From: an uncultured virus (IMG/VR IMGVR_UViG_3300006417_000262) | Taxonomy: Duplodnaviria > Heunggongvirae > Uroviricota > Caudoviricetes | Length of the DNA stretch: 64,000 bases | Virus record (IMG/VR): IMGVR_UViG_3300006417_000262 | Location: 1 to 64,000 of that record | Direction: 5' to 3' (one strand) | Part shown: positions 1 to 64,000 of the stretch, in pieces | How positions within the stretch are numbered: the first letter of the stretch is position 1 | How the letters are laid out: every line of letters begins with the position of its first letter | The notes under the pieces: model-generated | Seen by the model: the letters and a program-made list of their open reading frames with translations, nothing else | Database searches by the model: none | Told to the model about the DNA's origin: nothing | Program-made: the position numbers and the translations under genes

Positions 1-1
1 C

Positions 2-193
2 AAGCCCATCCCCTTCGTCATCTCGGGAGGCACGAGTCTGGCGGGTGGGTTCAAGGAGTTCTTCGAGCAGGTGTTCGAGGCGAAGCGCAAGAAGTTCCCT
101 ATTGAGATTAGCGAGATTCGACATGCGGCGGATCCTCTCAATGCGGTTGCACACGGTCTGCTTCTGCAGGCCATGCAGGAAGACGAGGAGTGA
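2..193 (+). CDS. actin-like (MreB/ParM superfamily) ATPase, C-terminal fragment, 5' end outside the window
   Basis: Manual frame-2 translation, absent from the ORF track: KPIPFVISGGTSLAGGFKEFFEQVF...IRHAADPLNAVAHGLL...EDEE*. ISGGTS resembles the actin-fold adenosine motif and DPLNAVAxG the connect-2 motif. Confidence 0.7.
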   Translation, partial: KPIPFVISGGTSLAGGFKEFFEQVFEAKRKKFPIEISEIRHAADPLNAVAHGLLLQAMQEDEE

Positions 194-477
194 TCACCCC
201 CGAAATCCCATCGGAAGTACTGTCAGCTCGGGTGTTGCGAAACCTGCGGGATGGGGACATTGTGTGGGTTACGGTGGACCCCGAGCTAGACGAAGAGGAC
301 ATGGACACGGTGCATCAAATCGTGAGCAGCCTGCTTCCTGAAAACGTGAATCTACTCGTAACGGTTGGCGGGTCCATGGACCTTAGGGTTGCCGCCTTGG
401 ATGAACTCCTCGACCTTCAACAGCAGGTTGAGGAGGCGATCAAGGATTTCTCCGCTGCTCGCGCCCACGATACTTGA
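190..477 (+). CDS. hypothetical protein (acidic)
   Basis: 95-aa ORF whose GTG start overlaps the upstream stop (GTGA); tight operon packing. Confidence 0.7.
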   Translation: MITPEIPSEVLSARVLRNLRDGDIVWVTVDPELDEEDMDTVHQIVSSLLPENVNLLVTVGGSMDLRVAALDELLDLQQQVEEAIKDFSAARAHDT

Positions 478-483
478 GGCCAA

Positions 484-1710
484 ATGTACTACTTCTTGAC
501 AGAGGCAGTGAAAAGGCGTTTTCTGCTAGAGTTGCGGAACTTCTGGTCGTACCACCCGAGGTATCGGGACATCGTTGATCACATCCAGGGAAAGTACAGT
601 TTTCGCGAGCGGCCCTCGTACGGGATCATCCTCAAGACCGCTTCGGCTAACCAGGTGCAGCTATCCGCGGACAACTTTGTAGGGACAGTGGTTTCCTACG
701 TCCAGCTCGCGAAGTACCAAGACAAGCCAGGGTTGGCCGTGGAGTGGGTTCGCGAAGACGCAACCGCTATCCGGGCCAACGGCGGTGTGTTCCCCTCCTC
801 GCCCGGCATCTACTACATCGAGATCACGGAGCCCACCGATCCGGTGCCCCCGTACAACGCTGAAAGGACATTTGAGTTCATGGTTGACCCGCTCCTGGAA
901 GTGCAGGATGAGGTGGCTACGAAGCTGGATGACTTCACGTGGATGGTCGCCAACCCGTACTTGGACGGCACCACGAGGGTCTACCAGATGCCAGGCGGCA
1001 TCCCATACGTCGCAGGGGTCAACTACACCGAGGACCCAGGGACGGGGCAAATCACTCTCGTGAACCCCATCCCGAATGGGACGTATCTCCTGGTGAGCTA
1101 CAGGTATGCCGGGGAATCCACGGGTCCGTGGCGCATCACGGAGAACTTCGCCCATCGGGGAGCTATCCCCGGCGTGACGCTAGCGTTTGGGCGACGTATT
1201 GAAGTGGGGGATGTGATGGCGGTGGTTGTGCATAGCCGCCGGCAACCCACGGCCCTGGAGTACGGCGGGAAGTGGGACATATCCCTCGACTTCGACATCA
1301 CGGCCCGTGATGTGTACGCGCAGCAGGAGATATCGGACGCGACCGTCATGTTTCTGTGGGGTGTGGCGCGCAACCGGCTCTCGACGGAGGGGATTGAGAT
1401 CACGTCCGTTGGGATGGGTGGGGAGTCCGAGGAGTCGTATGACGATACGGGGGACGACTACTACTACAACTCGAGCTTCACGGTGCAGACGCAGACGGAC
1501 TGGAGCATCCACGTGCCGTTGACGGCCACCATTCGTCGTGTTGTGCCGCTCACGTCAGCACAGGTCGCCGAAGTCGCAGCGATGACCGACGACGAGCTGG
1601 TGGAGTCCAACCTCTCGAACAACATTCAGGTGTTGGAGAGCTTGGGTCTGCGAACGATGGACGATCCGTTCTTCTCGGGTAAGACCGCGACGTTCGAGAC
1701 CCTCAAGTAA
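484..1710 (+). CDS. phage structural protein, candidate neck/tail-completion protein
   Basis: 408-aa ORF with GAGG RBS, beta-rich middle, located upstream of the sheath. The function is inferred from position. Confidence 0.55.
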   Translation: MYYFLTEAVKRRFLLELRNFWSYHPRYRDIVDHIQGKYSFRERPSYGIILKTASANQVQLSADNFVGTVVSYVQLAKYQDKPGLAVEWVREDATAIRANGGVFPSSPGIYYIEITEPTDPVPPYNAERTFEFMVDPLLEVQDEVATKLDDFTWMVANPYLDGTTRVYQMPGGIPYVAGVNYTEDPGTGQITLVNPIPNGTYLLVSYRYAGESTGPWRITENFAHRGAIPGVTLAFGRRIEVGDVMAVVVHSRRQPTALEYGGKWDISLDFDITARDVYAQQEISDATVMFLWGVARNRLSTEGIEITSVGMGGESEESYDDTGDDYYYNSSFTVQTQTDWSIHVPLTATIRRVVPLTSAQVAEVAAMTDDELVESNLSNNIQVLESLGLRTMDDPFFSGKTATFETLK

Positions 1711-1715
1711 GGCCA

Positions 1716-1949
1716 TCACTCCCGGGGTGGAGGGATGCGCGGGTCGGGTCTCTGGACCTCTTCGGCGTGGTACACCTCCCACTTGTGCACCCATCCATCC
1801 TCGTAGGGGTACTCGGTGTCCGCGTCGTCGATGACGCGCACCCGGCCCGACCACTGGCTCACGTGGCACAGGAGGACGACGGGGCCATCGGGTCCGACAG
1901 CGTGGATCCAGATGAGGCCGTAGGGGAGGTCAGGCCGGAGATTGCTCAT
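1716..1949 (-). CDS. hypothetical protein
   Basis: MSNLRPDLPYG..., last gene of a tightly packed four-gene minus-strand unit. Confidence 0.55.
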   Translation of the reverse strand: MSNLRPDLPYGLIWIHAVGPDGPVVLLCHVSQWSGRVRVIDDADTEYPYEDGWVHKWEVYHAEEVQRPDPRIPPPRE

Positions 1950-1950
1950 G

Positions 1951-2208
1951 TCAGTAGTCCTGATCAGGACCGAGGGTCCCGATCTTGGTGGTGGAGACGT
2001 AGTGGACGGTGGTGCCGTGCACCTCAATCCATCCCGCGGCCCCTGGAACGAGATCGCTGGCCTTGATGCGCAGGGGTTCCAGCGAGCGGTAGTCCATCCA
2101 CTTGCTGGCCACCCCCTGCAAGCCGTTTCGAGCCATGAGCTGAAAGGCCTGGTTGCGCCGGTCGTCGGCGATGTGAAAAGACCAGCCAGTGAAATCGGGT
2201 GTGCTCAC
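1951..2208 (-). CDS. hypothetical protein
   Basis: 85-aa ORF overlapping or abutting its neighbours. Confidence 0.55.
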   Translation of the reverse strand: MSTPDFTGWSFHIADDRRNQAFQLMARNGLQGVASKWMDYRSLEPLRIKASDLVPGAAGWIEVHGTTVHYVSTTKIGTLGPDQDY

Positions 2209-2501
2209 AGGAGTCTCCAGGTGAGGATGATGCCAGAGATAGCACAGCTTGGGTTCTCAGAGTCGGGTGGATGGATGCCATCCATCCACCCGAGTCCATG
2301 CATCTTGACGGGCAGGGGCAGTTTCATCCGGCGTTTGACGAAGGCGAACCACGCCTTCGGGTCGGTGCTCTTCCGGGGGCCCGTACCTGGCCATTCCCCG
2401 GTTGTCACGACGCCGCTTCGCCACGTACTCGTGGTGTAGGCCACGCCGGGGAGCAAGCCTCCAACGGAAATGGGGAATACGGTGACGGTGAGGGTGTTCA
2501 C
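2205..2501 (-). CDS. hypothetical protein
   Basis: GTG start (VNTLTVTVFP...) just after the stop of 2504..2782; the C-terminal part of the tracked 2205..2870 ORF. Confidence 0.5.
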   Translation of the reverse strand: MNTLTVTVFPISVGGLLPGVAYTTSTWRSGVVTTGEWPGTGPRKSTDPKAWFAFVKRRMKLPLPVKMHGLGWMDGIHPPDSENPSCAISGIILTWRLL

Positions 2502-2503
2502 GC

Positions 2504-2782
2504 TCAGCCCCCGATGAATTCGGCGCAGAGGACGGTGCCTGCGGCGGTGCCCTTGACGGCCGTGCCGACCAGGGTGACGGTCACGTCCTTGGGGTCGACC
2601 CAGGATTCGGTATCGACATAGCCCTCGAACACAAAGAGCCAGCCTAGATCTTGCCAGATCTTGCCGGTCCCACCGGGATGGGTGTGGCGAGCGTCCTGCT
2701 CGGTCTTGGCCGCCACGATGGCGGCCAAGTAGATGTCGAATTCCCGGACAGGGGTGGTGCGGGTGATCTTCCAGAGCTTCAT
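2504..2782 (-). CDS. hypothetical protein
   Basis: 92 aa with a strong GGAGG RBS, directly downstream of a GTTCAGG-N16-GTAG motif. Confidence 0.7.
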
Positions 2783-2800
2783 GTTCTTCTCCTCCCCCCT

Positions 2801-2827
2801 CTACACCAGCCTGTGCAGACCCTGAAC
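2801..2827 (-). promoter_or_regulatory. class A motif GTTCAGG-N16-GTAG (putative early promoter)
   Basis: Conserved bipartite motif upstream of 2504..2782. Confidence 0.65.
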
Positions 2828-2868
2828 TTGTTGGTAGGGTGAAACCTGCAAGTGGAGGGTGGTACGGC

Positions 2869-3336
2869 ATGCCTGTTTACGAGTACGAGTGTCAGGATTG
2901 TGGGCTTCGCTTCGAGAAGCTGAAGTCGATCACGAAGTCGTCCGAGCCCGAAGCGTGTCCAGCTTGCAAGGTTCCGGACGCCAAGAAGCTCGTGTCGGTC
3001 GTGAACCACACCTTCGCGCATACGGTCGTGGGCGGGGCACGTCCGCAGAATACGGGTGTCCACGCCATCGACTACAACTACGACCGCACCATCGGGCGGG
3101 ACGCCGAGCAGAAGTGGAAGATCATTGAGCAGCGAGATGCCCGCAAGCGAGAGATCATTCGAGATGCGCAGAAGGCGGGTGTCGCAGTCAACCGGGACCA
3201 GCTCGTGCGCACGGGGGAGAATGACTACCGTGTGATCACGGAAACCGAGCGCACTGCGGCGAACGAGGGGCGTGCCAAGCACAACCAGCTCCTCAAGCAG
3301 GTCAACACGGCAATCGAGAAATCCAAGAAGCCTTGA
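2869..3336 (+). CDS. FmdB-family zinc-ribbon protein
   Basis: [12 protein letters not shown]...F E...CPAC, the CxxC-CxxC FmdB-type N-terminus; GGAGG RBS upstream. Confidence 0.8.
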
Positions 3337-3354
3337 GTCCCTGGCTTGGGTGGC

Positions 3355-3369
3355 CGTTGATCTGTCTAT
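3355..3369 (+). promoter_or_regulatory. class B motif CGTTGA-N6-TAT (putative late promoter)
   Basis: Matches the C-R-N-T-R-R-N6-TAT pattern found before five other + strand genes; precedes the endonuclease-sheath unit. Confidence 0.5.
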
Positions 3370-3397
3370 GAGCCTCCATACTTGAGGAGGTATCCAC

Positions 3398-4663
3398 ATG
3401 GACAGCGCCCCAAAGGCATACACCATCTACAAGGCCACGTCGCCAAGTGGAAAGGTGTATGTGGGGCTGACAAGCAAAACCCTCAAGGCTCGGATTCGCC
3501 AGCACACCCATCTTGCCCGACCCAACGGGTCTATTGGCCATTTCTACAAGGCACTTCGTAAGTACGGCGACCAGATGGTCTGGACTGTGCTTGAAGAAGG
3601 GATTGTGGGGCTGCGCACGGCAGGCGAGAGAGAGATGTACTGGATTGCACATTTCAAGTCGGACAATCCCAAGTGTGGATACAATAAGACGGCCGGTGGC
3701 CAGACGGGTCGTCCTTTCCGGATTGATGCGGAGCGGCATCCCGTGCTCCGGTCCGATGGGCGCGTGTTTTGGTCTGCGCGAGAGGCCGCAGAACTGATGG
3801 GTGCAGCCCATTCGGATGCCGTGGGAAAGGCCATTCGTTTGGGTGGTACATGTGGTGGGTTTACGTTCACCCGCATCTCTGTAGATGAGTGCGTGCACCG
3901 GATTCAAACCGACCCCGCGGCAAATGCAGCCGTGGCACATGTGGACTGGACACGCCCCATACCGCACACGGCGGAATCAAAGAAGCGCATCTCCGAGGCA
4001 AAGAAGGGAAAGCCCTACAACCGCAGTGCGGTTGCGGAGGCGCGGCGAGTGGGATTGATCTCCAAAACAGTCTACTGCTCGGACGGCGCGGTGTTCTCGT
4101 CGGTCACTGCGGCTGGCGAGTCCATTGGATTGCACCGATGGGCCCTGGCGCATGCCATCAAGAACCGTCGGGTGGTTGATGGGCACCTCTTCTCCTTCTC
4201 TCCCGTGGATGGCGAGAGTCTGCGTCTTGCAGAGCTGGATGGCCGTGAGAAGGCGCGGGTGGGTCGCGAGGCTCTACGGAGCAAGCGGTCCAAGGCTGTT
4301 TACTGCTCTGATGGGCGTGTGTTTGCATCCTTGACAGATGCGGCACAATCATTCGGAGTGAACAGGGTGACGCTCCTGAACGCCATCAAGAACGGTCGTC
4401 CGCTCTCTGGGGTGCGATTCTCACGGACCACAGATGCAGACTACCAGCAGCTCGCCACACAGTACACGGACGCGCTTTTGAAGGCTAAAGCAGCCCAAGT
4501 GCAGGCGATAGCCAAACCGGTGCTGCGTTCTGATGGGTGCCGTTACGCCTCCGTACTTGATGCGGCACGGGCAATGTCGGTTTCACAGTATCAGATGCAC
4601 CGCTCACTCCGAACCGGGAAGCCCCGGGATGGATTCACCTTCTCCACCGCCGAGACAAGGTAG
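3398..4663 (+). CDS. GIY-YIG homing endonuclease with a NUMOD3 motif and four NUMOD1-like DNA-binding repeats
   Basis: TIY...KVYVGLT...R...E...GYN nuclease motifs; HTAESKKRISEAKKGK (NUMOD3); four V(L/Y)xSDGx(V/R)(F/Y)xSxxxA repeats. Confidence 0.85.
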   Translation: MDSAPKAYTIYKATSPSGKVYVGLTSKTLKARIRQHTHLARPNGSIGHFYKALRKYGDQMVWTVLEEGIVGLRTAGEREMYWIAHFKSDNPKCGYNKTAGGQTGRPFRIDAERHPVLRSDGRVFWSAREAAELMGAAHSDAVGKAIRLGGTCGGFTFTRISVDECVHRIQTDPAANAAVAHVDWTRPIPHTAESKKRISEAKKGKPYNRSAVAEARRVGLISKTVYCSDGAVFSSVTAAGESIGLHRWALAHAIKNRRVVDGHLFSFSPVDGESLRLAELDGREKARVGREALRSKRSKAVYCSDGRVFASLTDAAQSFGVNRVTLLNAIKNGRPLSGVRFSRTTDADYQQLATQYTDALLKAKAAQVQAIAKPVLRSDGCRYASVLDAARAMSVSQYQMHRSLRTGKPRDGFTFSTAETR

Positions 4664-4668
4664 GCCCA

Positions 4669-7600
4669 ATGTCCTTCCCGAACAACATTTACGCCCCACC
4701 GGGCGTCTACACGCAGTCCAACTACGACAACCCCACCGTCGCGCTGCTTGATGGGCTGCGTCTGCCGATCCTAATCGGTACGGGGTCGGAGATCCTGTCG
4801 CAGAGCAACCTCGAGATGATCCGTGGATCGTCGGCCTCCGTCGATCAGCGTATCGTTCAGGAGGATGAGACGGGTCGTGCGGTGGTGAGCATCTCGTTGA
4901 CGGGTGAGGTGACCCTCGGTGCGTTCAACGGTGAACTGACCCGCATCCAGACCCGCAAGTACCCCATCGTGACCGGCCAGGGGACGGGCACCACGGCGAC
5001 GAAGACTTCGGCCGTGTCCGTGACGATCAACGGGCAGCCGATCGTGGTCACTGCCATGTCTGCCGCCACTGGCGTTCTGACCCTTGCCACGGCCCCCGAG
5101 CTTGGGGATGAGGTTCGGGTCAGCTACTACTTCAAGCGCACCGACACGCAGATCACCGACACCGTCTCGGATCAGGTGACGGAGGACGGTGCCATCCTCT
5201 ACGGGGCGGTTGGCGAGAGCTTCACCATCATCACGGGTGACAACGACACCCTCGTCCTCACGGTTGATGATGTCTCGACCGTTACCGTTACCATCCCAAG
5301 TTCTGGTGCATCCACGTGGAGCGCCGCGCAGATCGCGGCCTTCATCCTCGCCGCAGCTGGAACCACCTCGCTGACGGCGACCACGGCCGAGAACAACTTC
5401 GGCGAGACCGTCGTCGTCCTGCAGGCTGACGGTAACCTGGCGGTGGGTTCGGGCTCGGCGAACTCGACCCTCGGGTTCACCGCTGGCAGTGCCACGGCCC
5501 GCAACAAGGTGTTCTACACCTTCCAGGGCCCCATCGTGGACGGAACCAATGGTGGTGTCACCACTACCGATCCGTCTGATGTGACCGTCCTCGTGGACGG
5601 CGTGCAGGTCATCCCTGTCTCCGTGGATGGAGCGAACCGTGCGGTCACCCTCGCGGCAGCCCCCGACGCCGGGGCCACGGTCACCATCCAGTACTACTTC
5701 AACGCCTGGCAGGACACGTTCGACTACCTGATGCACATCAACGTGACGGAGATCACGCAGTGCGGTGTGTCCCCCACCCGTTCGGACTACACCGATCAGG
5801 TCGACTTCGTGCTCAAGGACGACCGGATCGTGTGGGGCACCTCCTACGCGGTTGAGGCCGGCGAGCACACCGCGGGCACCACCTACTTCAACGACGTGCA
5901 GGTGAGTGGGACGCTCGTCGACACGCGCGGCTACCTCCAGCCCACGACGGCCGTTGTCAACACTGCCGTCTCCCCGCCGACGGAGAGCCGCACGCAGTTC
6001 ACCCTGGCTCGTGTTCCGACGACGGGCAACGGCCGCAACAGCCCTCTCGGCAGCTCGCTCTACCAGACGGTGGCCAATGACCGGATCGACCTCCCCACGG
6101 ACCGACCCGACCTGGTTGTCGCCTACTGGGGCTTCGGCATCCAGGATGCCATTGAGCGCGGTGCCGTGACTGTCACTGCAGTGGATTCGTCCACGAGCAC
6201 CATCACCCTTCGGGATCCCGTGCCGGTCGGCGCACAGGTTTGGGCGACCTACTACTACAACACCCTGGCCGACCACGAGTACACGCTCACCACGGTCGTT
6301 CCCGGTGCTAGTGGTGTGGGGACGTATGCCATCACGAATGAGGATGGTACGGCCCTTCTCACTCCGATGTACGGCACCAAGTCCTCTGGACTGTCCACCA
6401 TCACCCTTCAGTTCCCCTCCGGGTCGGAGCGGAAGCCTGACGTTCGGTTCGAGGTCCCCACGACCACGACCTACTACGAGGGCAGTGTCGTGGAGGACGT
6501 GACGGTCACGTTCGCCACGACGGATGGCACGGTCGCCAAGTTCGTGACGCCTGGCTCGGGCGACTACGAGATCGTCCTCAACGCCTCGGATCGCATCCGT
6601 CTCCTCATCGATGGGGCCGCCCTTGCGGGCGGTGCCGCAGGCATCGACCTCGGCTCGGTCAACGGGACTGCGAACCTCGGGTTCGTCGCCTCGATGGTTG
6701 GCGCAGAAGTTGAGTACGAGGCAGACACGGGCTACACCACCTACGAGATCGATGCCACGAACAATGGCCTCAGCCTCCTCGTGGACGGAGTCCTCGTCTC
6801 GGGCACGGCCACTGCCTCGGGCACGGCCACCCTGGCCGATTACGTCACTGCCCTCAACACGGGTGCAGACGCCTCGCCGTCACTCTATGAGTCGTCCGGC
6901 GCGTTCCTCTCGTCTGTAGTGGTCACGGCCAACGAGTACGATCAGCTCCTTTTCCATTACACGGGAGATGAGTCCGGTCTGTCGGGCAACCTCACGGCCA
7001 CCATCACCCCTGCGACCTACGCTTCGGTGTCCACGCTCGCCACGGCGGTGCAGTCGGCCGTCTCTACGGCCATTGCTGGGCTCGGTGCGGCGTTCACGGG
7101 ACTTGAGGTCACGGTTGATGCGAGCGGGGATGGCAACCTCACCTTTGCCCTCCAGCGTGCTACGGGTGTGGCAGCTACGGGCACCGTGACTGCGGCTACC
7201 GTTCTCGCGGCCGATACCGTCACCATCGCGGGCACCGTGTTCACGGCTGTGACCGGCGCTGCGGGCGCGAACGAATTCGATCGTACTCCGGGCACCGACA
7301 TCACGACGGCGACCAACCTCGTGGCAGCCATCAACCTGGTCACCAACTGGGTCGGCACTCCACCGGTCACGGCGGACAACGCAGGTGGCACGTCCAACAT
7401 CGTGACCATCACCGCTGCATCGGTGGGCACCGCAGGAAACGCCATCACCTTGGCCTCGTCGGGCGGCACGCTCGCCGTCTCTGACGCCAACTTGAGTGGT
7501 GGCCTCAACGCGGACACGTCTGGCTACCTGGAGTTCATCACCCACGGCACCCCGGCACGCGATTTCTGCGTCCTCGCAGGCATCGACACGGCGGCGGCGA

Positions 7601-10014
7601 CCGCTGGCGCGCAGACCAAGCTCATCGACGGCCCCATCGCTCGTCGATACACCGTCACGGGCGACAACACGTCCTCCCTCCTCCACGACCGACTCATCCT
7701 TCGTAGCCGCGTCGTTCCAGGAATGGGAACCGTCGCCCCCCACCACACGCTGACCTACGCGGGTCTGGAAGTGTCCGGTGGGACGGGCGACACGCTCGCG
7801 GGCTTGACCCCCGAGACCGCCACGTCTGCAGGATGGAACGCCTGCGTTCGGGCAGCCACGCTCCTGGGCAGCGTTGGGTTCGCCAACGGCCAGGTGGCCG
7901 CTGCCACGTACGGGGACGTCCGTGACGGCCAGCCCATCGTCACGTTCTACGCCGCAGGTGGGACGACGGCGCAGAACAACGTGTTCAAGTTCTCGATGGA
8001 CGGCACCCCCGTCACCGTGCAGTTCACGGACGCAGCCGGGGCGGCCATCGCGTCCGGGGCTTCGGCCGATGTCCCGCTCGGCCCTGCGGGCACCGCGAAC
8101 ACTGTGCTCGCACAGATCCGTGCGGCGGTGACGGCCGCTGGCATCGCTACCCCCACCTCCAGGGTTCTCCAGGAAGGGGCGGCCATCCGGCTCGTGGGAG
8201 CAGTCTACAGCGCGCTCTCCAGTATCGTCATCGGCAACGGGAATGCGAATGACACCCTCGGGTTCAACGAGGGCGACATCGCCGAGCGCACCCTCGTCGC
8301 CCCCGACGTGGTGGCCTCTGGCCTCATGGCCCACTCGCACGCGGGTCTGTCCGACGTATACAACCTCTGGACCAACCCGACGACCACCTACTTCGCGGAC
8401 GAGGCGCTTGCCTCCACCGTGTCGGATGCCGTCGGGGCGAAGTACCTGTTCATCCAGTCGCTCGGGTCGGTTGGGCTCGGCACGCAGTCCAGCGTCGCCT
8501 TTGCCACGGCTTCCTCCGACTCGATCCTCCTCCCCACCACGGGGCTCGGGGTCGTGACTGGCGATGGTGCTACGGGTGAAGAGGGCATCAGTGGCTTCTA
8601 CGTCACGTCGTCGGATCCCGTGAACGGTTCGGGGACGGCCAACACGTCCATCCTCAACAACGGCACGGGACAGGACGGCATCGTGGGGCAGACCTACACC
8701 GACCTCGTGACCGGGTTGACCTTCACCGTCCTCCAGCGGGAAGGCGGGTCCAACTACCCCGCCGCATCGTACTTCACCTTCACGGTGCGTACGGACGTGA
8801 CCACGGACAGCAACCTCACGGTCAACACCATCCCCGGCCTCGAGCTGCTCGTCACCAACACCCTCGGGGTCGGTGCGGGCGACACCGCGGTCGTGGAGAC
8901 CTTCGAGCGTGGTGGCGAAGAGCCCGGCATCGGTGACATCTACTACGTGTCCTACCAGTACACGAAGCAGGATTTCGAGACGAGGCTCTTCACGCGCTTC
9001 GCCTCCATCGAAGCCGTCTACGGGTCGCTCTCCCCCGACAACCCCGTGTCGCTGGCCGCCTACCTCGCCATCCTCAACGGTGCCGTTCTCGTCGGTATCA
9101 AGCAGGTGCAGAAGGACACCGACGACAACGGAGACGGGATCAACGACTCCGCGTCCGTCACGGCCTACCGTGACGCCGTCGATGACCTGGAAGGCGCCCT
9201 CACCGGAGGGATCCTCCCCGACATCCTCGTCCCCCTCCTGGGTTCGTCCACCCCTCTGTTCTCCTACATCACCCGCCATGCGGACGTGCAGTCGGACATG
9301 AGGCACCAGGCCGAGCGCACCGTCATCGCAGGTGTCTCCTCCGGCACCACCCCGCGTGCCGTGGGCACCGTCGCACAGACCGTGCAGCGTGACCGCTTCC
9401 GGCTCGTCTACCCCGACATCGTCATCGTCCCGCTCCCGCAGGCCGATGGGCAGGATGAGGAGACCCTCGTCGACGGCACCTACCTCGCCAGCATGATGGC
9501 CGGGTCGGTGGTGTCCCCCAACACCGACGTGGCCACCCCCTGGACCAACCGTCGCCTCCAAGGTGCCACCCGGCTCGCCCGGACCCTGGACGCGGTGGAG
9601 CAGAACCAGGTCGCGGTCAAGGGCGTGACCATCATCGAAGACCGCCCCCCGGTCCTCCGTGTGCGCCACGGCCTCACCACCGACCTCGTCGGCGCAAGCA
9701 CCAACGGCAACGCCCAACTGTCCAGGCTCCCCACCATCAAGCAGATCGTGGACGAGGTGCAGCAGCAGTCCCGCAAGACCCTCGACCGGTTCATCGGTAC
9801 GAAGTTCCTCCCGGGCGTCCTGTCGCAAATCGAAGGGCAGCTCAGCAACACGCTCAAGCTCCTGGTACAGGCGCAGATTCTCAGCGCATACACTGGAGTC
9901 AAGGCGAACATCTCGGCTGACAACCCAACTGCGGCTGAAGTGGAAGCCTTCGTCCAACCCGTAACACCCCTTCTCTACATCGTCATCTCATTCTCTGTTA
10001 GGTCAAGTTTGTGA
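4669..10014 (+). CDS. contractile tail sheath protein, 1781 aa, with large inserted beta domains
   Basis: N-terminal PPGVY motif; C-terminal sheath-like domain (LVYPD..., RVRHGLTT, RFIG, VEAFVQPVTPLLYI); very high GC3. Confidence 0.85.
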   Translation: MSFPNNIYAPPGVYTQSNYDNPTVALLDGLRLPILIGTGSEILSQSNLEMIRGSSASVDQRIVQEDETGRAVVSISLTGEVTLGAFNGELTRIQTRKYPIVTGQGTGTTATKTSAVSVTINGQPIVVTAMSAATGVLTLATAPELGDEVRVSYYFKRTDTQITDTVSDQVTEDGAILYGAVGESFTIITGDNDTLVLTVDDVSTVTVTIPSSGASTWSAAQIAAFILAAAGTTSLTATTAENNFGETVVVLQADGNLAVGSGSANSTLGFTAGSATARNKVFYTFQGPIVDGTNGGVTTTDPSDVTVLVDGVQVIPVSVDGANRAVTLAAAPDAGATVTIQYYFNAWQDTFDYLMHINVTEITQCGVSPTRSDYTDQVDFVLKDDRIVWGTSYAVEAGEHTAGTTYFNDVQVSGTLVDTRGYLQPTTAVVNTAVSPPTESRTQFTLARVPTTGNGRNSPLGSSLYQTVANDRIDLPTDRPDLVVAYWGFGIQDAIERGAVTVTAVDSSTSTITLRDPVPVGAQVWATYYYNTLADHEYTLTTVVPGASGVGTYAITNEDGTALLTPMYGTKSSGLSTITLQFPSGSERKPDVRFEVPTTTTYYEGSVVEDVTVTFATTDGTVAKFVTPGSGDYEIVLNASDRIRLLIDGAALAGGAAGIDLGSVNGTANLGFVASMVGAEVEYEADTGYTTYEIDATNNGLSLLVDGVLVSGTATASGTATLADYVTALNTGADASPSLYESSGAFLSSVVVTANEYDQLLFHYTGDESGLSGNLTATITPATYASVSTLATAVQSAVSTAIAGLGAAFTGLEVTVDASGDGNLTFALQRATGVAATGTVTAATVLAADTVTIAGTVFTAVTGAAGANEFDRTPGTDITTATNLVAAINLVTNWVGTPPVTADNAGGTSNIVTITAASVGTAGNAITLASSGGTLAVSDANLSGGLNADTSGYLEFITHGTPARDFCVLAGIDTAAATAGAQTKLIDGPIARRYTVTGDNTSSLLHDRLILRSRVVPGMGTVAPHHTLTYAGLEVSGGTGDTLAGLTPETATSAGWNACVRAATLLGSVGFANGQVAAATYGDVRDGQPIVTFYAAGGTTAQNNVFKFSMDGTPVTVQFTDAAGAAIASGASADVPLGPAGTANTVLAQIRAAVTAAGIATPTSRVLQEGAAIRLVGAVYSALSSIVIGNGNANDTLGFNEGDIAERTLVAPDVVASGLMAHSHAGLSDVYNLWTNPTTTYFADEALASTVSDAVGAKYLFIQSLGSVGLGTQSSVAFATASSDSILLPTTGLGVVTGDGATGEEGISGFYVTSSDPVNGSGTANTSILNNGTGQDGIVGQTYTDLVTGLTFTVLQREGGSNYPAASYFTFTVRTDVTTDSNLTVNTIPGLELLVTNTLGVGAGDTAVVETFERGGEEPGIGDIYYVSYQYTKQDFETRLFTRFASIEAVYGSLSPDNPVSLAAYLAILNGAVLVGIKQVQKDTDDNGDGINDSASVTAYRDAVDDLEGALTGGILPDILVPLLGSSTPLFSYITRHADVQSDMRHQAERTVIAGVSSGTTPRAVGTVAQTVQRDRFRLVYPDIVIVPLPQADGQDEETLVDGTYLASMMAGSVVSPNTDVATPWTNRRLQGATRLARTLDAVEQNQVAVKGVTIIEDRPPVLRVRHGLTTDLVGASTNGNAQLSRLPTIKQIVDEVQQQSRKTLDRFIGTKFLPGVLSQIEGQLSNTLKLLVQAQILSAYTGVKANISADNPTAAEVEAFVQPVTPLLYIVISFSVRSSL

Positions 10015-10038
10015 TAACGCGGGTTGTACCTGCGTTAT
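10014..10038 (+). terminator. stem-loop immediately after the sheath stop codon
   Basis: ATAACGCGGGT-TGT-ACCTGCGTTAT, 11-bp stem with one G:U pair; no strong U tract. Confidence 0.45.
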
Positions 10039-10075
10039 TCGCAAAAACGGTAGTGGGGAAGCTCACACAGAACGC

Positions 10076-10105
10076 TTGACGGATTCGACTCCTGGCCCCT
10101 ATGAT
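10076..10105 (+). promoter_or_regulatory. sigma70-like promoter for the downstream endonuclease
   Basis: TTGACG-N18-TATGAT, followed by AGGAG RBS and ATG at 10123. Confidence 0.5.
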
Positions 10106-10122
10106 GGGGGCCAGGAGTACGG

Positions 10123-11661
10123 ATGGGCGCACGTACCAAGGCGACGGAAGAGGATCTTAGGGCAGCTTGGGAAGCGAGGGAGACGACGAGGGTTGTCGCG
10201 TCGCGCCTCCGCATATCGAAAGACACGGTCTCGAAGATGTGGAGGGCGATGTACGGTGACGCCGAAGTCACTGCGCGAGGCAAGGAGCTGATTGCAGAGT
10301 CATGTTCCCGTGTCGGACTATCTGGGACGGGGAAGAAGAAGCTATACAAGACGGTGGACGTGGTGTGCTCTCGGTGCGGTGGCACCGTTACACGAACCAC
10401 GTTCCAAGTGGCCCGATTGGGTAGCGCGGACATCTGCGAGTCCTGCGCCGATGGAGATCCCTGCCCGGTGTGTGGTTTACGGGTGAATGGCGTGCGGGGA
10501 ATGTCTGGCCACTTCCGCCACCAACGGGATGCAGGTGATGAGACTCACAGCGCATATGCGGAGGCGCAGGAGGTGGCGCGGTGGGGTGCCTTGTCCGAAC
10601 CCGAAGACTATGTGACGTGCAGGGAGTGCGGGTACAGGGCATCCAACCTGACGGGACACATCAAGGTTCACGGTATCCAAGCCAGGACCTATCAGGCGAA
10701 GTATGGTCGGGATGCCCTGCTCCGGTCAAGTGCAGAAACACGGGGCATCATCGAGACGAGGCGAGGGAGATTCCCCAACGGAGTGCCGATTGCGACCAAG
10801 GTGGTGAAGTGCCCCGAGTGCGACGCCGAACGGGAAGTGTCCGGGCGGGCATCCCTTAGCCAAAAGGGTCTTCGCTGCGACCCGTGCAAGGAGACGGAGA
10901 AGCTAGTTCGGGCCAATGCACGGTGGGCCGAGTTGTCCGAGCCCGAGGATTACGTGACCTGCCGGGCCTGTGGGACATTTCGGGGTGTGACCCTAGGCTC
11001 CCATATCCGTAGTGTGCATCCCGACTTGGTTGGGCGGTATTCGGCCGTGTATGGCGATGCATCGACTATGGCCGTGAGCGCCCCGCAACGCAATGTAGGG
11101 GAGAAGGTTCACATCCGGAAGTCCGACCTGGTGCCGTTCATGGATGCGCAGGGGCGGGTGGAGGTTTCGCGCGCAGCGAGACACTTCGGCTGCGCCCATT
11201 ACACTGTCCTGCTTCGGTGCCGCAAGCACGACCTTCCTACGAGGAATGCCCTGGCATTGCAGAAGTGGGTGCTGGATCTCGTGTCCAAGAACCTTGGTGC
11301 AGGCTATGCGTGGGAGTGGTCTCACTCGGAGATCAAGAACCCCCGCACGGGCTACAGATTTCGATTTGACGGGTACTTCGCCACCCACAACCTATTGGTG
11401 GAGGTGCAAGGTGCGCAGCACTTCACGTACAACCCCTACTGGCACAAGTCCGAGGAGAACTACAAGCGCAGGCAGCAAGAGGATGCCTTGAAGTACCAGT
11501 TGGCGCGGGACTTGGGCTATCGGGTCTTGGAGGTGCGACACGACGAACCCTTCACGGACCCCTCCTACCTGGCGGGTCGCCTGGTGCAGATGGGGGTGTT
11601 GGCTCCGGGCTCGTGGGGCGGCAGCCCTGGTGGCGTGGAGGAGCTGGACCTGTTCGGTTAG
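10123..11661 (+). CDS. multi-Zn-finger protein with a C-terminal PD-(D/E)xK (Vsr/DUF559-like) endonuclease domain; putative free-standing homing endonuclease
   Basis: N-terminal HTH-like segment; many CxxC pairs; duplicated LSEPEDYVTCRxCG...HI repeat; FRFDGYF...LVEVQGAQHF...D..K...GYRVLEV. Confidence 0.75.
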   Translation: MGARTKATEEDLRAAWEARETTRVVASRLRISKDTVSKMWRAMYGDAEVTARGKELIAESCSRVGLSGTGKKKLYKTVDVVCSRCGGTVTRTTFQVARLGSADICESCADGDPCPVCGLRVNGVRGMSGHFRHQRDAGDETHSAYAEAQEVARWGALSEPEDYVTCRECGYRASNLTGHIKVHGIQARTYQAKYGRDALLRSSAETRGIIETRRGRFPNGVPIATKVVKCPECDAEREVSGRASLSQKGLRCDPCKETEKLVRANARWAELSEPEDYVTCRACGTFRGVTLGSHIRSVHPDLVGRYSAVYGDASTMAVSAPQRNVGEKVHIRKSDLVPFMDAQGRVEVSRAARHFGCAHYTVLLRCRKHDLPTRNALALQKWVLDLVSKNLGAGYAWEWSHSEIKNPRTGYRFRFDGYFATHNLLVEVQGAQHFTYNPYWHKSEENYKRRQQEDALKYQLARDLGYRVLEVRHDEPFTDPSYLAGRLVQMGVLAPGSWGGSPGGVEELDLFG

Positions 11662-11670
11662 AGGTAGAGT

Positions 11671-12417
11671 GTGGTTATGCACACGCCTCCAAAGTTTCAT
11701 TTCGCTGCAAAGTTCAACAAAAAGGACCGGGCTGTGTTCCGGGCTTGGTACAAGGAGAAGGTAGCGTTATGGGCGCATATGAGCACATGCACTCCTCCCC
11801 TTGTGGAGCGTGTTGTGGTGGGTCTAGCCATATCGGCAGATGGGAAGAAGCAGACGCCAAGGACTGCATCTTGGATATGGAGGGAAAACACAATGTTCTT
11901 CCCTCTAAGTCAGGCAAGAAACATGAACGATTTCTTGTTCCTGCTTCTTGCACATGAATTGACCCACGCATGGGACTTTGAGCAATATAAAGCGGCCAAG
12001 ATACCACTGGATCCCACCTTGTTGACCGACAAGGTCAATATCGCGCAAGGGGTGTGGTTAGAGTACCGCGCTGAGTTCCATTCATTCCGCCTTTTGCGCA
12101 ACCCTAGTCATGGGGTTTTGATTGGCTCTAATCCGCTTAACTATACGAATAATGTTGACACAAATTTGATCCAGGTCATCCGGCTAATGGGTCGGATGGA
12201 TGCAAGTGGCGTGGATTGGAAGACACATGTGGGTAGCGCCTTCCCCACGGGCCACGCGACACCTCCCATCGCTGAACTTGCGACCCTCCACGACTGCCTG
12301 ATTCAAGTGTGCCGTGACATCCACGGCTACCTTCAGATTGCAAAGGTGCTCGATGAGCATCCTGCGCTATGGACCCTCTCGGGCCACGCTACACCCCCTA
12401 CCGCCTCCCCCTCTTGA
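11671..12417 (+). CDS. HExxH-motif protein (putative zincin-like metallopeptidase)
   Basis: LLAHELTHAWD plus a downstream LEYRAE; visibly lower GC than its flanks. Confidence 0.55.
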   Translation: MVMHTPPKFHFAAKFNKKDRAVFRAWYKEKVALWAHMSTCTPPLVERVVVGLAISADGKKQTPRTASWIWRENTMFFPLSQARNMNDFLFLLLAHELTHAWDFEQYKAAKIPLDPTLLTDKVNIAQGVWLEYRAEFHSFRLLRNPSHGVLIGSNPLNYTNNVDTNLIQVIRLMGRMDASGVDWKTHVGSAFPTGHATPPIAELATLHDCLIQVCRDIHGYLQIAKVLDEHPALWTLSGHATPPTASPS

Positions 12418-12504
12418 TGCTCTTGTGAGGCCATGCGTTGGAAACCGTGACGGCTAAACCGGGTAGAGCTATGCGAAGAGGTGTGTGTGGCAAACAAGGA
12501 TTAC

Positions 12505-13260
12505 ATGGAATTCGCTTTTTCGGATGAGCCACGGGAACCGGCCCCTCCTGACCTGGTTGTTTCCCTGATGGGCATCCTTCCTGAAGGCTCGCGCATTGGG
12601 GTCGGGAACGAGGTCTACACGATGATTGGGCACTGGAACGACGGAGGCCCTGCCTGGCGCGATACCAATGGTAGTGACTGGCAGGTGGGGGCAATTACGG
12701 GGGAGGTTGCTTGGGTGGACGGGCCGTCCAACTGGCAGGAGGAGGACTGCGACGAGGATGATTCCGTGGAGAGCATGGGGTCACACAACCCTCTCACGTT
12801 CCGTGAATACATGGGCGTGATGCGGTACACGGGCGGGCCCGTTCGTGAGCACCTCTCGGGCCTTGGGGGGGAGACTTGGGCTTCCCCTGATGAGTTGAGA
12901 GCAGTCCTTCACAACAAGAATGCTCGGGTGGAGCAGATTGCCGCTGTCGACAAAGCTGAGGCGTGCTGGTCTTCCTTAAAAAGCAGGGAGCTATCCTATC
13001 GTGACCACCTTAAACTGGCGCAAAGTCTTCGCGCCGCGCGGACGTCTGTCATTGATGCGATGCTTCGGTTGGGCACGCTCTGTGGAGTGGCCGATCCTGG
13101 TTACCAGGATGCGGATCGCGCGATGGAGATGATCGCAGAGTGTTTGTGTGGTCTCGACATGCGCCTATATAAAACCCATCGTCGAGATTTCGACGAGTTC
13201 GACCCATACATGAGCAGCCTAGCGGACATCGCGGAGATGCTTCGTAGATCAAAAGCCTGA
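12505..13260 (+). CDS. hypothetical protein
   Basis: Long ORF with AAGGA RBS before ATG 12505. Confidence 0.6.
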   Translation: MEFAFSDEPREPAPPDLVVSLMGILPEGSRIGVGNEVYTMIGHWNDGGPAWRDTNGSDWQVGAITGEVAWVDGPSNWQEEDCDEDDSVESMGSHNPLTFREYMGVMRYTGGPVREHLSGLGGETWASPDELRAVLHNKNARVEQIAAVDKAEACWSSLKSRELSYRDHLKLAQSLRAARTSVIDAMLRLGTLCGVADPGYQDADRAMEMIAECLCGLDMRLYKTHRRDFDEFDPYMSSLADIAEMLRRSKA

Positions 13261-13261
13261 C

Positions 13262-13282
13262 TACCAGGAAGGCCTGGTATTT
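13262..13282 (+). terminator. putative intrinsic terminator between convergent genes
   Basis: TACCAGG-AAGG-CCTGGTA followed by TTT. Confidence 0.45.
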
Positions 13283-13301
13283 CCGTAGGGGTGTGGGTGG
13301 C

Positions 13302-15245
13302 CTACGTTATCGCCCCTGAACCCTTCTTGCCGTGCAGGGTGGCCTTGATCAGTTCATCCGCATCGAGGCCCAAGACGGCGAGGGTGAGGGCGTGGTCGTC
13401 CAGCAGGCTGTCGGAGTCCACGCTTGACCATAGGTCTCCAGCGGTCAACCGCATGCGCTCACCATAGGCGAGCGCCTCAATCACCTTGCCGCCAAGACGA
13501 ACGGCATACTTCTCGAGCACGACCGTCTGGACCTTCTCTCTGTCCTCTAGGTGTAGATAGTCCATCATCCGCGTCACCGTCTCGGCAAACACGGAGAACT
13601 TCTGGTTGATGATGAGGCGGTTGTGGCTGCGATCGTACTGTGCCGCAATCAGTCCGTCCAAGTCCTCGAAGATGATCTTGGGCTGTATGCCGGTATTGGC
13701 ATGCTTGGATGCCTTCACACGCGGGCGTGAAGTCCCATTGCCTGATGAGGGGCCTGGCTTGGATGGGTCTGGCACATCGCTATTGCCCTGACCATGGTGG
13801 CCCTTCCCCCCTCCACGGCCTTTTTGCTTTGTATCGGTGTCCGGGAGAGTGGAGCCGGTCGTAGTACCAGCGGGCCCGTCTCCCGTTGACCCGAACTGCC
13901 CTTCTGATGGACGTGTGGGCGTCTGGGGCGCAAGCAGGTGCTTGTACCTCTCGGCGATCTCCTGCTGGATGCGCTCAAGAAGGTCCTCCCCGTTCGGCAT
14001 GGGGTTGTCGAACAGTGTGATGAGGTCCTTGATTTCTGCTGGCATCACCTGCTCGAAGTCGAACCCCCAACGTTCCCATGGGAGATCACCACTAGCTTGG
14101 ACGGTTAGCCGGCTGCGACTTCCATTGGTGTAGATGCCTTCGGCTTCATGGTCGGGTTCAACGAAGATGGACAGACGGTGCCGCACCTCCTTGTTACGGA
14201 TGCCCATGAGCCGGAACCTGCTCATGTCCTTCTGCCGGGAGGTCACCTCGTAGATTTCATTCTTGTAGATGACGCCGATGGTGCCCGGGGGATGGCCCGC
14301 ATCGCTATCGTTGGGCACGAGGGGGGTGATGAACCAGTGCACCTTGGCGTTGTGAATCTCGACAGTCCCGTAGCTACCCTTGACTTGCGGGTTGGGGTCC
14401 CGTTTCTTGCTCTTTCGGTTGTCTCCTAATGCCCATGACAACATGGCGTCCTGTGTGCCGTGTACCACTCGGGTACAGCCACAATTCTTCTCGCGACGAC
14501 CGCGCCACCTTATGGGGCCGCCCTTCGGCTTTAGGAATTCCTGGTTATTCCAGACTTTGGTGTTGGTCCCTTGCGGGTCGAACACGCTAACGGTGATGCC
14601 CTCGAACCTCCAGAACCGCTTGTTGATATGTCGGTGGAAGTCCGTCTGGTACGTTGTGTCCGTCTCATGCCTTCCGCGTAGGATGAAGATCGTGCCGTGA
14701 TCGCGCGGGATGGCAGGAATACTGTTCCCATCATCATCCATAACGACGGCCTGCTCACCCTCTACGAAAAGCTCGGTCTGGTACTCCTCCGGGATGTCTA
14801 TCACGTCGTCCACGACGACGTACTCCCCGTCTGCCCGTCTTGACATGCGGATGTATCCGCCTTGACCCCCCTGCCACGACATTACGTCAACGCCATGCGG
14901 GTTTGCCGGGAGCGTCGCGATCTTGGCTCCCATGCCGAAGTGGTCGTTGGGACCCATCCCCTTGCTAGAGGATGACAGATTGCTGAAGTAACGGCGTAGG
15001 TCTTCGTCATTCATGCCGCACCCGTTATCGATGACGGCGATGCGCATCACGGCACGGTCGGTTCTACGGGCCTCGACGGTATCCGGACATATGAAGACCC
15101 GCGTCGCGCCGGCTTCTTGCGAATTCCGGATCAGCTCGAACAGGAATTGATGTTCGGGCGCCTCCCGGTAGGCGCGGTCGACGAGGGGGCCGCAGCGGTC
15201 GAGGCCGAGGGGGGATGCTTTGCCGAAGGTAGTCATGACAGGCAC
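13302..15245 (-). CDS. GHKL-superfamily (MORC/Hsp90-like) ATPase
   Basis: ELIRNSQEAGA (N box), IDNGCGM (G1), HFGMGAKIA (G2), HGT (G3); low-complexity G/S/K linker before the C-terminal domain. Confidence 0.8.
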   Translation of the reverse strand: MPVMTTFGKASPLGLDRCGPLVDRAYREAPEHQFLFELIRNSQEAGATRVFICPDTVEARRTDRAVMRIAVIDNGCGMNDEDLRRYFSNLSSSSKGMGPNDHFGMGAKIATLPANPHGVDVMSWQGGQGGYIRMSRRADGEYVVVDDVIDIPEEYQTELFVEGEQAVVMDDDGNSIPAIPRDHGTIFILRGRHETDTTYQTDFHRHINKRFWRFEGITVSVFDPQGTNTKVWNNQEFLKPKGGPIRWRGRREKNCGCTRVVHGTQDAMLSWALGDNRKSKKRDPNPQVKGSYGTVEIHNAKVHWFITPLVPNDSDAGHPPGTIGVIYKNEIYEVTSRQKDMSRFRLMGIRNKEVRHRLSIFVEPDHEAEGIYTNGSRSRLTVQASGDLPWERWGFDFEQVMPAEIKDLITLFDNPMPNGEDLLERIQQEIAERYKHLLAPQTPTRPSEGQFGSTGDGPAGTTTGSTLPDTDTKQKGRGGGKGHHGQGNSDVPDPSKPGPSSGNGTSRPRVKASKHANTGIQPKIIFEDLDGLIAAQYDRSHNRLIINQKFSVFAETVTRMMDYLHLEDREKVQTVVLEKYAVRLGGKVIEALAYGERMRLTAGDLWSSVDSDSLLDDHALTLAVLGLDADELIKATLHGKKGSGAIT

Positions 15246-15330
15246 TACGCGCTTTTGGTTGCAGGACGACCCGCATCCCTCTGCCGGTGCTTTTGAGCGT
15301 ACTTGGACCTGTTCGGTTCTGATGCACGGT

Positions 15331-15345
15331 CAATAACCCGTGTAT
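15331..15345 (+). promoter_or_regulatory. class B motif CAATAA-N6-TAT (putative late promoter)
   Basis: Pattern match about 30 nt upstream of ATG 15375. Confidence 0.45.
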
Positions 15346-15374
15346 CAATCTCGGGGTGGCAATGGAGCCATCTC

Positions 15375-15830
15375 ATGAGTGACGTACTGCGTTCACGGGT
15401 GATTCGCCTGGCGGCCACCCTCCCTACCGACTCGGACACGCGCAAGGCATTGCTTGACGTGTTGGCCCACGACAAGTCGGCGGGGGCCCGTCCGTTGCTT
15501 GATGTCGTGCAGACCGTGGCGGATCGTCACTTCGGGAAGCGCGGTTGGGATGGGGAGTTCCGGAAGGACACCTACGCCATGAAGCTGCCTGGTGGCCCCT
15601 ATTGGCGTGGTGGCTACTTCGCAGACAGCATGGCCGATGTACTTCGGCATGCACCGGGCGCCATCAAGCAGTTTCTGTTGGCTCTCGACAAGGAGATCAA
15701 GAACTGGGTCGCACAGCATCCCGACGAGGACGGTGGGCTCAACAAGCTCGCGTTTAGCTTCACGGATGACTCAGGGAACGACCAGGCGTGGACCATCCAG
15801 ATTTGGGAGGTCTACCCCTCTCCTACCTGA
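15375..15830 (+). CDS. hypothetical protein with an N-terminal LR-x3-IRLAA...KSA motif; candidate virion-packaged protein
   Basis: MSDVLRSRVIRLAATLP...RKALLDVLAHDKSAG; the same motif occurs in 30064..31146; GGAG RBS. Confidence 0.6.
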   Translation: MSDVLRSRVIRLAATLPTDSDTRKALLDVLAHDKSAGARPLLDVVQTVADRHFGKRGWDGEFRKDTYAMKLPGGPYWRGGYFADSMADVLRHAPGAIKQFLLALDKEIKNWVAQHPDEDGGLNKLAFSFTDDSGNDQAWTIQIWEVYPSPT

Positions 15831-15846
15831 ACGGGTAGCGTGCCCT

Positions 15847-16092
15847 ATGCCTTCCGCACGCTTGACCGAGATCGCCCGCATCCAGGCCGCCCTGGTTCGC
15901 CATCGTCAACGTATCGACGACATGGACCGCGAGTGGCGCAGGCGCGATGGCTCGTGTTGCCCTGGGTGCATGTTCGGCGCGGAGTACAGCGAGGCGGTCG
16001 ACAAGGTGGGGCAGGTCGAAGCCTGGCTTGAGGCCCGTAAGGCGGGTAGGGGAGCCCTACGAGCGAGCACATTCACAGGTGGCATGCCCTGA
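15847..16092 (+). CDS. hypothetical protein (CCPGC motif)
   Basis: MPSARLTEIARIQ..., 81 aa. Confidence 0.5.
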   Translation: MPSARLTEIARIQAALVRHRQRIDDMDREWRRRDGSCCPGCMFGAEYSEAVDKVGQVEAWLEARKAGRGALRASTFTGGMP

Positions 16093-16149
16093 ATGAGACG
16101 GGCGTGGCGTATGCCTGCCATGCAGAAGACTGCGTCGTCGGTCGTGGTG

Positions 16150-16377
16150 TCACTCCGCAGCCCGCTGCATCACCAACCGAGCAAGGGCGTACACGGCCGG
16201 GCGACATTCTGGCCATTCTGGATACACGCCCACCAACACCTGGCAATGCGTCTGCCTCCACAACGGGCAGTTTCGCGTGCATTGTGGTAACAGTGGCGGG
16301 GCCATAGTAGGGGTAAGCCCCTCAGCCTCGGTGTCCACGCAGGCTGCTTGGATTTGGCTCAGCAGGTCAGTGGACAT
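16150..16377 (-). CDS. hypothetical Cys-rich protein
   Basis: 75 aa with CxxxCPLW...C...C; GGAG RBS. Confidence 0.5.
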   Translation of the reverse strand: MSTDLLSQIQAACVDTEAEGLTPTMAPPLLPQCTRNCPLWRQTHCQVLVGVYPEWPECRPAVYALARLVMQRAAE

Positions 16378-16441
16378 CGTCAGTTCTCCAGGGTGTGACA
16401 GAGGTGGGGGGAGTCGTTGGGGGTCGGGTATTGCATCGGGG

Positions 16442-16621
16442 TCACCCGTCGGTGCGCCACGGCCAATAGGTGAGCGACACAGGGCCGCAGGCCACCCTTC
16501 CGCTGCTCCAGTTGGGCCACTCCATGGGGAGCCCGACCGTGAGCATGAAGGAGTCGCGCCATCCTACGAACAGGTGGGTGTCCCATCCTGTTCCCATGAC
16601 GTGAAAGCTAGGCTTCGTCAC
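16442..16621 (-). CDS. hypothetical protein (59 aa, Trp-rich)
   Basis: Manual translation from GTG: MTKPSFHVMGTGWDTHLFVGW...YWPWRTDG*, starting just after the upstream stop. Confidence 0.45.
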   Translation of the reverse strand: MTKPSFHVMGTGWDTHLFVGWRDSFMLTVGLPMEWPNWSSGRVACGPVSLTYWPWRTDG

Positions 16622-16625
16622 TTTG

Positions 16626-17030
16626 TCACTTCGTCCCCGTCATGGCCTTGACTTCATGGCCGAACCCGCAGGAGGTGAGCACGCCGAAGATGGCCGCGAC
16701 ATCGTTCTTGCGCTTCTCGATGTCGGCGAGACGCTTGGCCTCGGCGTTGCGCTCACGGGCGTCCGCGCTCTGGACAGCCTGACGGAGCGCACGGACGAAG
16801 TAGCCCACGTCCGCGTTCCCGATGCTGTTGAAGCCGGGCTTACCCTGCTTACGGAGCACCCATTCGGTCACCCGCTTGGCCCGCCGTCCCTTTCCGAACA
16901 CGAGGTTCTCCATGGTGACGGTCGCCTTGACCCGCCCGCACGGGGACGTGAAGGACACCCGCCCGATGTGGCCGGTGATGGTCCAGTCGGGGAGGTAGGG
17001 GGTGAAGTCGTTGGGGGTCGGGGCTTGCAT
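16626..17030 (-). CDS. hypothetical protein
   Basis: 134 aa, GGAG RBS, downstream of a class A motif. Confidence 0.7.
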   Translation of the reverse strand: MQAPTPNDFTPYLPDWTITGHIGRVSFTSPCGRVKATVTMENLVFGKGRRAKRVTEWVLRKQGKPGFNSIGNADVGYFVRALRQAVQSADARERNAEAKRLADIEKRKNDVAAIFGVLTSCGFGHEVKAMTGTK

Positions 17031-17054
17031 CGGGGTCTCCAGTATTGGATCTAC

Positions 17055-17081
17055 CTACGCGGGTGGCCCTTGACCCTGAAC
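17055..17081 (-). promoter_or_regulatory. class A motif GTTCAGG-N16-GTAG
   Basis: Exact motif 2 nt after the upstream TAG. Confidence 0.7.
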
Positions 17082-17083
17082 CT

Positions 17084-17323
17084 CTAGCCGAGCCCGTTGT
17101 AGCGGCGGGCGGCTTCCACGGGGTCCGAGCCCTCGTAGACGACATCCTCTTCCATGTCGGGATCGTCGAAGTAGCAGCGGGTCACCAGGTAGGTGGTCGC
17201 TCCTGTCCGGCCGATGCTCTTGCGCTGGGTGCGGTCGGCCGTGGTGGCCGAGGCATAGTTGATGTACTTCGCGTCGATGTACGCGACCATGTCGTTGGCG
17301 TCGATGATTTGGGGGCGGCTCAT
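17084..17323 (-). CDS. hypothetical protein
   Basis: 79 aa lying between two class A motifs. Confidence 0.7.
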   Translation of the reverse strand: MSRPQIIDANDMVAYIDAKYINYASATTADRTQRKSIGRTGATTYLVTRCYFDDPDMEEDVVYEGSDPVEAARRYNGLG

Positions 17324-17355
17324 GGCGTGCTCCCGTGGTGCTTCGTTGACCCCTT

Positions 17356-17382
17356 CTACGCGGTAGGTTCGCCATCCTGAAC
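17356..17382 (-). promoter_or_regulatory. class A motif GTTCAGG-N16-GTAG
   Basis: Exact motif 3 nt after the RNase H stop. Confidence 0.7.
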
Positions 17383-17385
17383 CGG

Positions 17386-17868
17386 CTAGCGTCGGGCCTT
17401 GCGGGCCAGGGCGTCCACTCGGTTGTTGAGCCAGCCTCGCACGCCCCCTTCGTTCGGGGACTGGTGGCTACGGACCCACTTGATGCGGATGCGGACTTCG
17501 GAGCCCTGGTCGGCCGCCTTCGCGTTGAGGGCGGCCTTGAGGCGTTCCTGGAGGGCGCGGAAGTCGCTCCTACGGTGGGGCGTCGCCCCGTACTTGAGGC
17601 AGCCTTGCGCCGTCTGTGAGTCGGTATTGACCCCTATCCCGTCGACCCGTGTCCACGTCTGGAGGACGTGCTCGACCCCGACCACGATGGCGTGCATCTC
17701 GGCCACGTTGCTGTCCTTGCAGGGGTCAGGGACGGGCCCGCAGATCTCCGTGCGGAACGGAGGGAAGCTGTGGCGGGTGCGGCATCCGTAGGTGCCTCTG
17801 GCGACGGGGTGGAATCCCGCGTCGGTGTAGAGCGTCACCCAATGCAGCCAGGGGTCGTTGTCGTTCAT
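17386..17868 (-). CDS. ribonuclease HI-like protein
   Basis: LYTDAG, NVAEMHAI, VNTDSQ, WVRSH and NNRVDALA give the full D-E-D-(H)-D catalytic set. Confidence 0.85.
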   Translation of the reverse strand: MNDNDPWLHWVTLYTDAGFHPVARGTYGCRTRHSFPPFRTEICGPVPDPCKDSNVAEMHAIVVGVEHVLQTWTRVDGIGVNTDSQTAQGCLKYGATPHRRSDFRALQERLKAALNAKAADQGSEVRIRIKWVRSHQSPNEGGVRGWLNNRVDALARKARR

Positions 17869-17875
17869 CCTGCTC

Positions 17876-18409
17876 CTACCCGGCCCGGTCCTTGTCCTGA
17901 ACGGGCCCGAGCATCATGGTCTGGATCTGCCCGCCGCATCCCGAGTTGAGCGCGATGGCTGCGCGGACGCCGATGATGGGGTTGGTGCCGCCCGTGGCGA
18001 ACAGGGCCCCGCGGGCTTCGGGCCCTCCCGAGCCGATCGCGTACCAACCTCGCGTGACCGGTATGACGGACCCGTCTGCGTTGAGTTCCACGATGCACGT
18101 TCGGGTGCCGATTATGGCGTTGATGCCGAGGGTATCTTTGTCCTTTCGCATCCTCATGTTCGCGTCATGGGCACGCCAGTAGTCGTACAGCGTATACCCG
18201 TATAGAACGACATCCTCCCCATCCTTGTAGTGGGGGGCGTTCATCATGGACCGATCATAGTGGACGGTGCCCGTCATCCCCACGATGGCATCCCCCAGTC
18301 GGAAGAGCTTGGTCGCGTCATCTCGATAGGTGGTGCCCCCATAGGCGATGCGGCTCTCGCTGGCCATCCGGAGGACTCCATCAACGAGGGTGGCTGCGAT
18401 GACGGTCAT
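17876..18409 (-). CDS. Ntn-hydrolase, HslV/proteasome beta-subunit-like protease
   Basis: N-terminal M-Thr nucleophile (MTVIAA), ASESR, TKLF, GMTG, YAIGSGG, NSGCGG. Confidence 0.8.
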   Translation of the reverse strand: MTVIAATLVDGVLRMASESRIAYGGTTYRDDATKLFRLGDAIVGMTGTVHYDRSMMNAPHYKDGEDVVLYGYTLYDYWRAHDANMRMRKDKDTLGINAIIGTRTCIVELNADGSVIPVTRGWYAIGSGGPEARGALFATGGTNPIIGVRAAIALNSGCGGQIQTMMLGPVQDKDRAG

Positions 18410-18453
18410 GAGGTGGCCTTCCTACGATAGGTGGTGGCCCTTCCCTACACGCT

Positions 18454-18717
18454 TTAGAAGTCCAGTCCCTGGAGCGTGATGCCAGCCTGGCGAAGGATGG
18501 AGAGGATGGGGCTCATGTTCGTGTCGCACTCGTAGAAGGCTTGCGTGATGGGCCCGTGCGGGATGGTGGTGAGGGCTTCGAGGAGCATGTCCCGTTGTTC
18601 CCCGATGGAGAGGCACGGGAGCAGCTCTTCGATGTTGCCGTGGCCGTCAGCGGTGGGGATCTCGCGCAGAAGCTCGAGCAACATGTCCCGTTGTTCTCGG
18701 AGGCCGAGGGTGTTCAT
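18454..18717 (-). CDS. hypothetical protein with an internal duplication
   Basis: EQRDMLLE(L/A)LxxIP occurs twice. Confidence 0.55.
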   Translation of the reverse strand: MNTLGLREQRDMLLELLREIPTADGHGNIEELLPCLSIGEQRDMLLEALTTIPHGPITQAFYECDTNMSPILSILRQAGITLQGLDF

Positions 18718-19493
18718 CGCTTGTCCCCGAGCTGGCGCAGGATGGTAGGGACCCATCCCGGGTTGTGGCGGGCCCATCGCACGGTGCGGCAGGGGGCGCT
18801 CGCGTAGTTGTCGTCCAAGGCGACTAGCTCGATGCGCTCCTCGAGGCCGTCGTGGACGTTGTTGCAGAACTGGTTCCAGGACATGGGGCCTACATTGTGG
18901 CCCCCGTCGCAGGTGCCAGAAGGGGAGGGCCGATGGATGTTGAACTCCCGGAACGTGACGCCCGCGTTCACAGTGGCAGTGTCACTGCCGCTACGATAGG
19001 TGATGTCCTTCACGGCCACCCAGACCTTCTCGACAGCGCAGGGAGTCTTGCACCGGATGCCGTCCTTGCCACCCCGGTCGTCGAAGGGGATGTCGAGGCG
19101 GTTGAGCACGGCTTCCAGTTGCGGGGCCACCGTGGCCCAGGTATCGGCGGTCATGATGGTGCCAGCGACGCGGTACGTGGCCACGGGCTGCTGCAAGGGC
19201 TTGCGTCGCTTGTCCGGGGTGCCGTCGCGCTTCTTGGGGATGATGGTCTGCACGAACGGCAGGCCACGGAAGTCCTTCGTGGGGAGTCCGCCGAAGCGTC
19301 CCGAGCACACGTCGAGCCCGCCGAACTTCCGGACGTAGGCGACCATCGGCTGGAGGCCACCGGTCGACCCGTCCCCCATCATGCCCACGATGGCACGGCG
19401 GTCATCCATGGCCCGGATGGCCTTGAGGATGGTCGGGTTCTGCGTGATGTCCCGTAGGGCATCCAACTCGGTGTCGGTCAGGTCGATGAACAT
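18714..19493 (-). CDS. hypothetical protein
   Basis: 259 aa, AAGGAG RBS, high GC3, downstream of a class A motif. Confidence 0.75.
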   Translation of the reverse strand: MFIDLTDTELDALRDITQNPTILKAIRAMDDRRAIVGMMGDGSTGGLQPMVAYVRKFGGLDVCSGRFGGLPTKDFRGLPFVQTIIPKKRDGTPDKRRKPLQQPVATYRVAGTIMTADTWATVAPQLEAVLNRLDIPFDDRGGKDGIRCKTPCAVEKVWVAVKDITYRSGSDTATVNAGVTFREFNIHRPSPSGTCDGGHNVGPMSWNQFCNNVHDGLEERIELVALDDNYASAPCRTVRWARHNPGWVPTILRQLGDKR

Positions 19494-19511
19494 GGGCTCT
19501 CCTTGAACCTG

Positions 19512-19538
19512 CTACACGCGAGCCCTACGACCCTGAAC
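19512..19538 (-). promoter_or_regulatory. class A motif GTTCAGG-N16-GTAG
   Basis: Motif directly abuts the upstream TAG (TAG|GTTCAGG). Confidence 0.7.
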
Positions 19539-19805
19539 CTACTCGATGACCTGGATATCTGAACCATCCTCGTCGAGGGTGGCGAAGAAGACGCCCTCGT
19601 CGTCACCCTCGCTCACGTTGAACTCCCGCACGTAGTCGGGCAGGACGCTCAGGTCGTCCACGACGAGTGCAAAGCAGTTGTCGCAGACGCGGCATCTGAC
19701 AGTGGCCGTCGTGCCCGTCGGGACGATGTACTCGTCCCGGCCGAAGGCGGCGCGGGTGTCCTTCGCGAAGGTGATGCGGGTGTCATCGGCCAGGTTGTTG
19801 AGCAT
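19539..19805 (-). CDS. hypothetical acidic protein
   Basis: MLNNLADD..., AAGGAG RBS. Confidence 0.7.
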   Translation of the reverse strand: MLNNLADDTRITFAKDTRAAFGRDEYIVPTGTTATVRCRVCDNCFALVVDDLSVLPDYVREFNVSEGDDEGVFFATLDEDGSDIQVIE

Positions 19806-19834
19806 GGTGCGGTCTCCTTGTGGGTTCGTGTGCT

Positions 19835-19860
19835 CTACGCCGAAGTCCACCTACCTGAAC
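19835..19860 (-). promoter_or_regulatory. class A motif GTTCAGG-N15-GTAG
   Basis: Abuts the upstream TAG. Confidence 0.65.
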
Positions 19861-20277
19861 CTACATGGAGAGGGATACCTGGCAGCTCTTGGGATTCGGG
19901 TGGGCTGCACACTTCCGGATCAGCTCGATGAACACGGGGAGTCGGGACGCATCGTACTCTCTGCGGTGCGCGTTCTCCGTGACCAGCGACTTCTCGAGGA
20001 GTTGCTCGGCGCGCACGAGAGCACGCTCCCAGTCCGGGGTGAACCAGCCCTCGATGGAGTCCGAGTCGGGATGGCCGAGCATCTCCTCGTCCCCTTCGGG
20101 CCCGTATGTTAGGCAGTCGAGGTAGTCGATCCCGTACGCAAGGCGCTGATGTCGCTCCGTGAAGGCGGAGAAGTAGGCGGTGCCGAGCACCTCCTCAAAA
20201 TCGCCTTGCTCAAACAGGAGCGACCCGCACATGTCGTCGGGATCGGGTCGGAGGGCGAAGGTGATGTGTGTGCCCAT
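19861..20277 (-). CDS. hypothetical protein
   Basis: MGTHITFALRP..., GAGG RBS. Confidence 0.65.
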   Translation of the reverse strand: MGTHITFALRPDPDDMCGSLLFEQGDFEEVLGTAYFSAFTERHQRLAYGIDYLDCLTYGPEGDEEMLGHPDSDSIEGWFTPDWERALVRAEQLLEKSLVTENAHRREYDASRLPVFIELIRKCAAHPNPKSCQVSLSM

Positions 20278-20284
20278 AGGGACC

Positions 20285-21796
20285 TCATGGACTAAGCTGC
20301 ACGGCCAGGATTGTGTCAGGTGAATTGAACAGGATGGATCGCACTTGGGATGAGGTCGTTCCATCGGCAAGCACGAGGGTGAACTTGTGGGTGCCAGAAG
20401 GCAGTGACGTCCTCGTTGGGATGTCCCCCACCTTGACCCCACCTACCCACACGGCTGCTCCTGTAGGGCCCGAGAGGCTCACGGTGCCCGTGATGGCGCC
20501 AGGCTCTACGGGGGCCGTGGGGGGTTCTGGAGTGGGTGTCGGAGCGACCGCCCGAGCTATGGGGGCTGGCGGCTCCGTGGGGAGCGGCTCTTGCACGGGC
20601 TCTGGAGCCTTTGGCCTCGGCGGCCTCGGCGGGGTCACCTTAGCCACGACGGGCTCTTCTGGAATGACCTCCGGGGGTGGGACTTCCACGACGGGCTCTT
20701 CTGGAATGACTTCGATGACGGGAAGCTCGGCCGGTGCCAGCGGAGGCAATGCAGCGGTCACCGTGGCCGCAGGTCGGGTCACGACGCCCATGGTCGCGAA
20801 TCCCACCGCCACCATGAGGACGACGCCGAGCCCCGCCAGGCCAACCATGGAGACGCCAAGGAGAGCACGAGTGGGTCGAGGGGTTGCAGCGATGTTGTAG
20901 CTGCTCGTCTCCTCTGTGATCATTCGTCCGACTAGCGCGTCATCGGCCATCTTGGTGCGGGGGGCCGGGATCTGCTCTGCCCAACGACGTAGGGTGGGGC
21001 CTGGCAGCTTGGTGGAAGCGTCTTCGCACCACTCGATGAGGCTGCGTGCTGAAGGCCGTGCCGCGGGGTCGTGGACGCACATCCACTGCATGAGGGATGC
21101 GAGGCTTGGGTCGTACTTGGCGAGGAGGTTTGCCTGCCTCTCCAAAAGGATGGAGTGATCGTCAGGGCTTAGCCGGGCTGTGCCGAATGGTACGCCCATG
21201 CATAGCTCGTAGAGGGTGACGCCCAGCGCATAGATGTCCGCCGCCGCACTGGCAGGGGTGCCGACCAAGCACTCCGGGGACATGTAGCGGGGAGACCCGA
21301 TGACGCAGTGGGGGGCCGTGGCTGCTTCGCGGTACTCCCCCACCGTCTTGGCAATGCCGAAGTCGAGGATCTTGACCCGACCTGCGTGGAGGGCCAGGTT
21401 GGCAGGCTTGATGTCCCGGTGAATGACACCACGACGGTGAGCATAGTCGAGGGCTTCCGCGACCTGGCTGACCATCTCTACGGCCGCCCGCGGTGGAGGG
21501 GTGATGGACAAGCGATTGAGCGGGGGGCCTTGTACCAGGTCCATGACGATGCATGGAGCCCCATCGATGGTCGTCAGCCAGGTGGCTGGCGCAATTCCCG
21601 GATGCTGGAGGGAGGCAGCGACGCGGGCCTCGTCCCGAAACCGAGCGCACAGTTCCTCAGCCTCTACACCTTCGACCCAACGGAGGACTTTGACCGCCAC
21701 CGTCCGGGAGAAGTTGTTGTCGCCGGACACCTTGGCTTCGTAGACCGAGCCGAAGCTGCCCGACCCTAGCACTCGGATGATCTGGTACGTGCGCAT
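20285..21796 (-). CDS. membrane-anchored Hanks-type Ser/Thr protein kinase with a Pro-rich linker and PEGA-like C-terminus
   Basis: LGSGSFGSVY, VAVK, HRDIKPAN, DFG, GSPRYMSPE, DIYALG; TM segment LLGVSMVGLAGLGVVLMVAVGF; GAAVWVGG...GDIP...GTH. Confidence 0.9.
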   Translation of the reverse strand: MRTYQIIRVLGSGSFGSVYEAKVSGDNNFSRTVAVKVLRWVEGVEAEELCARFRDEARVAASLQHPGIAPATWLTTIDGAPCIVMDLVQGPPLNRLSITPPPRAAVEMVSQVAEALDYAHRRGVIHRDIKPANLALHAGRVKILDFGIAKTVGEYREAATAPHCVIGSPRYMSPECLVGTPASAAADIYALGVTLYELCMGVPFGTARLSPDDHSILLERQANLLAKYDPSLASLMQWMCVHDPAARPSARSLIEWCEDASTKLPGPTLRRWAEQIPAPRTKMADDALVGRMITEETSSYNIAATPRPTRALLGVSMVGLAGLGVVLMVAVGFATMGVVTRPAATVTAALPPLAPAELPVIEVIPEEPVVEVPPPEVIPEEPVVAKVTPPRPPRPKAPEPVQEPLPTEPPAPIARAVAPTPTPEPPTAPVEPGAITGTVSLSGPTGAAVWVGGVKVGDIPTRTSLPSGTHKFTLVLADGTTSSQVRSILFNSPDTILAVQLSP

Positions 21797-21797
21797 G

Positions 21798-22247
21798 TTA
21801 GGTCTGCCCCCGTGCGATGCGAACCAATGCGGCACCGATGCCCGTCTCCGGTGCCTCGTAGGCACTCACCGGAACACCGGCCATCTGGAACTGGTCGGGG
21901 GGCGGCAGCTCGCCCCGCACTCGGTGGAACGCTTCGACCGCCTCAGCGGATCGGCCACGCACGAGGACGAGGGGTCGGGCCATGAGGACTTCAACACCCG
22001 CAGCGGTTTGCAGGAGTCGGTTCAGCACCCGATCTCGCGTCGCCTGATCCACGTAATGTAGAGCAAAGAGGAGCGCCCACACACGCACGGCACGGGTGTT
22101 GACGCAAGTGTGGGGGCTCAAAAGCCGTAGGAGACCGTCCGTCTCCACCTCCTCCCATGTGGCGGGGTCCCCCATCAAGGCCGCATGTGCTTGATTCAAG
22201 GCATCCCTGTCCGAGTCTGCAACCAGGAAGGCGAGGGAACGGGTCAT
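21798..22247 (-). CDS. hypothetical protein, candidate immunity protein
   Basis: 149 aa; ATGA overlap with the upstream putative toxin gene. Confidence 0.5.
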   Translation of the reverse strand: MTRSLAFLVADSDRDALNQAHAALMGDPATWEEVETDGLLRLLSPHTCVNTRAVRVWALLFALHYVDQATRDRVLNRLLQTAAGVEVLMARPLVLVRGRSAEAVEAFHRVRGELPPPDQFQMAGVPVSAYEAPETGIGAALVRIARGQT

Positions 22248-23194
22248 GCGAGCCCCCACCCGGCACCCACGAGGATGGGGAGCAGGAAGGGCCCGAGGAC
22301 TCGCCACAGCACGACCGCTGCGACTGCCGCAAGAGCGATGACGGCGGCGATCACGACGACATCGGACGCGACGCGGAGCATCTCTGGGATGCGTTCCCGC
22401 ATCCCTTCGGGGCCATCGTCGACGACCCGCTGATCCTTGCTGGAAGGGCCGACCATGGGTTCGGGGGCATCCTTGGAAGGTCGGCGCATGCTCCAGGTCG
22501 CAGCGCCTGCGTCGTGCACACCGAAGGTGATGTCCCAGGCTCCAATCCCGCCGAAGTTCTCGACGGAGAGAGTGGACTCCACCATCTCGCCCGGCGTGGC
22601 AAGGTGTGCGGGCAGTCCGGCCTTCTGGAGTTCCGATACGTACACCCGAGCTTCGGGCGCAGCCCGATCCGCAGAGTTCTCGTGCTTCAGCTCGATCACG
22701 GCTCCCTGCTCGGCCACGTACACATCGGGCTTCAAGCGGGGGGACGTGAGGGCGTCTACATCGCCACCCTCCTCTCGCACGATGGTCGAGAGGGGTGTCG
22801 TGTTGGTGTAGACCTCGTAGCCCGAGTGCAGGATGAGGGCTTCGCGGGCGTAGCGTTCATGTGCCAGGATCCCCAGGTAGACGTTCATGGGCATCTCGCC
22901 CGGTCGCCCGCTGTCCCAGTCGTAGGCAGCCTGCATATCCACGCCCTTGCCTACGGCGGACTGGACGGCGGGGTCCTCTAGGAGAGCCGCCGCCGTGCCA
23001 GGGTCCTTCGTGGCCATGGACGCTGCCGTGGTGAGCACGTCACGCCCCTCACGACTCAGCAGGCGAGCCCGGATCTCCTCGTTCCCGAGTAGATCCTGGA
23101 GGCCACCGAAGCCACCCATGGGGGCTTGTTCCACCTCGCCCGAATCGACGGCAGGCCCTTCGCTGTGCTGCTTGCTTTGCATGGGGGACTCCAT
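22244..23194 (-). CDS. putative PD-(D/E)xK nuclease-fold toxin with a C-terminal hydrophobic segment
   Basis: GILAH...LKPDVY...VIELK...A...Y pattern; N-terminal LQDLLGN motif; hydrophobic C-terminus. Confidence 0.55.
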   Translation of the reverse strand: MESPMQSKQHSEGPAVDSGEVEQAPMGGFGGLQDLLGNEEIRARLLSREGRDVLTTAASMATKDPGTAAALLEDPAVQSAVGKGVDMQAAYDWDSGRPGEMPMNVYLGILAHERYAREALILHSGYEVYTNTTPLSTIVREEGGDVDALTSPRLKPDVYVAEQGAVIELKHENSADRAAPEARVYVSELQKAGLPAHLATPGEMVESTLSVENFGGIGAWDITFGVHDAGAATWSMRRPSKDAPEPMVGPSSKDQRVVDDGPEGMRERIPEMLRVASDVVVIAAVIALAAVAAVVLWRVLGPFLLPILVGAGWGLA

Positions 23195-23250
23195 GGTTTG
23201 ACGGGGCTACCCGCTGTGACGGGGATGCGGGGGTCGTGCTGTAAACGCCT

Positions 23251-23649
23251 CTACTCGTCTGCGCGTTGGACGCGGGGGAAGTGATGCCACCACGGGTGGT
23301 CGGCGGGTGGTCTCCAGAACGTGGCTTGGTAGCCGTCCGTGACGATGGTAGCTGACTCGTGCTTGGCGAATCCTCCGTAGGCCATCGAGTACTCCTCGTA
23401 CTCGATGGCTTTGTCCAATTGGAGCACAGCACCCTTGATGACCTGGACGTTGATCCAGAGGGGGCTCGGGACGCGGTCGACGGACACGACGGTCGCCATT
23501 GTGCCCGCGGCAACGCGCTGCAGGAAGCGCGGGCCACTCGGGGTGAGGAGGTCGCCCACCACGGGTAGCGGCCCGTAGTCGTTCCTGAGCACGACACGGG
23601 CGCCAGGGACGAGGAAGGAGAGGTGCCCATCCACCTCTTCGTATTTCAT
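23251..23649 (-). CDS. hypothetical protein
   Basis: MKYEEVDG..., ATGA overlap with the upstream gene. Confidence 0.6.
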   Translation of the reverse strand: MKYEEVDGHLSFLVPGARVVLRNDYGPLPVVGDLLTPSGPRFLQRVAAGTMATVVSVDRVPSPLWINVQVIKGAVLQLDKAIEYEEYSMAYGGFAKHESATIVTDGYQATFWRPPADHPWWHHFPRVQRADE

Positions 23650-23885
23650 GGCGTCGCCACGGGCGGGTCGGGTTCCCATCCCGGCAGCTCACCCGCGAGG
23701 ATGCGGGCGTTGACGTTGCCGAGGTAGTTGATCTCCTGTGACAGTGCCGTGGGGGCGAGGCGCGGGTTCACCCAACGCATCTCGTCGTCGATGTCGCGTG
23801 GCCACCGGCCCTCGTTGATGGCATCCAACTCGGCCTGCGCCTTGGCGCGGGCTTCGGCTCGGTCGGCGGACTTCATGAGGTTCAT
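23646..23885 (-). CDS. hypothetical protein
   Basis: MNLMKSADRAEARAK..., AGGAG RBS, downstream of a class A motif. Confidence 0.65.
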   Translation of the reverse strand: MNLMKSADRAEARAKAQAELDAINEGRWPRDIDDEMRWVNPRLAPTALSQEINYLGNVNARILAGELPGWEPDPPVATP

Positions 23886-23914
23886 CTGGCGCTCCTGCGG
23901 GTGGTTCACCTCCC

Positions 23915-23941
23915 CTACGCTGGAGGGGCCTTTGCCTGAAC
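23915..23941 (-). promoter_or_regulatory. class A motif GTTCAGG-N16-GTAG
   Basis: Exact motif overlapping the 3' end of 23915..24358. Confidence 0.65.
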
Positions 23942-24358
23942 CTGCTTCGTCACGATGTCCCAGAACCGCACGGCCCCGTCGTATTGGAGTGCTCGGACGC
24001 GAGCCCATAGCTCCCCGTTCTCGACGTGCGTGAGGGGGCTCTCGTTGCAGAACGCCGCCAAAGTGGCCACTTCCGCGTCCACGGCCTTGTTGATGGCGTC
24101 CCAGCGTTTCCGCAGGGCGCGCTGGTCTTTGTTGTGTGCGGCCCTTAGAGTGCGGTAGCGGGTTGCCTGCTCGGGGGTGGCTAGGCATAGATACGGCTTG
24201 AGGGAGTGAACCCTGCGACCGGCCTCGCTTTGCAGGGTGATGGATGCACCACCGTCTTCCGGGACCTGTAAGACCTTGAAGAGCGACTGGCCGCACCCAT
24301 AGATCATCACGATGTCGCCCTTGGCCGGTGTGTGGGTGCCGTAGTTCTTGTGGGCCAT
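23915..24358 (-). CDS. hypothetical protein
   Basis: 147 aa, GGAG RBS; its stop codon is the TAG of a class A motif. Confidence 0.65.
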   Translation of the reverse strand: MAHKNYGTHTPAKGDIVMIYGCGQSLFKVLQVPEDGGASITLQSEAGRRVHSLKPYLCLATPEQATRYRTLRAAHNKDQRALRKRWDAINKAVDAEVATLAAFCNESPLTHVENGELWARVRALQYDGAVRFWDIVTKQVQAKAPPA

Positions 24359-24379
24359 CGGGGTTCTCCGTGTAGAGGG

Positions 24380-26914
24380 CTATCTACGCAGAAACCCGTA
24401 GTCGTAGACGCCTGGCTGCAGTCGCTCGGAGAGCGCCTTGAACGCTTCCTGTAGCGCCTTCCACTCGTCGGGGAACAAGTCCCGCCAGAGGTGCTTGAGC
24501 TGGTACACACCCGCGTCGTAGGCCATTAGGTGAAGCTCCGGCTTCCCGGCCGCGTAGCTTTCCCGGACGGGGAGGGACTTGACCCATAGGGCGTCAAGGA
24601 GGTCGAGCACCTTGCGGGCGTCGGGGGAGAGGTTGAGGGTCGGTAGGACGTGGGCGAAGTAGGCGTCGCCCGTCTGTTCCCACGACTTGTCTCCGGCGAG
24701 AGTGCCGAGCACATCGCTGGTGTCCCGCGACTTGACGGGTTCGGCCTTGCAGTCCCGGTAAAGGGTGGGCGTCTCGGCGGTGTCGAGCGCCTTGAGGGTG
24801 TCCTTGCGGGTACGCCAGAACCAGTGGTTCTTGATGCGCCAGGACTTGCCCTTGTAGGTCACGTCCCGCATCGCGGTGGCCTGGTTGAACCTGTGGATGA
24901 GGGTGAAGCAGTGGGTGTCATCCACCCACTGCTCGTAGCCGGACTTCTTCTCGTCGGGGCGAAGGTACTCGTCCTTCTGCGTGTCCCACGCCTCCAGCAC
25001 GAGCTTCCGAGCCCCATAGAGGGCCACCGCACGACGCCAGTTGCTGTAGGTCTGGCACACCCCGTGGCCCCGCGAACTGCCACCCGACACGATGTAGGTG
25101 GAGTCGTTCGCCTCCACCAGATTGTTGCCGTGGCAAGTCATGTACGCAAAGCTCCCGGGGATCACCGTGGATTGCCCCTTGTCAACGATAGACAGGCCGC
25201 TGCTCATCTGTGGTGCGTCCGAGCCCTTGATGCCTTTGATGGGTTCTCGCACCCACTCCGACGCCTCGCGGTCGTCCGAGTTGTAGACGACCTTGTTCCC
25301 AGTCGAGACCACGGAGAAGTCACACTCGTCCTTGAGCACGATCCCAAGGTCGACGGTCTTGTCCGTGGTGCCCGTGTTCCACACCGTGAACGAGATGCCC
25401 CACCTTCCGGACACGTCCGCGAAGTGCGACGCCTGGAACAAGAACCCGCCCTTGTAGGCCCGGTGCCCGTACCACCAGTCCCGGAACGGGCGGTACGACC
25501 CGCTCGACATGAACGTAGGGACGGAGAACAGGGCTACGGTCGAGTTCTTGAACCCATACTCGCGGGCGACCACCGAGCACCGGTACATGAACTGCGCGTA
25601 GAGCTGCTGCGACGGGGCACCGAGCTTGGCCGACTTCATCTCCTCGTTCGCACGGGTCAACGCCATCCCTGCCTTGTGGCTGGACTTGAACGTCTCGATG
25701 CTGTTCGCCGTTCCGTAGGGCGGGTTCATCAGGAACACGAGCCGCTTCCCGGACTTCGCGAGCGCACGGAGCATCCCGTCCACCTCGTCCGGGATCTGGT
25801 TCTTCCCGTCGTTCTCGAAGAAGGGGGAGTCGGACCCCGGGTTGAGGAAGTCATACTGGAAGACCCACTTGCCCCCCCACCCCTGCTCCTTCATCACCTG
25901 CACGTCCGGACGCTCCGCCGTTGAAGACACGAGGCAGCCCCAATCGTTGTAGTCCCGCGTGAGGTTCGCCGTGCCGGCCGCTGGATCCCACACCACGCAC
26001 TCCTGCCGCCACCGAGGCCCAAGCACCCGGTCGAGTTCCTTGTGCGCCTCAGCGACCCACAGGGCGGGCGTGAAGAAGGCCCCTTGCCGACGGCGGGCGT
26101 CGTCTTCCACGAGACGATCCTTCATCCCGTAGAAGGACTCGATCTCGGACGGCCTGTACCCCTGAGCGAAATGGTCGAAGAACGAGCGGTACTGCTCCGC
26201 GTTGACGAGAATCCCGTCGTCGTAGCCTGGCACGACAAGGACTCCCCGCTTCGTCGGGTGGATGTACACGTCGCCCGGTTGGAAGAGACACCGAAGGAAC
26301 ACGTCCACCTGCTCAACAGGTGTCAGCCCTTGCGAGCCGAAGACGCGGTCGCGCCAGTAGAGGAAGATGGCCCCGAGGTTCGCCGACGTGGCTCGGACTT
26401 GATGACGCGACCCGTTGGCGAGCGCCTCCACCTTCTCCACGACGGCTCGGAAGTCGAGCATCTCGTCCACGTCGTAGACGTAGGGGAGGAGGTTTACCCC
26501 CTGCACGAGAGCACGGGTCAACTCCGGCGACCCCTTGGACGGGGCGAAGGTCCAGTCGATGTCGAGGTCGAGGAAACCCCGCACGGACGCCGTGGCGAGC
26601 ACGAAGCACTCGTTCTTGTCCCCGACGAGCAGAACGTCTGGAAGCACCTCCCCGGCCTGCTCGAACCGCTTGAGGTAGCCGAGCATCTGGCCAAGGACGT
26701 TGCATACGGGGGCCTTCGCCTTGAGGTCCTGGTCGTACTTCGCTTCCAGGAGGAGGCGGACAGACGGGGCACCCCATTCGGCCACGCCGTCCGACCCGAA
26801 GGGCGAAGTCCATGCCGCGTTCGGGCGGACGTGAGAGATTTCCGCCCGGTAGGCGTTCTCTACGTCCTTTTCGACGCGAGCCCCTGCAAGGGCCTGCTTG
26901 GTGGACTTCCTCAT
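24380..26914 (-). CDS. fused restriction endonuclease / N6-adenine DNA methyltransferase (Type IIG/IIL-like)
   Basis: N-terminal SDG...LLLEAK...Q..GY nuclease motif; GAFFTP, VWDPAAGTANL (motif I), FLMNPPY (motif IV); C-terminal TRD-like region. Confidence 0.8.
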   Translation of the reverse strand: MRKSTKQALAGARVEKDVENAYRAEISHVRPNAAWTSPFGSDGVAEWGAPSVRLLLEAKYDQDLKAKAPVCNVLGQMLGYLKRFEQAGEVLPDVLLVGDKNECFVLATASVRGFLDLDIDWTFAPSKGSPELTRALVQGVNLLPYVYDVDEMLDFRAVVEKVEALANGSRHQVRATSANLGAIFLYWRDRVFGSQGLTPVEQVDVFLRCLFQPGDVYIHPTKRGVLVVPGYDDGILVNAEQYRSFFDHFAQGYRPSEIESFYGMKDRLVEDDARRRQGAFFTPALWVAEAHKELDRVLGPRWRQECVVWDPAAGTANLTRDYNDWGCLVSSTAERPDVQVMKEQGWGGKWVFQYDFLNPGSDSPFFENDGKNQIPDEVDGMLRALAKSGKRLVFLMNPPYGTANSIETFKSSHKAGMALTRANEEMKSAKLGAPSQQLYAQFMYRCSVVAREYGFKNSTVALFSVPTFMSSGSYRPFRDWWYGHRAYKGGFLFQASHFADVSGRWGISFTVWNTGTTDKTVDLGIVLKDECDFSVVSTGNKVVYNSDDREASEWVREPIKGIKGSDAPQMSSGLSIVDKGQSTVIPGSFAYMTCHGNNLVEANDSTYIVSGGSSRGHGVCQTYSNWRRAVALYGARKLVLEAWDTQKDEYLRPDEKKSGYEQWVDDTHCFTLIHRFNQATAMRDVTYKGKSWRIKNHWFWRTRKDTLKALDTAETPTLYRDCKAEPVKSRDTSDVLGTLAGDKSWEQTGDAYFAHVLPTLNLSPDARKVLDLLDALWVKSLPVRESYAAGKPELHLMAYDAGVYQLKHLWRDLFPDEWKALQEAFKALSERLQPGVYDYGFLRR

Positions 26915-27141
26915 CCGAGGTCGTTGTAGATGCCGACGGCCAGATCCAGGTCGTCGCCCACGTAGACGTCGACCCAATCCTTGTCACCGACACCCCGGCG
27001 AATGACGACGTACGTGCCAGCCCGCTGGCCCAGCTCCTTGCGGGTGGCCTGGCCTACGATGGTCGCCGACGCGGCCATCCGGTACTTGTCCAGGAATCTC
27101 CGGATCTCGGCCGGGTTGTCGATGATGTGGGGCTTGACCAT
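26911..27141 (-). CDS. hypothetical protein
   Basis: MVKPHIID..., AAGGAG RBS, ATGA overlap with the REase-MTase gene. Confidence 0.65.
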   Translation of the reverse strand: MVKPHIIDNPAEIRRFLDKYRMAASATIVGQATRKELGQRAGTYVVIRRGVGDKDWVDVYVGDDLDLAVGIYNDLG

Positions 27142-27167
27142 TTGTGGTCTCCTTTGGTTCCCCACCC

Positions 27168-27193
27168 CTACACGCCACTTGCCGACCCTGAAC
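27168..27193 (-). promoter_or_regulatory. class A motif GTTCAGG-N15-GTAG
   Basis: 3 nt after the upstream TGA; heads the unit containing the REase-MTase. Confidence 0.65.
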
Positions 27194-27196
27194 CTG

Positions 27197-27298
27197 TCAC
27201 CCGAGGAGGGCACGTAGGATGATGGCAAGCACACCGACCCCTACAAGGGCGAGCCACACGCGGGGGTCGGTTGGGGGTCTCCAGGGCGAGGTGTCCAT
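27197..27298 (-). CDS. 33-aa single-TM micropeptide
   Basis: MDTSPWRPPTDPRVWLALVGVGVLAIILRALLG*, lying between two class A motifs. Confidence 0.45.
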   Translation of the reverse strand: MDTSPWRPPTDPRVWLALVGVGVLAIILRALLG

Positions 27299-27307
27299 AG
27301 GGCTATG

Positions 27308-27334
27308 CTACGCGACACCACGCTTCTGCTGAAA
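27308..27334 (-). promoter_or_regulatory. class A motif variant TTTCAGC-N16-GTAG
   Basis: Same spacing as the exact copies; abuts the upstream TAG. Confidence 0.45.
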
Positions 27335-27568
27335 CTACAGGAGCCGCAGGGGGTCGATAGAGGTGCCGTTGCGGCGCGATTCTGAATTCGAACGCCACCA
27401 TTGGCCATATGATAATGATCGCACTACGGTTCCGCCCCATGATCGCGATTGTGAGCGGTAATACTTCGCCCCATACAATGTTAAAAATTGAGATTGTACG
27501 GCAACGCCGACATGGACTCTAGACCACGATAGCTCGTGGTCCGTTAATGATGGCACGCGAAGCATCAT
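27335..27568 (-). CDS. small Ser/Arg-rich protein, MMLR...IDPLRLL family copy A
   Basis: 77 aa; start overlaps the stop of copy B (TGATG). Confidence 0.6.
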   Translation of the reverse strand: MMLRVPSLTDHELSWSRVHVGVAVQSQFLTLYGAKYYRSQSRSWGGTVVRSLSYGQWWRSNSESRRNGTSIDPLRLL

Positions 27569-27813
27569 CACAGGAGCCTCAATGGATCGATCATCGGGCC
27601 TGCGCGAGGTCCCGAACGCGACATAGATGACGCCTGCATTGAGACCGTGCGTGAGCGGTACGACCTGACAAACGCATAGTACGTCATGCAGGATGACCGG
27701 AGCCGATAGCCATACCAAATGCAATTTGCAGGATGTGAAACCGAGTGCGAGCCGGGCCCGCCCCCCGCCGTTGCCTCTGACCCACGGCCATTGGTCGTCA
27801 ACCGGAGCATCAT
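27568..27813 (-). CDS. small Ser/Arg-rich protein, MMLR...IDPLRLL family copy B
   Basis: 81 aa; same N- and C-termini as copy A. Confidence 0.6.
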   Translation of the reverse strand: MMLRLTTNGRGSEATAGGGPGSHSVSHPANCIWYGYRLRSSCMTYYAFVRSYRSRTVSMQASSMSRSGPRAGPMIDPLRLL

Positions 27814-27905
27814 GGCGTGCCGTACCAGAGCATGGCGAGGTGGGCAAGGGCAACGATGTCGGACACGGGTGGCTCCTCTCGCCCCACCTACACGCTTCGC
27901 GCCCG

Positions 27906-27932
27906 GTTCAGCCCCAACCCTAATGCGTGTAG
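27906..27932 (+). promoter_or_regulatory. class A motif GTTCAGC-N16-GTAG on the + strand
   Basis: Upstream of 27963; orientation follows the gene. Confidence 0.6.
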
Positions 27933-27962
27933 AGAGTCCCGAACACCACAGGGAGCAACCTC

Positions 27963-28286
27963 ATGACCATCGAACATCCGCACCTCGCCCCTGCCGACTG
28001 GTCGGGGGACGTGTGCATCTACTTCAGCCGGCGGTGGGTCGCCGCGGCCCGCTTGCTCGGCATCCCGTCCGATGGTTGCATCCCCCCGCACTGGTCGCAG
28101 ACCGTGGCCTTCGCGAACGCAGCGGCCCTTTTCCGCATCGCAGATGGTGTGAAGTACCTCATGACCCAGGCGAGGTCCGCCATCCGAAAGCCTCAACACC
28201 TCATGAGCGACGAGGACCGCATCGGCATCTTCCTCGCCCTCGACTGCACGGACGAGTGCGGCCGAAGCCTCCAGAGCGCGCCATGA
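27963..28286 (+). CDS. hypothetical protein
   Basis: 107 aa, GGGAG RBS. Confidence 0.65.
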   Translation: MTIEHPHLAPADWSGDVCIYFSRRWVAAARLLGIPSDGCIPPHWSQTVAFANAAALFRIADGVKYLMTQARSAIRKPQHLMSDEDRIGIFLALDCTDECGRSLQSAP

Positions 28287-28510
28287 GCCATCTTCCTGAG
28301 AAGCTACGCGAGTGGCGCACCGCCAAGGGCTGGAGCTACCGGGACTGCGCAGCCATTGCCGGAGGCTCGCAGAGCACCTGGCACCGATACGAGAACGGCC
28401 GGGAGTGCATTCCCGTGCACAGCCTCGTAGCCCTGTGTGGGGTGGATGATGCCTGTGCCATCCTCAAGGCTGCGTTTTCGGATCGGCCTTCGGAGTCGGT
28501 TCCGAAGTAG
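28283..28510 (+). CDS. XRE/Cro-like HTH transcriptional regulator
   Basis: LREWRTAKGWSYRDCAAIAGGSQSTWHRYENG; ATGA overlap. Confidence 0.8.
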   Translation: MSHLPEKLREWRTAKGWSYRDCAAIAGGSQSTWHRYENGRECIPVHSLVALCGVDDACAILKAAFSDRPSESVPK

Positions 28511-28617
28511 GTCGCTCTGACACGGGATGAGCCTGGCCTTGCACCTGTGCCATTGCGGAGCGGGGCTGGACGATCTTGGTGATGGGCGTCTTGGACATTG
28601 TGGGTTTCCTGAGTCGG

Positions 28618-29046
28618 TCAGTCATGGGGCCTTCTACGCCGTTGGATGGGGAAAGGTCTGGGAGACCCATCATCCCATCCGACGAGGCCCACATCGTCGT
28701 ACGTCGCCGTGATGCCGTATCCGCCAAACAGGATGCGCGCCACACGCTGTTGCTGCATGGTGTCGACGTGACCCGCCCAACCGGCCCCCCACTCGGCTTG
28801 ACCCATGGTGAGGAGGGTCTTGGATAGCCAAATCTCGGGGCGCTCCCACTCGAGAGGGCCGTGCTCAATCACGTAGGGCCACGTGCTGTTGACCTTGATG
28901 ATCTCCTCGTGAATCGCCCGGATGAGGTTCACTTCCGTTGGCACCCACAAGGGGTCGGAGTCGAGTATGCGCCGAATCAGGTCCTTGTGTCGCTTGGGGT
29001 CGATTCGCACCCTCATGTAGAAGACCAGGTCAACACGGTCGGCCAT
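28618..29046 (-). CDS. hypothetical protein
   Basis: MADRVDLVFYM..., GGAG RBS. Confidence 0.55.
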   Translation of the reverse strand: MADRVDLVFYMRVRIDPKRHKDLIRRILDSDPLWVPTEVNLIRAIHEEIIKVNSTWPYVIEHGPLEWERPEIWLSKTLLTMGQAEWGAGWAGHVDTMQQQRVARILFGGYGITATYDDVGLVGWDDGSPRPFPIQRRRRPHD

Positions 29047-29097
29047 GTCCACTCCACGGTTGTGCCCTATACACGGTTGTGGTTCATCGGCGGGCAG

Positions 29098-29124
29098 GTT
29101 CGGGCTAGAACCGCAGCAACGTAG
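29098..29124 (+). promoter_or_regulatory. class A motif variant GTTCGGG-N16-GTAG on the + strand
   Basis: Ends 7 nt upstream of ATG 29132, suggesting a possible leaderless transcript. Confidence 0.55.
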
Positions 29125-29131
29125 ATGGGTC

Positions 29132-29371
29132 ATGCGGCACCTGATCACCAAGCGACTCGACCCCTGGCACAAGCAGACCTATCGCAGGGTGCTGCATGAC
29201 GAGCGCCCAGAGCAGGGTCGGTGTCGTGTCCTCGCGATGAACGGTGAACTGCCCTTCGACCGCGTGGCCTTCGTGTCCGTCCCGTGGTCGGATGAGCGGG
29301 TGCGGGTTGTCTGGGCACTCCTGGAGCATGCCGGTCGGACTACCTCGCTTGGGTGGTTCTTCGTGGCCTAA
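29132..29371 (+). CDS. hypothetical protein
   Basis: MRHLITKRLD..., 79 aa. Confidence 0.5.
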   Translation: MRHLITKRLDPWHKQTYRRVLHDERPEQGRCRVLAMNGELPFDRVAFVSVPWSDERVRVVWALLEHAGRTTSLGWFFVA

Positions 29372-29372
29372 T

Positions 29373-29387
29373 CGCTGATTTGTCTAT
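29373..29387 (+). promoter_or_regulatory. class B motif CGCTGA-N6-TAT
   Basis: Near-identical to the 3355 copy (CGCTGATTTGTCTATG vs CGTTGATCTGTCTATG). Confidence 0.55.
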
Positions 29388-29418
29388 GGTAGTGGAGGGG
29401 CATTACCTGGAGCCAGTC

Positions 29419-29700
29419 GTGGTTGAAGAGCTACTCGCCTTAAATGTAGTGGTTGTCGTGTTGGGGTTCATCACCACCAACATTTTCGCGGCCACTCGCA
29501 AGGACACCCGCCTCGATACGGCCATAGAGTCTATGTCCAGGCTCGAGCAGTCGGCGATGGCCACTTCCAAGATGCTTGACGATGTGCGAACGACACAGGA
29601 AAAGGACCAGCGCATCCGCCACGACCTTCGTGACTATGTGCAGGGGCTTGAGGTTCGCGTGGCGCGTCTGGAAGAGCGGATGCGCGTCACACCACGATGA
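29419..29700 (+). CDS. single-TM coiled-coil protein (holin/XhlA-like architecture)
   Basis: N-terminal TM LLALNVVVVVLGFITTNIF; C-terminal coiled coil LEVRVARLEERM. Confidence 0.55.
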   Translation: MVEELLALNVVVVVLGFITTNIFAATRKDTRLDTAIESMSRLEQSAMATSKMLDDVRTTQEKDQRIRHDLRDYVQGLEVRVARLEERMRVTPR

Positions 29701-30020
29701 AGACAGTTGTCATTCTCGACGACAGCGAGGATGTTCGGGATGAACTCCTGCGGCGGTTCACCATTGCCGGGTGGGTGGTCTACACGGCCAAGAGCTTGCA
29801 TGAGTACCGCCAGCTTGCCCCCATGTTCCCGGTCAACGTCCTAATCGTGGATCTCATGCTTCCTGATGGGAGCGGAAGATCCGTGATAGGACACAGTGGG
29901 CCGCAGGTCATCGTGTTTTCTGGCGACGACACGCCTTTGAAAGGCGTGTTTGCGCAGGTGACGAAGCCGCACAGTCTCGGGGATATCGTGAGGCTAGCCG
30001 AGGCCGCCATCATACGGTGA
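29697..30020 (+). CDS. stand-alone response-regulator receiver (CheY-like) domain
   Basis: VILDD, IVDLMLPDGSG (phospho-Asp), VFSG, TKP. Confidence 0.85.
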   Translation: MKTVVILDDSEDVRDELLRRFTIAGWVVYTAKSLHEYRQLAPMFPVNVLIVDLMLPDGSGRSVIGHSGPQVIVFSGDDTPLKGVFAQVTKPHSLGDIVRLAEAAIIR

Positions 30021-30029
30021 TTTCCTTAT
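30015..30029 (+). promoter_or_regulatory. class B motif CGGTGA-N6-TAT
   Basis: Pattern match about 35 nt upstream of ATG 30064. Confidence 0.5.
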
Positions 30030-30063
30030 GCCTGCGGGTGGTGGAACCCGTGCGGAGCCCGAC

Positions 30064-31146
30064 ATGACCCCAATGGAAGAACTACAGACCGTCGTGTACC
30101 CGGCGATGGCGAAGCTCCTGAAGAGCTTGCCCCAAGCTCATGTGGGATTCGGGCGCAATCGCGAGCCCGTCGTCACGCAGGCTCGGGGGCCCGAGCTGTT
30201 CATGGTCGCCAACTACACGGTGGGCAACATGCTCGGCTATGGCGGGCTCGAGATTGAGATCAAGCCGTACAAGACAGAGGATTGGCGGGGGCAGGAGTAT
30301 CACCTCGAGGTTACGGAGACCGTGTCCAAACGGGATAGCGTGATCACGTTCATCGGCGCAGCGGACAAGCTCGTGTCTAGCAACGCCGCAGACATTCGTA
30401 GGGCGTGGGACCGTGTTGCTGAGCACATCCAGAAGCGCGCCCCCAAGGCGGCATCTCTTCGCGCGCAGGCCATTCGCCTGGCCGCGATCCGGGAAGCCCT
30501 TCGCCCCCACCTCCTGGCCATCCTCGCGTCGGAGAAGTCCGCCGCACAGCACCTACCCATCGGGGAAACCCGCCTCTCGCGCAACAAGGACTTCCGCATC
30601 TACCGCTCTATGTCCTCCGTGACGGTCACCGACCTCGCTGGAGCAGGCAAGCGCGGGAAGACGTGTGCAGAGGCCGTGCTATGGGATATCGACGTCCGTC
30701 AATCCCCGCGGCTAGCCGACGCGGTTGATCGCGTTTGTGCCATTGCCGCGGATGCTTCCTCCTATGAGGATGCAGCGGCACACCTTCGATTCTTCGTAGA
30801 GGACGCAAGCGAAAATTACCCCGACGCGCGAAGGGCTCCGCAGTACCACGAGCGGACGTTGAAGGGGGTGGATGTCACTCCGGCCGACTTCTCCCCCATC
30901 AAGATTGAGACGGGTGAATTCAGCCTCGAGTCGGACTACGACGACTTCACGATCCGAGATAAGCGGGATCGGTGCAACCTGCCCGTGTGCATCCCAGCCA
31001 TCAAGGGCGGCAAGTCGGACATCAAGGTATTCTACCGCTGGGTGTCGGACAACGAGTCACGCATCAAGAACATGACCTATTCCGAAGTCCTCCGGGGCAT
31101 GGGTGATGCGGGCATCCGCTATCACAGCTACTACTCCATGGACTAG
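30064..31146 (+). CDS. hypothetical two-domain protein with an internal LR-x3-IRLAA...KSA motif; candidate virion-packaged protein
   Basis: KAASLRAQAIRLAAIREALRPHLLAILASEKSAA at about 30445-30546; GGAG RBS. Confidence 0.65.
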   Translation: MTPMEELQTVVYPAMAKLLKSLPQAHVGFGRNREPVVTQARGPELFMVANYTVGNMLGYGGLEIEIKPYKTEDWRGQEYHLEVTETVSKRDSVITFIGAADKLVSSNAADIRRAWDRVAEHIQKRAPKAASLRAQAIRLAAIREALRPHLLAILASEKSAAQHLPIGETRLSRNKDFRIYRSMSSVTVTDLAGAGKRGKTCAEAVLWDIDVRQSPRLADAVDRVCAIAADASSYEDAAAHLRFFVEDASENYPDARRAPQYHERTLKGVDVTPADFSPIKIETGEFSLESDYDDFTIRDKRDRCNLPVCIPAIKGGKSDIKVFYRWVSDNESRIKNMTYSEVLRGMGDAGIRYHSYYSMD

Positions 31147-31337
31147 ATCGTGAAGTCCACGATCACCACGCCACCCTCGTTGAGGGGGCTGCGTGGTTCC
31201 GGCATCGGGGGCGGCGGACGCAGGAAAGCGTCGTCGACCTCGACCCGGGGTTGGCGGCTCCAGGAAGCCTCATCTTCACGGGCCTGGTCTTCCTTGAGCT
31301 TGTCGATCATCCAGGGTGCGAGCATCGCGTCCTCCAT
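31143..31337 (-). CDS. small hypothetical protein
   Basis: MEDAMLAPWMIDKLKE...GGVVIVDFTI, downstream of a class A motif. Confidence 0.55.
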   Translation of the reverse strand: MEDAMLAPWMIDKLKEDQAREDEASWSRQPRVEVDDAFLRPPPPMPEPRSPLNEGGVVIVDFTI

Positions 31338-31344
31338 GGTGAGA

Positions 31345-31371
31345 CTACGCACATAGGATACGTCCCTGAAC
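31345..31371 (-). promoter_or_regulatory. class A motif GTTCAGG-N16-GTAG
   Basis: Exact motif. Confidence 0.7.
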
Positions 31372-31390
31372 GAAATCCTGCTTGGTCAAT

Positions 31391-32116
31391 TCAAGGCCGG
31401 TTGCTATTGAGGACGGCCAGGATGTCCTTGAACCGCTTGTGGGACATCTCCTTGAGCTGCTCGGGAGTCACCGGATGCGGGTCGTTTTGCTGCGCCACCC
31501 ACTCCTCGACCGTGCGGGGGCCTTCGGCATCCCCGAGGAAGACGTAGTGCGGGTTGCAGCCAACGAGCTGCCGCACGAGGGCAGGGCTGTGCGATGTGAG
31601 GAACACGGCTTGCAGGAGCGGGGCCGGGTCTCTCCCGATGAAATCCCGGATGACCACGCCAGCCCCGGCAGCGGTCGATCCGCTCATGCCAACGTCTGGC
31701 TCGTCCCAGTAGAGGATGGTTGTGTGCTCGCGCTCCGAGACGGTCTTGATGCCCATCGTGACCGTGTGGGCCGAGTTCCCCCCCGTGGAGTGGTAGGACT
31801 CGCTCCCGTAGATCATGGAACTCAATGACCCGCTCGCAGTCCGGGACTGCATGGAGAGAGCCACCATCTCTCCTACGGGATGCGACCCCTTCTTGTAGCC
31901 GTCGTCACCCTTGCCCGTCATCACTCGAATGAGGCGACGGAAGAGGCTCTTGCCGCCTGCGTTCTCTCCCAACACCAGGACGAGCTTAGACTCGCCCTGG
32001 CTCGGCGTGTAGATGGAGGGGATGGCCGTGCGTCCATCAATCGCCTTGGACGGCACAAATAGGTCCGTCTTCAAGGTGTCCGTGATGAGGCCCGTGACGT
32101 TGATGCGCTTCTTCAT
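31391..32116 (-). CDS. ABC-type (AAA_21/SMC-like) P-loop ATPase
   Basis: LGENAGGKS (Walker A), STGG (signature-like), LYWDEPDVGMS (Walker B/D-loop), LTSHS (H-loop). Confidence 0.8.
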   Translation of the reverse strand: MKKRINVTGLITDTLKTDLFVPSKAIDGRTAIPSIYTPSQGESKLVLVLGENAGGKSLFRRLIRVMTGKGDDGYKKGSHPVGEMVALSMQSRTASGSLSSMIYGSESYHSTGGNSAHTVTMGIKTVSEREHTTILYWDEPDVGMSGSTAAGAGVVIRDFIGRDPAPLLQAVFLTSHSPALVRQLVGCNPHYVFLGDAEGPRTVEEWVAQQNDPHPVTPEQLKEMSHKRFKDILAVLNSNRP

Positions 32117-32124
32117 GGGGACGC

Positions 32125-32151
32125 CTACGCCACCACACCCCAATCCTGAAC
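32125..32151 (-). promoter_or_regulatory. class A motif GTTCAGG-N16-GTAG
   Basis: Overlaps the G of the upstream TAG. Confidence 0.7.
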
Positions 32152-32557
32152 TACAGGAGAGGGTGCTTTGGCTGGCCAGCGGCGACCTTCGCCAGCTCCT
32201 CGTACCAGCGGAGGGGGCCTTCGCCTTCTTCCCACTGCAGGGCCGGCGTGTACTTGAGGCCCCCACCGGGGCCCTCGACGACCAGGCCCGCTTTTACGAG
32301 GTTCTGGTAGCACCGCCACGCGGGGCTCTTCTTGTTGTAGCGGGCACACATGGTGCGACCAGTGGCTACGCCCTCGGAGAGGACGAACCAGGCAACCCTG
32401 GCCCCCCACATGTNNNNNNNNNNNNNNNNNNNNNNNNNNNNNNNNNNNNGGCAACCCTGGCCCCCCACATGTCCATGTCTCGGCCCTTGGCGTAGGTGTC
32501 GGCTTGGACTCGGCGAAGGCGAAGTTGATCGATGCTGCTAGCGGGATTGGTGCTCAT
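32151..32557 (-). CDS. hypothetical protein interrupted by an assembly gap
   Basis: Collapsing the N gap and the duplicated 23-mer gives one in-frame 115-aa ORF (MSTNPASS...MWGARVAWFVL...KHPLL). Confidence 0.6.
32414..32449. other. 36-N scaffold gap flanked by an identical 23-mer (32391-32413 and 32450-32472)
   Basis: GGCAACCCTGGCCCCCCACATGT on both sides of the gap. Confidence 0.95.
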
Positions 32558-32607
32558 TGGGTTCTCCAGAGGATGGGTGGGGGTGGATACCGTACCTACA
32601 CGGTGGG

Positions 32608-32964
32608 CTACCATTCTCGCCCCCTACGGCCAGTGTTGTAGCCCCGGTCACTGCTGTAGCTGACAGGCGCCGAGTCGCGACCCCGACGCTCACCCCCGCC
32701 TGCATGAGGCCGTGACTCGGCGATGGAGACCCGCATGGCTCGCCCATTGAGGTTTTGGCCATCCATTGCCTCTAGGGCCTTCTCCGCGTCAGCCGCAGAC
32801 GCGAAGGTGACGAACCCGAACCCGCGAGATTGCCCCGTCTCTCGATCCGTGACGAGCTTCACTTCATGGATGTCCCCGAAAGACTCGAAGACCTGCCACA
32901 AGTCTTGGTCACCCACACTCCAGGCGAGATTTCCTACGAACAGCTTGCTGCCTACCACTTTCAC
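32608..32964 (-). CDS. RRM (RNP-1) RNA-binding protein with a Gly/Arg-rich tail
   Basis: KLFVGNL (RNP2), RGFGFVTF (RNP1), LNGRAMRVSIA. Confidence 0.92.
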   Translation of the reverse strand: MKVVGSKLFVGNLAWSVGDQDLWQVFESFGDIHEVKLVTDRETGQSRGFGFVTFASAADAEKALEAMDGQNLNGRAMRVSIAESRPHAGGGERRGRDSAPVSYSSDRGYNTGRRGREW

Positions 32965-33127
32965 TCCTGTCTCGCAGAAGAAGCTACGAGAGTCGACCCC
33001 CACTACTCAATTTCTCGTGCAGAACCAATTCGCCCGGCTAAGTTTCCCCAGAGTTTGGTTTTTTTGCCTCGTAGTGGTTTTCTTGCAGAAGTTCTTGTAA
33101 TTTGCTATGTTCTGTGTGGAGGTGTTC

Positions 33128-33325
33128 ATGCAAGCAGTCGAGCAATGGCTCTGCGCACGCAACCTTCCACAAAGCCCACCGGATACGGGGGCGATGCTGG
33201 AGGGGGAGGCACTGCATTACGCCGTGGCGACTTTCCTTCGGCGTCCTCGTGACGTGCCCGATGAAGTCGTGATCTCGCTGGCCGAGGGGTTGTTCGTCAA
33301 GGTCTGCCACCCTATCGCTGACTGA
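33128..33325 (+). CDS. hypothetical protein
   Basis: GGAGGT RBS before the ATG; overlaps the tail of the convergent ORF. Confidence 0.4.
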   Translation: MQAVEQWLCARNLPQSPPDTGAMLEGEALHYAVATFLRRPRDVPDEVVISLAEGLFVKVCHPIAD

Positions 33326-33864
33326 GCCGTCGCTTCGTCCAACGTCCAGATGCGGTCGGGGCTGAGGGCTGCCCACTCCTCGGGGAGAAGTTGGCGTGGC
33401 CCCGCCAACCCCCCGCCGTAGATGGCCATCGTGTTCCGTGTGTGCGGGATGTGGCCGAGTACCTCTCGGGATGACAGGTAGGTGAACAGGCGCTCGTTTC
33501 CACACGCCCCCCCGTTCAAGTTCGAGCCCACGTAGACGACAACCCGACTTCGTTTCAGAAGGTCGACCAGGCCAGGGATGTGCCCGTGGTTGATGGGCCA
33601 CGAGAGGTAGGCCACGTCGATTCCATCGGCCGGAGCCTCGACGAACTGGAAGTATTCTTTGACGAAGCGGACCCCCGTAACCGAAGCCTTGCTTGTGATC
33701 CCCCACTTGTCGACCGCAACGACTCGTGCAGCACCATGGCGCAGGAGCATCTTCGAGTGCCACAAGTCTCCAGCCCCCAAGTCCCATACCTCCTTGCCCC
33801 GAACATGAGGCTCCAGTGTTGACTCCATCTCGGGGGTCACGGTGCCGTACATGGGCCCGCTCAT
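33217..33864 (-). CDS. class I SAM-dependent methyltransferase-like protein
   Basis: VWDLGAG (motif I), VVAVDK (motif II), YLSWP; ATGA overlap with the HAD gene. Confidence 0.65.
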   Translation of the reverse strand: MSGPMYGTVTPEMESTLEPHVRGKEVWDLGAGDLWHSKMLLRHGAARVVAVDKWGITSKASVTGVRFVKEYFQFVEAPADGIDVAYLSWPINHGHIPGLVDLLKRSRVVVYVGSNLNGGACGNERLFTYLSSREVLGHIPHTRNTMAIYGGGLAGPRQLLPEEWAALSPDRIWTLDEATAQSAIGWQTLTNNPSASEITTSSGTSRGRRRKVATA

Positions 33865-34358
33865 CCAGACACTCCAAGGAGACGAATCGCCTCCTCGACA
33901 TGCGCCTCTTGCAACCCACCTGTAAAGGACGAAGGTCGGTCGGAAAGCTGTGGGTGGCCCTCCACCACCTGATCGTCGAGGATAAGGTAGTGGGTCACTG
34001 CGGGATGGTTCGCCAACCAGGCCGCAACCTCGTGTGCGCGGGTCTTCCCATCCAGATGCGGTGTCGACCCGATGACCAGGTCTCGGTAGGCCCGACGATC
34101 CATCCCCGCATCGATGAAGGCACGCTTGAGGGCCGTGGACTGCGCGTTGTTGCGTCGCCAGTCGCTCGACACCACGATCTTCGCTCCCGTCGCCTCCACG
34201 ATGCGGAGCACCCGACGCACGCAGTCCAGGTCGACCGTCGCTGCATACGCGAAGACCGAGTGCCAAGGCTCTCCAGGGATTCGGTTGTGGATCGTGCCCT
34301 CGTGGACAAGGACGCCACCCACATCAAGGAAGATCACAGGGCTTGACGATGGTTCCAT
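33861..34358 (-). CDS. HAD-superfamily phosphatase (Swiss-Army-Knife RNA-repair-like HAD)
   Basis: VIFLDVGGVL, IVVSSDWR, IGSTP, R..EV..WL..HP, YLILDD, GL. Confidence 0.75.
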   Translation of the reverse strand: MEPSSSPVIFLDVGGVLVHEGTIHNRIPGEPWHSVFAYAATVDLDCVRRVLRIVEATGAKIVVSSDWRRNNAQSTALKRAFIDAGMDRRAYRDLVIGSTPHLDGKTRAHEVAAWLANHPAVTHYLILDDQVVEGHPQLSDRPSSFTGGLQEAHVEEAIRLLGVSG

Positions 34359-34366
34359 GCACCCAC

Positions 34367-34392
34367 CTACACGCCTGCAGGATGCCCTGAAG
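34367..34392 (-). promoter_or_regulatory. class A motif variant CTTCAGG-N15-GTAG
   Basis: First element of the minus-strand block, back-to-back with a class B motif. Confidence 0.5.
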
Positions 34393-34401
34393 CTGCGCGG
34401 C

Positions 34402-34416
34402 CAATGAATCCCCTAT
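34402..34416 (+). promoter_or_regulatory. class B motif CAATGA-N6-TAT
   Basis: Upstream of the tail tube gene. Confidence 0.5.
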
Positions 34417-34473
34417 AGCCCGCGAAGATGCGAAGGGGATGCACAGCACCCCACCCACCCAAGGGAGCTTCGC

Positions 34474-35241
34474 ATGCCAAACCAGGACCGTAACCCGCAG
34501 AACGGAAACCAGGGCACCTCCTTCCTCTACAACCAGGGGACAAGCCCGAACACGCGCGTTGCTGTGAGCCAGAAGGTGCGTCTCCTGGCTCCGGCCTATG
34601 GGGCCAGCTCGGCCCTCCATCAGATCGGCGTCCTCTCGAGCTTCAACCCGCAGGAAAGCCGCACCATCGATCCGGTTCGCGGAATCGGCTACGGCGACAT
34701 CATCGCTGAGCTGGTGCCCGGCGTCACCGACCCCCGCACGGCTTCCGTCGAACGCGCCCTCCTCTACCTCGCCAACTTGTGGCAGGCCACGGGCTACGCC
34801 GCTGGCATCGACGGCCCCGTCCGCTCCCTGCGCCATCACCGGTGGCCCTTCGACGTGGAGCAGCAGCTCGTGTTCTCCACCCTCGCCGACAACGACCTTG
34901 ATGCGGCGGGCTCCGGGTTCAGTGGCACCAGCGGCGCATACAACGGTGGCGTCAAGGCCATCTCCTACCCAGCCGTCACCCCCGTCCCAGACGGTGGCCC
35001 CTCGACCGGTGGACACACCGCCATCATCACACTCAATGAAGCGTGCTGGTGGAACGATTGGTCGGCCACCTTCGCTGCCGACTCGGGCATCATCATGGAG
35101 TCCGGGGCGATGACGATCACGGACGTCCACGACTTCGCCAGTGTCTACGGTGAGTTCCTTTCCACCGGAAATGACCCCACCATCGGCCAGCTTGGCTCTG
35201 CCCGCTACGGTGGTGGCTTGACCGGCGGCGGTGGCTTCTAG
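34474..35241 (+). CDS. probable tail tube protein
   Basis: 255 aa with very high GC3; IG..SSFNP.ESR.IDPVRGIG...ELVPG...ER..LY...PFDV...EACW; precedes the chaperones and tape measure. Confidence 0.7.
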   Translation: MPNQDRNPQNGNQGTSFLYNQGTSPNTRVAVSQKVRLLAPAYGASSALHQIGVLSSFNPQESRTIDPVRGIGYGDIIAELVPGVTDPRTASVERALLYLANLWQATGYAAGIDGPVRSLRHHRWPFDVEQQLVFSTLADNDLDAAGSGFSGTSGAYNGGVKAISYPAVTPVPDGGPSTGGHTAIITLNEACWWNDWSATFAADSGIIMESGAMTITDVHDFASVYGEFLSTGNDPTIGQLGSARYGGGLTGGGGF

Positions 35242-35263
35242 TCGTCGCAGGTAGCGTAAAAAC

Positions 35264-35297
35264 GAGGACTGTCACTGCGTCAACAGTGACAGTCCTC
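35264..35297. terminator. perfect 14-bp stem-loop between the tube gene and the endonuclease gene
   Basis: GAGGACTGTCACTG-CGTCAA-CAGTGACAGTCCTC, preceded by AAAAAC, which reads as a U tract on the minus strand. Confidence 0.65.
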
Positions 35298-35328
35298 TAA
35301 CAAGCCAAACCTGGACAAGAGGTTCAAC

Positions 35329-36597
35329 ATGCTCCCGAACGATACCCCCACTACGGGTGGTCTCTACCTCTTGCGTTTCCCTAATGGGGACTATTACGGA
35401 GGGAGGTCGCAGAACATCCGTAAGCGATGTAGCGAGCATCGGTGCAACTTGCGCAAGGGGGTGCACACGAACCGCTACATGCAGGCTGTGTTCAACAAGT
35501 ATGGGGATTTCGCTTTGGAAGTCCTCGTACACGTGGAGGGTGAGCCGGAGCAGATTCAGGCCGAACAGGTTTGGTTAGATGAGCATGTGGGGCGGTCGGG
35601 TTGCCTCAATTTCGGGCGGGATGCAGCCTATGGGTTGAAGCGTGGGCAAAAGAAGTCCCCCGAGGCAATGGTCAAGATTCGCGAGGCTAGCGCACGGCGC
35701 AGGGGTGTCCCCCAAGATCCGGAGGTGGTGGCCAGACGGGCCGCCTCGAACACGGGCCGCACGAACACTCCCGAGACCATCGTCAAGATGTCCAAGTCCG
35801 CGAAGCGCCGTGCTGCGGAGCGGCCTACGTCACACGACGAGCGGACTCGAGCGTTGATCTCGTCGCAGCAACGTGGCCGGGTATGGATTACAGATGGCGT
35901 CACGAACCGCCGTGTGCGTCCAGAGGAGGTTGACACACACGTTTTGAACGGGTGGGTTCGTGGTAGGTTCGTTCGTGGGGCGGCTGCTGTGAGTCGAAAC
36001 GATGCTCCGACCACGGGCGGCCTCTATCTCCTTCGTTTCCCGAATGGGGATTACTACGGAGGGAGGTCGCAGAACATCCGCAGCAGGTGCCACCTCCATA
36101 GCAGCCAGTTGCGGAATGGCACTCACGCCAATCCGTGGATGCAGCGGGTGTATGACAAGTACGGACAGCCGGCCATTGAAGTTCTATCCGCCATCCCACA
36201 AAAGGAGGCACGGGTACTGGCTGAGCAGGCGTGGCTTGATGAGAACGTGGGTCGACCGGGCTGCTTGAATTTGAGTCGGTCGGCTGATTCAAATGCGATG
36301 GAGGGGCGTCATCATTCCGAAGAGACGCGGCGACTCATATCCAACCGACTTCGGGGGCGGGAGTTTACAGAGGAGCACCGCAGGGCTCTCTCGGATAGTG
36401 CCACCGGGCGTCAGCTGTCTAGTGATGCAGGGGCGAAGATAGCCGACGCCAACAGGAGTCGCGTGTGGACGAATGCGGCGAAGGAGCGGTCTTCGGCATC
36501 ACACACGGGGAAGAGGCACACGGCTGAGACACGGATGAAGATGGCAGAGTCGGCCAGGCTCCGGGAGGCCCGAAAGAGGGAGGCGTGTTTGGAATAG
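35329..36597 (+). CDS. tandem double GIY-YIG homing endonuclease with NUMOD3 motifs
   Basis: Two copies of ND(T/A)PTTGGLYLLRFPNGDYYGGRSQNIRxRC...EQ.WLDE.VGR.GCLN; HHSEETRRLIS; HTAETRMKM. Confidence 0.85.
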   Translation: MLPNDTPTTGGLYLLRFPNGDYYGGRSQNIRKRCSEHRCNLRKGVHTNRYMQAVFNKYGDFALEVLVHVEGEPEQIQAEQVWLDEHVGRSGCLNFGRDAAYGLKRGQKKSPEAMVKIREASARRRGVPQDPEVVARRAASNTGRTNTPETIVKMSKSAKRRAAERPTSHDERTRALISSQQRGRVWITDGVTNRRVRPEEVDTHVLNGWVRGRFVRGAAAVSRNDAPTTGGLYLLRFPNGDYYGGRSQNIRSRCHLHSSQLRNGTHANPWMQRVYDKYGQPAIEVLSAIPQKEARVLAEQAWLDENVGRPGCLNLSRSADSNAMEGRHHSEETRRLISNRLRGREFTEEHRRALSDSATGRQLSSDAGAKIADANRSRVWTNAAKERSSASHTGKRHTAETRMKMAESARLREARKREACLE

Positions 36598-36610
36598 GTG
36601 GGTGGTGGTT

Positions 36611-36625
36611 CGGTAGCGGCCCTAT
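36611..36625 (+). promoter_or_regulatory. class B motif CGGTAG-N6-TAT
   Basis: Upstream of the chaperone-to-baseplate operon. Confidence 0.45.
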
Positions 36626-36794
36626 CTTTTCAGGTAGGGTGCAGCGTCCTTAGGGAGCAGCACCGCGGCACACGCACACCACACCAGACCTTCGTGCATC
36701 CCCAACCCCAAGTGGTTGGGTCAAACTACATACACAAACGGCCGTGCTTGTGCCCGCAGTCTGCTCCCAGACACACACCACTCTGGGAGAGAAC

Positions 36795-37919
36795 ATGATC
36801 GACATCAAGGCACTTGAGAAGGCCCTCGCCACCCTTGGAAGCATTGGGAAGGGTGAGCTGACGATTGATGCGGGTGGGACGCCCGTGACGCTTCGGGTGC
36901 TTACGGCGGACGAGGACCAGGCGGCACAGAAGTACTCGAGGATGACCGAAGAGGGTGAGGAGGAGCCTTCGGGTTTGACCTTCCTGGAGCGGTACAAGCG
37001 GTCGTTGCTTGCGTACGCAATCATACAGATCGGAGACCTGGATCTTCGCAACGAGGATTACATTTTGACGGGGGAGGTGACGGACACGGGTGTTCCTGTC
37101 CGGGCTCCTCGTCATGTGGTTGTGCGTGGGATCATTGACGGGTGGGCCCGCGTCACGACGATGGCCTTGTTCCAGAAGTACCTGGAGTTGCAGCGTCGCG
37201 AGGATGCTGCGGCCGAGCGGGCCATCCAGTTCGATGTGACGGACATCGATGAAGAGATCACACGGGTTGAAAAGCGTCTTGCCGACCTCAAGGATGAGCG
37301 CAAACGCTCGATCTTGATCACGACTGCGGGCTCTCCCGCGTCGGCCGCAGCCAGGGCACCGGAACCTGAGCCCCCTGCCCCCGTGGTGCCCGCCGTAGAG
37401 GCCCCCCCTCCTGAGCCCCCTCCGGCACCGGCTCCTCGCCAGCGTGTCGGGCCGGTGCAGGGGGCTCCGCCCATGCCTCCCATGCGTCCCGTAGAGGCCC
37501 CCCCGACCCCTATGGCTGCGGCGAACCCCTCGACTTTCGAGGAGATGCATGACTCGATGGGGGATGGTCCCGAGCAGATTGCAAACGAGACGGCACGACT
37601 CCTGGCTGCACGGCAGGCGGCGCGTCGGCAGTCCCTTGACACGATGGCCGAAGAGCCCCCTACGATTGAAGCGCAGGTTCGCCGAACCCCGCCCCACCGG
37701 GCGGCGGCCAACACGTCTGACGCGGTGATGGATTCGGATGCGGGCAGCTTCAAGGCTGTGAGGGCCACGGGTGGTCCGCCTCCGAATGTTGATGTGCACC
37801 GTCTTGAGCCCGTGACCCTCTCCGAGCGGGGGCGGCAGCCTCCGCCAGCGAACACTCGGGTGCAGGTCAACAATGGGCCGAAGACAGGTCCGACCAATCC
37901 TCGTTTCCGAGGGCAGTAG
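36795..37919 (+). CDS. probable tail assembly chaperone with a Pro-rich C-terminal extension
   Basis: VTLRVLTADE...LAYAIIQIG...LFQKYLEL; lies between the tube and tape measure genes. Confidence 0.55.
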   Translation: MIDIKALEKALATLGSIGKGELTIDAGGTPVTLRVLTADEDQAAQKYSRMTEEGEEEPSGLTFLERYKRSLLAYAIIQIGDLDLRNEDYILTGEVTDTGVPVRAPRHVVVRGIIDGWARVTTMALFQKYLELQRREDAAAERAIQFDVTDIDEEITRVEKRLADLKDERKRSILITTAGSPASAAARAPEPEPPAPVVPAVEAPPPEPPPAPAPRQRVGPVQGAPPMPPMRPVEAPPTPMAAANPSTFEEMHDSMGDGPEQIANETARLLAARQAARRQSLDTMAEEPPTIEAQVRRTPPHRAAANTSDAVMDSDAGSFKAVRATGGPPPNVDVHRLEPVTLSERGRQPPPANTRVQVNNGPKTGPTNPRFRGQ

Positions 37920-37927
37920 CACGCACC

Positions 37928-39124
37928 ATGTCTCTACGGGTTCAAACTGTGGCAGCCCAGGCTGAGCAACGACGCGCCATCTATGATGACGTGGAGGAGT
38001 TGCTCATTCCCGGATTCCTGTCGCAGACCGTGGAGGCGGGTGGAATACAGCTTTCGATGAAGTCCTTGTTCCCCGGCGAGATGTATGTTCTGCGGAACCG
38101 TTTGGGGCGTCGGATTACCGAGCGGCTGTGGCGGGAGTGGGCCGTGGCAACGTCCACATGGATGTTGGATGGCCAGGTGCTCCTTGGGGATGTGAACGCC
38201 GCTGTGCGGGTTCGAGAGGCGATCCGTTCGCTCCCTGGCCCCGCCTTGGACTCATTGTTCTCGGTGTTCATGAGCCTGCGCAACCGGATGCACATTGCGG
38301 CCAGTCGGGTGGAGGCATATTGCTACGAAGATTTCGGCCGGGCTACGTGGCGCATGACGGGTCGGAAGTCTCCGTCTCGGGATGACGTGGCGGGTGTGCC
38401 GGGTGTCTCGTCTCTTGGGATGAACCATGTGCAGCGACTGTGGGTCGCGTACAACCTGGCCGAGGACGATCGCCAGGCGTGGAATCTGGAGTGGGCAGCG
38501 GCGAAGCTCATTGCTTCGGCGTCATCGCCCAAGGGTGTGAAGCAGCTCAACCAGAAGGATGAGTCGGATCGCAACCTGGAGAATGACCGACGGCAGGGGG
38601 TGATCCGCAAGGCGTACTACCAGGCTTCTGGCCGTCAGATTGATGAGGAGGACGGCATGGTCGTTCGTCGGGCTGTGAGCGCCGACGAGCTGGCCAATGA
38701 GATGGAGCGGTGGGCTCGAGGCGAGCACGACCCCCACGACCAGATCATTGAAGCATACAAGAATAAGATTCGCGAACAGCATGAGGCGAACAGACGCGCG
38801 CATGAAGCCCGTATGCAGGCGGTCGCGATGCTGCAGGAGGAGGCTGCAGAGGCGGGTGTGGCCCCGCTTGTGGGATACACGCTGGACCAGCTTCGCGAGC
38901 TTCGTGGAGGGCCTGAGGCTCCCTTGCAGCGTCGTGGTTCGGCCATCATGGACTCGTCGAGTGCGTCTCGGCTGTACGACAAGTACTTGGCGAATGAGAT
39001 CAGGGTGGGTGGTCTTGCGGAGGGTGGGAAGTCCGCCCCGCTCCCCACCGAGCGGTCGGGTGGATTGGCAGATGCCGTGGCGTCCCGCCAGGTTCGTTAC
39101 CGTGATGATGGAGAGGCGTCCTAA
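37928..39124 (+). CDS. probable second tail assembly chaperone / pre-tape-measure protein
   Basis: 398 aa immediately before the tape measure gene (TAATG overlap). Confidence 0.5.
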   Translation: MSLRVQTVAAQAEQRRAIYDDVEELLIPGFLSQTVEAGGIQLSMKSLFPGEMYVLRNRLGRRITERLWREWAVATSTWMLDGQVLLGDVNAAVRVREAIRSLPGPALDSLFSVFMSLRNRMHIAASRVEAYCYEDFGRATWRMTGRKSPSRDDVAGVPGVSSLGMNHVQRLWVAYNLAEDDRQAWNLEWAAAKLIASASSPKGVKQLNQKDESDRNLENDRRQGVIRKAYYQASGRQIDEEDGMVVRRAVSADELANEMERWARGEHDPHDQIIEAYKNKIREQHEANRRAHEARMQAVAMLQEEAAEAGVAPLVGYTLDQLRELRGGPEAPLQRRGSAIMDSSSASRLYDKYLANEIRVGGLAEGGKSAPLPTERSGGLADAVASRQVRYRDDGEAS

Positions 39125-42100
39125 TGCCAAAAACATCAGAGATGCAGGCTCGTATCGATCTCCTTGTGGGGATCGACAAGGCCACATACCAGAAGTCTAG
39201 GACGGCTCTTGCGAGTCTGTTTGATCATCGCGTAGGCGTGGGGGTTGACGACAGCGACATCCGCCAGATGGCGAAGCAATTCCGTGAAGCCTCTCGTCTT
39301 GGCGGGGAGGCGATTAGCGAATCCCTTCGGAAGCAGCTTGACGACGATGTGTCCTCGGCCGTGTCGCAGTTCGAGAAGATCCGTGCGCAGATCACACATG
39401 CGTTGGAGGCGAATGACTCCCGCAAATATGAGGAGTTGGCTGAAAAGCAGGCCGAGGTGCAGGAGCAGTTTTCCGAGGCGATGAAGACGTACAAGAAGTC
39501 CGTCGAGGAGGCGGACAAGGCCATTCAGGACAAGATCAAGGCAGAGCAAGCGGCAGCGAAGAAGCTAATGGACGACCGCGTGTCCGCAGAGAAGAAGCTG
39601 CAAGAAAAGGCTGAAAAGGATGCCGAGGACGCGGAGAAGAAGCGGGCCGATGCCGCGGAGAAGCTGCGAGGCATGGCCGTGTTCGGCAGCCTGGACACCA
39701 TGAAGGATGCGGGCGAAGGTGTGGCCGGCCGGTTTACGGACGCCTTGAACAAGGCGTCCGAGTCGGATTTGTCCGGGTTTGCACAGAGCGTCCTGGGGTC
39801 GATGGGCGCGCTCGCAAAGCGTGGGGCAGAAACCAAGCAACTCGCGGCCGATAGTGCAGCCGATGCGGTGGCCGCGAAGGACTTGGCCGCGTCGGCCATG
39901 AAGCTCGGTCGCGCAGCGGCAATGCTTGGCATTGCCGCGGGCGCCATTGGTGGCCTGGTGGCGGCGGTGGCGGCCTTGGATGGTGCCGCCAAGGAACTCA
40001 ATCAGTCGATGCTGGAGGGCGCGAGCATTGCAGACTTCTCGGCACAGTCGCAGATCACGTCCCTCCGAGATGTCGAGGGCACGATGGAGGCCGCCCGAAA
40101 GGCGTCGCACGAGATGGCGATAGAGTTCCGCGGCACGAGTGAGGAGATGGCAGGCATCCTGGCCGAACTCAATCAGGCCGGGTTCTCCTACCGGGAGATG
40201 GAGCAAGGGGTCAGCACGGTCATCGACAAGCAGGCCAAGTACGCTGAGGCCGTGAAGAAGACGTTCGAGTGGTCTCGGGCGTTGGGTGTGTCCACGTCTG
40301 AAATCGCAGATACGACGGCCGAGTGGTCTACGAGCTTTGGACTTGGGGTCACTGGGATTAGCGAGGGTTTCAAGGAGATCGCAGACTTTGCGATGGACAG
40401 CGGGTTCAACGTGAAGCGGTTCTTCACGGCCGTGTCGCAGGCGACATCGGGCATGGCCCTCTACAACATGCGCATCGAGGAGGCCGCCTTCTTCCTGTCG
40501 AAGACGCAGAAGATTCTGGGTGAGACGGATGCGGCAGACTTCTTTGAGTCGCTGACGAAGGGTTTCATGGATGAGTCGATTACCGACCGCATCAAGCGGA
40601 TCATGATTGCGGGGGCCGGAGACACAGAGAGGATCTTCCGGGACACGGCGGATCGGACGGCCAAGGGGTTCGTGTCTGCGTTTAGTGGCTCGGACACGCA
40701 GGACAAGATCAAGGCCGCGTTCAAGTCCGTGAACATGGAGATCGACCTTTCGGACCCGCAGGTGCTTCAGAACACATGGGGGAAGATGGATGACCGTAAC
40801 CGGCGCCTCATCATCGCCGAGCTTCGGGCGAATGGGGATGAGCAGTCGCAGGCGGCGGCACGGCAGCTTGAAACCCTAGGGCGTGTCGTGGATGGAGCCA
40901 AGGGTGGGATGGACGCACAGGTTCGAGGGCTCGGTGCGCTCGACATGCAGGGGAAGCTCGCCTACAAGCTCCAGACGCTTGGGGATCGTCGCCTCAATGA
41001 GATGAGCATGGAGGAGTTGGCCGCGTTCGAGAGCTATGCCGGAATCTCGGGAGCGCAGCTCGAGCAACTCACGCGAGTCGAGGAGCAGTTGTACGCCGAC
41101 TATGAGCTGGCCAAGAAGAACGGGAAGGCAGAGGGCCAGTCGTTCAAGGAGTTCATTTCCAGCAACGAGATGGCGCAGGAGCAACTGAAGACGGTGGCCG
41201 ACATCGTGGAGGTGTCCGAGTACTTCGCGCAGCAGACCGTGGAAAGCACCCGGTCTGTTTTCTCGGTGTTGAAGAACACCATCGCACAGACGCTCGACAA
41301 CATCTACTCCTTGCTGACATCCTGGTTTGGTGTGTCACGGGAGATGGGTGCTGACGAGGTGACCAAGCTCACGTCGGCGATCACAGCAATTGGTGATGAC
41401 CGGAAGGCGAGTGCGGCTCGCCTGGATGAGATTGACGCCAAGATCGCGGGTGCAGACCAGGTGCTTGCAACCAAGGGCAAGGGGTCGGCGGAGCATTCTG
41501 CTGCGTTGGGCGAGAAGGCCGCGCTAGAGGCACGTCGCAAGGCGGAGCTGGGGACGCAGGAGCTTCTCCGAGCGATGGAGAATGAGGTGCGGCTGATGGA
41601 CAAGTCCGCCGTTGGGAGCACAGACGACGTTGTTGGCCTCTCACGCAAGCGACTGTCCTCTTCCGGTGCGGACATGGCGATTCTGGCCAAGTACCTATCA
41701 CCTGAGCAGCTGCAAAGTGCTATGCAGCGACAAAGTGCTTCAAAAGCGGCCAATCAGCAGCGTGCTTCGGACTTGAACGACAATTACAGTCATGTCCGTG
41801 GTGGATCTTTTAGGGACACGACGGGGCTTCCTATTGCCGCAGCTGCGGATACCAATATCGTAGCGGACATGCTCCACGAGACGGCCACGGGAGCCGATGT
41901 CCTCGCCAAGGAGCAAATCAAGCTCCAGGAGGAGCAGAACGACATCCTTTGGAAGACATTGTCCCCAACGGCGCTTCAACATGCGTTTGCGTCGGGCCAA
42001 CTGCAGGCCGATTCCGAGAAGTTGGCGTCAAGCCTTGGCATCGAGCAAGGGACGAAGGAATTCAAGCAATTCGTAGCTGACGCCATGATGAGGAACTTCG

Positions 42101-42402
42101 CACCCCATCAACAGAGGATCAACGACGCAGGGGCGGGTCAGTATGTCAAGGACAAATTCGGCTTTGACATGGCTCGACTCGCCGATCCGACTATGGCGCA
42201 GGACTTCGTCATGCGCCCGGGCCAAGCAGCGCAGCGGTTCTCCCCGAGTGACACCATCTTGGGGATGAAGGGCGGGGGGCCGCTCGTGACGGGGCAGCAA
42301 GGAGTGGGGGGCGTCGTCAACGTGACCATCAACGGAGGCAGCCAGGCCGAGGTCTACAACACCGTGAAGTCGGCGCTCAAGAGTGCCGGGCTTCGCACAT
42401 GA
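39124..42402 (+). CDS. tape measure protein
   Basis: 1092 aa, Ala/Glu/Lys-rich helical composition, one hydrophobic segment, C-terminal DFVMRPG...VNVTING; position in the tail operon. Confidence 0.75.
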   Translation: MPKTSEMQARIDLLVGIDKATYQKSRTALASLFDHRVGVGVDDSDIRQMAKQFREASRLGGEAISESLRKQLDDDVSSAVSQFEKIRAQITHALEANDSRKYEELAEKQAEVQEQFSEAMKTYKKSVEEADKAIQDKIKAEQAAAKKLMDDRVSAEKKLQEKAEKDAEDAEKKRADAAEKLRGMAVFGSLDTMKDAGEGVAGRFTDALNKASESDLSGFAQSVLGSMGALAKRGAETKQLAADSAADAVAAKDLAASAMKLGRAAAMLGIAAGAIGGLVAAVAALDGAAKELNQSMLEGASIADFSAQSQITSLRDVEGTMEAARKASHEMAIEFRGTSEEMAGILAELNQAGFSYREMEQGVSTVIDKQAKYAEAVKKTFEWSRALGVSTSEIADTTAEWSTSFGLGVTGISEGFKEIADFAMDSGFNVKRFFTAVSQATSGMALYNMRIEEAAFFLSKTQKILGETDAADFFESLTKGFMDESITDRIKRIMIAGAGDTERIFRDTADRTAKGFVSAFSGSDTQDKIKAAFKSVNMEIDLSDPQVLQNTWGKMDDRNRRLIIAELRANGDEQSQAAARQLETLGRVVDGAKGGMDAQVRGLGALDMQGKLAYKLQTLGDRRLNEMSMEELAAFESYAGISGAQLEQLTRVEEQLYADYELAKKNGKAEGQSFKEFISSNEMAQEQLKTVADIVEVSEYFAQQTVESTRSVFSVLKNTIAQTLDNIYSLLTSWFGVSREMGADEVTKLTSAITAIGDDRKASAARLDEIDAKIAGADQVLATKGKGSAEHSAALGEKAALEARRKAELGTQELLRAMENEVRLMDKSAVGSTDDVVGLSRKRLSSSGADMAILAKYLSPEQLQSAMQRQSASKAANQQRASDLNDNYSHVRGGSFRDTTGLPIAAAADTNIVADMLHETATGADVLAKEQIKLQEEQNDILWKTLSPTALQHAFASGQLQADSEKLASSLGIEQGTKEFKQFVADAMMRNFAPHQQRINDAGAGQYVKDKFGFDMARLADPTMAQDFVMRPGQAAQRFSPSDTILGMKGGGPLVTGQQGVGGVVNVTINGGSQAEVYNTVKSALKSAGLRT

Positions 42403-42416
42403 TGGAGGCGTAACCA

Positions 42417-43100
42417 ATGGCGGGCACACCTACATTCCGTAGCGCGTTCACGAGCTACCAGGATGCGTCCGCAGGCTTGGGTCGGCGGCCCGTGATCTTC
42501 GACATCCTAGGCCCGGATTGGGAGACGAGCCTGCTGCCAGACGAGTTGAAGATGGTGCTGCACGTGAATCCAAGCTCGATGTCGATCAACCACACGCGCA
42601 CAGTGGAGCGCATACAGACACGGGGGGGGTTCGTAGAGCAGCATTGGGGTGATGCCGTGTCCGAGATCACGTTCGACCAGTCGTCGGGTGGGTTCATGCG
42701 GCTGTACTCGGGGTTGTCAAACGTGACGAATCCTGCCTATGGCGGGACGCGGCGGGAGACGATTGCCTACGACAAGTTCCTGGACATGCTTGCCTTGTTC
42801 CACAACAACGGGTCGGTATACGACACCAATGGCAACATCGTGCTGCAGGGCATCCTCAAGATTACGTTCGACGGAGGGATCTACTACGGGTGGTTCTCGC
42901 AGTTCTCGGTGAACGAGGAGGCCGAGAAGCCGTATCAGTTTTCCATCTCCGCGTCGTTCTCCGTACGTAAGGAGGTCGTCGTGTGGCGCTCGGCCCTCTC
43001 GTCATCGGATGGCGTGGCTTCTTCGGGACCGTCCACGTCGCTTGACATTGGGTCGTTTAGCGAGGCTCCATTTGACCTCAACGTGGGGGGGACTGTCTAA
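42417..43100 (+). CDS. tail-tube initiator / baseplate hub-associated protein
   Basis: LHVNPSSMSI...QTRGGFVEQHWG...YYGWFSQFSVNEEAEKPYQF; follows the tape measure gene. Confidence 0.6.
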   Translation: MAGTPTFRSAFTSYQDASAGLGRRPVIFDILGPDWETSLLPDELKMVLHVNPSSMSINHTRTVERIQTRGGFVEQHWGDAVSEITFDQSSGGFMRLYSGLSNVTNPAYGGTRRETIAYDKFLDMLALFHNNGSVYDTNGNIVLQGILKITFDGGIYYGWFSQFSVNEEAEKPYQFSISASFSVRKEVVVWRSALSSSDGVASSGPSTSLDIGSFSEAPFDLNVGGTV

Positions 43101-44170
43101 TGGCACTGCTTGGTACGACACCACCGGCAAGCCGGTACGACGGGTTGACCGTGGGGCCGGCGTTCGCCTACACGTTTGAAACACAGGAGGGCATCCCGGT
43201 TGACGGGACCAATGCGCTCTTGCGAGACTTGTCGCCTTTCGTGCTTCGGATCGTACCGCCTGCAGCACTCCTAGAGGCAGCGGCCACGTCATCGGAGGAG
43301 GCTGTTGATCTCATCCAGGCGGCGGCGTTGGGGGCGAGTACGACGACGCGCAGCACTTCCATTGCCACGGTGCTTCGCACGGTTCTTGCGACAGGGGCCG
43401 CGGGATACTCGACTGGACAGCTCGAGTCATTCGTGGCGAATGGCCAGTTCTACACGGACGCCGATGCGGCGTTCGTGTCCACGCTCGCGGACGCATTCAC
43501 GGCGGCGGACATCGCCTTGCAGCTTGAGCGCGTCCTGGCGATGGAGCCATTGGTTCTCCTCGTGAACCCGTCAACCATGAATGTGCAGCGTGCCAAGCTC
43601 CAGAGTTTTCAGTCGAAGACGCGTGAAGGGTACGTGTTCGAGGCGTGGGGGGAGGAGCAGATGACAATCTCCTTCTCAGGGTCTACGGCGGGGTTCGTGG
43701 CTGGTGCCGTGGACACAAGCAGCCCGTACGGTGCGCAGACAACGGGGGTCACGTCCTCCGTGTCGGGTTACCAGGAGGCGGCTCGACGGGATTCCGCGGC
43801 CTGGCAGAACTTCCAGGCGCTCTACCATTTCTACAAGAACAACGGCTACATCTACGACACCGTGCGGAAGTCCTACGCGCATCTGTTCATTGGTGCCGTG
43901 GCGATTGATTATGACCAGTGGACGTACGAGGGCCACATTGAGTCGTTCGCCTACAAGTACGACGAAGCGATGCCTCATCGGGTGGAGTTTGACATGGAGT
44001 TCAAGGCGTCGCGGATCTACGACTCGGCCCGATCTTCCTCGACGGTTAGCCCCATCTCCATGGCGCTAACCAATCAGGCCGCAGAGTCGTTCTTGCGTGG
44101 GCAGTTGACGTCTGCATCCCCCACGGAGTTCTCGCAGCCTCCGCTAGATAACATTCTTGGGAGGGTGTGA
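43100..44170 (+). CDS. paralogous tail-tube initiator / baseplate protein
   Basis: LLVNPSTMNV...KTREGYVFEAWG...YEGHIESFAYKYDEAMPHRVEF, similar to the preceding gene. Confidence 0.6.
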   Translation: MALLGTTPPASRYDGLTVGPAFAYTFETQEGIPVDGTNALLRDLSPFVLRIVPPAALLEAAATSSEEAVDLIQAAALGASTTTRSTSIATVLRTVLATGAAGYSTGQLESFVANGQFYTDADAAFVSTLADAFTAADIALQLERVLAMEPLVLLVNPSTMNVQRAKLQSFQSKTREGYVFEAWGEEQMTISFSGSTAGFVAGAVDTSSPYGAQTTGVTSSVSGYQEAARRDSAAWQNFQALYHFYKNNGYIYDTVRKSYAHLFIGAVAIDYDQWTYEGHIESFAYKYDEAMPHRVEFDMEFKASRIYDSARSSSTVSPISMALTNQAAESFLRGQLTSASPTEFSQPPLDNILGRV

Positions 44171-47100
44171 TGAGCGTAGAGAGCCGACCGTATGTGGGCA
44201 CCTGGAAGCTCAATAATCGACAGGTTGTGAAGGTCACGCCGGACGCCTTGGTTTATTTCAACGGCGACCTTTCGCTTCCTGGGTGTCCTACATGCTCGGG
44301 GAAAATTGAGATCCAGCAGTACATCACTCAGGTGAGTGTGGATCCCTCCACGGAGGGTCCCGCTACTGCGAGCATCTCGCTTCATGTCCCACGGTCGGCT
44401 GGCGATGGACTCGTTCGGGATGGGAACTTCATCATCCAGCCCGGCTTGGAAGTCCACATCTACATGCGCGGCTACTTCCCGGTGAAGGGGCTCACTGCCG
44501 GGGTCATGCCGGAGCAGACGGGTGGTGTTGACGTGCAGAACGCCGTGATGTACCCCTACTACCTGGTGCATCATGGTGTAATTACAGATGTGGGCTACGA
44601 CTACTCTGGGGGGGAGCACCAGGTATCGATCTCGTGCGCGGACTTGCTCCACTTCTGGCAGTACCAGCGCATGAGCACGAACGGGTCGCTGTTCGGGGCC
44701 CGTCCGATGAACTCGAAGGTCGACATGAGCTTGGTTGGTCACAACATGACGGGCATGAGCCCGTTTGCCATCATCTACCAGCTCTTCCGTGATGTACAGG
44801 GTTCGGCTGGTGGTGTGGAATTCGCTCTCGGCAACAAGACCAATGCCGCCGCGAACTCGACAGTGATCGGTGAGTCCTTGTTCTCCCTCTCCATCTTGTA
44901 CTGGCAGAAGCGGTTTGCGCAGTCCATGACGTCTCTACGTATGTACGGAGTGGATGGATCTTTGTACAACGGCTTGCAGGCTGCCTACCTGGCACGACTG
45001 GGTCAGGATGACCCAGCGAAGATCGCCAAGAAGGTTGGGGCAAAGGGGGCGCAGTCGTCCGAAGTGAACCCGATGCTGGATCAGACGGCACGGGTGCTTG
45101 GGTTCGACCCCTTCTCACTCAACCAGGGGGCGTCGGGCGCCGAAAACAACGAGGACGGGCAGCTCGGGATCAACATCGCGCAGCTGCAGGCGTTCGTGTC
45201 GGACATCTCACAGTGGGGCAACGTCAACTTTTTCGAGTCGGTGTACGCTACCAAGATGGATATCGCCAACAACGTGAAGGAGGCGGCAGGCTACGAGTTC
45301 TACCAGGATGTGGACGGGGATATTGTGTTCAAGCCACCGTTCTACAATCTCGACACGTCCGAGTCGCGGGTGTACCGGCTCGAGGACATCGACATCATCT
45401 CCTTCTCCGCGTCATCGCAGGAGCCACAGGCCACGGTGGTGAAGGTTACGGGCGGCCATTTCCGCAACACCACGGGCACGGGGTTGGAGAACAGTGAGTG
45501 GGGTGTGCGTGCGGAGTTCATCGATTATCGGTTGGTGGCGAAGTTCGGGTGGCGGCAGGAGACGTTCGAGACGACCTATCACACGGACGCACAGGCAATG
45601 TTCTTTGCCTGCGTGGCGCGGTTCGACATCTTCAACATCGGCATGAACAGTGCCACGGCGACTATCCCCGTTCGCGCGGAACTTCGCCCTGGGTACCCGG
45701 TCTACGTTGCTTTCATGGACTGCTACTACTACCTCCATAGCTTCAACCACTCGGTTGCCTTTGGTGGACAGTGCGTCACCACACTCAACCTTGTGGGGAA
45801 GCGGGCGAAGTTCTTCGCTCCGGGAAAGGCTCGCGGGGACGGCACACCCGCACGGATTGAGGACATTCACCTCAACAACATGTATGAGCCGGCACTTCCG
45901 CTGCAAATCACGGAGATTGATGGGGAGACGATCATGCCCCGGCTGCAAGGGTTCCCCAATGTGGTGATGACCTTGGACCCCACCGGGATCAACCCACTAT
46001 CGTTCTCGATCGGAACAGACCCCGCGGATCTGCAGACCGAGGACGCCATCCGCAACTTGATCCAACAAGCGTTGATGGGACGCCTCTCCGTTCTTCAGCA
46101 GGGCGCGGATGATGGCACATCGGATGAAGCCACGCGGGCTACGGATGGTCCCTGGCAGCTTCAAACAGGGGATGAGGCCAACCCGCTCGTGATTGGGAGT
46201 GTGGCCGAGCTTCTTGCTCAAGCGGCGCAACTACAGTCATTCAATGTCCAGGCGGCAGAGTCGGGGGTGACCGAGGCGGAACGTGAGGACGTGATGGCCG
46301 CCACGGCTCCGTTGCAGGCATTGGTGCTTGCGGCCCGAGACGTGATGGCCAAGCTGTTTCCGGAGTCCGAGTCGTCGGCCCGGTATCTCGCGCTCCTAAG
46401 CGATACGAAGGCCACGTACAATCCAGGCGCCAACATCCCTGGGTACTACCGCTACTACTCCTCCTCGCACCCTGACCCGGAGATGCAGGGGCCCGCCAGT
46501 TGGGAAGTGAGTGAGACGGGCGTGGTGTCTGTTGGTACGCAGACGAAAGTGGATGCATCGAAGAGCCAGACCTCGACGCAGTTCAAATCCACTACGTCTG
46601 GCGGCACCACGTTCGTCACGGGGGCCGAGGTGAAGGCGGGCATCCCTATTCTCAAGCCTGGCACCACGGACCAGACGGTCTCGACGCCGACGCACCAGAT
46701 CACCACGTTCCAGATTGCTCGCTATCCGATCAACCAGGAAGGCACGAAGTCCGTGGAGACGGGGCAACTGCCGTCAGGATTCCCTACTACGGCCTTGGCT
46801 ACGGCCTATCGGGAGTACTTCCTGCCGAAGATGCAGAACGTCCCCGTGGGGCCGACATCCACCGTCGGGGATTCGTTCACGTCTACGTTTGATCTCGTGG
46901 CGAATCTCATCCGCGAGAAGGTGGGTGTGAAGCCAGAACTCCCCCATTCATCGGAGACAGTGTCCTCACTGCGTGGATTCGACACACCGAGCAAGCTCAC
47001 GTTTCTGGCACAGGACATGGCCGACGCTTGTGCGACGACGGTGAGCAATGCCCTCGTGTCGGAATACAGGATTGTGCAGCCAGTCACGGGTGTGGTCACG

Positions 47101-48330
47101 TCGTCATTCGGTACCCGCAGCCCCCCCAAGACGAATCAGGGGGAGGGGTCCACCCAACATCGGGGCACGGATTTCGCTGGAGCCATTGGCGATCCGATTT
47201 ACGCGGCGCTCGGAGGCACCGTTGTCTTCGCAGGGCCACGGGGTGGGTACGGGAACCTGCTGATCATCCAGCACGTAGAGGGCACGACCACGCGCTACGC
47301 GCACTGCGACACGATTCTGGTGGCAGTTGGGGATGTTGTGACTGCCGGGCAAGAGGTTGCCACGGTGGGTGCGACGGGCAACGTGTCTGGCCCCCACTTG
47401 CACTTTGAGGTGCGAACAGCCACAGGTGTTGCAGTCAATCCGGAGTTGTTCCTAAGCGGCGCGACCGTGGCTGACATCGACGCGATCTGGTCTAGCGTGT
47501 GGCCACAAGGAGCACAGGTGAAGGCCGGGGTGGGGCGACGCCCACGCCAGAAGGCCCAAACGCAGGTCAAGTACTACGACGTCCCTGTGCTGCCAGTATC
47601 CGATGCGCGCGGCTACGAGGTGGTGGGCACCTATCGCTATGGGCGGGGGCTTACGCTTGAATCGCTTGAGTCCGCGTCGGGATTCGTGTCTAGCTCCACG
47701 GACGACTATGAGTCCATCGAGGCGTTCCTGGACGCGATTGAGGCCGACGTGTCGGAGGCGGCGTTGGGCGTGGCTATTGGGAACCTGAGCCCCTCCCTTC
47801 GGGCTCAGCTTGCGTCTCGCACAATGAGTGAGACGGTCACCAACATCGTCCTCTCTTTGGACAATCCAGGTGGCTCGCAAACGGACATTGGAGGAATGAA
47901 CTTCCCCGTGGACAAGCGGGAGTTCACGCAGAAGTCGACGCTCACAAACGCGGCATACGGTTTGGCCGACATGGTTGCCGCCTCCGGTAGTCGCTCCGTG
48001 TGCGCCTGTAAGGGCGCAGAGGCCGACACGTTGCTGCAAGCATTCGACACGGAACTCTTCGTGGGTCTGGAGGATGTGGGCACGGGCGAGACGGAGATGG
48101 TGCAGGACTGGCTCACCGAACAGATGACATCCTCGTCCATGGATTGGTCTGCGACGCAGGCAGCGTATCGAGGAACAGTGCGCGACATGAACACGACGGG
48201 TCTGGTGAGCGCGGTGCGCGATGCAGTCAACACGATTGCCGGTAATTTCAACCAGACCGGGGAGCAATTGTCCTCCATCGGTGCGACGGCAGGAGCACAG
48301 ATCACTGCTGCATTTGAAGGGGATGACTGA
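44167..48330 (+). CDS. baseplate hub protein with an inserted M23 (LytM) peptidase domain at about 47070-47455
   Basis: Hub-like N-terminus (YEFYQDVDGDIVFKPPFYN; ELRPGYPV); M23 motifs VTSSFG.R, HRGTDF, GGYGN...IQH, YAH, GPHLHFEV. Confidence 0.75.
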   Translation: MMSVESRPYVGTWKLNNRQVVKVTPDALVYFNGDLSLPGCPTCSGKIEIQQYITQVSVDPSTEGPATASISLHVPRSAGDGLVRDGNFIIQPGLEVHIYMRGYFPVKGLTAGVMPEQTGGVDVQNAVMYPYYLVHHGVITDVGYDYSGGEHQVSISCADLLHFWQYQRMSTNGSLFGARPMNSKVDMSLVGHNMTGMSPFAIIYQLFRDVQGSAGGVEFALGNKTNAAANSTVIGESLFSLSILYWQKRFAQSMTSLRMYGVDGSLYNGLQAAYLARLGQDDPAKIAKKVGAKGAQSSEVNPMLDQTARVLGFDPFSLNQGASGAENNEDGQLGINIAQLQAFVSDISQWGNVNFFESVYATKMDIANNVKEAAGYEFYQDVDGDIVFKPPFYNLDTSESRVYRLEDIDIISFSASSQEPQATVVKVTGGHFRNTTGTGLENSEWGVRAEFIDYRLVAKFGWRQETFETTYHTDAQAMFFACVARFDIFNIGMNSATATIPVRAELRPGYPVYVAFMDCYYYLHSFNHSVAFGGQCVTTLNLVGKRAKFFAPGKARGDGTPARIEDIHLNNMYEPALPLQITEIDGETIMPRLQGFPNVVMTLDPTGINPLSFSIGTDPADLQTEDAIRNLIQQALMGRLSVLQQGADDGTSDEATRATDGPWQLQTGDEANPLVIGSVAELLAQAAQLQSFNVQAAESGVTEAEREDVMAATAPLQALVLAARDVMAKLFPESESSARYLALLSDTKATYNPGANIPGYYRYYSSSHPDPEMQGPASWEVSETGVVSVGTQTKVDASKSQTSTQFKSTTSGGTTFVTGAEVKAGIPILKPGTTDQTVSTPTHQITTFQIARYPINQEGTKSVETGQLPSGFPTTALATAYREYFLPKMQNVPVGPTSTVGDSFTSTFDLVANLIREKVGVKPELPHSSETVSSLRGFDTPSKLTFLAQDMADACATTVSNALVSEYRIVQPVTGVVTSSFGTRSPPKTNQGEGSTQHRGTDFAGAIGDPIYAALGGTVVFAGPRGGYGNLLIIQHVEGTTTRYAHCDTILVAVGDVVTAGQEVATVGATGNVSGPHLHFEVRTATGVAVNPELFLSGATVADIDAIWSSVWPQGAQVKAGVGRRPRQKAQTQVKYYDVPVLPVSDARGYEVVGTYRYGRGLTLESLESASGFVSSSTDDYESIEAFLDAIEADVSEAALGVAIGNLSPSLRAQLASRTMSETVTNIVLSLDNPGGSQTDIGGMNFPVDKREFTQKSTLTNAAYGLADMVAASGSRSVCACKGAEADTLLQAFDTELFVGLEDVGTGETEMVQDWLTEQMTSSSMDWSATQAAYRGTVRDMNTTGLVSAVRDAVNTIAGNFNQTGEQLSSIGATAGAQITAAFEGDD

Positions 48331-50717
48331 TGCCGCCCAATGTGCCGAGCACGCCTGTTCCTGAATCAACGATGCGTGCCCCAGGCAGTGGGGTCACGGA
48401 GTCGAAATTTGACCAGGTGGCTTCGGGTACGGGGGCGCAGACGTATGCCCTTGGGGTGGCCACGGTCATACAGGTGGACTGGGAGAAGCACGCGGTCACC
48501 CTTCGGACGGACAATGGGGAGACGGTGGAGAATGCCCCCATCATGCTCACGTATCCGGGCGCGGGGGCACGGCACTTCTTGGGCGCGATGCCGATGCCCG
48601 GAGACGTGGCATTGGTGGGATGGGGGGCAGGCGAGTCGGGGAGGTCCAAGCAGCCCTATGTCGTGGGGTGGTTTGCAGCGCCGATGGCGGGCCACGATTG
48701 GTGGTTGATGCAGCCATTTGCGCAGGACGAGTTCGATCTCACTCCGAAGGAGAAGGAGACGTTCGAGGGGCTCGCGAATCGTACTCGATACAAGCTCCGC
48801 CACATGCTGCCAGGGAACATCGTGGCTAGCTCGGGGCAGGGCTCGGACATGGTGTTGGACGAGAGCGTCACCCTTGCGAACCGTCGCGGCAACGAGATCA
48901 TCCTTCGCGACCAGGACCAGGCCATTGTGTTCCGGTCGCTCCAGCAGTTTCATGCAGGAGCAGGATTTCGGGTCTACTCCGGACTCGTGCAGCGGGATGC
49001 AAACCTCCTCCCGTCGTCCATGTTTTCCGATGGCACGGCCTGGGATGCTGCACAGCAGCTAAACGATGACGGGACTCCGTTGGACGAGGGGTCTTTGGAG
49101 CGTTCGTCCGTGGCATCGGGCTACATGACGCCGAACAAGGTGTTTCAGCGCGACGCCAACGGGAAAATGACGGCGAAATTTGTGGATGCCGAAGGGAACA
49201 CGGTGTTCCCGTTCGGCGGAAACATCGATCCGTACGTGTTCCTTCAGAAGGGGTTGTTCATCGACACGTCCGGCGCGTCGATGGTGCCCGCGAGCGATGC
49301 CGTGTATGGGGGGAAGGCCATCTATCGGGTGTCCGAAGAGGGCACGAATGCTGTCACCGATGTCCAGGTAGAGGCGCTCACCGAGTACCGGGTGGAGGTC
49401 TCTCTCACGTCATCGGGGACGCTGCCGGTCACGGAGCAAACGGATGGGTTCGACGCGGATCGACTCCCCAACACCATGCCCCGACTGCCTTCTGGTTTGA
49501 ATGACTCTGGAGCAGCTCCGTTCATCGAGTTCGTCATGGGCTCCGTGGTCGGCAATGACCCGTTCTCGCTGCCGGGCCGTGCATTGTACGGACTCCCGCT
49601 TCGAGCGTCCATCTTTGACGGGGGCGCCACACCGTCCCCCACCATCTCGTCAGGCGTGGGTCAGGACATTGCAGAGCACGCTGCTTACATGCTACGGTTC
49701 AACCCACCGAAAGTCCTAGCCGACGCTTCGACATTCTGGACAGTGACGAAGGATGGTCGGGCCAAGTTCTCTGTAGCGGGTCCCGGAACGGATTTTAGCG
49801 CAGAGGGGGCCTTTGCGTCGGGACTTCGGTTGTATGCAGGGGGCTCCCCGATGGGGGAGAGCATCCGTGTTGACGCCGAAGGCAAGATATCGCTTCGTAC
49901 AACGGGGAGTGACTCCCTAGGTCGGGGCGTTGAGATCGTGTCCGAAAGCGGGACCGTGGTGCTTCGAGGGGCAGGGCAAGTCTCGGTCCCTGGCTCCACA
50001 GTTACAGAGCCAGGTGTGATGGTGCAGTCGGACACGGATCTGGTGCTCAAGGCTGGCAAGTCGATTGCCATGCACGCTTCGCGGCTCGACCTCACGAACA
50101 TCCAGAACCTATCGCTCTCCACAACGGCTGCGATGGCATTGTCGTCTGGCGACTCGATCAGCCAGTCGTCGAAGACCCGTGACGTGACATCCATGGGCAA
50201 GTCGGTGGAGTCGTACTCCGGCCCCAAAAACGGTTTGCCGACCAACGGGGCGGTTCGCGAGGTCAACATCAACACGACTCCCGCAACGGGGTTCGTTGGG
50301 GGGACGGCGGATAGTTACAGTCTCCTATACGGCAATCGCAACGAGATCCTTTTCGCGGGCAACCACAACACGACCATCGCCGTTGGGAACGCAATCTATT
50401 CCGTGGGCGTGGGGACGTGGACAGCCTCCTCTGGTGCCAACACCCTCGTTGCCAATCCTGGTGGCATCGCCGTGTTTGCGGCAGTGGGCGCGGCGACATT
50501 CACGGCCGCTGCTGGGGCCACCTCCATCTCCGGGTCCACGGGGGTGGCGGTGACAAGTGCAGGACCTGTATTGGTGCGAGGTACGTTCGTGACCCTATCG
50601 GCTCCGGGCATCAAGGTCGGCGGTATCGTGTCAGGTTCCGATCTCGACCCCATCTCGGGCCTACCCCTTGTTCTCCTTGGGATGGGTAGTCCGACCCACC
50701 TCCTCGCCGTAGGGTGA
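48330..50717 (+). CDS. baseplate central spike (gp5/gpV/VgrG-like)
   Basis: OB-fold-like N-terminus (ATVIQVDWE...GAMPMPGDVALVGW); Ser/Thr/Gly-rich beta-repeat C-terminus. Confidence 0.65.
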   Translation: MPPNVPSTPVPESTMRAPGSGVTESKFDQVASGTGAQTYALGVATVIQVDWEKHAVTLRTDNGETVENAPIMLTYPGAGARHFLGAMPMPGDVALVGWGAGESGRSKQPYVVGWFAAPMAGHDWWLMQPFAQDEFDLTPKEKETFEGLANRTRYKLRHMLPGNIVASSGQGSDMVLDESVTLANRRGNEIILRDQDQAIVFRSLQQFHAGAGFRVYSGLVQRDANLLPSSMFSDGTAWDAAQQLNDDGTPLDEGSLERSSVASGYMTPNKVFQRDANGKMTAKFVDAEGNTVFPFGGNIDPYVFLQKGLFIDTSGASMVPASDAVYGGKAIYRVSEEGTNAVTDVQVEALTEYRVEVSLTSSGTLPVTEQTDGFDADRLPNTMPRLPSGLNDSGAAPFIEFVMGSVVGNDPFSLPGRALYGLPLRASIFDGGATPSPTISSGVGQDIAEHAAYMLRFNPPKVLADASTFWTVTKDGRAKFSVAGPGTDFSAEGAFASGLRLYAGGSPMGESIRVDAEGKISLRTTGSDSLGRGVEIVSESGTVVLRGAGQVSVPGSTVTEPGVMVQSDTDLVLKAGKSIAMHASRLDLTNIQNLSLSTTAAMALSSGDSISQSSKTRDVTSMGKSVESYSGPKNGLPTNGAVREVNINTTPATGFVGGTADSYSLLYGNRNEILFAGNHNTTIAVGNAIYSVGVGTWTASSGANTLVANPGGIAVFAAVGAATFTAAAGATSISGSTGVAVTSAGPVLVRGTFVTLSAPGIKVGGIVSGSDLDPISGLPLVLLGMGSPTHLLAVG

Positions 50718-50721
50718 CTTC

Positions 50722-51300
50722 GTGCCCATCACCCCTAGTGCCATCACGCTGTCAATCCTTGCGGCCTCGCCCGACTTGCAAGGAACGGTGTGGCGTAGCG
50801 TGGCTGCGGCGGTGGGGATCGGTGTGGCGGCCTGGGCACAAATCCCATCCAACCTCGCCATGCAAGGCATTACAGCGGGGGCCGCTGGGTCGGGGGTGGT
50901 CACGGGGAAGTTCTCGGTCGTCCCGGTGCCGTTGCCCGTGCCCGCGTCAATGGCCGCTGCGGGGCTTGTGGGCGTGAATGCCGCGTCCGTGGGACGTGGG
51001 GTGGGTATCGGCGTGGCTAACGCCTTCAACGCCTCTGCAACGTATGTAGGGGCGTCCGTGGGGGTCGGCACGGGCACGGACGTGTCGAAGGTCTCCCTCT
51101 CCAATGGGCCGTCCCTTGTGCTCGCCTTGTCCGCTGCCTGTGCCTCGGTTGGCTTGACCGGCGTGAACATCACTCGCCTATGCGCAGGCATGGGGCCTGG
51201 CATCGTGGCTCTTCTTCTCACCGGCACTGGCGTGGGTGTGGTGGCTGGGCCCGTGGGTCCGGCCCCGGGCGCGGGCACAAGCATCTCCAGGATTCTCTGA
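50722..51300 (+). CDS. Gly/Ala/Val-rich structural protein next to the spike
   Basis: 192 aa in the baseplate operon; TGATG overlap with the next gene. Confidence 0.6.
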   Translation: MPITPSAITLSILAASPDLQGTVWRSVAAAVGIGVAAWAQIPSNLAMQGITAGAAGSGVVTGKFSVVPVPLPVPASMAAAGLVGVNAASVGRGVGIGVANAFNASATYVGASVGVGTGTDVSKVSLSNGPSLVLALSAACASVGLTGVNITRLCAGMGPGIVALLLTGTGVGVVAGPVGPAPGAGTSISRIL

Positions 51301-54300
51301 TGGGCTTCGACACATCCGGCTATGTCCTCAAGTCTGCGCGCTCCGCGCCTTCGAATGCCCGAACGACGGCCGGCGCGGATAGCGGCGTGCTTCGCGAACA
51401 CGCCAACCTGCCAGGCTCCTATTCCTTGCCGGGCAATCTCGTGGAGGTGGCGGCAGACCAGTATCGGGCAGCGGTTCTAGACAACCCCACCGCCGCGACG
51501 CAGGAGTACCTGTTTTGGGCGGCGAACTCGTCCAACCTCGCGGTGCTTGAGGACGCTTCCTGGGCGATCTCGCAGGGGGCCGGTGCTATCCCGACTGGGT
51601 CCATTTCGTTCACGATTGGCCCCATCACGTACACGGACGGCACCAATCGCATCATCGTCACGGACAACGACGACCGGAGCATAGCATCGGTGCTCGGGGT
51701 CACTGTCGTGCGCGGGGACGACCCACTCAACCCCATCGTGCTCACCTCGGCGAGCTTCGAGTCGCAGGATGCCGATGCCGGGATCGTGGTTCTTGACTCG
51801 GCGTCCATGACTCTGCTTGGTGGCGGCCTCTCACTAACGAGAGGAGACACCATCACTGCCGTGTCCTACTACTTGGCCGCGCAGAAGTTCTGGTGGACTC
51901 GGAACGACTCTTACCTGCAGCGGTTTGGGTGGGACGGCACCACGCAGCGATGGGCTCCGTTCAAGGGGTCTCCCCCCGCGTCGCTCGGGAAGCTCTTGGG
52001 CGACCAGAGCTATGTTCTTGTCCCGCATCCGTCGCGGTTCTCGATCGGTGACTACCTGCCTGGTGATGCACTCACACCGGACTCCTACTCGATGGTTCGG
52101 GTAGGGACACGTCCTGACTCCAATGGGAGTTCGGCAGTCGTCCTTGTAGTGGCAGACGCGGACGCCGCCTCAACGTACTCATTCCCGCCTGGCGTGGATG
52201 CGGTGGTTGGTGTGGCAAGCGGTGTGCTACAGTGGAACCCCCTCACGATCGATAGCTCGGCGGGGCAGGGCGTGTGGTACGTGCCCGAGACGTTCTCGGA
52301 AGAATCAAATGGGGTGGTTGGGCCGCTCCTTGGCGCGACGGACGACCCGCTCTTCATCGCACCTATTCCTGGCCCTACGGACTACCCGCTCATTCGCCTT
52401 GGCTCCAGGCGATACCTGTCGGCAGTCATGGCGGACTCGGATGCGGCATTGGGCGCGCTCACCGTGAATGAGGGCCAGGTGGGTTGGTCACTCGCAACGG
52501 GAAAGCTCAAGTTCAACGCGGCTGATGTCCTGAAGGCTGACCCGGATGACGTGGGGTTCGAGCTTCTCTACCTTGGTTGCCAGGTCGTTTATGACGGTGT
52601 GTCCCTCACGCGCGCTCCCGTAGGGACTCGTGCCCCGGTTCAGGTTGTGGACTCCACGGGCACGCCAACCACGGTAGACGGTGGAAAGAACCTCTTCATC
52701 CCTAGCTCGACCCCGCTGCCATCACCCGGCACGTCCGGTGTTCTCCTCGTCCCGGATGGTACAGGCATCACGCCGAACACGTCTGCGACGCCTGGCACAC
52801 GCCCTAATGGATCGGGCCTCGTTCGGGAGGTGGCAGTCGATGGGGATCTGATTCTGTTCGGGAAAGCTGGAGCGATTGAGACGTTGGAGGTTGTCGAGTT
52901 CGAGTCGGAACTCCCGGTGTTCCTGTTCAAGCTCCGCAATGGGAAGGGCATGGTGGCCCGGGAGCTGTCGTCTACGGGGGCTGGTTCACGGGTGGAGATC
53001 GGTCGGAAAGACCGGGCGCTGCTTGACGGAGAGCCGCTTTATTTCCTCCAGGCGGTGGTGCAGCCAGCCATTTATGCGACACAAGCTCGACTCGTGTCGC
53101 GCGTCCGCGAACCCTTTGTCCTCGACGGGGCCGAGGTGCTCGCATTCTCCATTGATGGCACGGACTATCTATGGGCGGCCACGGGCCTTGGTGCGGGGAG
53201 CTTTGATGCGGTGACCGTCGCTGCTAGCATCGATGCGGTTATCACGGGCACCGGAACCGCTTCGGCTAGCAACGGCCGCATCTGGATTTCTGCGGCCAAC
53301 CTTAGCACTGGCACAGTTGAGATTGGCTTAGGCTCCATTGTGTCTGGGGCGTTTGCAGACCGCAACCTCTCTGGGTGCGCCGCGCTCGGGTTCCTGCCTG
53401 GCTGGCGGGTGAGCAATCCGGGATCGACGGACAACTGGCTGCCCGATGCGGGGCTCGCGCTTGGCGTCTCGCGCAGCCCTCTGAACCTCAACCGAACACA
53501 GGACGATGCTGATTTCAAGGCTCGCGGGCGGTTCCGGGACACCGTTCTCTCGCGGAGCGTCACGCCCGTCCACATCTTCCCCCTCAACAACCCACCGCTC
53601 ATAGACGTGGCCGGGTACGACGAGGGCATCTTCTTCCAGACCATCGACGGCTTGTTCCGCCGGTCCTTGGAGCCGTTTGTGGATGTCCTCTATGAGTTTG
53701 AGGACGGTCGATTCTCGTGGTTGGAGGTGGGGTCGGTCATGAAGGGCGTGGCCGAAGCTACGGCGAGCCTCGCCCTGGACTCTACGGGCGTGGTCGGAGA
53801 GACCCTCCACCCGAATGTTGGGGCGGGCTACGGCCTGTATGTGGATCCTGGCTCTGGCGTGCTCTCTCCCCTCACCATCGGTGAGGACTACCTGTTGGAC
53901 GAGGCTCCAGGGGTGGTCACGCTCATCGAACGAGTGGGGGATCAAGTAGCCTCTGGGTCTCTCGGGTCGTTCAGTGCAGGCTCTACGACGTTCACCGATG
54001 CGAATGCGACGTTCGTGACGGACGGTGTTGCCGCAGGCTATCGGCTAAAGCTCATTGGCGGCGACCCCTCGGTGCAAGGGTCGTACATCATCGCCTCCGT
54101 GACCAACGAGACGACGGTTGAGATTGTGACCGATGTGCTGTTTGCGGCGGCGGGCTCCGTGGTGTCGTGGGAGGTTTATGAGGGGCAGCCTTCATCGGGA
54201 TACGATCCAGGCCTCCTTGCCGACGTGGTCTACAAGCAGTTCAATCACCTGCCGACTGAGACGTTCATCATCCGTGTCCTGTCACTCCTTGGGCCGACAC

Positions 54301-57300
54301 CCGTGGATGCCGCAGCGCAGGCAGTGGGGAGGCTCAACGCGGTCGTGACGGATGCCTTGCTCGCGGGCCGCCCGATCTCGGTTCGTTTCGGGCAGGAGAG
54401 CGGCAACGACGAGGCATCCGTTGTCCCTTTGACTCGTACAAAGCTCGGGGTGATGGCCAATGGCACCTTGTCGGTGCCTGATGTGGCGGACCCCCATTTC
54501 ACCACGGGCACACCTACGTTCTCTGTTCTTGTAGGGGCAGTGCCATACACCATCGGCTCCAACTTGGTCGGCGTGTCCGCGTTCACGGAGCCACTCCTCG
54601 GGGATCAGATCGAGTTTGGTGTCCCGGGGTCTGGTATCGAGGGGCAAATCAAGTTCGGAGAGGACACGTTAGCCGAACTGGAAGAGTCCTTCGTCTACTA
54701 CGTGCAGACCTTCACGGATCCTGCAGACCTTGCGGGCGGGGCAGCCGAGGTCGACCCAACAAGTGGGGATCTCAATCTCTCAGCAACGGATATGGCCAAC
54801 CACGGTGGGGAGACCGCGTACTTCGTTGAGCAGATGATCACGGAAGATCGTCAGGACGTGGCCATCTCCCCCATTCAGGGAGCTTTGGCGTTCCGCCGCC
54901 CTCTCCGGGAGTTCCAGCTCGTTGAGGCGAGCTACTACCAGGCCGACGTGTCTGGAAACAAGGTGGTGGACAGTGATGGCAACGCGGTGCTCATCACGGA
55001 GTTCCTCCCGTTGTTCGTGAGGCTGGAGGCGGCTACCGAGAACACGACGCTGGAATACTCGTTCAACCCGACTGGACGCACGGTGCGTGGAGACATTCCC
55101 TCGCAGGTGTGGGTGGCAGACCGGCTCCAGAACTACGGCAATGTGACCACCGTGACGGTGGATGCAGAGGCGAGCGTGATCAGGTTCGCGACGCCGCTCA
55201 CCTCGTCGTCATCGGTTCAAATCAACTATGCGGTCAACGAGACATTTGGCGGGGAGCAGGGGTTCACCGTTTCGACGACGCCCGTGTGGCGTCCCCCGTT
55301 CTTCTTGCTTGAGGGCGCCAACACGTTCGAGCTGGAGTCTGACCGCACTGTCGATTTCCGGTCTGGCAACCTTCTACGTATTGGGCCGTCTCCCTTCTAC
55401 GTGGTGGGGTCGGTGTACGACAACACCTCGGATATCACGACGGTGGTCATCTTCCCGACTCCCGATACGGAAGTCGGGTCGAGGGCTCCGGGCAACGACG
55501 CGCTCACCTTGATCTCGTCGAGGCCGGTGGCTGCAGAAGTGAACGGCAACCCGGCGAGCGGGGCTGCCGGATTCTTGCTCACCTTGGCGGCCACCTACGA
55601 GCCCGTGGATGCGGGCATGCTCTCCATTGTGTTCCGTGGGGATGTGACTCAGTTTACGGTTGCGGGCCATCTCATTGAGATCGGCGGTGTCCCGTTCCTT
55701 AGCGCAGGCACGACGTTGTCGGCTGATGGCCTCACGACGACGGTGAACGTGACGACCCCGTTCAGTCGTGGATTTGACTCGACTGTGGATGCAGTGAAGG
55801 TGTCCGCCCGTCCCATCTACCCCCCGGAGCCGCGCCAGTTCGTAGGGCTCGGCCCGGTTGTTTCGACCGAGCCAACCGAGCTTGTGCTGTTCGGGGAGAT
55901 TGGCAGTGCAGGGACAGCGTTGCCCGGGCGCACCCTCGTCGCAGGGCGGGATTACACGCTTGATGAAGCAACGGGTGACATCACCCTCATTGCCCCCGTG
56001 CAGGCCCCGCTCGGACTTGACGAGAAGTTGTTCTTCTCCTACACGCGGCGCCAGGCGCTATCCCCCATCCTCGAGGACGGGATGATCGTGCTCCCGCGGT
56101 ATCGGGCTGGGTTCGCACACGTCTCCACTCCCACTGTCGAGAACGGATTTCTCGATGCCTATCTCACGGGCACGTACACCTTCTCGAGTCCTGATAGCTT
56201 CTACGTGCGCACGGTGTCGATGCCCGAATGGATGGGGGAGGTTGCCCGAGTCGCAGCGGATCGTGTGGCGTCACGCACACCTCACGGCGGGCCCGTCGTC
56301 GTGTCCGGCCCTGCGTCAAACAACTGGCAGTTCGGCACCGTGCCCGTGGAGTCCCAAGAGCGAGAGCTTCAAGACCAGGACCGTGCAGCCCGGGTGTTCC
56401 TGAGCCTCTACGACTCGTTCATCCAAGCCTTTGAGCAGGTCAACGAGACGATCCTGGGCGATGTGGTGGGTGACCACGACGGCAAGTTCCGATTCTTCGT
56501 CGGCCGCAACAAGGTGTACGGAGGCCCCGGCTACGAGGACCAGATCACGGGAGTGCTACAATCCCGTTTCGTCTGGTCACAGGTATTTGAGGCGGCCAAC
56601 CAGAGCTTCGGGGTGACGGAGGCCGACCCTATCGTAGACCCCGAGACGGCCACGCAAGACCCCACTACGCTCGTGGTGTCCGGGGACGCGATGAACCCGT
56701 GGCTTCTGGACTACTACATTCGGGAGCAGCGAGCCCTCGTCCTCAACGACATGGACGACACCATCCTTGCGGGCAGGGGTAGGGCTCGGCTGTCGTTCCC
56801 CTTCTCGTTCCGAGTGGGCGGCGAGTTCAAGCAAATGTGGGCTCCGAGTGTGATCTCGCGGCTGTATCCAGAGTTCACGCTTGCGTTCACTACGACGTAC
56901 CCCGGCCTCTTGGCAGGCACGTTGCCTGCCAACCCCGGCGTGTACTCCTTCTTGAAGCAGATCGAGCGCCCTCGCCTTCTCAAGGGCGAAGGCCCCGTGT
57001 TCGGGTCGACCTTCGGGATGGATATCGGTGACGTGTCGAACCCGGCCCTGGGCCTGATCACGAACATCACCGGCCAGGTGAAGCCACGGGCGCGACTGGC
57101 AAGGGCGCGCATCTGGGCCTACTCGGCCACTGGATTCCCCGACCTCGGCGGCCCGAGCAAGCCTTCTGTCATCGCCACTCCGCTTCTGCTTCGTGACTTC
57201 CCTGTAGACCCGGAGACGGGGCTGCCCGACATCACCAGGTTTGCGGAGCAGGGCGGGGATCTCCAAGACCTCTCGACGGGCGACTACGAGCTGTCCACGC

Positions 57301-60300
57301 CAGCATGGGAGGCATACAGCGACGCGGACGACATCCGCCCGCAGGTGGCCTTCGGACGTCCGAGCGGGGAGACGTACTCCGTTGGGTTTGCCGGTGGCAC
57401 GCTTCTAGATGCATTCGGCGGGGCGTTCACGTTCGCAAACCCGGTGTTCAAGGGCATCTTCGTGCATGCCCGGTACGCCGGGTGCATCCTCACGTTCACG
57501 GACGGCACGGGTGAAATCTCGGACGCGCAGGACATTGTGCGGATCGCCGAGGACGGGGTGACCACTCTTCCCTTCGAGCCAGCCTACGGGGACACCATCT
57601 ACGTCATCCCGCCAGGCAGCGAGGATGCCAGCGGATTCGCCAACCCGCTCATGGTGGAGGACATGGCGAAGTTCGCAGCGCAGATGCCGTCTCTTGACGT
57701 AGGCGTGCGCGAGCGTCGTTCCTCCTTTGTCGACTGGAGCCTCCCGTCGTACAAGGACCCATCCCCGTTCCCGATCAAGGAGATGGTCGGCCAGCGGACG
57801 GCGGCCCCGCTTCAGCCTATCGAGGCGGACGTGGAGTTCGTGAGCACCCGTCGGGACCCCCTGGAGTTCCAGGCGCTGATGGGGTTGCCCACCAATGACC
57901 ACGGGGACTACGGCATCCCCTACTTGACCACCACGAATACAGAGATCGAGCGTTTGGGTGCGGTGGCTCCTGCGTTCACGACCATCGTGCAGACGGATGG
58001 CCCGTTTGTCTCGCACCTGTGGCTCGCGGTGTACCCCGACGAGATCGTGGGCAGCGACGGCTCTATCCTTGCCGCTGCCGCGGGGGTCACGCCTCCGGCC
58101 ACACTCCTCACGGCCAGGGATCTGACCCCGGTGGCTACGGCGGGGGTCTACACGCCTCACTCGGGTGTTGGCGACGTGCGGCCGTATGACCTCCTCCTCA
58201 TCGAGAAGGGCCAGGCTGACGTGGTGGATGGCATTGAGGGTGTGCTTTCGGTCGGGGCGGCCACTGCGGACACCATTGAGCCGCCGCGCTTTGTGACCGC
58301 AACGGCCCCAGCGACCCGCATCCGCTACCTGTTCACCAACGTGATGACCCACTTCTCCACCACGGGGCTTTCCGGGGTTGATATCCAAGAGAACGGAGGT
58401 GTGACGACCACGCTTGATATCTCCACAGTTGGCGGACTGTTCCTCAACGATGGCTCGGGTGCGGCCACGGGGGGCCTCAACGGCATCGTGAACAATGCCC
58501 TGTTTGCATACGGGGCCAACAACAACCGCATCACCATCGAGATCCTCGACCAGACTTCGGGCCTTGTGCTTGAGACCGTCATCATCGAAGGTGGGAACGT
58601 GACGGGTGGCTTGGGCACTGTGGCAATGGGAGCCATGCCTACGTTCACGGACAAGGTGGTGACCATCACGGCCGTGGGGTTCGTGGACTTCGCTGCGTTG
58701 GGCGGGGTCGCCCCAGGTCCAGTGGGGCCGTTCGATTTCCTGGTGACCGTGGACACGCTCGTCACGATGGTGACCCCGAACACGGGATCCGCGACGGCCT
58801 ACGTGGACACGGATCGGTTGACCTTCGTGGAGGAGATGGATCTCCGCACGGTGCTGCCGCGAGGCGCTGTGTCGGCTGGCGCTGTGTCCGCGCAAGGCGA
58901 ACTGTCCGTGTTCGTCGTCACGGCGTCCGGTACGGACACATGCATCGTGAACCATCCAAACGAGGTGAACGGTGGTGCTCCGTTCACCTTCCTGGCAAGG
59001 GACTCGGGTTCCCCTGATTCCATCGGTTCGTTCGACCCGTCACCTGGCACGGAGCTGGGTTCTGTCAAAGTCATGGGCTTCGAGGGTCACGGCAACACGC
59101 CCCTGCCGAGCACGGGGTCGTTTGTGTTCTCGGCCATCCCGTCATCAGACCAGGGTGCCCTTGCCACGATCCTCTCGGGGACGGGTGCGGTGTACGACAC
59201 AGGCGTGGGTGGCATCAACCCCAACTCCATCCTTGGGGTCACAGCGGCCTTGGGGTCGCTGGCCAACGTGGAGAGCGGGGACGTGGTTGTGGTGGACTCC
59301 TCGTCCGTTGGGGATGCGTCCACCAAGGCCGGGTCGTACCTCGTGCGGCACGCGATCCCTGACTCCACTGCGCTCGGCTACGACGAGGTGTTCGCTACTG
59401 CGTTTGGTGGTGCCTCGACGGGCTGGCTGCAAAGCAACTTCCCAACGGTGGTGTCCGGTGCGGTGGGGTCGCTAATCATCTCCTCCGTGCAGTCTGTCCC
59501 CGCGTCCCCCACGACCCATGACTGGGCCGCTACTGGTCGGGTCTATCTGTTCGTGTCAGCGGGTGACATCACGCAAACCGTGTCGCGCGAGTACACGGCG
59601 ATCGTGGTGAATCCAGATGGGACGGCCACGCTCACTCTGGACATCACGAACACGACGGGGCTCACCGCTACGGGAGTATTCCTCACGGATGCTGCTTTTG
59701 ACGCGCTTGTGGCGTCGGGGCTGCTTGTTTCGGGAATGGTCTACCTCCCTATTGGTCAGTTCCGCTCCACGTACCCGGACAACAACGTGGTTGGATACAA
59801 CCACGGCGTGACGGTGGGGGGGTTCGTCAACGTGACGTATGCCAATGGCGCTGGATCTGTCACGTTCGCCGCGGGTGTGGACTTGGTGCCCACGGCCCCT
59901 GCGGCGGATGACCTCGGGGTGGTTGTGTCGGACAACACCAACACCAACACGTCCGTGGGGTTCTTGGCCGACCGAGCGACGTCCGTGTATCTGGACGTGC
60001 CCCTCTACGTGGACCTTGGCGGCCTCGTAGACCCGACTTCGACCGTGTACGGGACTATCCACCCAACCGCGACCGCGGTGCGGTGTGTGGCCCCTGGGGA
60101 CCTGTTCCAGACCCATGACGGGTTGTCCACGGCGACGACAGGATTCGAGGCACAGGCGGGCGTGTTTCTTGAGCCCTCGTTCCCACGACCAACCCAAGAC
60201 CTTGGCAACGGCGAGGTCAAGGTGGTGGATGCGGGGGACACCGCTGCCGCCACGGACAGGATCGGGATGCGGGATGCGGCCACATTCCTCATTGCGTCTC

Positions 60301-61883
60301 CCGAGCAGGTGTCCTTCCAGGTGCGGCGTATCCGTCGCTTCCATGTCGCGCTTGATGCAGTGGGGGCAGACATGGCCCCACTGCGATTCGCCTACGAGAT
60401 TCGCACGGGCACGGTGGCAAGCTATGCGGGCAGTCTGTTGACGGCTACGGGCACGGGAACGCAGCTTGGTGGGTTCAACAACGCCGACGTGAACGTGAAC
60501 GCCGGCGACGTGGTGCGCATTCTTGATGGGAGTGGGGCCGTGGTGGACCAGGCCGAAGTGGCCGTGGTCCTGAACGCCACGACGCTCATCATGCGATCGC
60601 CTGGATTTGCAGTGGCGCCTCCGGTGGGTGGCGAGACCTTCCAGGTGTTCTTGCGCCAGGCACCCGTCCCTCACGTGCAGTCGAACGAGCAACTACTGGA
60701 ACTCATTACAGATCGGATCGTCCTCACACGGACGGCTGACCCTGTGGCAAACACGGGTGGACGAGCTTCCGTCGTCAACGAGTTCCGAGACAACGGTGTG
60801 GTTGACTTCTCGGCGCTTGATCCGGCCCCGCAGGTCGGGGACATTGTGCTTGTGGATCCCGCGGGCAGCCTGTCTGGACCTACGGGATCGCCATCACCTG
60901 CCGAGTACGGGGCTCGACCCGTGGGGGATCAGTCGGTGTCCACTCGACTGGATGGGTCACACATCGCGGGGGCGCCAAGCGAGTTGGACGACAACCGGGG
61001 CTGGTATCGCATTGTAGATGATCCTGCGGTCACGCAGTCCTACCTCGCCGTGTCCGGGGAGACCGAGTTCACCGGCCCTGATGGGTCTCCTGTCATTTTC
61101 GGGGCTTCGGCGCCTATGAACCAGCAATTCGTAGTGGTGCCAGACATCACGGGGTCTGGACTTACGGGCACGACCGAAGGCCAGATGGACTTCCGGCCCA
61201 CCCATGTGGCCGATGGGGGCAACTCGTACAAAGGCACGTTCCTTAGCGTGGAGCCCATTAGCTACCGGATCATCCGGCCGACAAACCTCGTAAGCACGGA
61301 GACGGTTGACCTGGTGCTCTTCATTCGGGAGCGGATGTTGTCGTTCGTGGAGAAGATGGCCACGGCAATGAGCGAGTCCAAGCAGGGGGACTACTATGTG
61401 TTCCAGCGCGACCAGCATGTGGCCGACCTCGGCTCGGCCACAGATGGGGACGCAGGACTTGGGGTGCCAAGTAATGTCTACATCACCAGCATGGCTGGGC
61501 TCACGCAGTACGCCCCATTCGCCAACACGTCGGATTGCCTGTCCGTGTTGGACCGTAGGTTCTGGTGCTTGGATCTGCGTCTTGACCGGGAGTACCCTCC
61601 GTACTCGGTGGGTGGGGATCCGTACACCTCGTTCGAGGGAGATTACAGCGCGAGCGGCTACACGGTCGGGTCGGGGCGCCCCGTTGAACCCGATCTCGTC
61701 TCGGATGTCTTGGATCGCAGCGACCGACTCCGCGCTCTGCGGTACTCGTGGATCAAGTTCCGCGCGAACCAGGAGAACGGCACGTTGCCTGCCATCGACC
61801 GATTCATCCTTGAGCTTCCTCGGCTTCTCCAAGAGCAGGCTGATTTCTTGCGGCTCCAGCAGTCCATCCAAGATTCGGAGTGA
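51300..61883 (+). CDS. giant 3527-aa baseplate/tail-associated structural protein
   Basis: Uninterrupted ORF starting MGFDTSG at 51300; acidic and beta-rich; within the baseplate operon. Confidence 0.75.
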   Translation: MGFDTSGYVLKSARSAPSNARTTAGADSGVLREHANLPGSYSLPGNLVEVAADQYRAAVLDNPTAATQEYLFWAANSSNLAVLEDASWAISQGAGAIPTGSISFTIGPITYTDGTNRIIVTDNDDRSIASVLGVTVVRGDDPLNPIVLTSASFESQDADAGIVVLDSASMTLLGGGLSLTRGDTITAVSYYLAAQKFWWTRNDSYLQRFGWDGTTQRWAPFKGSPPASLGKLLGDQSYVLVPHPSRFSIGDYLPGDALTPDSYSMVRVGTRPDSNGSSAVVLVVADADAASTYSFPPGVDAVVGVASGVLQWNPLTIDSSAGQGVWYVPETFSEESNGVVGPLLGATDDPLFIAPIPGPTDYPLIRLGSRRYLSAVMADSDAALGALTVNEGQVGWSLATGKLKFNAADVLKADPDDVGFELLYLGCQVVYDGVSLTRAPVGTRAPVQVVDSTGTPTTVDGGKNLFIPSSTPLPSPGTSGVLLVPDGTGITPNTSATPGTRPNGSGLVREVAVDGDLILFGKAGAIETLEVVEFESELPVFLFKLRNGKGMVARELSSTGAGSRVEIGRKDRALLDGEPLYFLQAVVQPAIYATQARLVSRVREPFVLDGAEVLAFSIDGTDYLWAATGLGAGSFDAVTVAASIDAVITGTGTASASNGRIWISAANLSTGTVEIGLGSIVSGAFADRNLSGCAALGFLPGWRVSNPGSTDNWLPDAGLALGVSRSPLNLNRTQDDADFKARGRFRDTVLSRSVTPVHIFPLNNPPLIDVAGYDEGIFFQTIDGLFRRSLEPFVDVLYEFEDGRFSWLEVGSVMKGVAEATASLALDSTGVVGETLHPNVGAGYGLYVDPGSGVLSPLTIGEDYLLDEAPGVVTLIERVGDQVASGSLGSFSAGSTTFTDANATFVTDGVAAGYRLKLIGGDPSVQGSYIIASVTNETTVEIVTDVLFAAAGSVVSWEVYEGQPSSGYDPGLLADVVYKQFNHLPTETFIIRVLSLLGPTPVDAAAQAVGRLNAVVTDALLAGRPISVRFGQESGNDEASVVPLTRTKLGVMANGTLSVPDVADPHFTTGTPTFSVLVGAVPYTIGSNLVGVSAFTEPLLGDQIEFGVPGSGIEGQIKFGEDTLAELEESFVYYVQTFTDPADLAGGAAEVDPTSGDLNLSATDMANHGGETAYFVEQMITEDRQDVAISPIQGALAFRRPLREFQLVEASYYQADVSGNKVVDSDGNAVLITEFLPLFVRLEAATENTTLEYSFNPTGRTVRGDIPSQVWVADRLQNYGNVTTVTVDAEASVIRFATPLTSSSSVQINYAVNETFGGEQGFTVSTTPVWRPPFFLLEGANTFELESDRTVDFRSGNLLRIGPSPFYVVGSVYDNTSDITTVVIFPTPDTEVGSRAPGNDALTLISSRPVAAEVNGNPASGAAGFLLTLAATYEPVDAGMLSIVFRGDVTQFTVAGHLIEIGGVPFLSAGTTLSADGLTTTVNVTTPFSRGFDSTVDAVKVSARPIYPPEPRQFVGLGPVVSTEPTELVLFGEIGSAGTALPGRTLVAGRDYTLDEATGDITLIAPVQAPLGLDEKLFFSYTRRQALSPILEDGMIVLPRYRAGFAHVSTPTVENGFLDAYLTGTYTFSSPDSFYVRTVSMPEWMGEVARVAADRVASRTPHGGPVVVSGPASNNWQFGTVPVESQERELQDQDRAARVFLSLYDSFIQAFEQVNETILGDVVGDHDGKFRFFVGRNKVYGGPGYEDQITGVLQSRFVWSQVFEAANQSFGVTEADPIVDPETATQDPTTLVVSGDAMNPWLLDYYIREQRALVLNDMDDTILAGRGRARLSFPFSFRVGGEFKQMWAPSVISRLYPEFTLAFTTTYPGLLAGTLPANPGVYSFLKQIERPRLLKGEGPVFGSTFGMDIGDVSNPALGLITNITGQVKPRARLARARIWAYSATGFPDLGGPSKPSVIATPLLLRDFPVDPETGLPDITRFAEQGGDLQDLSTGDYELSTPAWEAYSDADDIRPQVAFGRPSGETYSVGFAGGTLLDAFGGAFTFANPVFKGIFVHARYAGCILTFTDGTGEISDAQDIVRIAEDGVTTLPFEPAYGDTIYVIPPGSEDASGFANPLMVEDMAKFAAQMPSLDVGVRERRSSFVDWSLPSYKDPSPFPIKEMVGQRTAAPLQPIEADVEFVSTRRDPLEFQALMGLPTNDHGDYGIPYLTTTNTEIERLGAVAPAFTTIVQTDGPFVSHLWLAVYPDEIVGSDGSILAAAAGVTPPATLLTARDLTPVATAGVYTPHSGVGDVRPYDLLLIEKGQADVVDGIEGVLSVGAATADTIEPPRFVTATAPATRIRYLFTNVMTHFSTTGLSGVDIQENGGVTTTLDISTVGGLFLNDGSGAATGGLNGIVNNALFAYGANNNRITIEILDQTSGLVLETVIIEGGNVTGGLGTVAMGAMPTFTDKVVTITAVGFVDFAALGGVAPGPVGPFDFLVTVDTLVTMVTPNTGSATAYVDTDRLTFVEEMDLRTVLPRGAVSAGAVSAQGELSVFVVTASGTDTCIVNHPNEVNGGAPFTFLARDSGSPDSIGSFDPSPGTELGSVKVMGFEGHGNTPLPSTGSFVFSAIPSSDQGALATILSGTGAVYDTGVGGINPNSILGVTAALGSLANVESGDVVVVDSSSVGDASTKAGSYLVRHAIPDSTALGYDEVFATAFGGASTGWLQSNFPTVVSGAVGSLIISSVQSVPASPTTHDWAATGRVYLFVSAGDITQTVSREYTAIVVNPDGTATLTLDITNTTGLTATGVFLTDAAFDALVASGLLVSGMVYLPIGQFRSTYPDNNVVGYNHGVTVGGFVNVTYANGAGSVTFAAGVDLVPTAPAADDLGVVVSDNTNTNTSVGFLADRATSVYLDVPLYVDLGGLVDPTSTVYGTIHPTATAVRCVAPGDLFQTHDGLSTATTGFEAQAGVFLEPSFPRPTQDLGNGEVKVVDAGDTAAATDRIGMRDAATFLIASPEQVSFQVRRIRRFHVALDAVGADMAPLRFAYEIRTGTVASYAGSLLTATGTGTQLGGFNNADVNVNAGDVVRILDGSGAVVDQAEVAVVLNATTLIMRSPGFAVAPPVGGETFQVFLRQAPVPHVQSNEQLLELITDRIVLTRTADPVANTGGRASVVNEFRDNGVVDFSALDPAPQVGDIVLVDPAGSLSGPTGSPSPAEYGARPVGDQSVSTRLDGSHIAGAPSELDDNRGWYRIVDDPAVTQSYLAVSGETEFTGPDGSPVIFGASAPMNQQFVVVPDITGSGLTGTTEGQMDFRPTHVADGGNSYKGTFLSVEPISYRIIRPTNLVSTETVDLVLFIRERMLSFVEKMATAMSESKQGDYYVFQRDQHVADLGSATDGDAGLGVPSNVYITSMAGLTQYAPFANTSDCLSVLDRRFWCLDLRLDREYPPYSVGGDPYTSFEGDYSASGYTVGSGRPVEPDLVSDVLDRSDRLRALRYSWIKFRANQENGTLPAIDRFILELPRLLQEQADFLRLQQSIQDSE

Positions 61884-61886
61884 GCC

Positions 61887-62117
61887 ATGTCTGACCTTGA
61901 TGACCTCCGAAAGCGACTTGCCGAAGCTGGGATCCCGGTGGACGGGTGGGTTCAAACAGATGGCGGGGAGCGACCGCTTCCTCCATCCATTGTTCGCCAG
62001 AAGGAGCTTTTGACGAAGGTTCGTGACCTACTGCAAGGGCAGGTGGATCAGGATCGAGCCAAACTCGCCGAACTCTATGAGGCGAAGAGTCGCCTCACCC
62101 ATGGCGGGGGGTCGTAG
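61887..62117 (+). CDS. hypothetical coiled-coil protein
   Basis: 76 aa, tightly packed between neighbours. Confidence 0.65.
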   Translation: MSDLDDLRKRLAEAGIPVDGWVQTDGGERPLPPSIVRQKELLTKVRDLLQGQVDQDRAKLAELYEAKSRLTHGGGS

Positions 62118-64000
62118 TGGCAACGGAACAGCAGTGGGAAGTAGCGCAAGTTCAATTGCCCGAGGTGGTGACAGACCTAGCCTCCGCGCTCAACGGGCTC
62201 ATCGGGGCGTTGATCGCGATCCTTGACATTGCGCTGGCGGTGCTCCGGGTCGTGAAGGCGTTCCTCGTGGGGTTCCTAGACCCTATCGCAGCCATCATCG
62301 CGGCCATCATCGCTGAGATTGAGGGTCTGCTAAACGACATTCGACAGATCGGCGTCTACTTTTCAGGGGACTTGGACGTAGAGCCGCCGTTTGACGAACT
62401 CCTGGGTGGCTTCACGGCATATGAGCGGAGGATGGTGGGTCGGCTTACAGATAGGACAGACCCCACCCGCCCTGCGTTCTCGTCTCGCACGGCGTGCGTT
62501 GCTGTGTTCTCCTATGCCTCGTTCGACACGACGTCGATCCAAATGGCGCTCGCCTTCATCAGTCAAATCCGCAAGTTCTTTGGGCTTCGGGGTCGCACCC
62601 GCACGTACACCATCCCGACTGGACTCAACGTCTCATACGGCTCGGCGAGTACGGGGTTGGGGGCGTTTGGCTTGATCGGAGACATCTTCGACAAGGGAGA
62701 AGACCCATCCGTGGCGAGCGTGCGGTGGCAGATGGCCGCCCCAGCAGGTGCCGGTGCGGTGTCGTGGCCCCTGCCATCTCCTGCTGGTTTCCTTGTGGAG
62801 GTGTCCACCGTCCCAGACGGCCTGTACCTGGCCTACCTGACGCCTCCGAAGGACTCGCAGTCCTCCGACGAAGTGGAGATGGGTCTCGTCGCTGGGCCTG
62901 ACGGACGCCCGTTCAAGCTCTATGGCGGGGCATCCATCCTCAAGGAGGACTCGTCTCTTGTGTGGAGATCATCGGGGGACACGTATTTCCCCCCTGCCGG
63001 CGACAGGAAGACACGATTCTTCGCCTACCGCTCCGCTGCGGACAACGTCCCGATCCCGATCTCCGCGCTACAGATGGGCGACAAGGCGGTTCTTCAACGC
63101 ACGTTCTTTGTGGATGTGAAGACTGTGCTTGGCATCAACGTCGCTGCTCCGGGCCAACAGTTCTCCACTCTGCTACGGTACGAGGACATGCCGTATGACG
63201 CGACGTTCGAGGTCAATGCCGACGATTCCGTGACGGTCACACTTTCTGAAGAGCGCGCACGGGATGTGTACGTCCGTGTGTCAGCAGTCACTTCGGCGGT
63301 GGTGGCCAGTAGTCCGCAAGCGTCATCGTTCTACTGGTCGCTGTCAGAAGGGAACGTTCAAGCGGAGTCGTTTACACAGGTGAGGCTCGCGCTGACATCT
63401 GCAGCCAGTTCGGACAAGTCGGATGCGTCGGCCCCGTTGCAGGTCACGTTCCCGAGTGAATTGACCTCGCAGTACCTTGAGTGTGTCGCCACGGCTCTTG
63501 CTGTCCTTGTGCTTAGTCGGTCGGACCTGCTTGCCCAAGGAGATGATGCGAGCTTCGAGTTGGACACGGCGGCGCAGGAGACGGGTCTGGAAGACCTGGC
63601 CCGCTACCTTGTACCGCTCGTGTATGGCCGCATGTCGCCTGGTGAGTTCCTCAAGAAGAACTTTCCCGACGTGTCATCGTTCCGCGGCAAGATCCGCAAG
63701 CGATGCTTGGCGGTGGCGAACATGCTTCTCGCAAGCACGGGCCCGCTACCCTCTGCTGTACTCAACCTGGTGCTCGACAGGGCGCAGGTCACCGTGAAGT
63801 CGGGCGTCGTGAGGGGGTTGGCCGACATCACCTGGAACGATCTTGCCCCGAGCTACGACATTGACGCGACGATCCTAGACGCGATGGACCCGTCGACGGA
63901 TGCAGGGTCGGCTGCATCGACCGGTGTGGCACCCAACCCCCTTTCAATCGGCAAGTTGGACCCCACGTTCCTCGCAAGTCGATTTGGGGTCACGGGTGCG
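62117..64000 (+). CDS. large structural protein, 3' end outside the window
   Basis: GTG at 62117 overlaps the upstream TAG: MATEQQWEVAQVQLPEVV...LIGALIAILDIALAVLRVVKAFLVGFLDPIAAIIAAII...; no in-frame stop noticed before the window end, consistent with its absence from the ORF track. Confidence 0.75.
   Translation, partial: MATEQQWEVAQVQLPEVVTDLASALNGLIGALIAILDIALAVLRVVKAFLVGFLDPIAAIIAAIIAEIEGLLNDIRQIGVYFSGDLDVEPPFDELLGGFTAYERRMVGRLTDRTDPTRPAFSSRTACVAVFSYASFDTTSIQMALAFISQIRKFFGLRGRTRTYTIPTGLNVSYGSASTGLGAFGLIGDIFDKGEDPSVASVRWQMAAPAGAGAVSWPLPSPAGFLVEVSTVPDGLYLAYLTPPKDSQSSDEVEMGLVAGPDGRPFKLYGGASILKEDSSLVWRSSGDTYFPPAGDRKTRFFAYRSAADNVPIPISALQMGDKAVLQRTFFVDVKTVLGINVAAPGQQFSTLLRYEDMPYDATFEVNADDSVTVTLSEERARDVYVRVSAVTSAVVASSPQASSFYWSLSEGNVQAESFTQVRLALTSAASSDKSDASAPLQVTFPSELTSQYLECVATALAVLVLSRSDLLAQGDDASFELDTAAQETGLEDLARYLVPLVYGRMSPGEFLKKNFPDVSSFRGKIRKRCLAVANMLLASTGPLPSAVLNLVLDRAQVTVKSGVVRGLADITWNDLAPSYDIDATILDAMDPSTDAGSAASTGVAPNPLSIGKLDPTFLASRFGVTGA

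Follow-up and report, generated by a model that had tools for sequence, protein, structure and literature searches.

Coupled mini-genes with a constant C-terminal tail and serine-alternating bodies in a jumbo phage fragment

The window, i.e. the whole stretch of 64,000 nucleotides that was analysed, carries on its minus strand two overlapping mini-genes, ORF1 and ORF2, and a short leader ORF ahead of them (Table 1). The positions and sizes of these three frames are as the preliminary description gave them, and the leader does carry the ribosome binding site and the ATGA overlap assigned to it. As the leader has no tail, it was not counted as a family member. The common C-terminal end of ORF1 and ORF2 was also recovered. 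DPLRLL occurs twice in the six frames of the 71.8-kb virus record that contains the window, both times in these ORFs, which are the sole pair among 851 open segments to have their last 7 residues in common (0 of 40 shuffles). An RNA run (X9) gave no contig over ORF1/ORF2; its matches were a 36-nt stretch with 6 mismatches in the leader and 228 nt of exact identity in the HTH gene, and it is uninformative on expression.

Table 1. Coordinates of the features discussed (positions are those of the window unless a contig is named)
Feature	Position	Strand	Remarks	Basis
Shine-Dalgarno-like AGGAG	27873..27877	-	6 nt upstream of leader start	sequence
Leader ORF	27810..27866	-	18 codons, hydrophobic, GTG start; ATGA coupling to ORF1	
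ORF1	27568..27813	-	81 aa, net charge +8; family member	
ORF1 conserved tail	27568..27600	-	10 codons + TGA; TGA overlaps ORF2 GTG/ATG start	
ORF2	27335..27571	-	77 aa from 27568 or 78 from overlapping GTG at 27571; net charge +6; family member	
ORF2 conserved tail	27335..27367	-	10 codons + TAG; chain ends here	
Protein kinase gene	20285-21865		Ser/Thr, with membrane segment	Pfam scan
Response-regulator receiver	29697-30020			
RRM protein	32608-33003			
33-aa ORF	27197-27298		36 nt past ORF2	
844-aa ORF	24380-26914			
422-aa ORF	35329-36597		tail region	
M23 domain end	47400-47455		domain in 44167-48330	
L029 14-gene array	L029:1570-7159		fills gap between AAA ATPase and DUF2201 metallopeptidase/VWA gene, 22 nt from each	
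Split NAD-dependent DNA ligase	L023:547-3621			

The virus record was estimated to be 16% complete, and the window is part of a jumbo phage fragment of about that share. A 1781-aa protein of the record matches annotated tail sheaths, the best match being in the uncultured LR745208.1 (485 kb; 46.6% over 93%), while Tunturiibacter phage Tunturi_5 gave 31.9% over 52%. The surroundings of ORF1/ORF2 are accessory genes, and a Ser/Thr kinase, an RRM protein and an HTH protein lie near. Besides the kinase and the RRM protein the phage encodes a response-regulator receiver. The 33-aa ORF past ORF2 has a hydrophobic helix and a weak PHROG match (E 0.004). The 844-aa ORF had no match in Pfam and PHROG searches; its FFTP and NPPY motifs are presumably methyltransferase-like, and strain X4 is strongly divergent within it (25500-25839), resembling a swapped specificity segment. 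The 422-aa ORF of the tail region is made of two similar GIY-YIG/NUMOD3 halves.

When the junction DNA pattern was searched in metagenome contigs, 12 rows representing 10 distinct loci were obtained. L028 is the window locus itself (100% over 8023 nt), whereas L023/L024/L025 and L029 are two further contigs from one assembly with the window locus, at coverages of 6.5 and 6.2 against 5.8. The L023 and L029 arrays were met again in a second assembly as L026, L031 and L032. L027 and L030 were rejected as chance matches to the pattern. The array flanks gave tetranucleotide correlations of 0.946 and 0.948 with the 71.8-kb record, against 0.953 for the record with itself and 0.54-0.57 with LR745208.1. 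Similar coverage and this tetranucleotide match make it likely that both arrays and the window pair belong to one phage genome.

Chain walking gave 30 ORFs. Four were left out (the 18-aa leader, L029:3112-3339 with its decayed tail, and a frameshifted member present as two halves, L029:4830-5056), giving 26 full members of 56-92 aa in three loci, 12 in L023, 12 in L029 and 2 in the window. One more tail is truncated by the end of the L023 contig; the array heads seen are those of the window and L029, the L023 head lying off the contig. The arrays hold 14 genes (L029) and at least 13 (L023), and the family comes to about 30 genes in total. In L029 the array stands between two genes that are usually partners, an AAA ATPase (phrog_1297) and the DUF2201 VWA gene, and the VWA domain retains a DxSxS metal-site motif. 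The L023 array stops ahead of an NAD-dependent ligase, and the gene for this DNA ligase is cut in two by an ORF for a TnsA-like endonuclease, which may be an intron. A recent tandem duplication giving rise to ORF1 and ORF2 was rejected, since many other pairs are more alike (theirs ranks 136 of 325); the window pair is best read as an outlying two-gene offshoot of the family. Tandem gene arrays have been described in phages G and 121Q, where, in the passages of PMC5646251 that deal with them, tandem duplication likewise enlarges one family in a jumbo phage; the mini-genes differ in that, the tail aside, members can barely be aligned, and in that they occupy several arrays.

The chaining of the two ORFs had been described as a TGATG overlap. 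The overlap exists, but a 4-nt RTGA overlap is the better description: it fits 25 of the 26 junctions and is the only reading possible in 4 of them, where no TGATG start is permitted. As this overlap makes codon 2 begin with A, the common 'MM' of the two proteins is largely its by-product. The fixed MMLR N-terminus did not survive the comparison, MLR being found in just these 2 of the 26 members; the family head is M-[MITL]-x-F/L, with F or L at most 3 residues after the leading Mets in 30 of 37 cases. No Sm-fold gene lies directly upstream at either head seen (in the window there is the 18-codon leader and in L029 the AAA ATPase, 22 nt upstream), and DUF6948 and LSM profiles had no match in the one record searched, the 71.8-kb one that is about 16% complete. 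No promoter-like site was found in 26900-28600 with the sigma-70 consensus as sole pattern. Unlike the PeSL cassettes of T4-like phages (PMC2839356), the mini-genes overlap and leave no spacer, so that there is no promoter/stem-loop cassette between them.

The 26 full members end in the nearly invariant motif GPxIDPLR[L/V]L, and the residues are kept (out of 26) as follows: G 24, P 21, I 25, D 26, P 23, L 25, R 25, L/V 25 and L 25. At the DNA level 25 of the 26 tails are distinct and the codons use all synonyms, including TTG and CTN for Leu and AGG and CGN for Arg. Across all pairs pS is 0.74 and pN 0.11, and identity is 0.45 at the third codon position against 0.96 at the second. The selection on the C-terminal peptide that the preliminary description had read from two tails is therefore borne out across the members. 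The conserved element could instead be a DNA or RNA site for recombination or coupling, with the ORFs incidental to it. The motif is indeed present at every gene junction, and an SD-like word lies inside the tail codons at 13 of 26. We regard this as scarcely credible, because the synonymous sites are saturated while the residues are fixed and because all 26 frames are open, where shuffled members have a mean chance of 0.085 each and the +1 frame is open in none of the 26. As judged from these comparisons the mini-genes are under selection as proteins, and the chained genes are presumably translated. A 172-aa ORF with a TTG start (27335-27853) was also considered and rejected, because its frame stays open in 4 of 26 members, about what chance would give; frames of this type are the source of mis-extended gene calls, e.g. 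P0002 and P0024.

The end of the M23 domain has the G-x-x-[VI]-[DN]-P-x-x-hydrophobic-L spacing of the family tail. Tail-like spacing has 3 non-family matches in the 71.8-kb record, and the likeness is treated as a common strand-cap-helix motif, not as homology. No tail fused into a larger protein was found among 8000 candidates scored, which is a weak test. A candidate contact of the invariant tail Asp with the metal site of the VWA protein (DUF2201) encoded after the L029 array scored 0.14, against a mark of 0.32.

The bodies between head and tail are rich in Ser (20%), Arg (11%), Trp (5.3%) and Cys, with Asp and Phe scarce, and the net charge of the members goes from 0 to +12 with a median of +6. 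The AT-richness noted earlier for the pair applies to ORF2 (GC 0.526, as low in 1.2% of 234-nt windows) and not to ORF1 (0.598, 26%). In the same way the S-x-S periodicity stands for ORF2 alone (6 against 2.1 expected, p 0.004) and not for ORF1 alone (4 against 2.35, p 0.17), and it is strong family-wide: Ser pairs at lag 2 number 119 against 61 expected (z 9), and odd lags are depleted. The commonest body hexamers are of TCG-NGG types, and TCG-NGG codon pairs make up 10% of the body pairs, and up to 38% in the purest member, compared with 0.3-1.2% in 8 control genes. The longest pure Ser-alternating run has 24 residues in one member and 4-10 in the other 25. On this sequence evidence the alternation of Ser with Arg, Trp or Gly is inherited from a TCG-NGG hexamer repeat that has now mostly decayed. 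The in-ORF tandem repeats of Borgs are comparable, in that nucleotide repeats of a giant mobile element change fast and are translated into disordered repeats of amino acids; they are unlike the mini-genes in being, in the parts of PMC9879509 concerned with them, perfect, recent, A-rich and placed within larger proteins, whereas here an old, decayed, GC-rich repeat forms the whole body.

Only 6 of the 325 body pairs can be aligned at z > 4. For the two well-alignable pairs (100 codons) body omega is 0.46 (CI 0.19-0.94) and 1.07 (0.47-2.42), the upper bound spanning positive selection, and Ser is retained at 10 of 15 and 13 of 18 sites, better than other residues. By these values the bodies change by point substitution under weak constraint. 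The bodies are probably disordered, according to the models: the AF2 model of ORF2 has pLDDT 51 and pTM 0.14 with no fold except a helix at residues 73-76, a low confidence that may stem from the poor alignment, and the Atlas model of P0007 has pLDDT 0.31. Hydrophobic residues alternate too (z 3.6), so that the bodies may be partly folded as beta-strands.

Follower peptides and Ser-derived D-Ala are known from RiPPs. The mini-genes could accordingly be imagined as RiPP-like precursors in which the tail would be a follower peptide for an enzyme that modifies the alternating serines, a short constant tag on a variable Ser/Thr/Cys-rich body being in keeping with this, as is the alternation of Ser with Trp (S-W adjacency 64 against 32 expected). 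We hold this to be very improbable, as dehydratase, YcaO and radical SAM are absent among 56 Pfam-scanned proteins (from the window and the array flanks, most of the genome lying outside) and no cleavage site is visible. A related and highly unlikely reading is a modified-peptide library, in which a tail-reading enzyme encoded elsewhere in the genome would convert the alternating serines, so that about 30 precursors would give distinct Trp-rich peptides of alternating residues, active on membranes or nucleic acids.

A profile built from the 26 members returned 18 proteins from 920 candidates, in all of which the tail is terminal, one of them having one extra residue. Five are known members or strain copies, and 13 are new and individually weak (E 0.002 to 8). 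All 13 end in the tail and they show Ser periodicity at z 7.8 (with P0020 standing in for P0006), which is partly circular as they were found by the profile. A Cys variant of the tail is present in 7 of the 13 and in none of the 26 full members; these seven are probably from another phage, and the other six may lie in unsampled parts of the window's phage. The closest phage records, LR745208.1 and PP885688.1, are without the family. Against Pfam, PHROG and PDB the 26 members gave a best E of 0.086 and 0.075 for the first two, from one member each, and no PDB hit at E 10. Two single-sequence searches with ORF2 gave, respectively, no candidate and one chance match in an unrelated 1041-aa ORF. 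P0001, the sole match of a two-sequence profile, was rejected as an unrelated repetitive protein. Scans of viral contigs gave chance matches (15, 6 and 2 stretches) or none, with 0 of 5 candidates confirmed in another scan, and queries with neighbour genes in viral contigs were confirmed in 0 of 4 and 0 of 1 cases, all in a contig set that may exclude records close to the window's genome. Among GenBank phages P0007 was unmatched and one L023 member matched at E = 6; the ESM Atlas gave no usable match. No description of the family was found in the literature within reach, which leaves aside subscription journals and bioRxiv supplements. Databases list too few of these genes, because gene callers often skip such mini-ORFs or extend them out of frame.

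Over 25500-29700 the window was compared with contigs from four public runs. The local hypervariability that had been expected was not seen, the strains being only about 1-2% apart at the window locus. X4 has 47 substitutions over 25839-29700, X6 has 2 over 27133-27447 and 29 over 27421-29101, and X8 has 0, 6 and 1 across its three pieces, which are of low depth and together span 27366-27914. The X4 and X6 contigs each carry about 30 extra letters somewhere in 27421-29101, which may include an indel inside ORF1/ORF2. Other contigs match the window only at the tail and junction, with depths of 10.5 and 11.2 against 9.4 for the phage in X4 and 7.0 against 6.3 in X6.

It was conceivable that the family is an effector library, each body being meant for another target and actively diversified, either in a DGR-like manner or by positive selection. 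The scarcity of alignable body pairs is consistent with this, and so is a strain copy of one array member with 5 of 67 residues changed; the copies of two others are changed at just 2 of 84 and 1 of 86 residues. No reverse transcriptase (PF00078) was found in the one record searched, of 71.8 kb and about 16% complete. There is no near-identical template/variable pair among the 325 body pairs (best pN 0.31-0.39) and no long repeat in 26000-29500. The 8 strain substitutions, a small and unpolarised sample, form a mixed spectrum (4 from A, T>G twice, G>T and C>T) and are not adenine-specific. As the AF2 model gives no common scaffold either, we consider an effector library distinctly unlikely. 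Of the diversifying small-protein family first proposed, the diversity and the selected tail are upheld by the 26 members, and the special mutation mechanism is not. P0024, a strain copy seen through an out-of-frame gene call, exceeds L029 by 8 codons within the purest repeat tract, and we infer from the protein one in-frame gain of 24 nt (four hexamers) by slippage. This gain and the two decayed members fit a course of duplication, slippage, drift and loss.

We propose, at about even chances, that the conserved tail is a docking motif on a composition-constrained, basic and disordered body that is made in bulk, the dose coming from copy number. The coupled chains would give a bulk output of short basic proteins, in each of which a brief hydrophobic head is followed by a body that goes back to a (Ser-Arg/Trp/Gly)n hexamer repeat and then by the constant GPxIDPLR[L/V/C]L. 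The tail, i.e. a strand, an Asp-Pro cap, a short helix and the free C-terminus, would dock on one phage or host partner, while the body, to judge by its charge, may bind nucleic acid or other polyanions through its composition and not its exact sequence. The diversity would have arisen mostly as a side effect of gene duplication and loss, slippage of the hexamer and point mutation, with copy number acting as dose. Dosage alone does not account for the keeping of divergent rather than near-identical copies.

In T4 the internal proteins carry their tag at the N-terminus. If the mini-gene products were virion internal proteins, their tail would be a packaging tag, doing at the C-terminus what the capsid targeting sequence does in T4, and the basic Ser/Arg bodies would condense DNA or be injected; the phage Ser/Thr kinase (Table 1) might release them by phosphorylation. 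The T-even internal proteins are indeed highly diverse small basic proteins with only a short fixed tag in common, as presented in sections of PMC3012670. The family differs from them in its C-terminal tag and in its low-complexity bodies. Moreover, the structural module holds none of the three family loci, T4 IPI* is compact (same sections) while the family bodies get no predicted fold, and their net charge is modest. We therefore find this explanation unlikely.

The tail is always terminal and hydrophobic, which would also suit decoys whose tails keep a C-terminus-reading host protease or defence sensor saturated, the bodies being disposable unfolded substrate. The amplification of T4 tifA as counter-defence (portions of PMC9391042) offers a precedent, and tifA is like the mini-genes a small phage gene with copy number as dose; however, according to the same portions, tifA was recently amplified and inhibits a known toxin, whereas the mini-gene copies are old and divergent. 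Decoys are likewise unlikely in our opinion, because a search of genome_contigs for bacterial or archaeal genes with the motif at their end gave no intact one (3 short chance frames with the exact DNA pattern) and the lasting Ser alternation would be unneeded in a decoy.

In the docking reading that we prefer, the family would show how a diverse set of genes can grow out of a hexamer microsatellite when no dedicated mutator is at work. The coupled mini-genes take up about 7 kb of the jumbo phage and hold constant just ten terminal residues and a Ser-alternating composition, and since constancy is restricted to these two, the functional unit is isolated. A single synthetic tail peptide could serve to capture the partner of the whole family.
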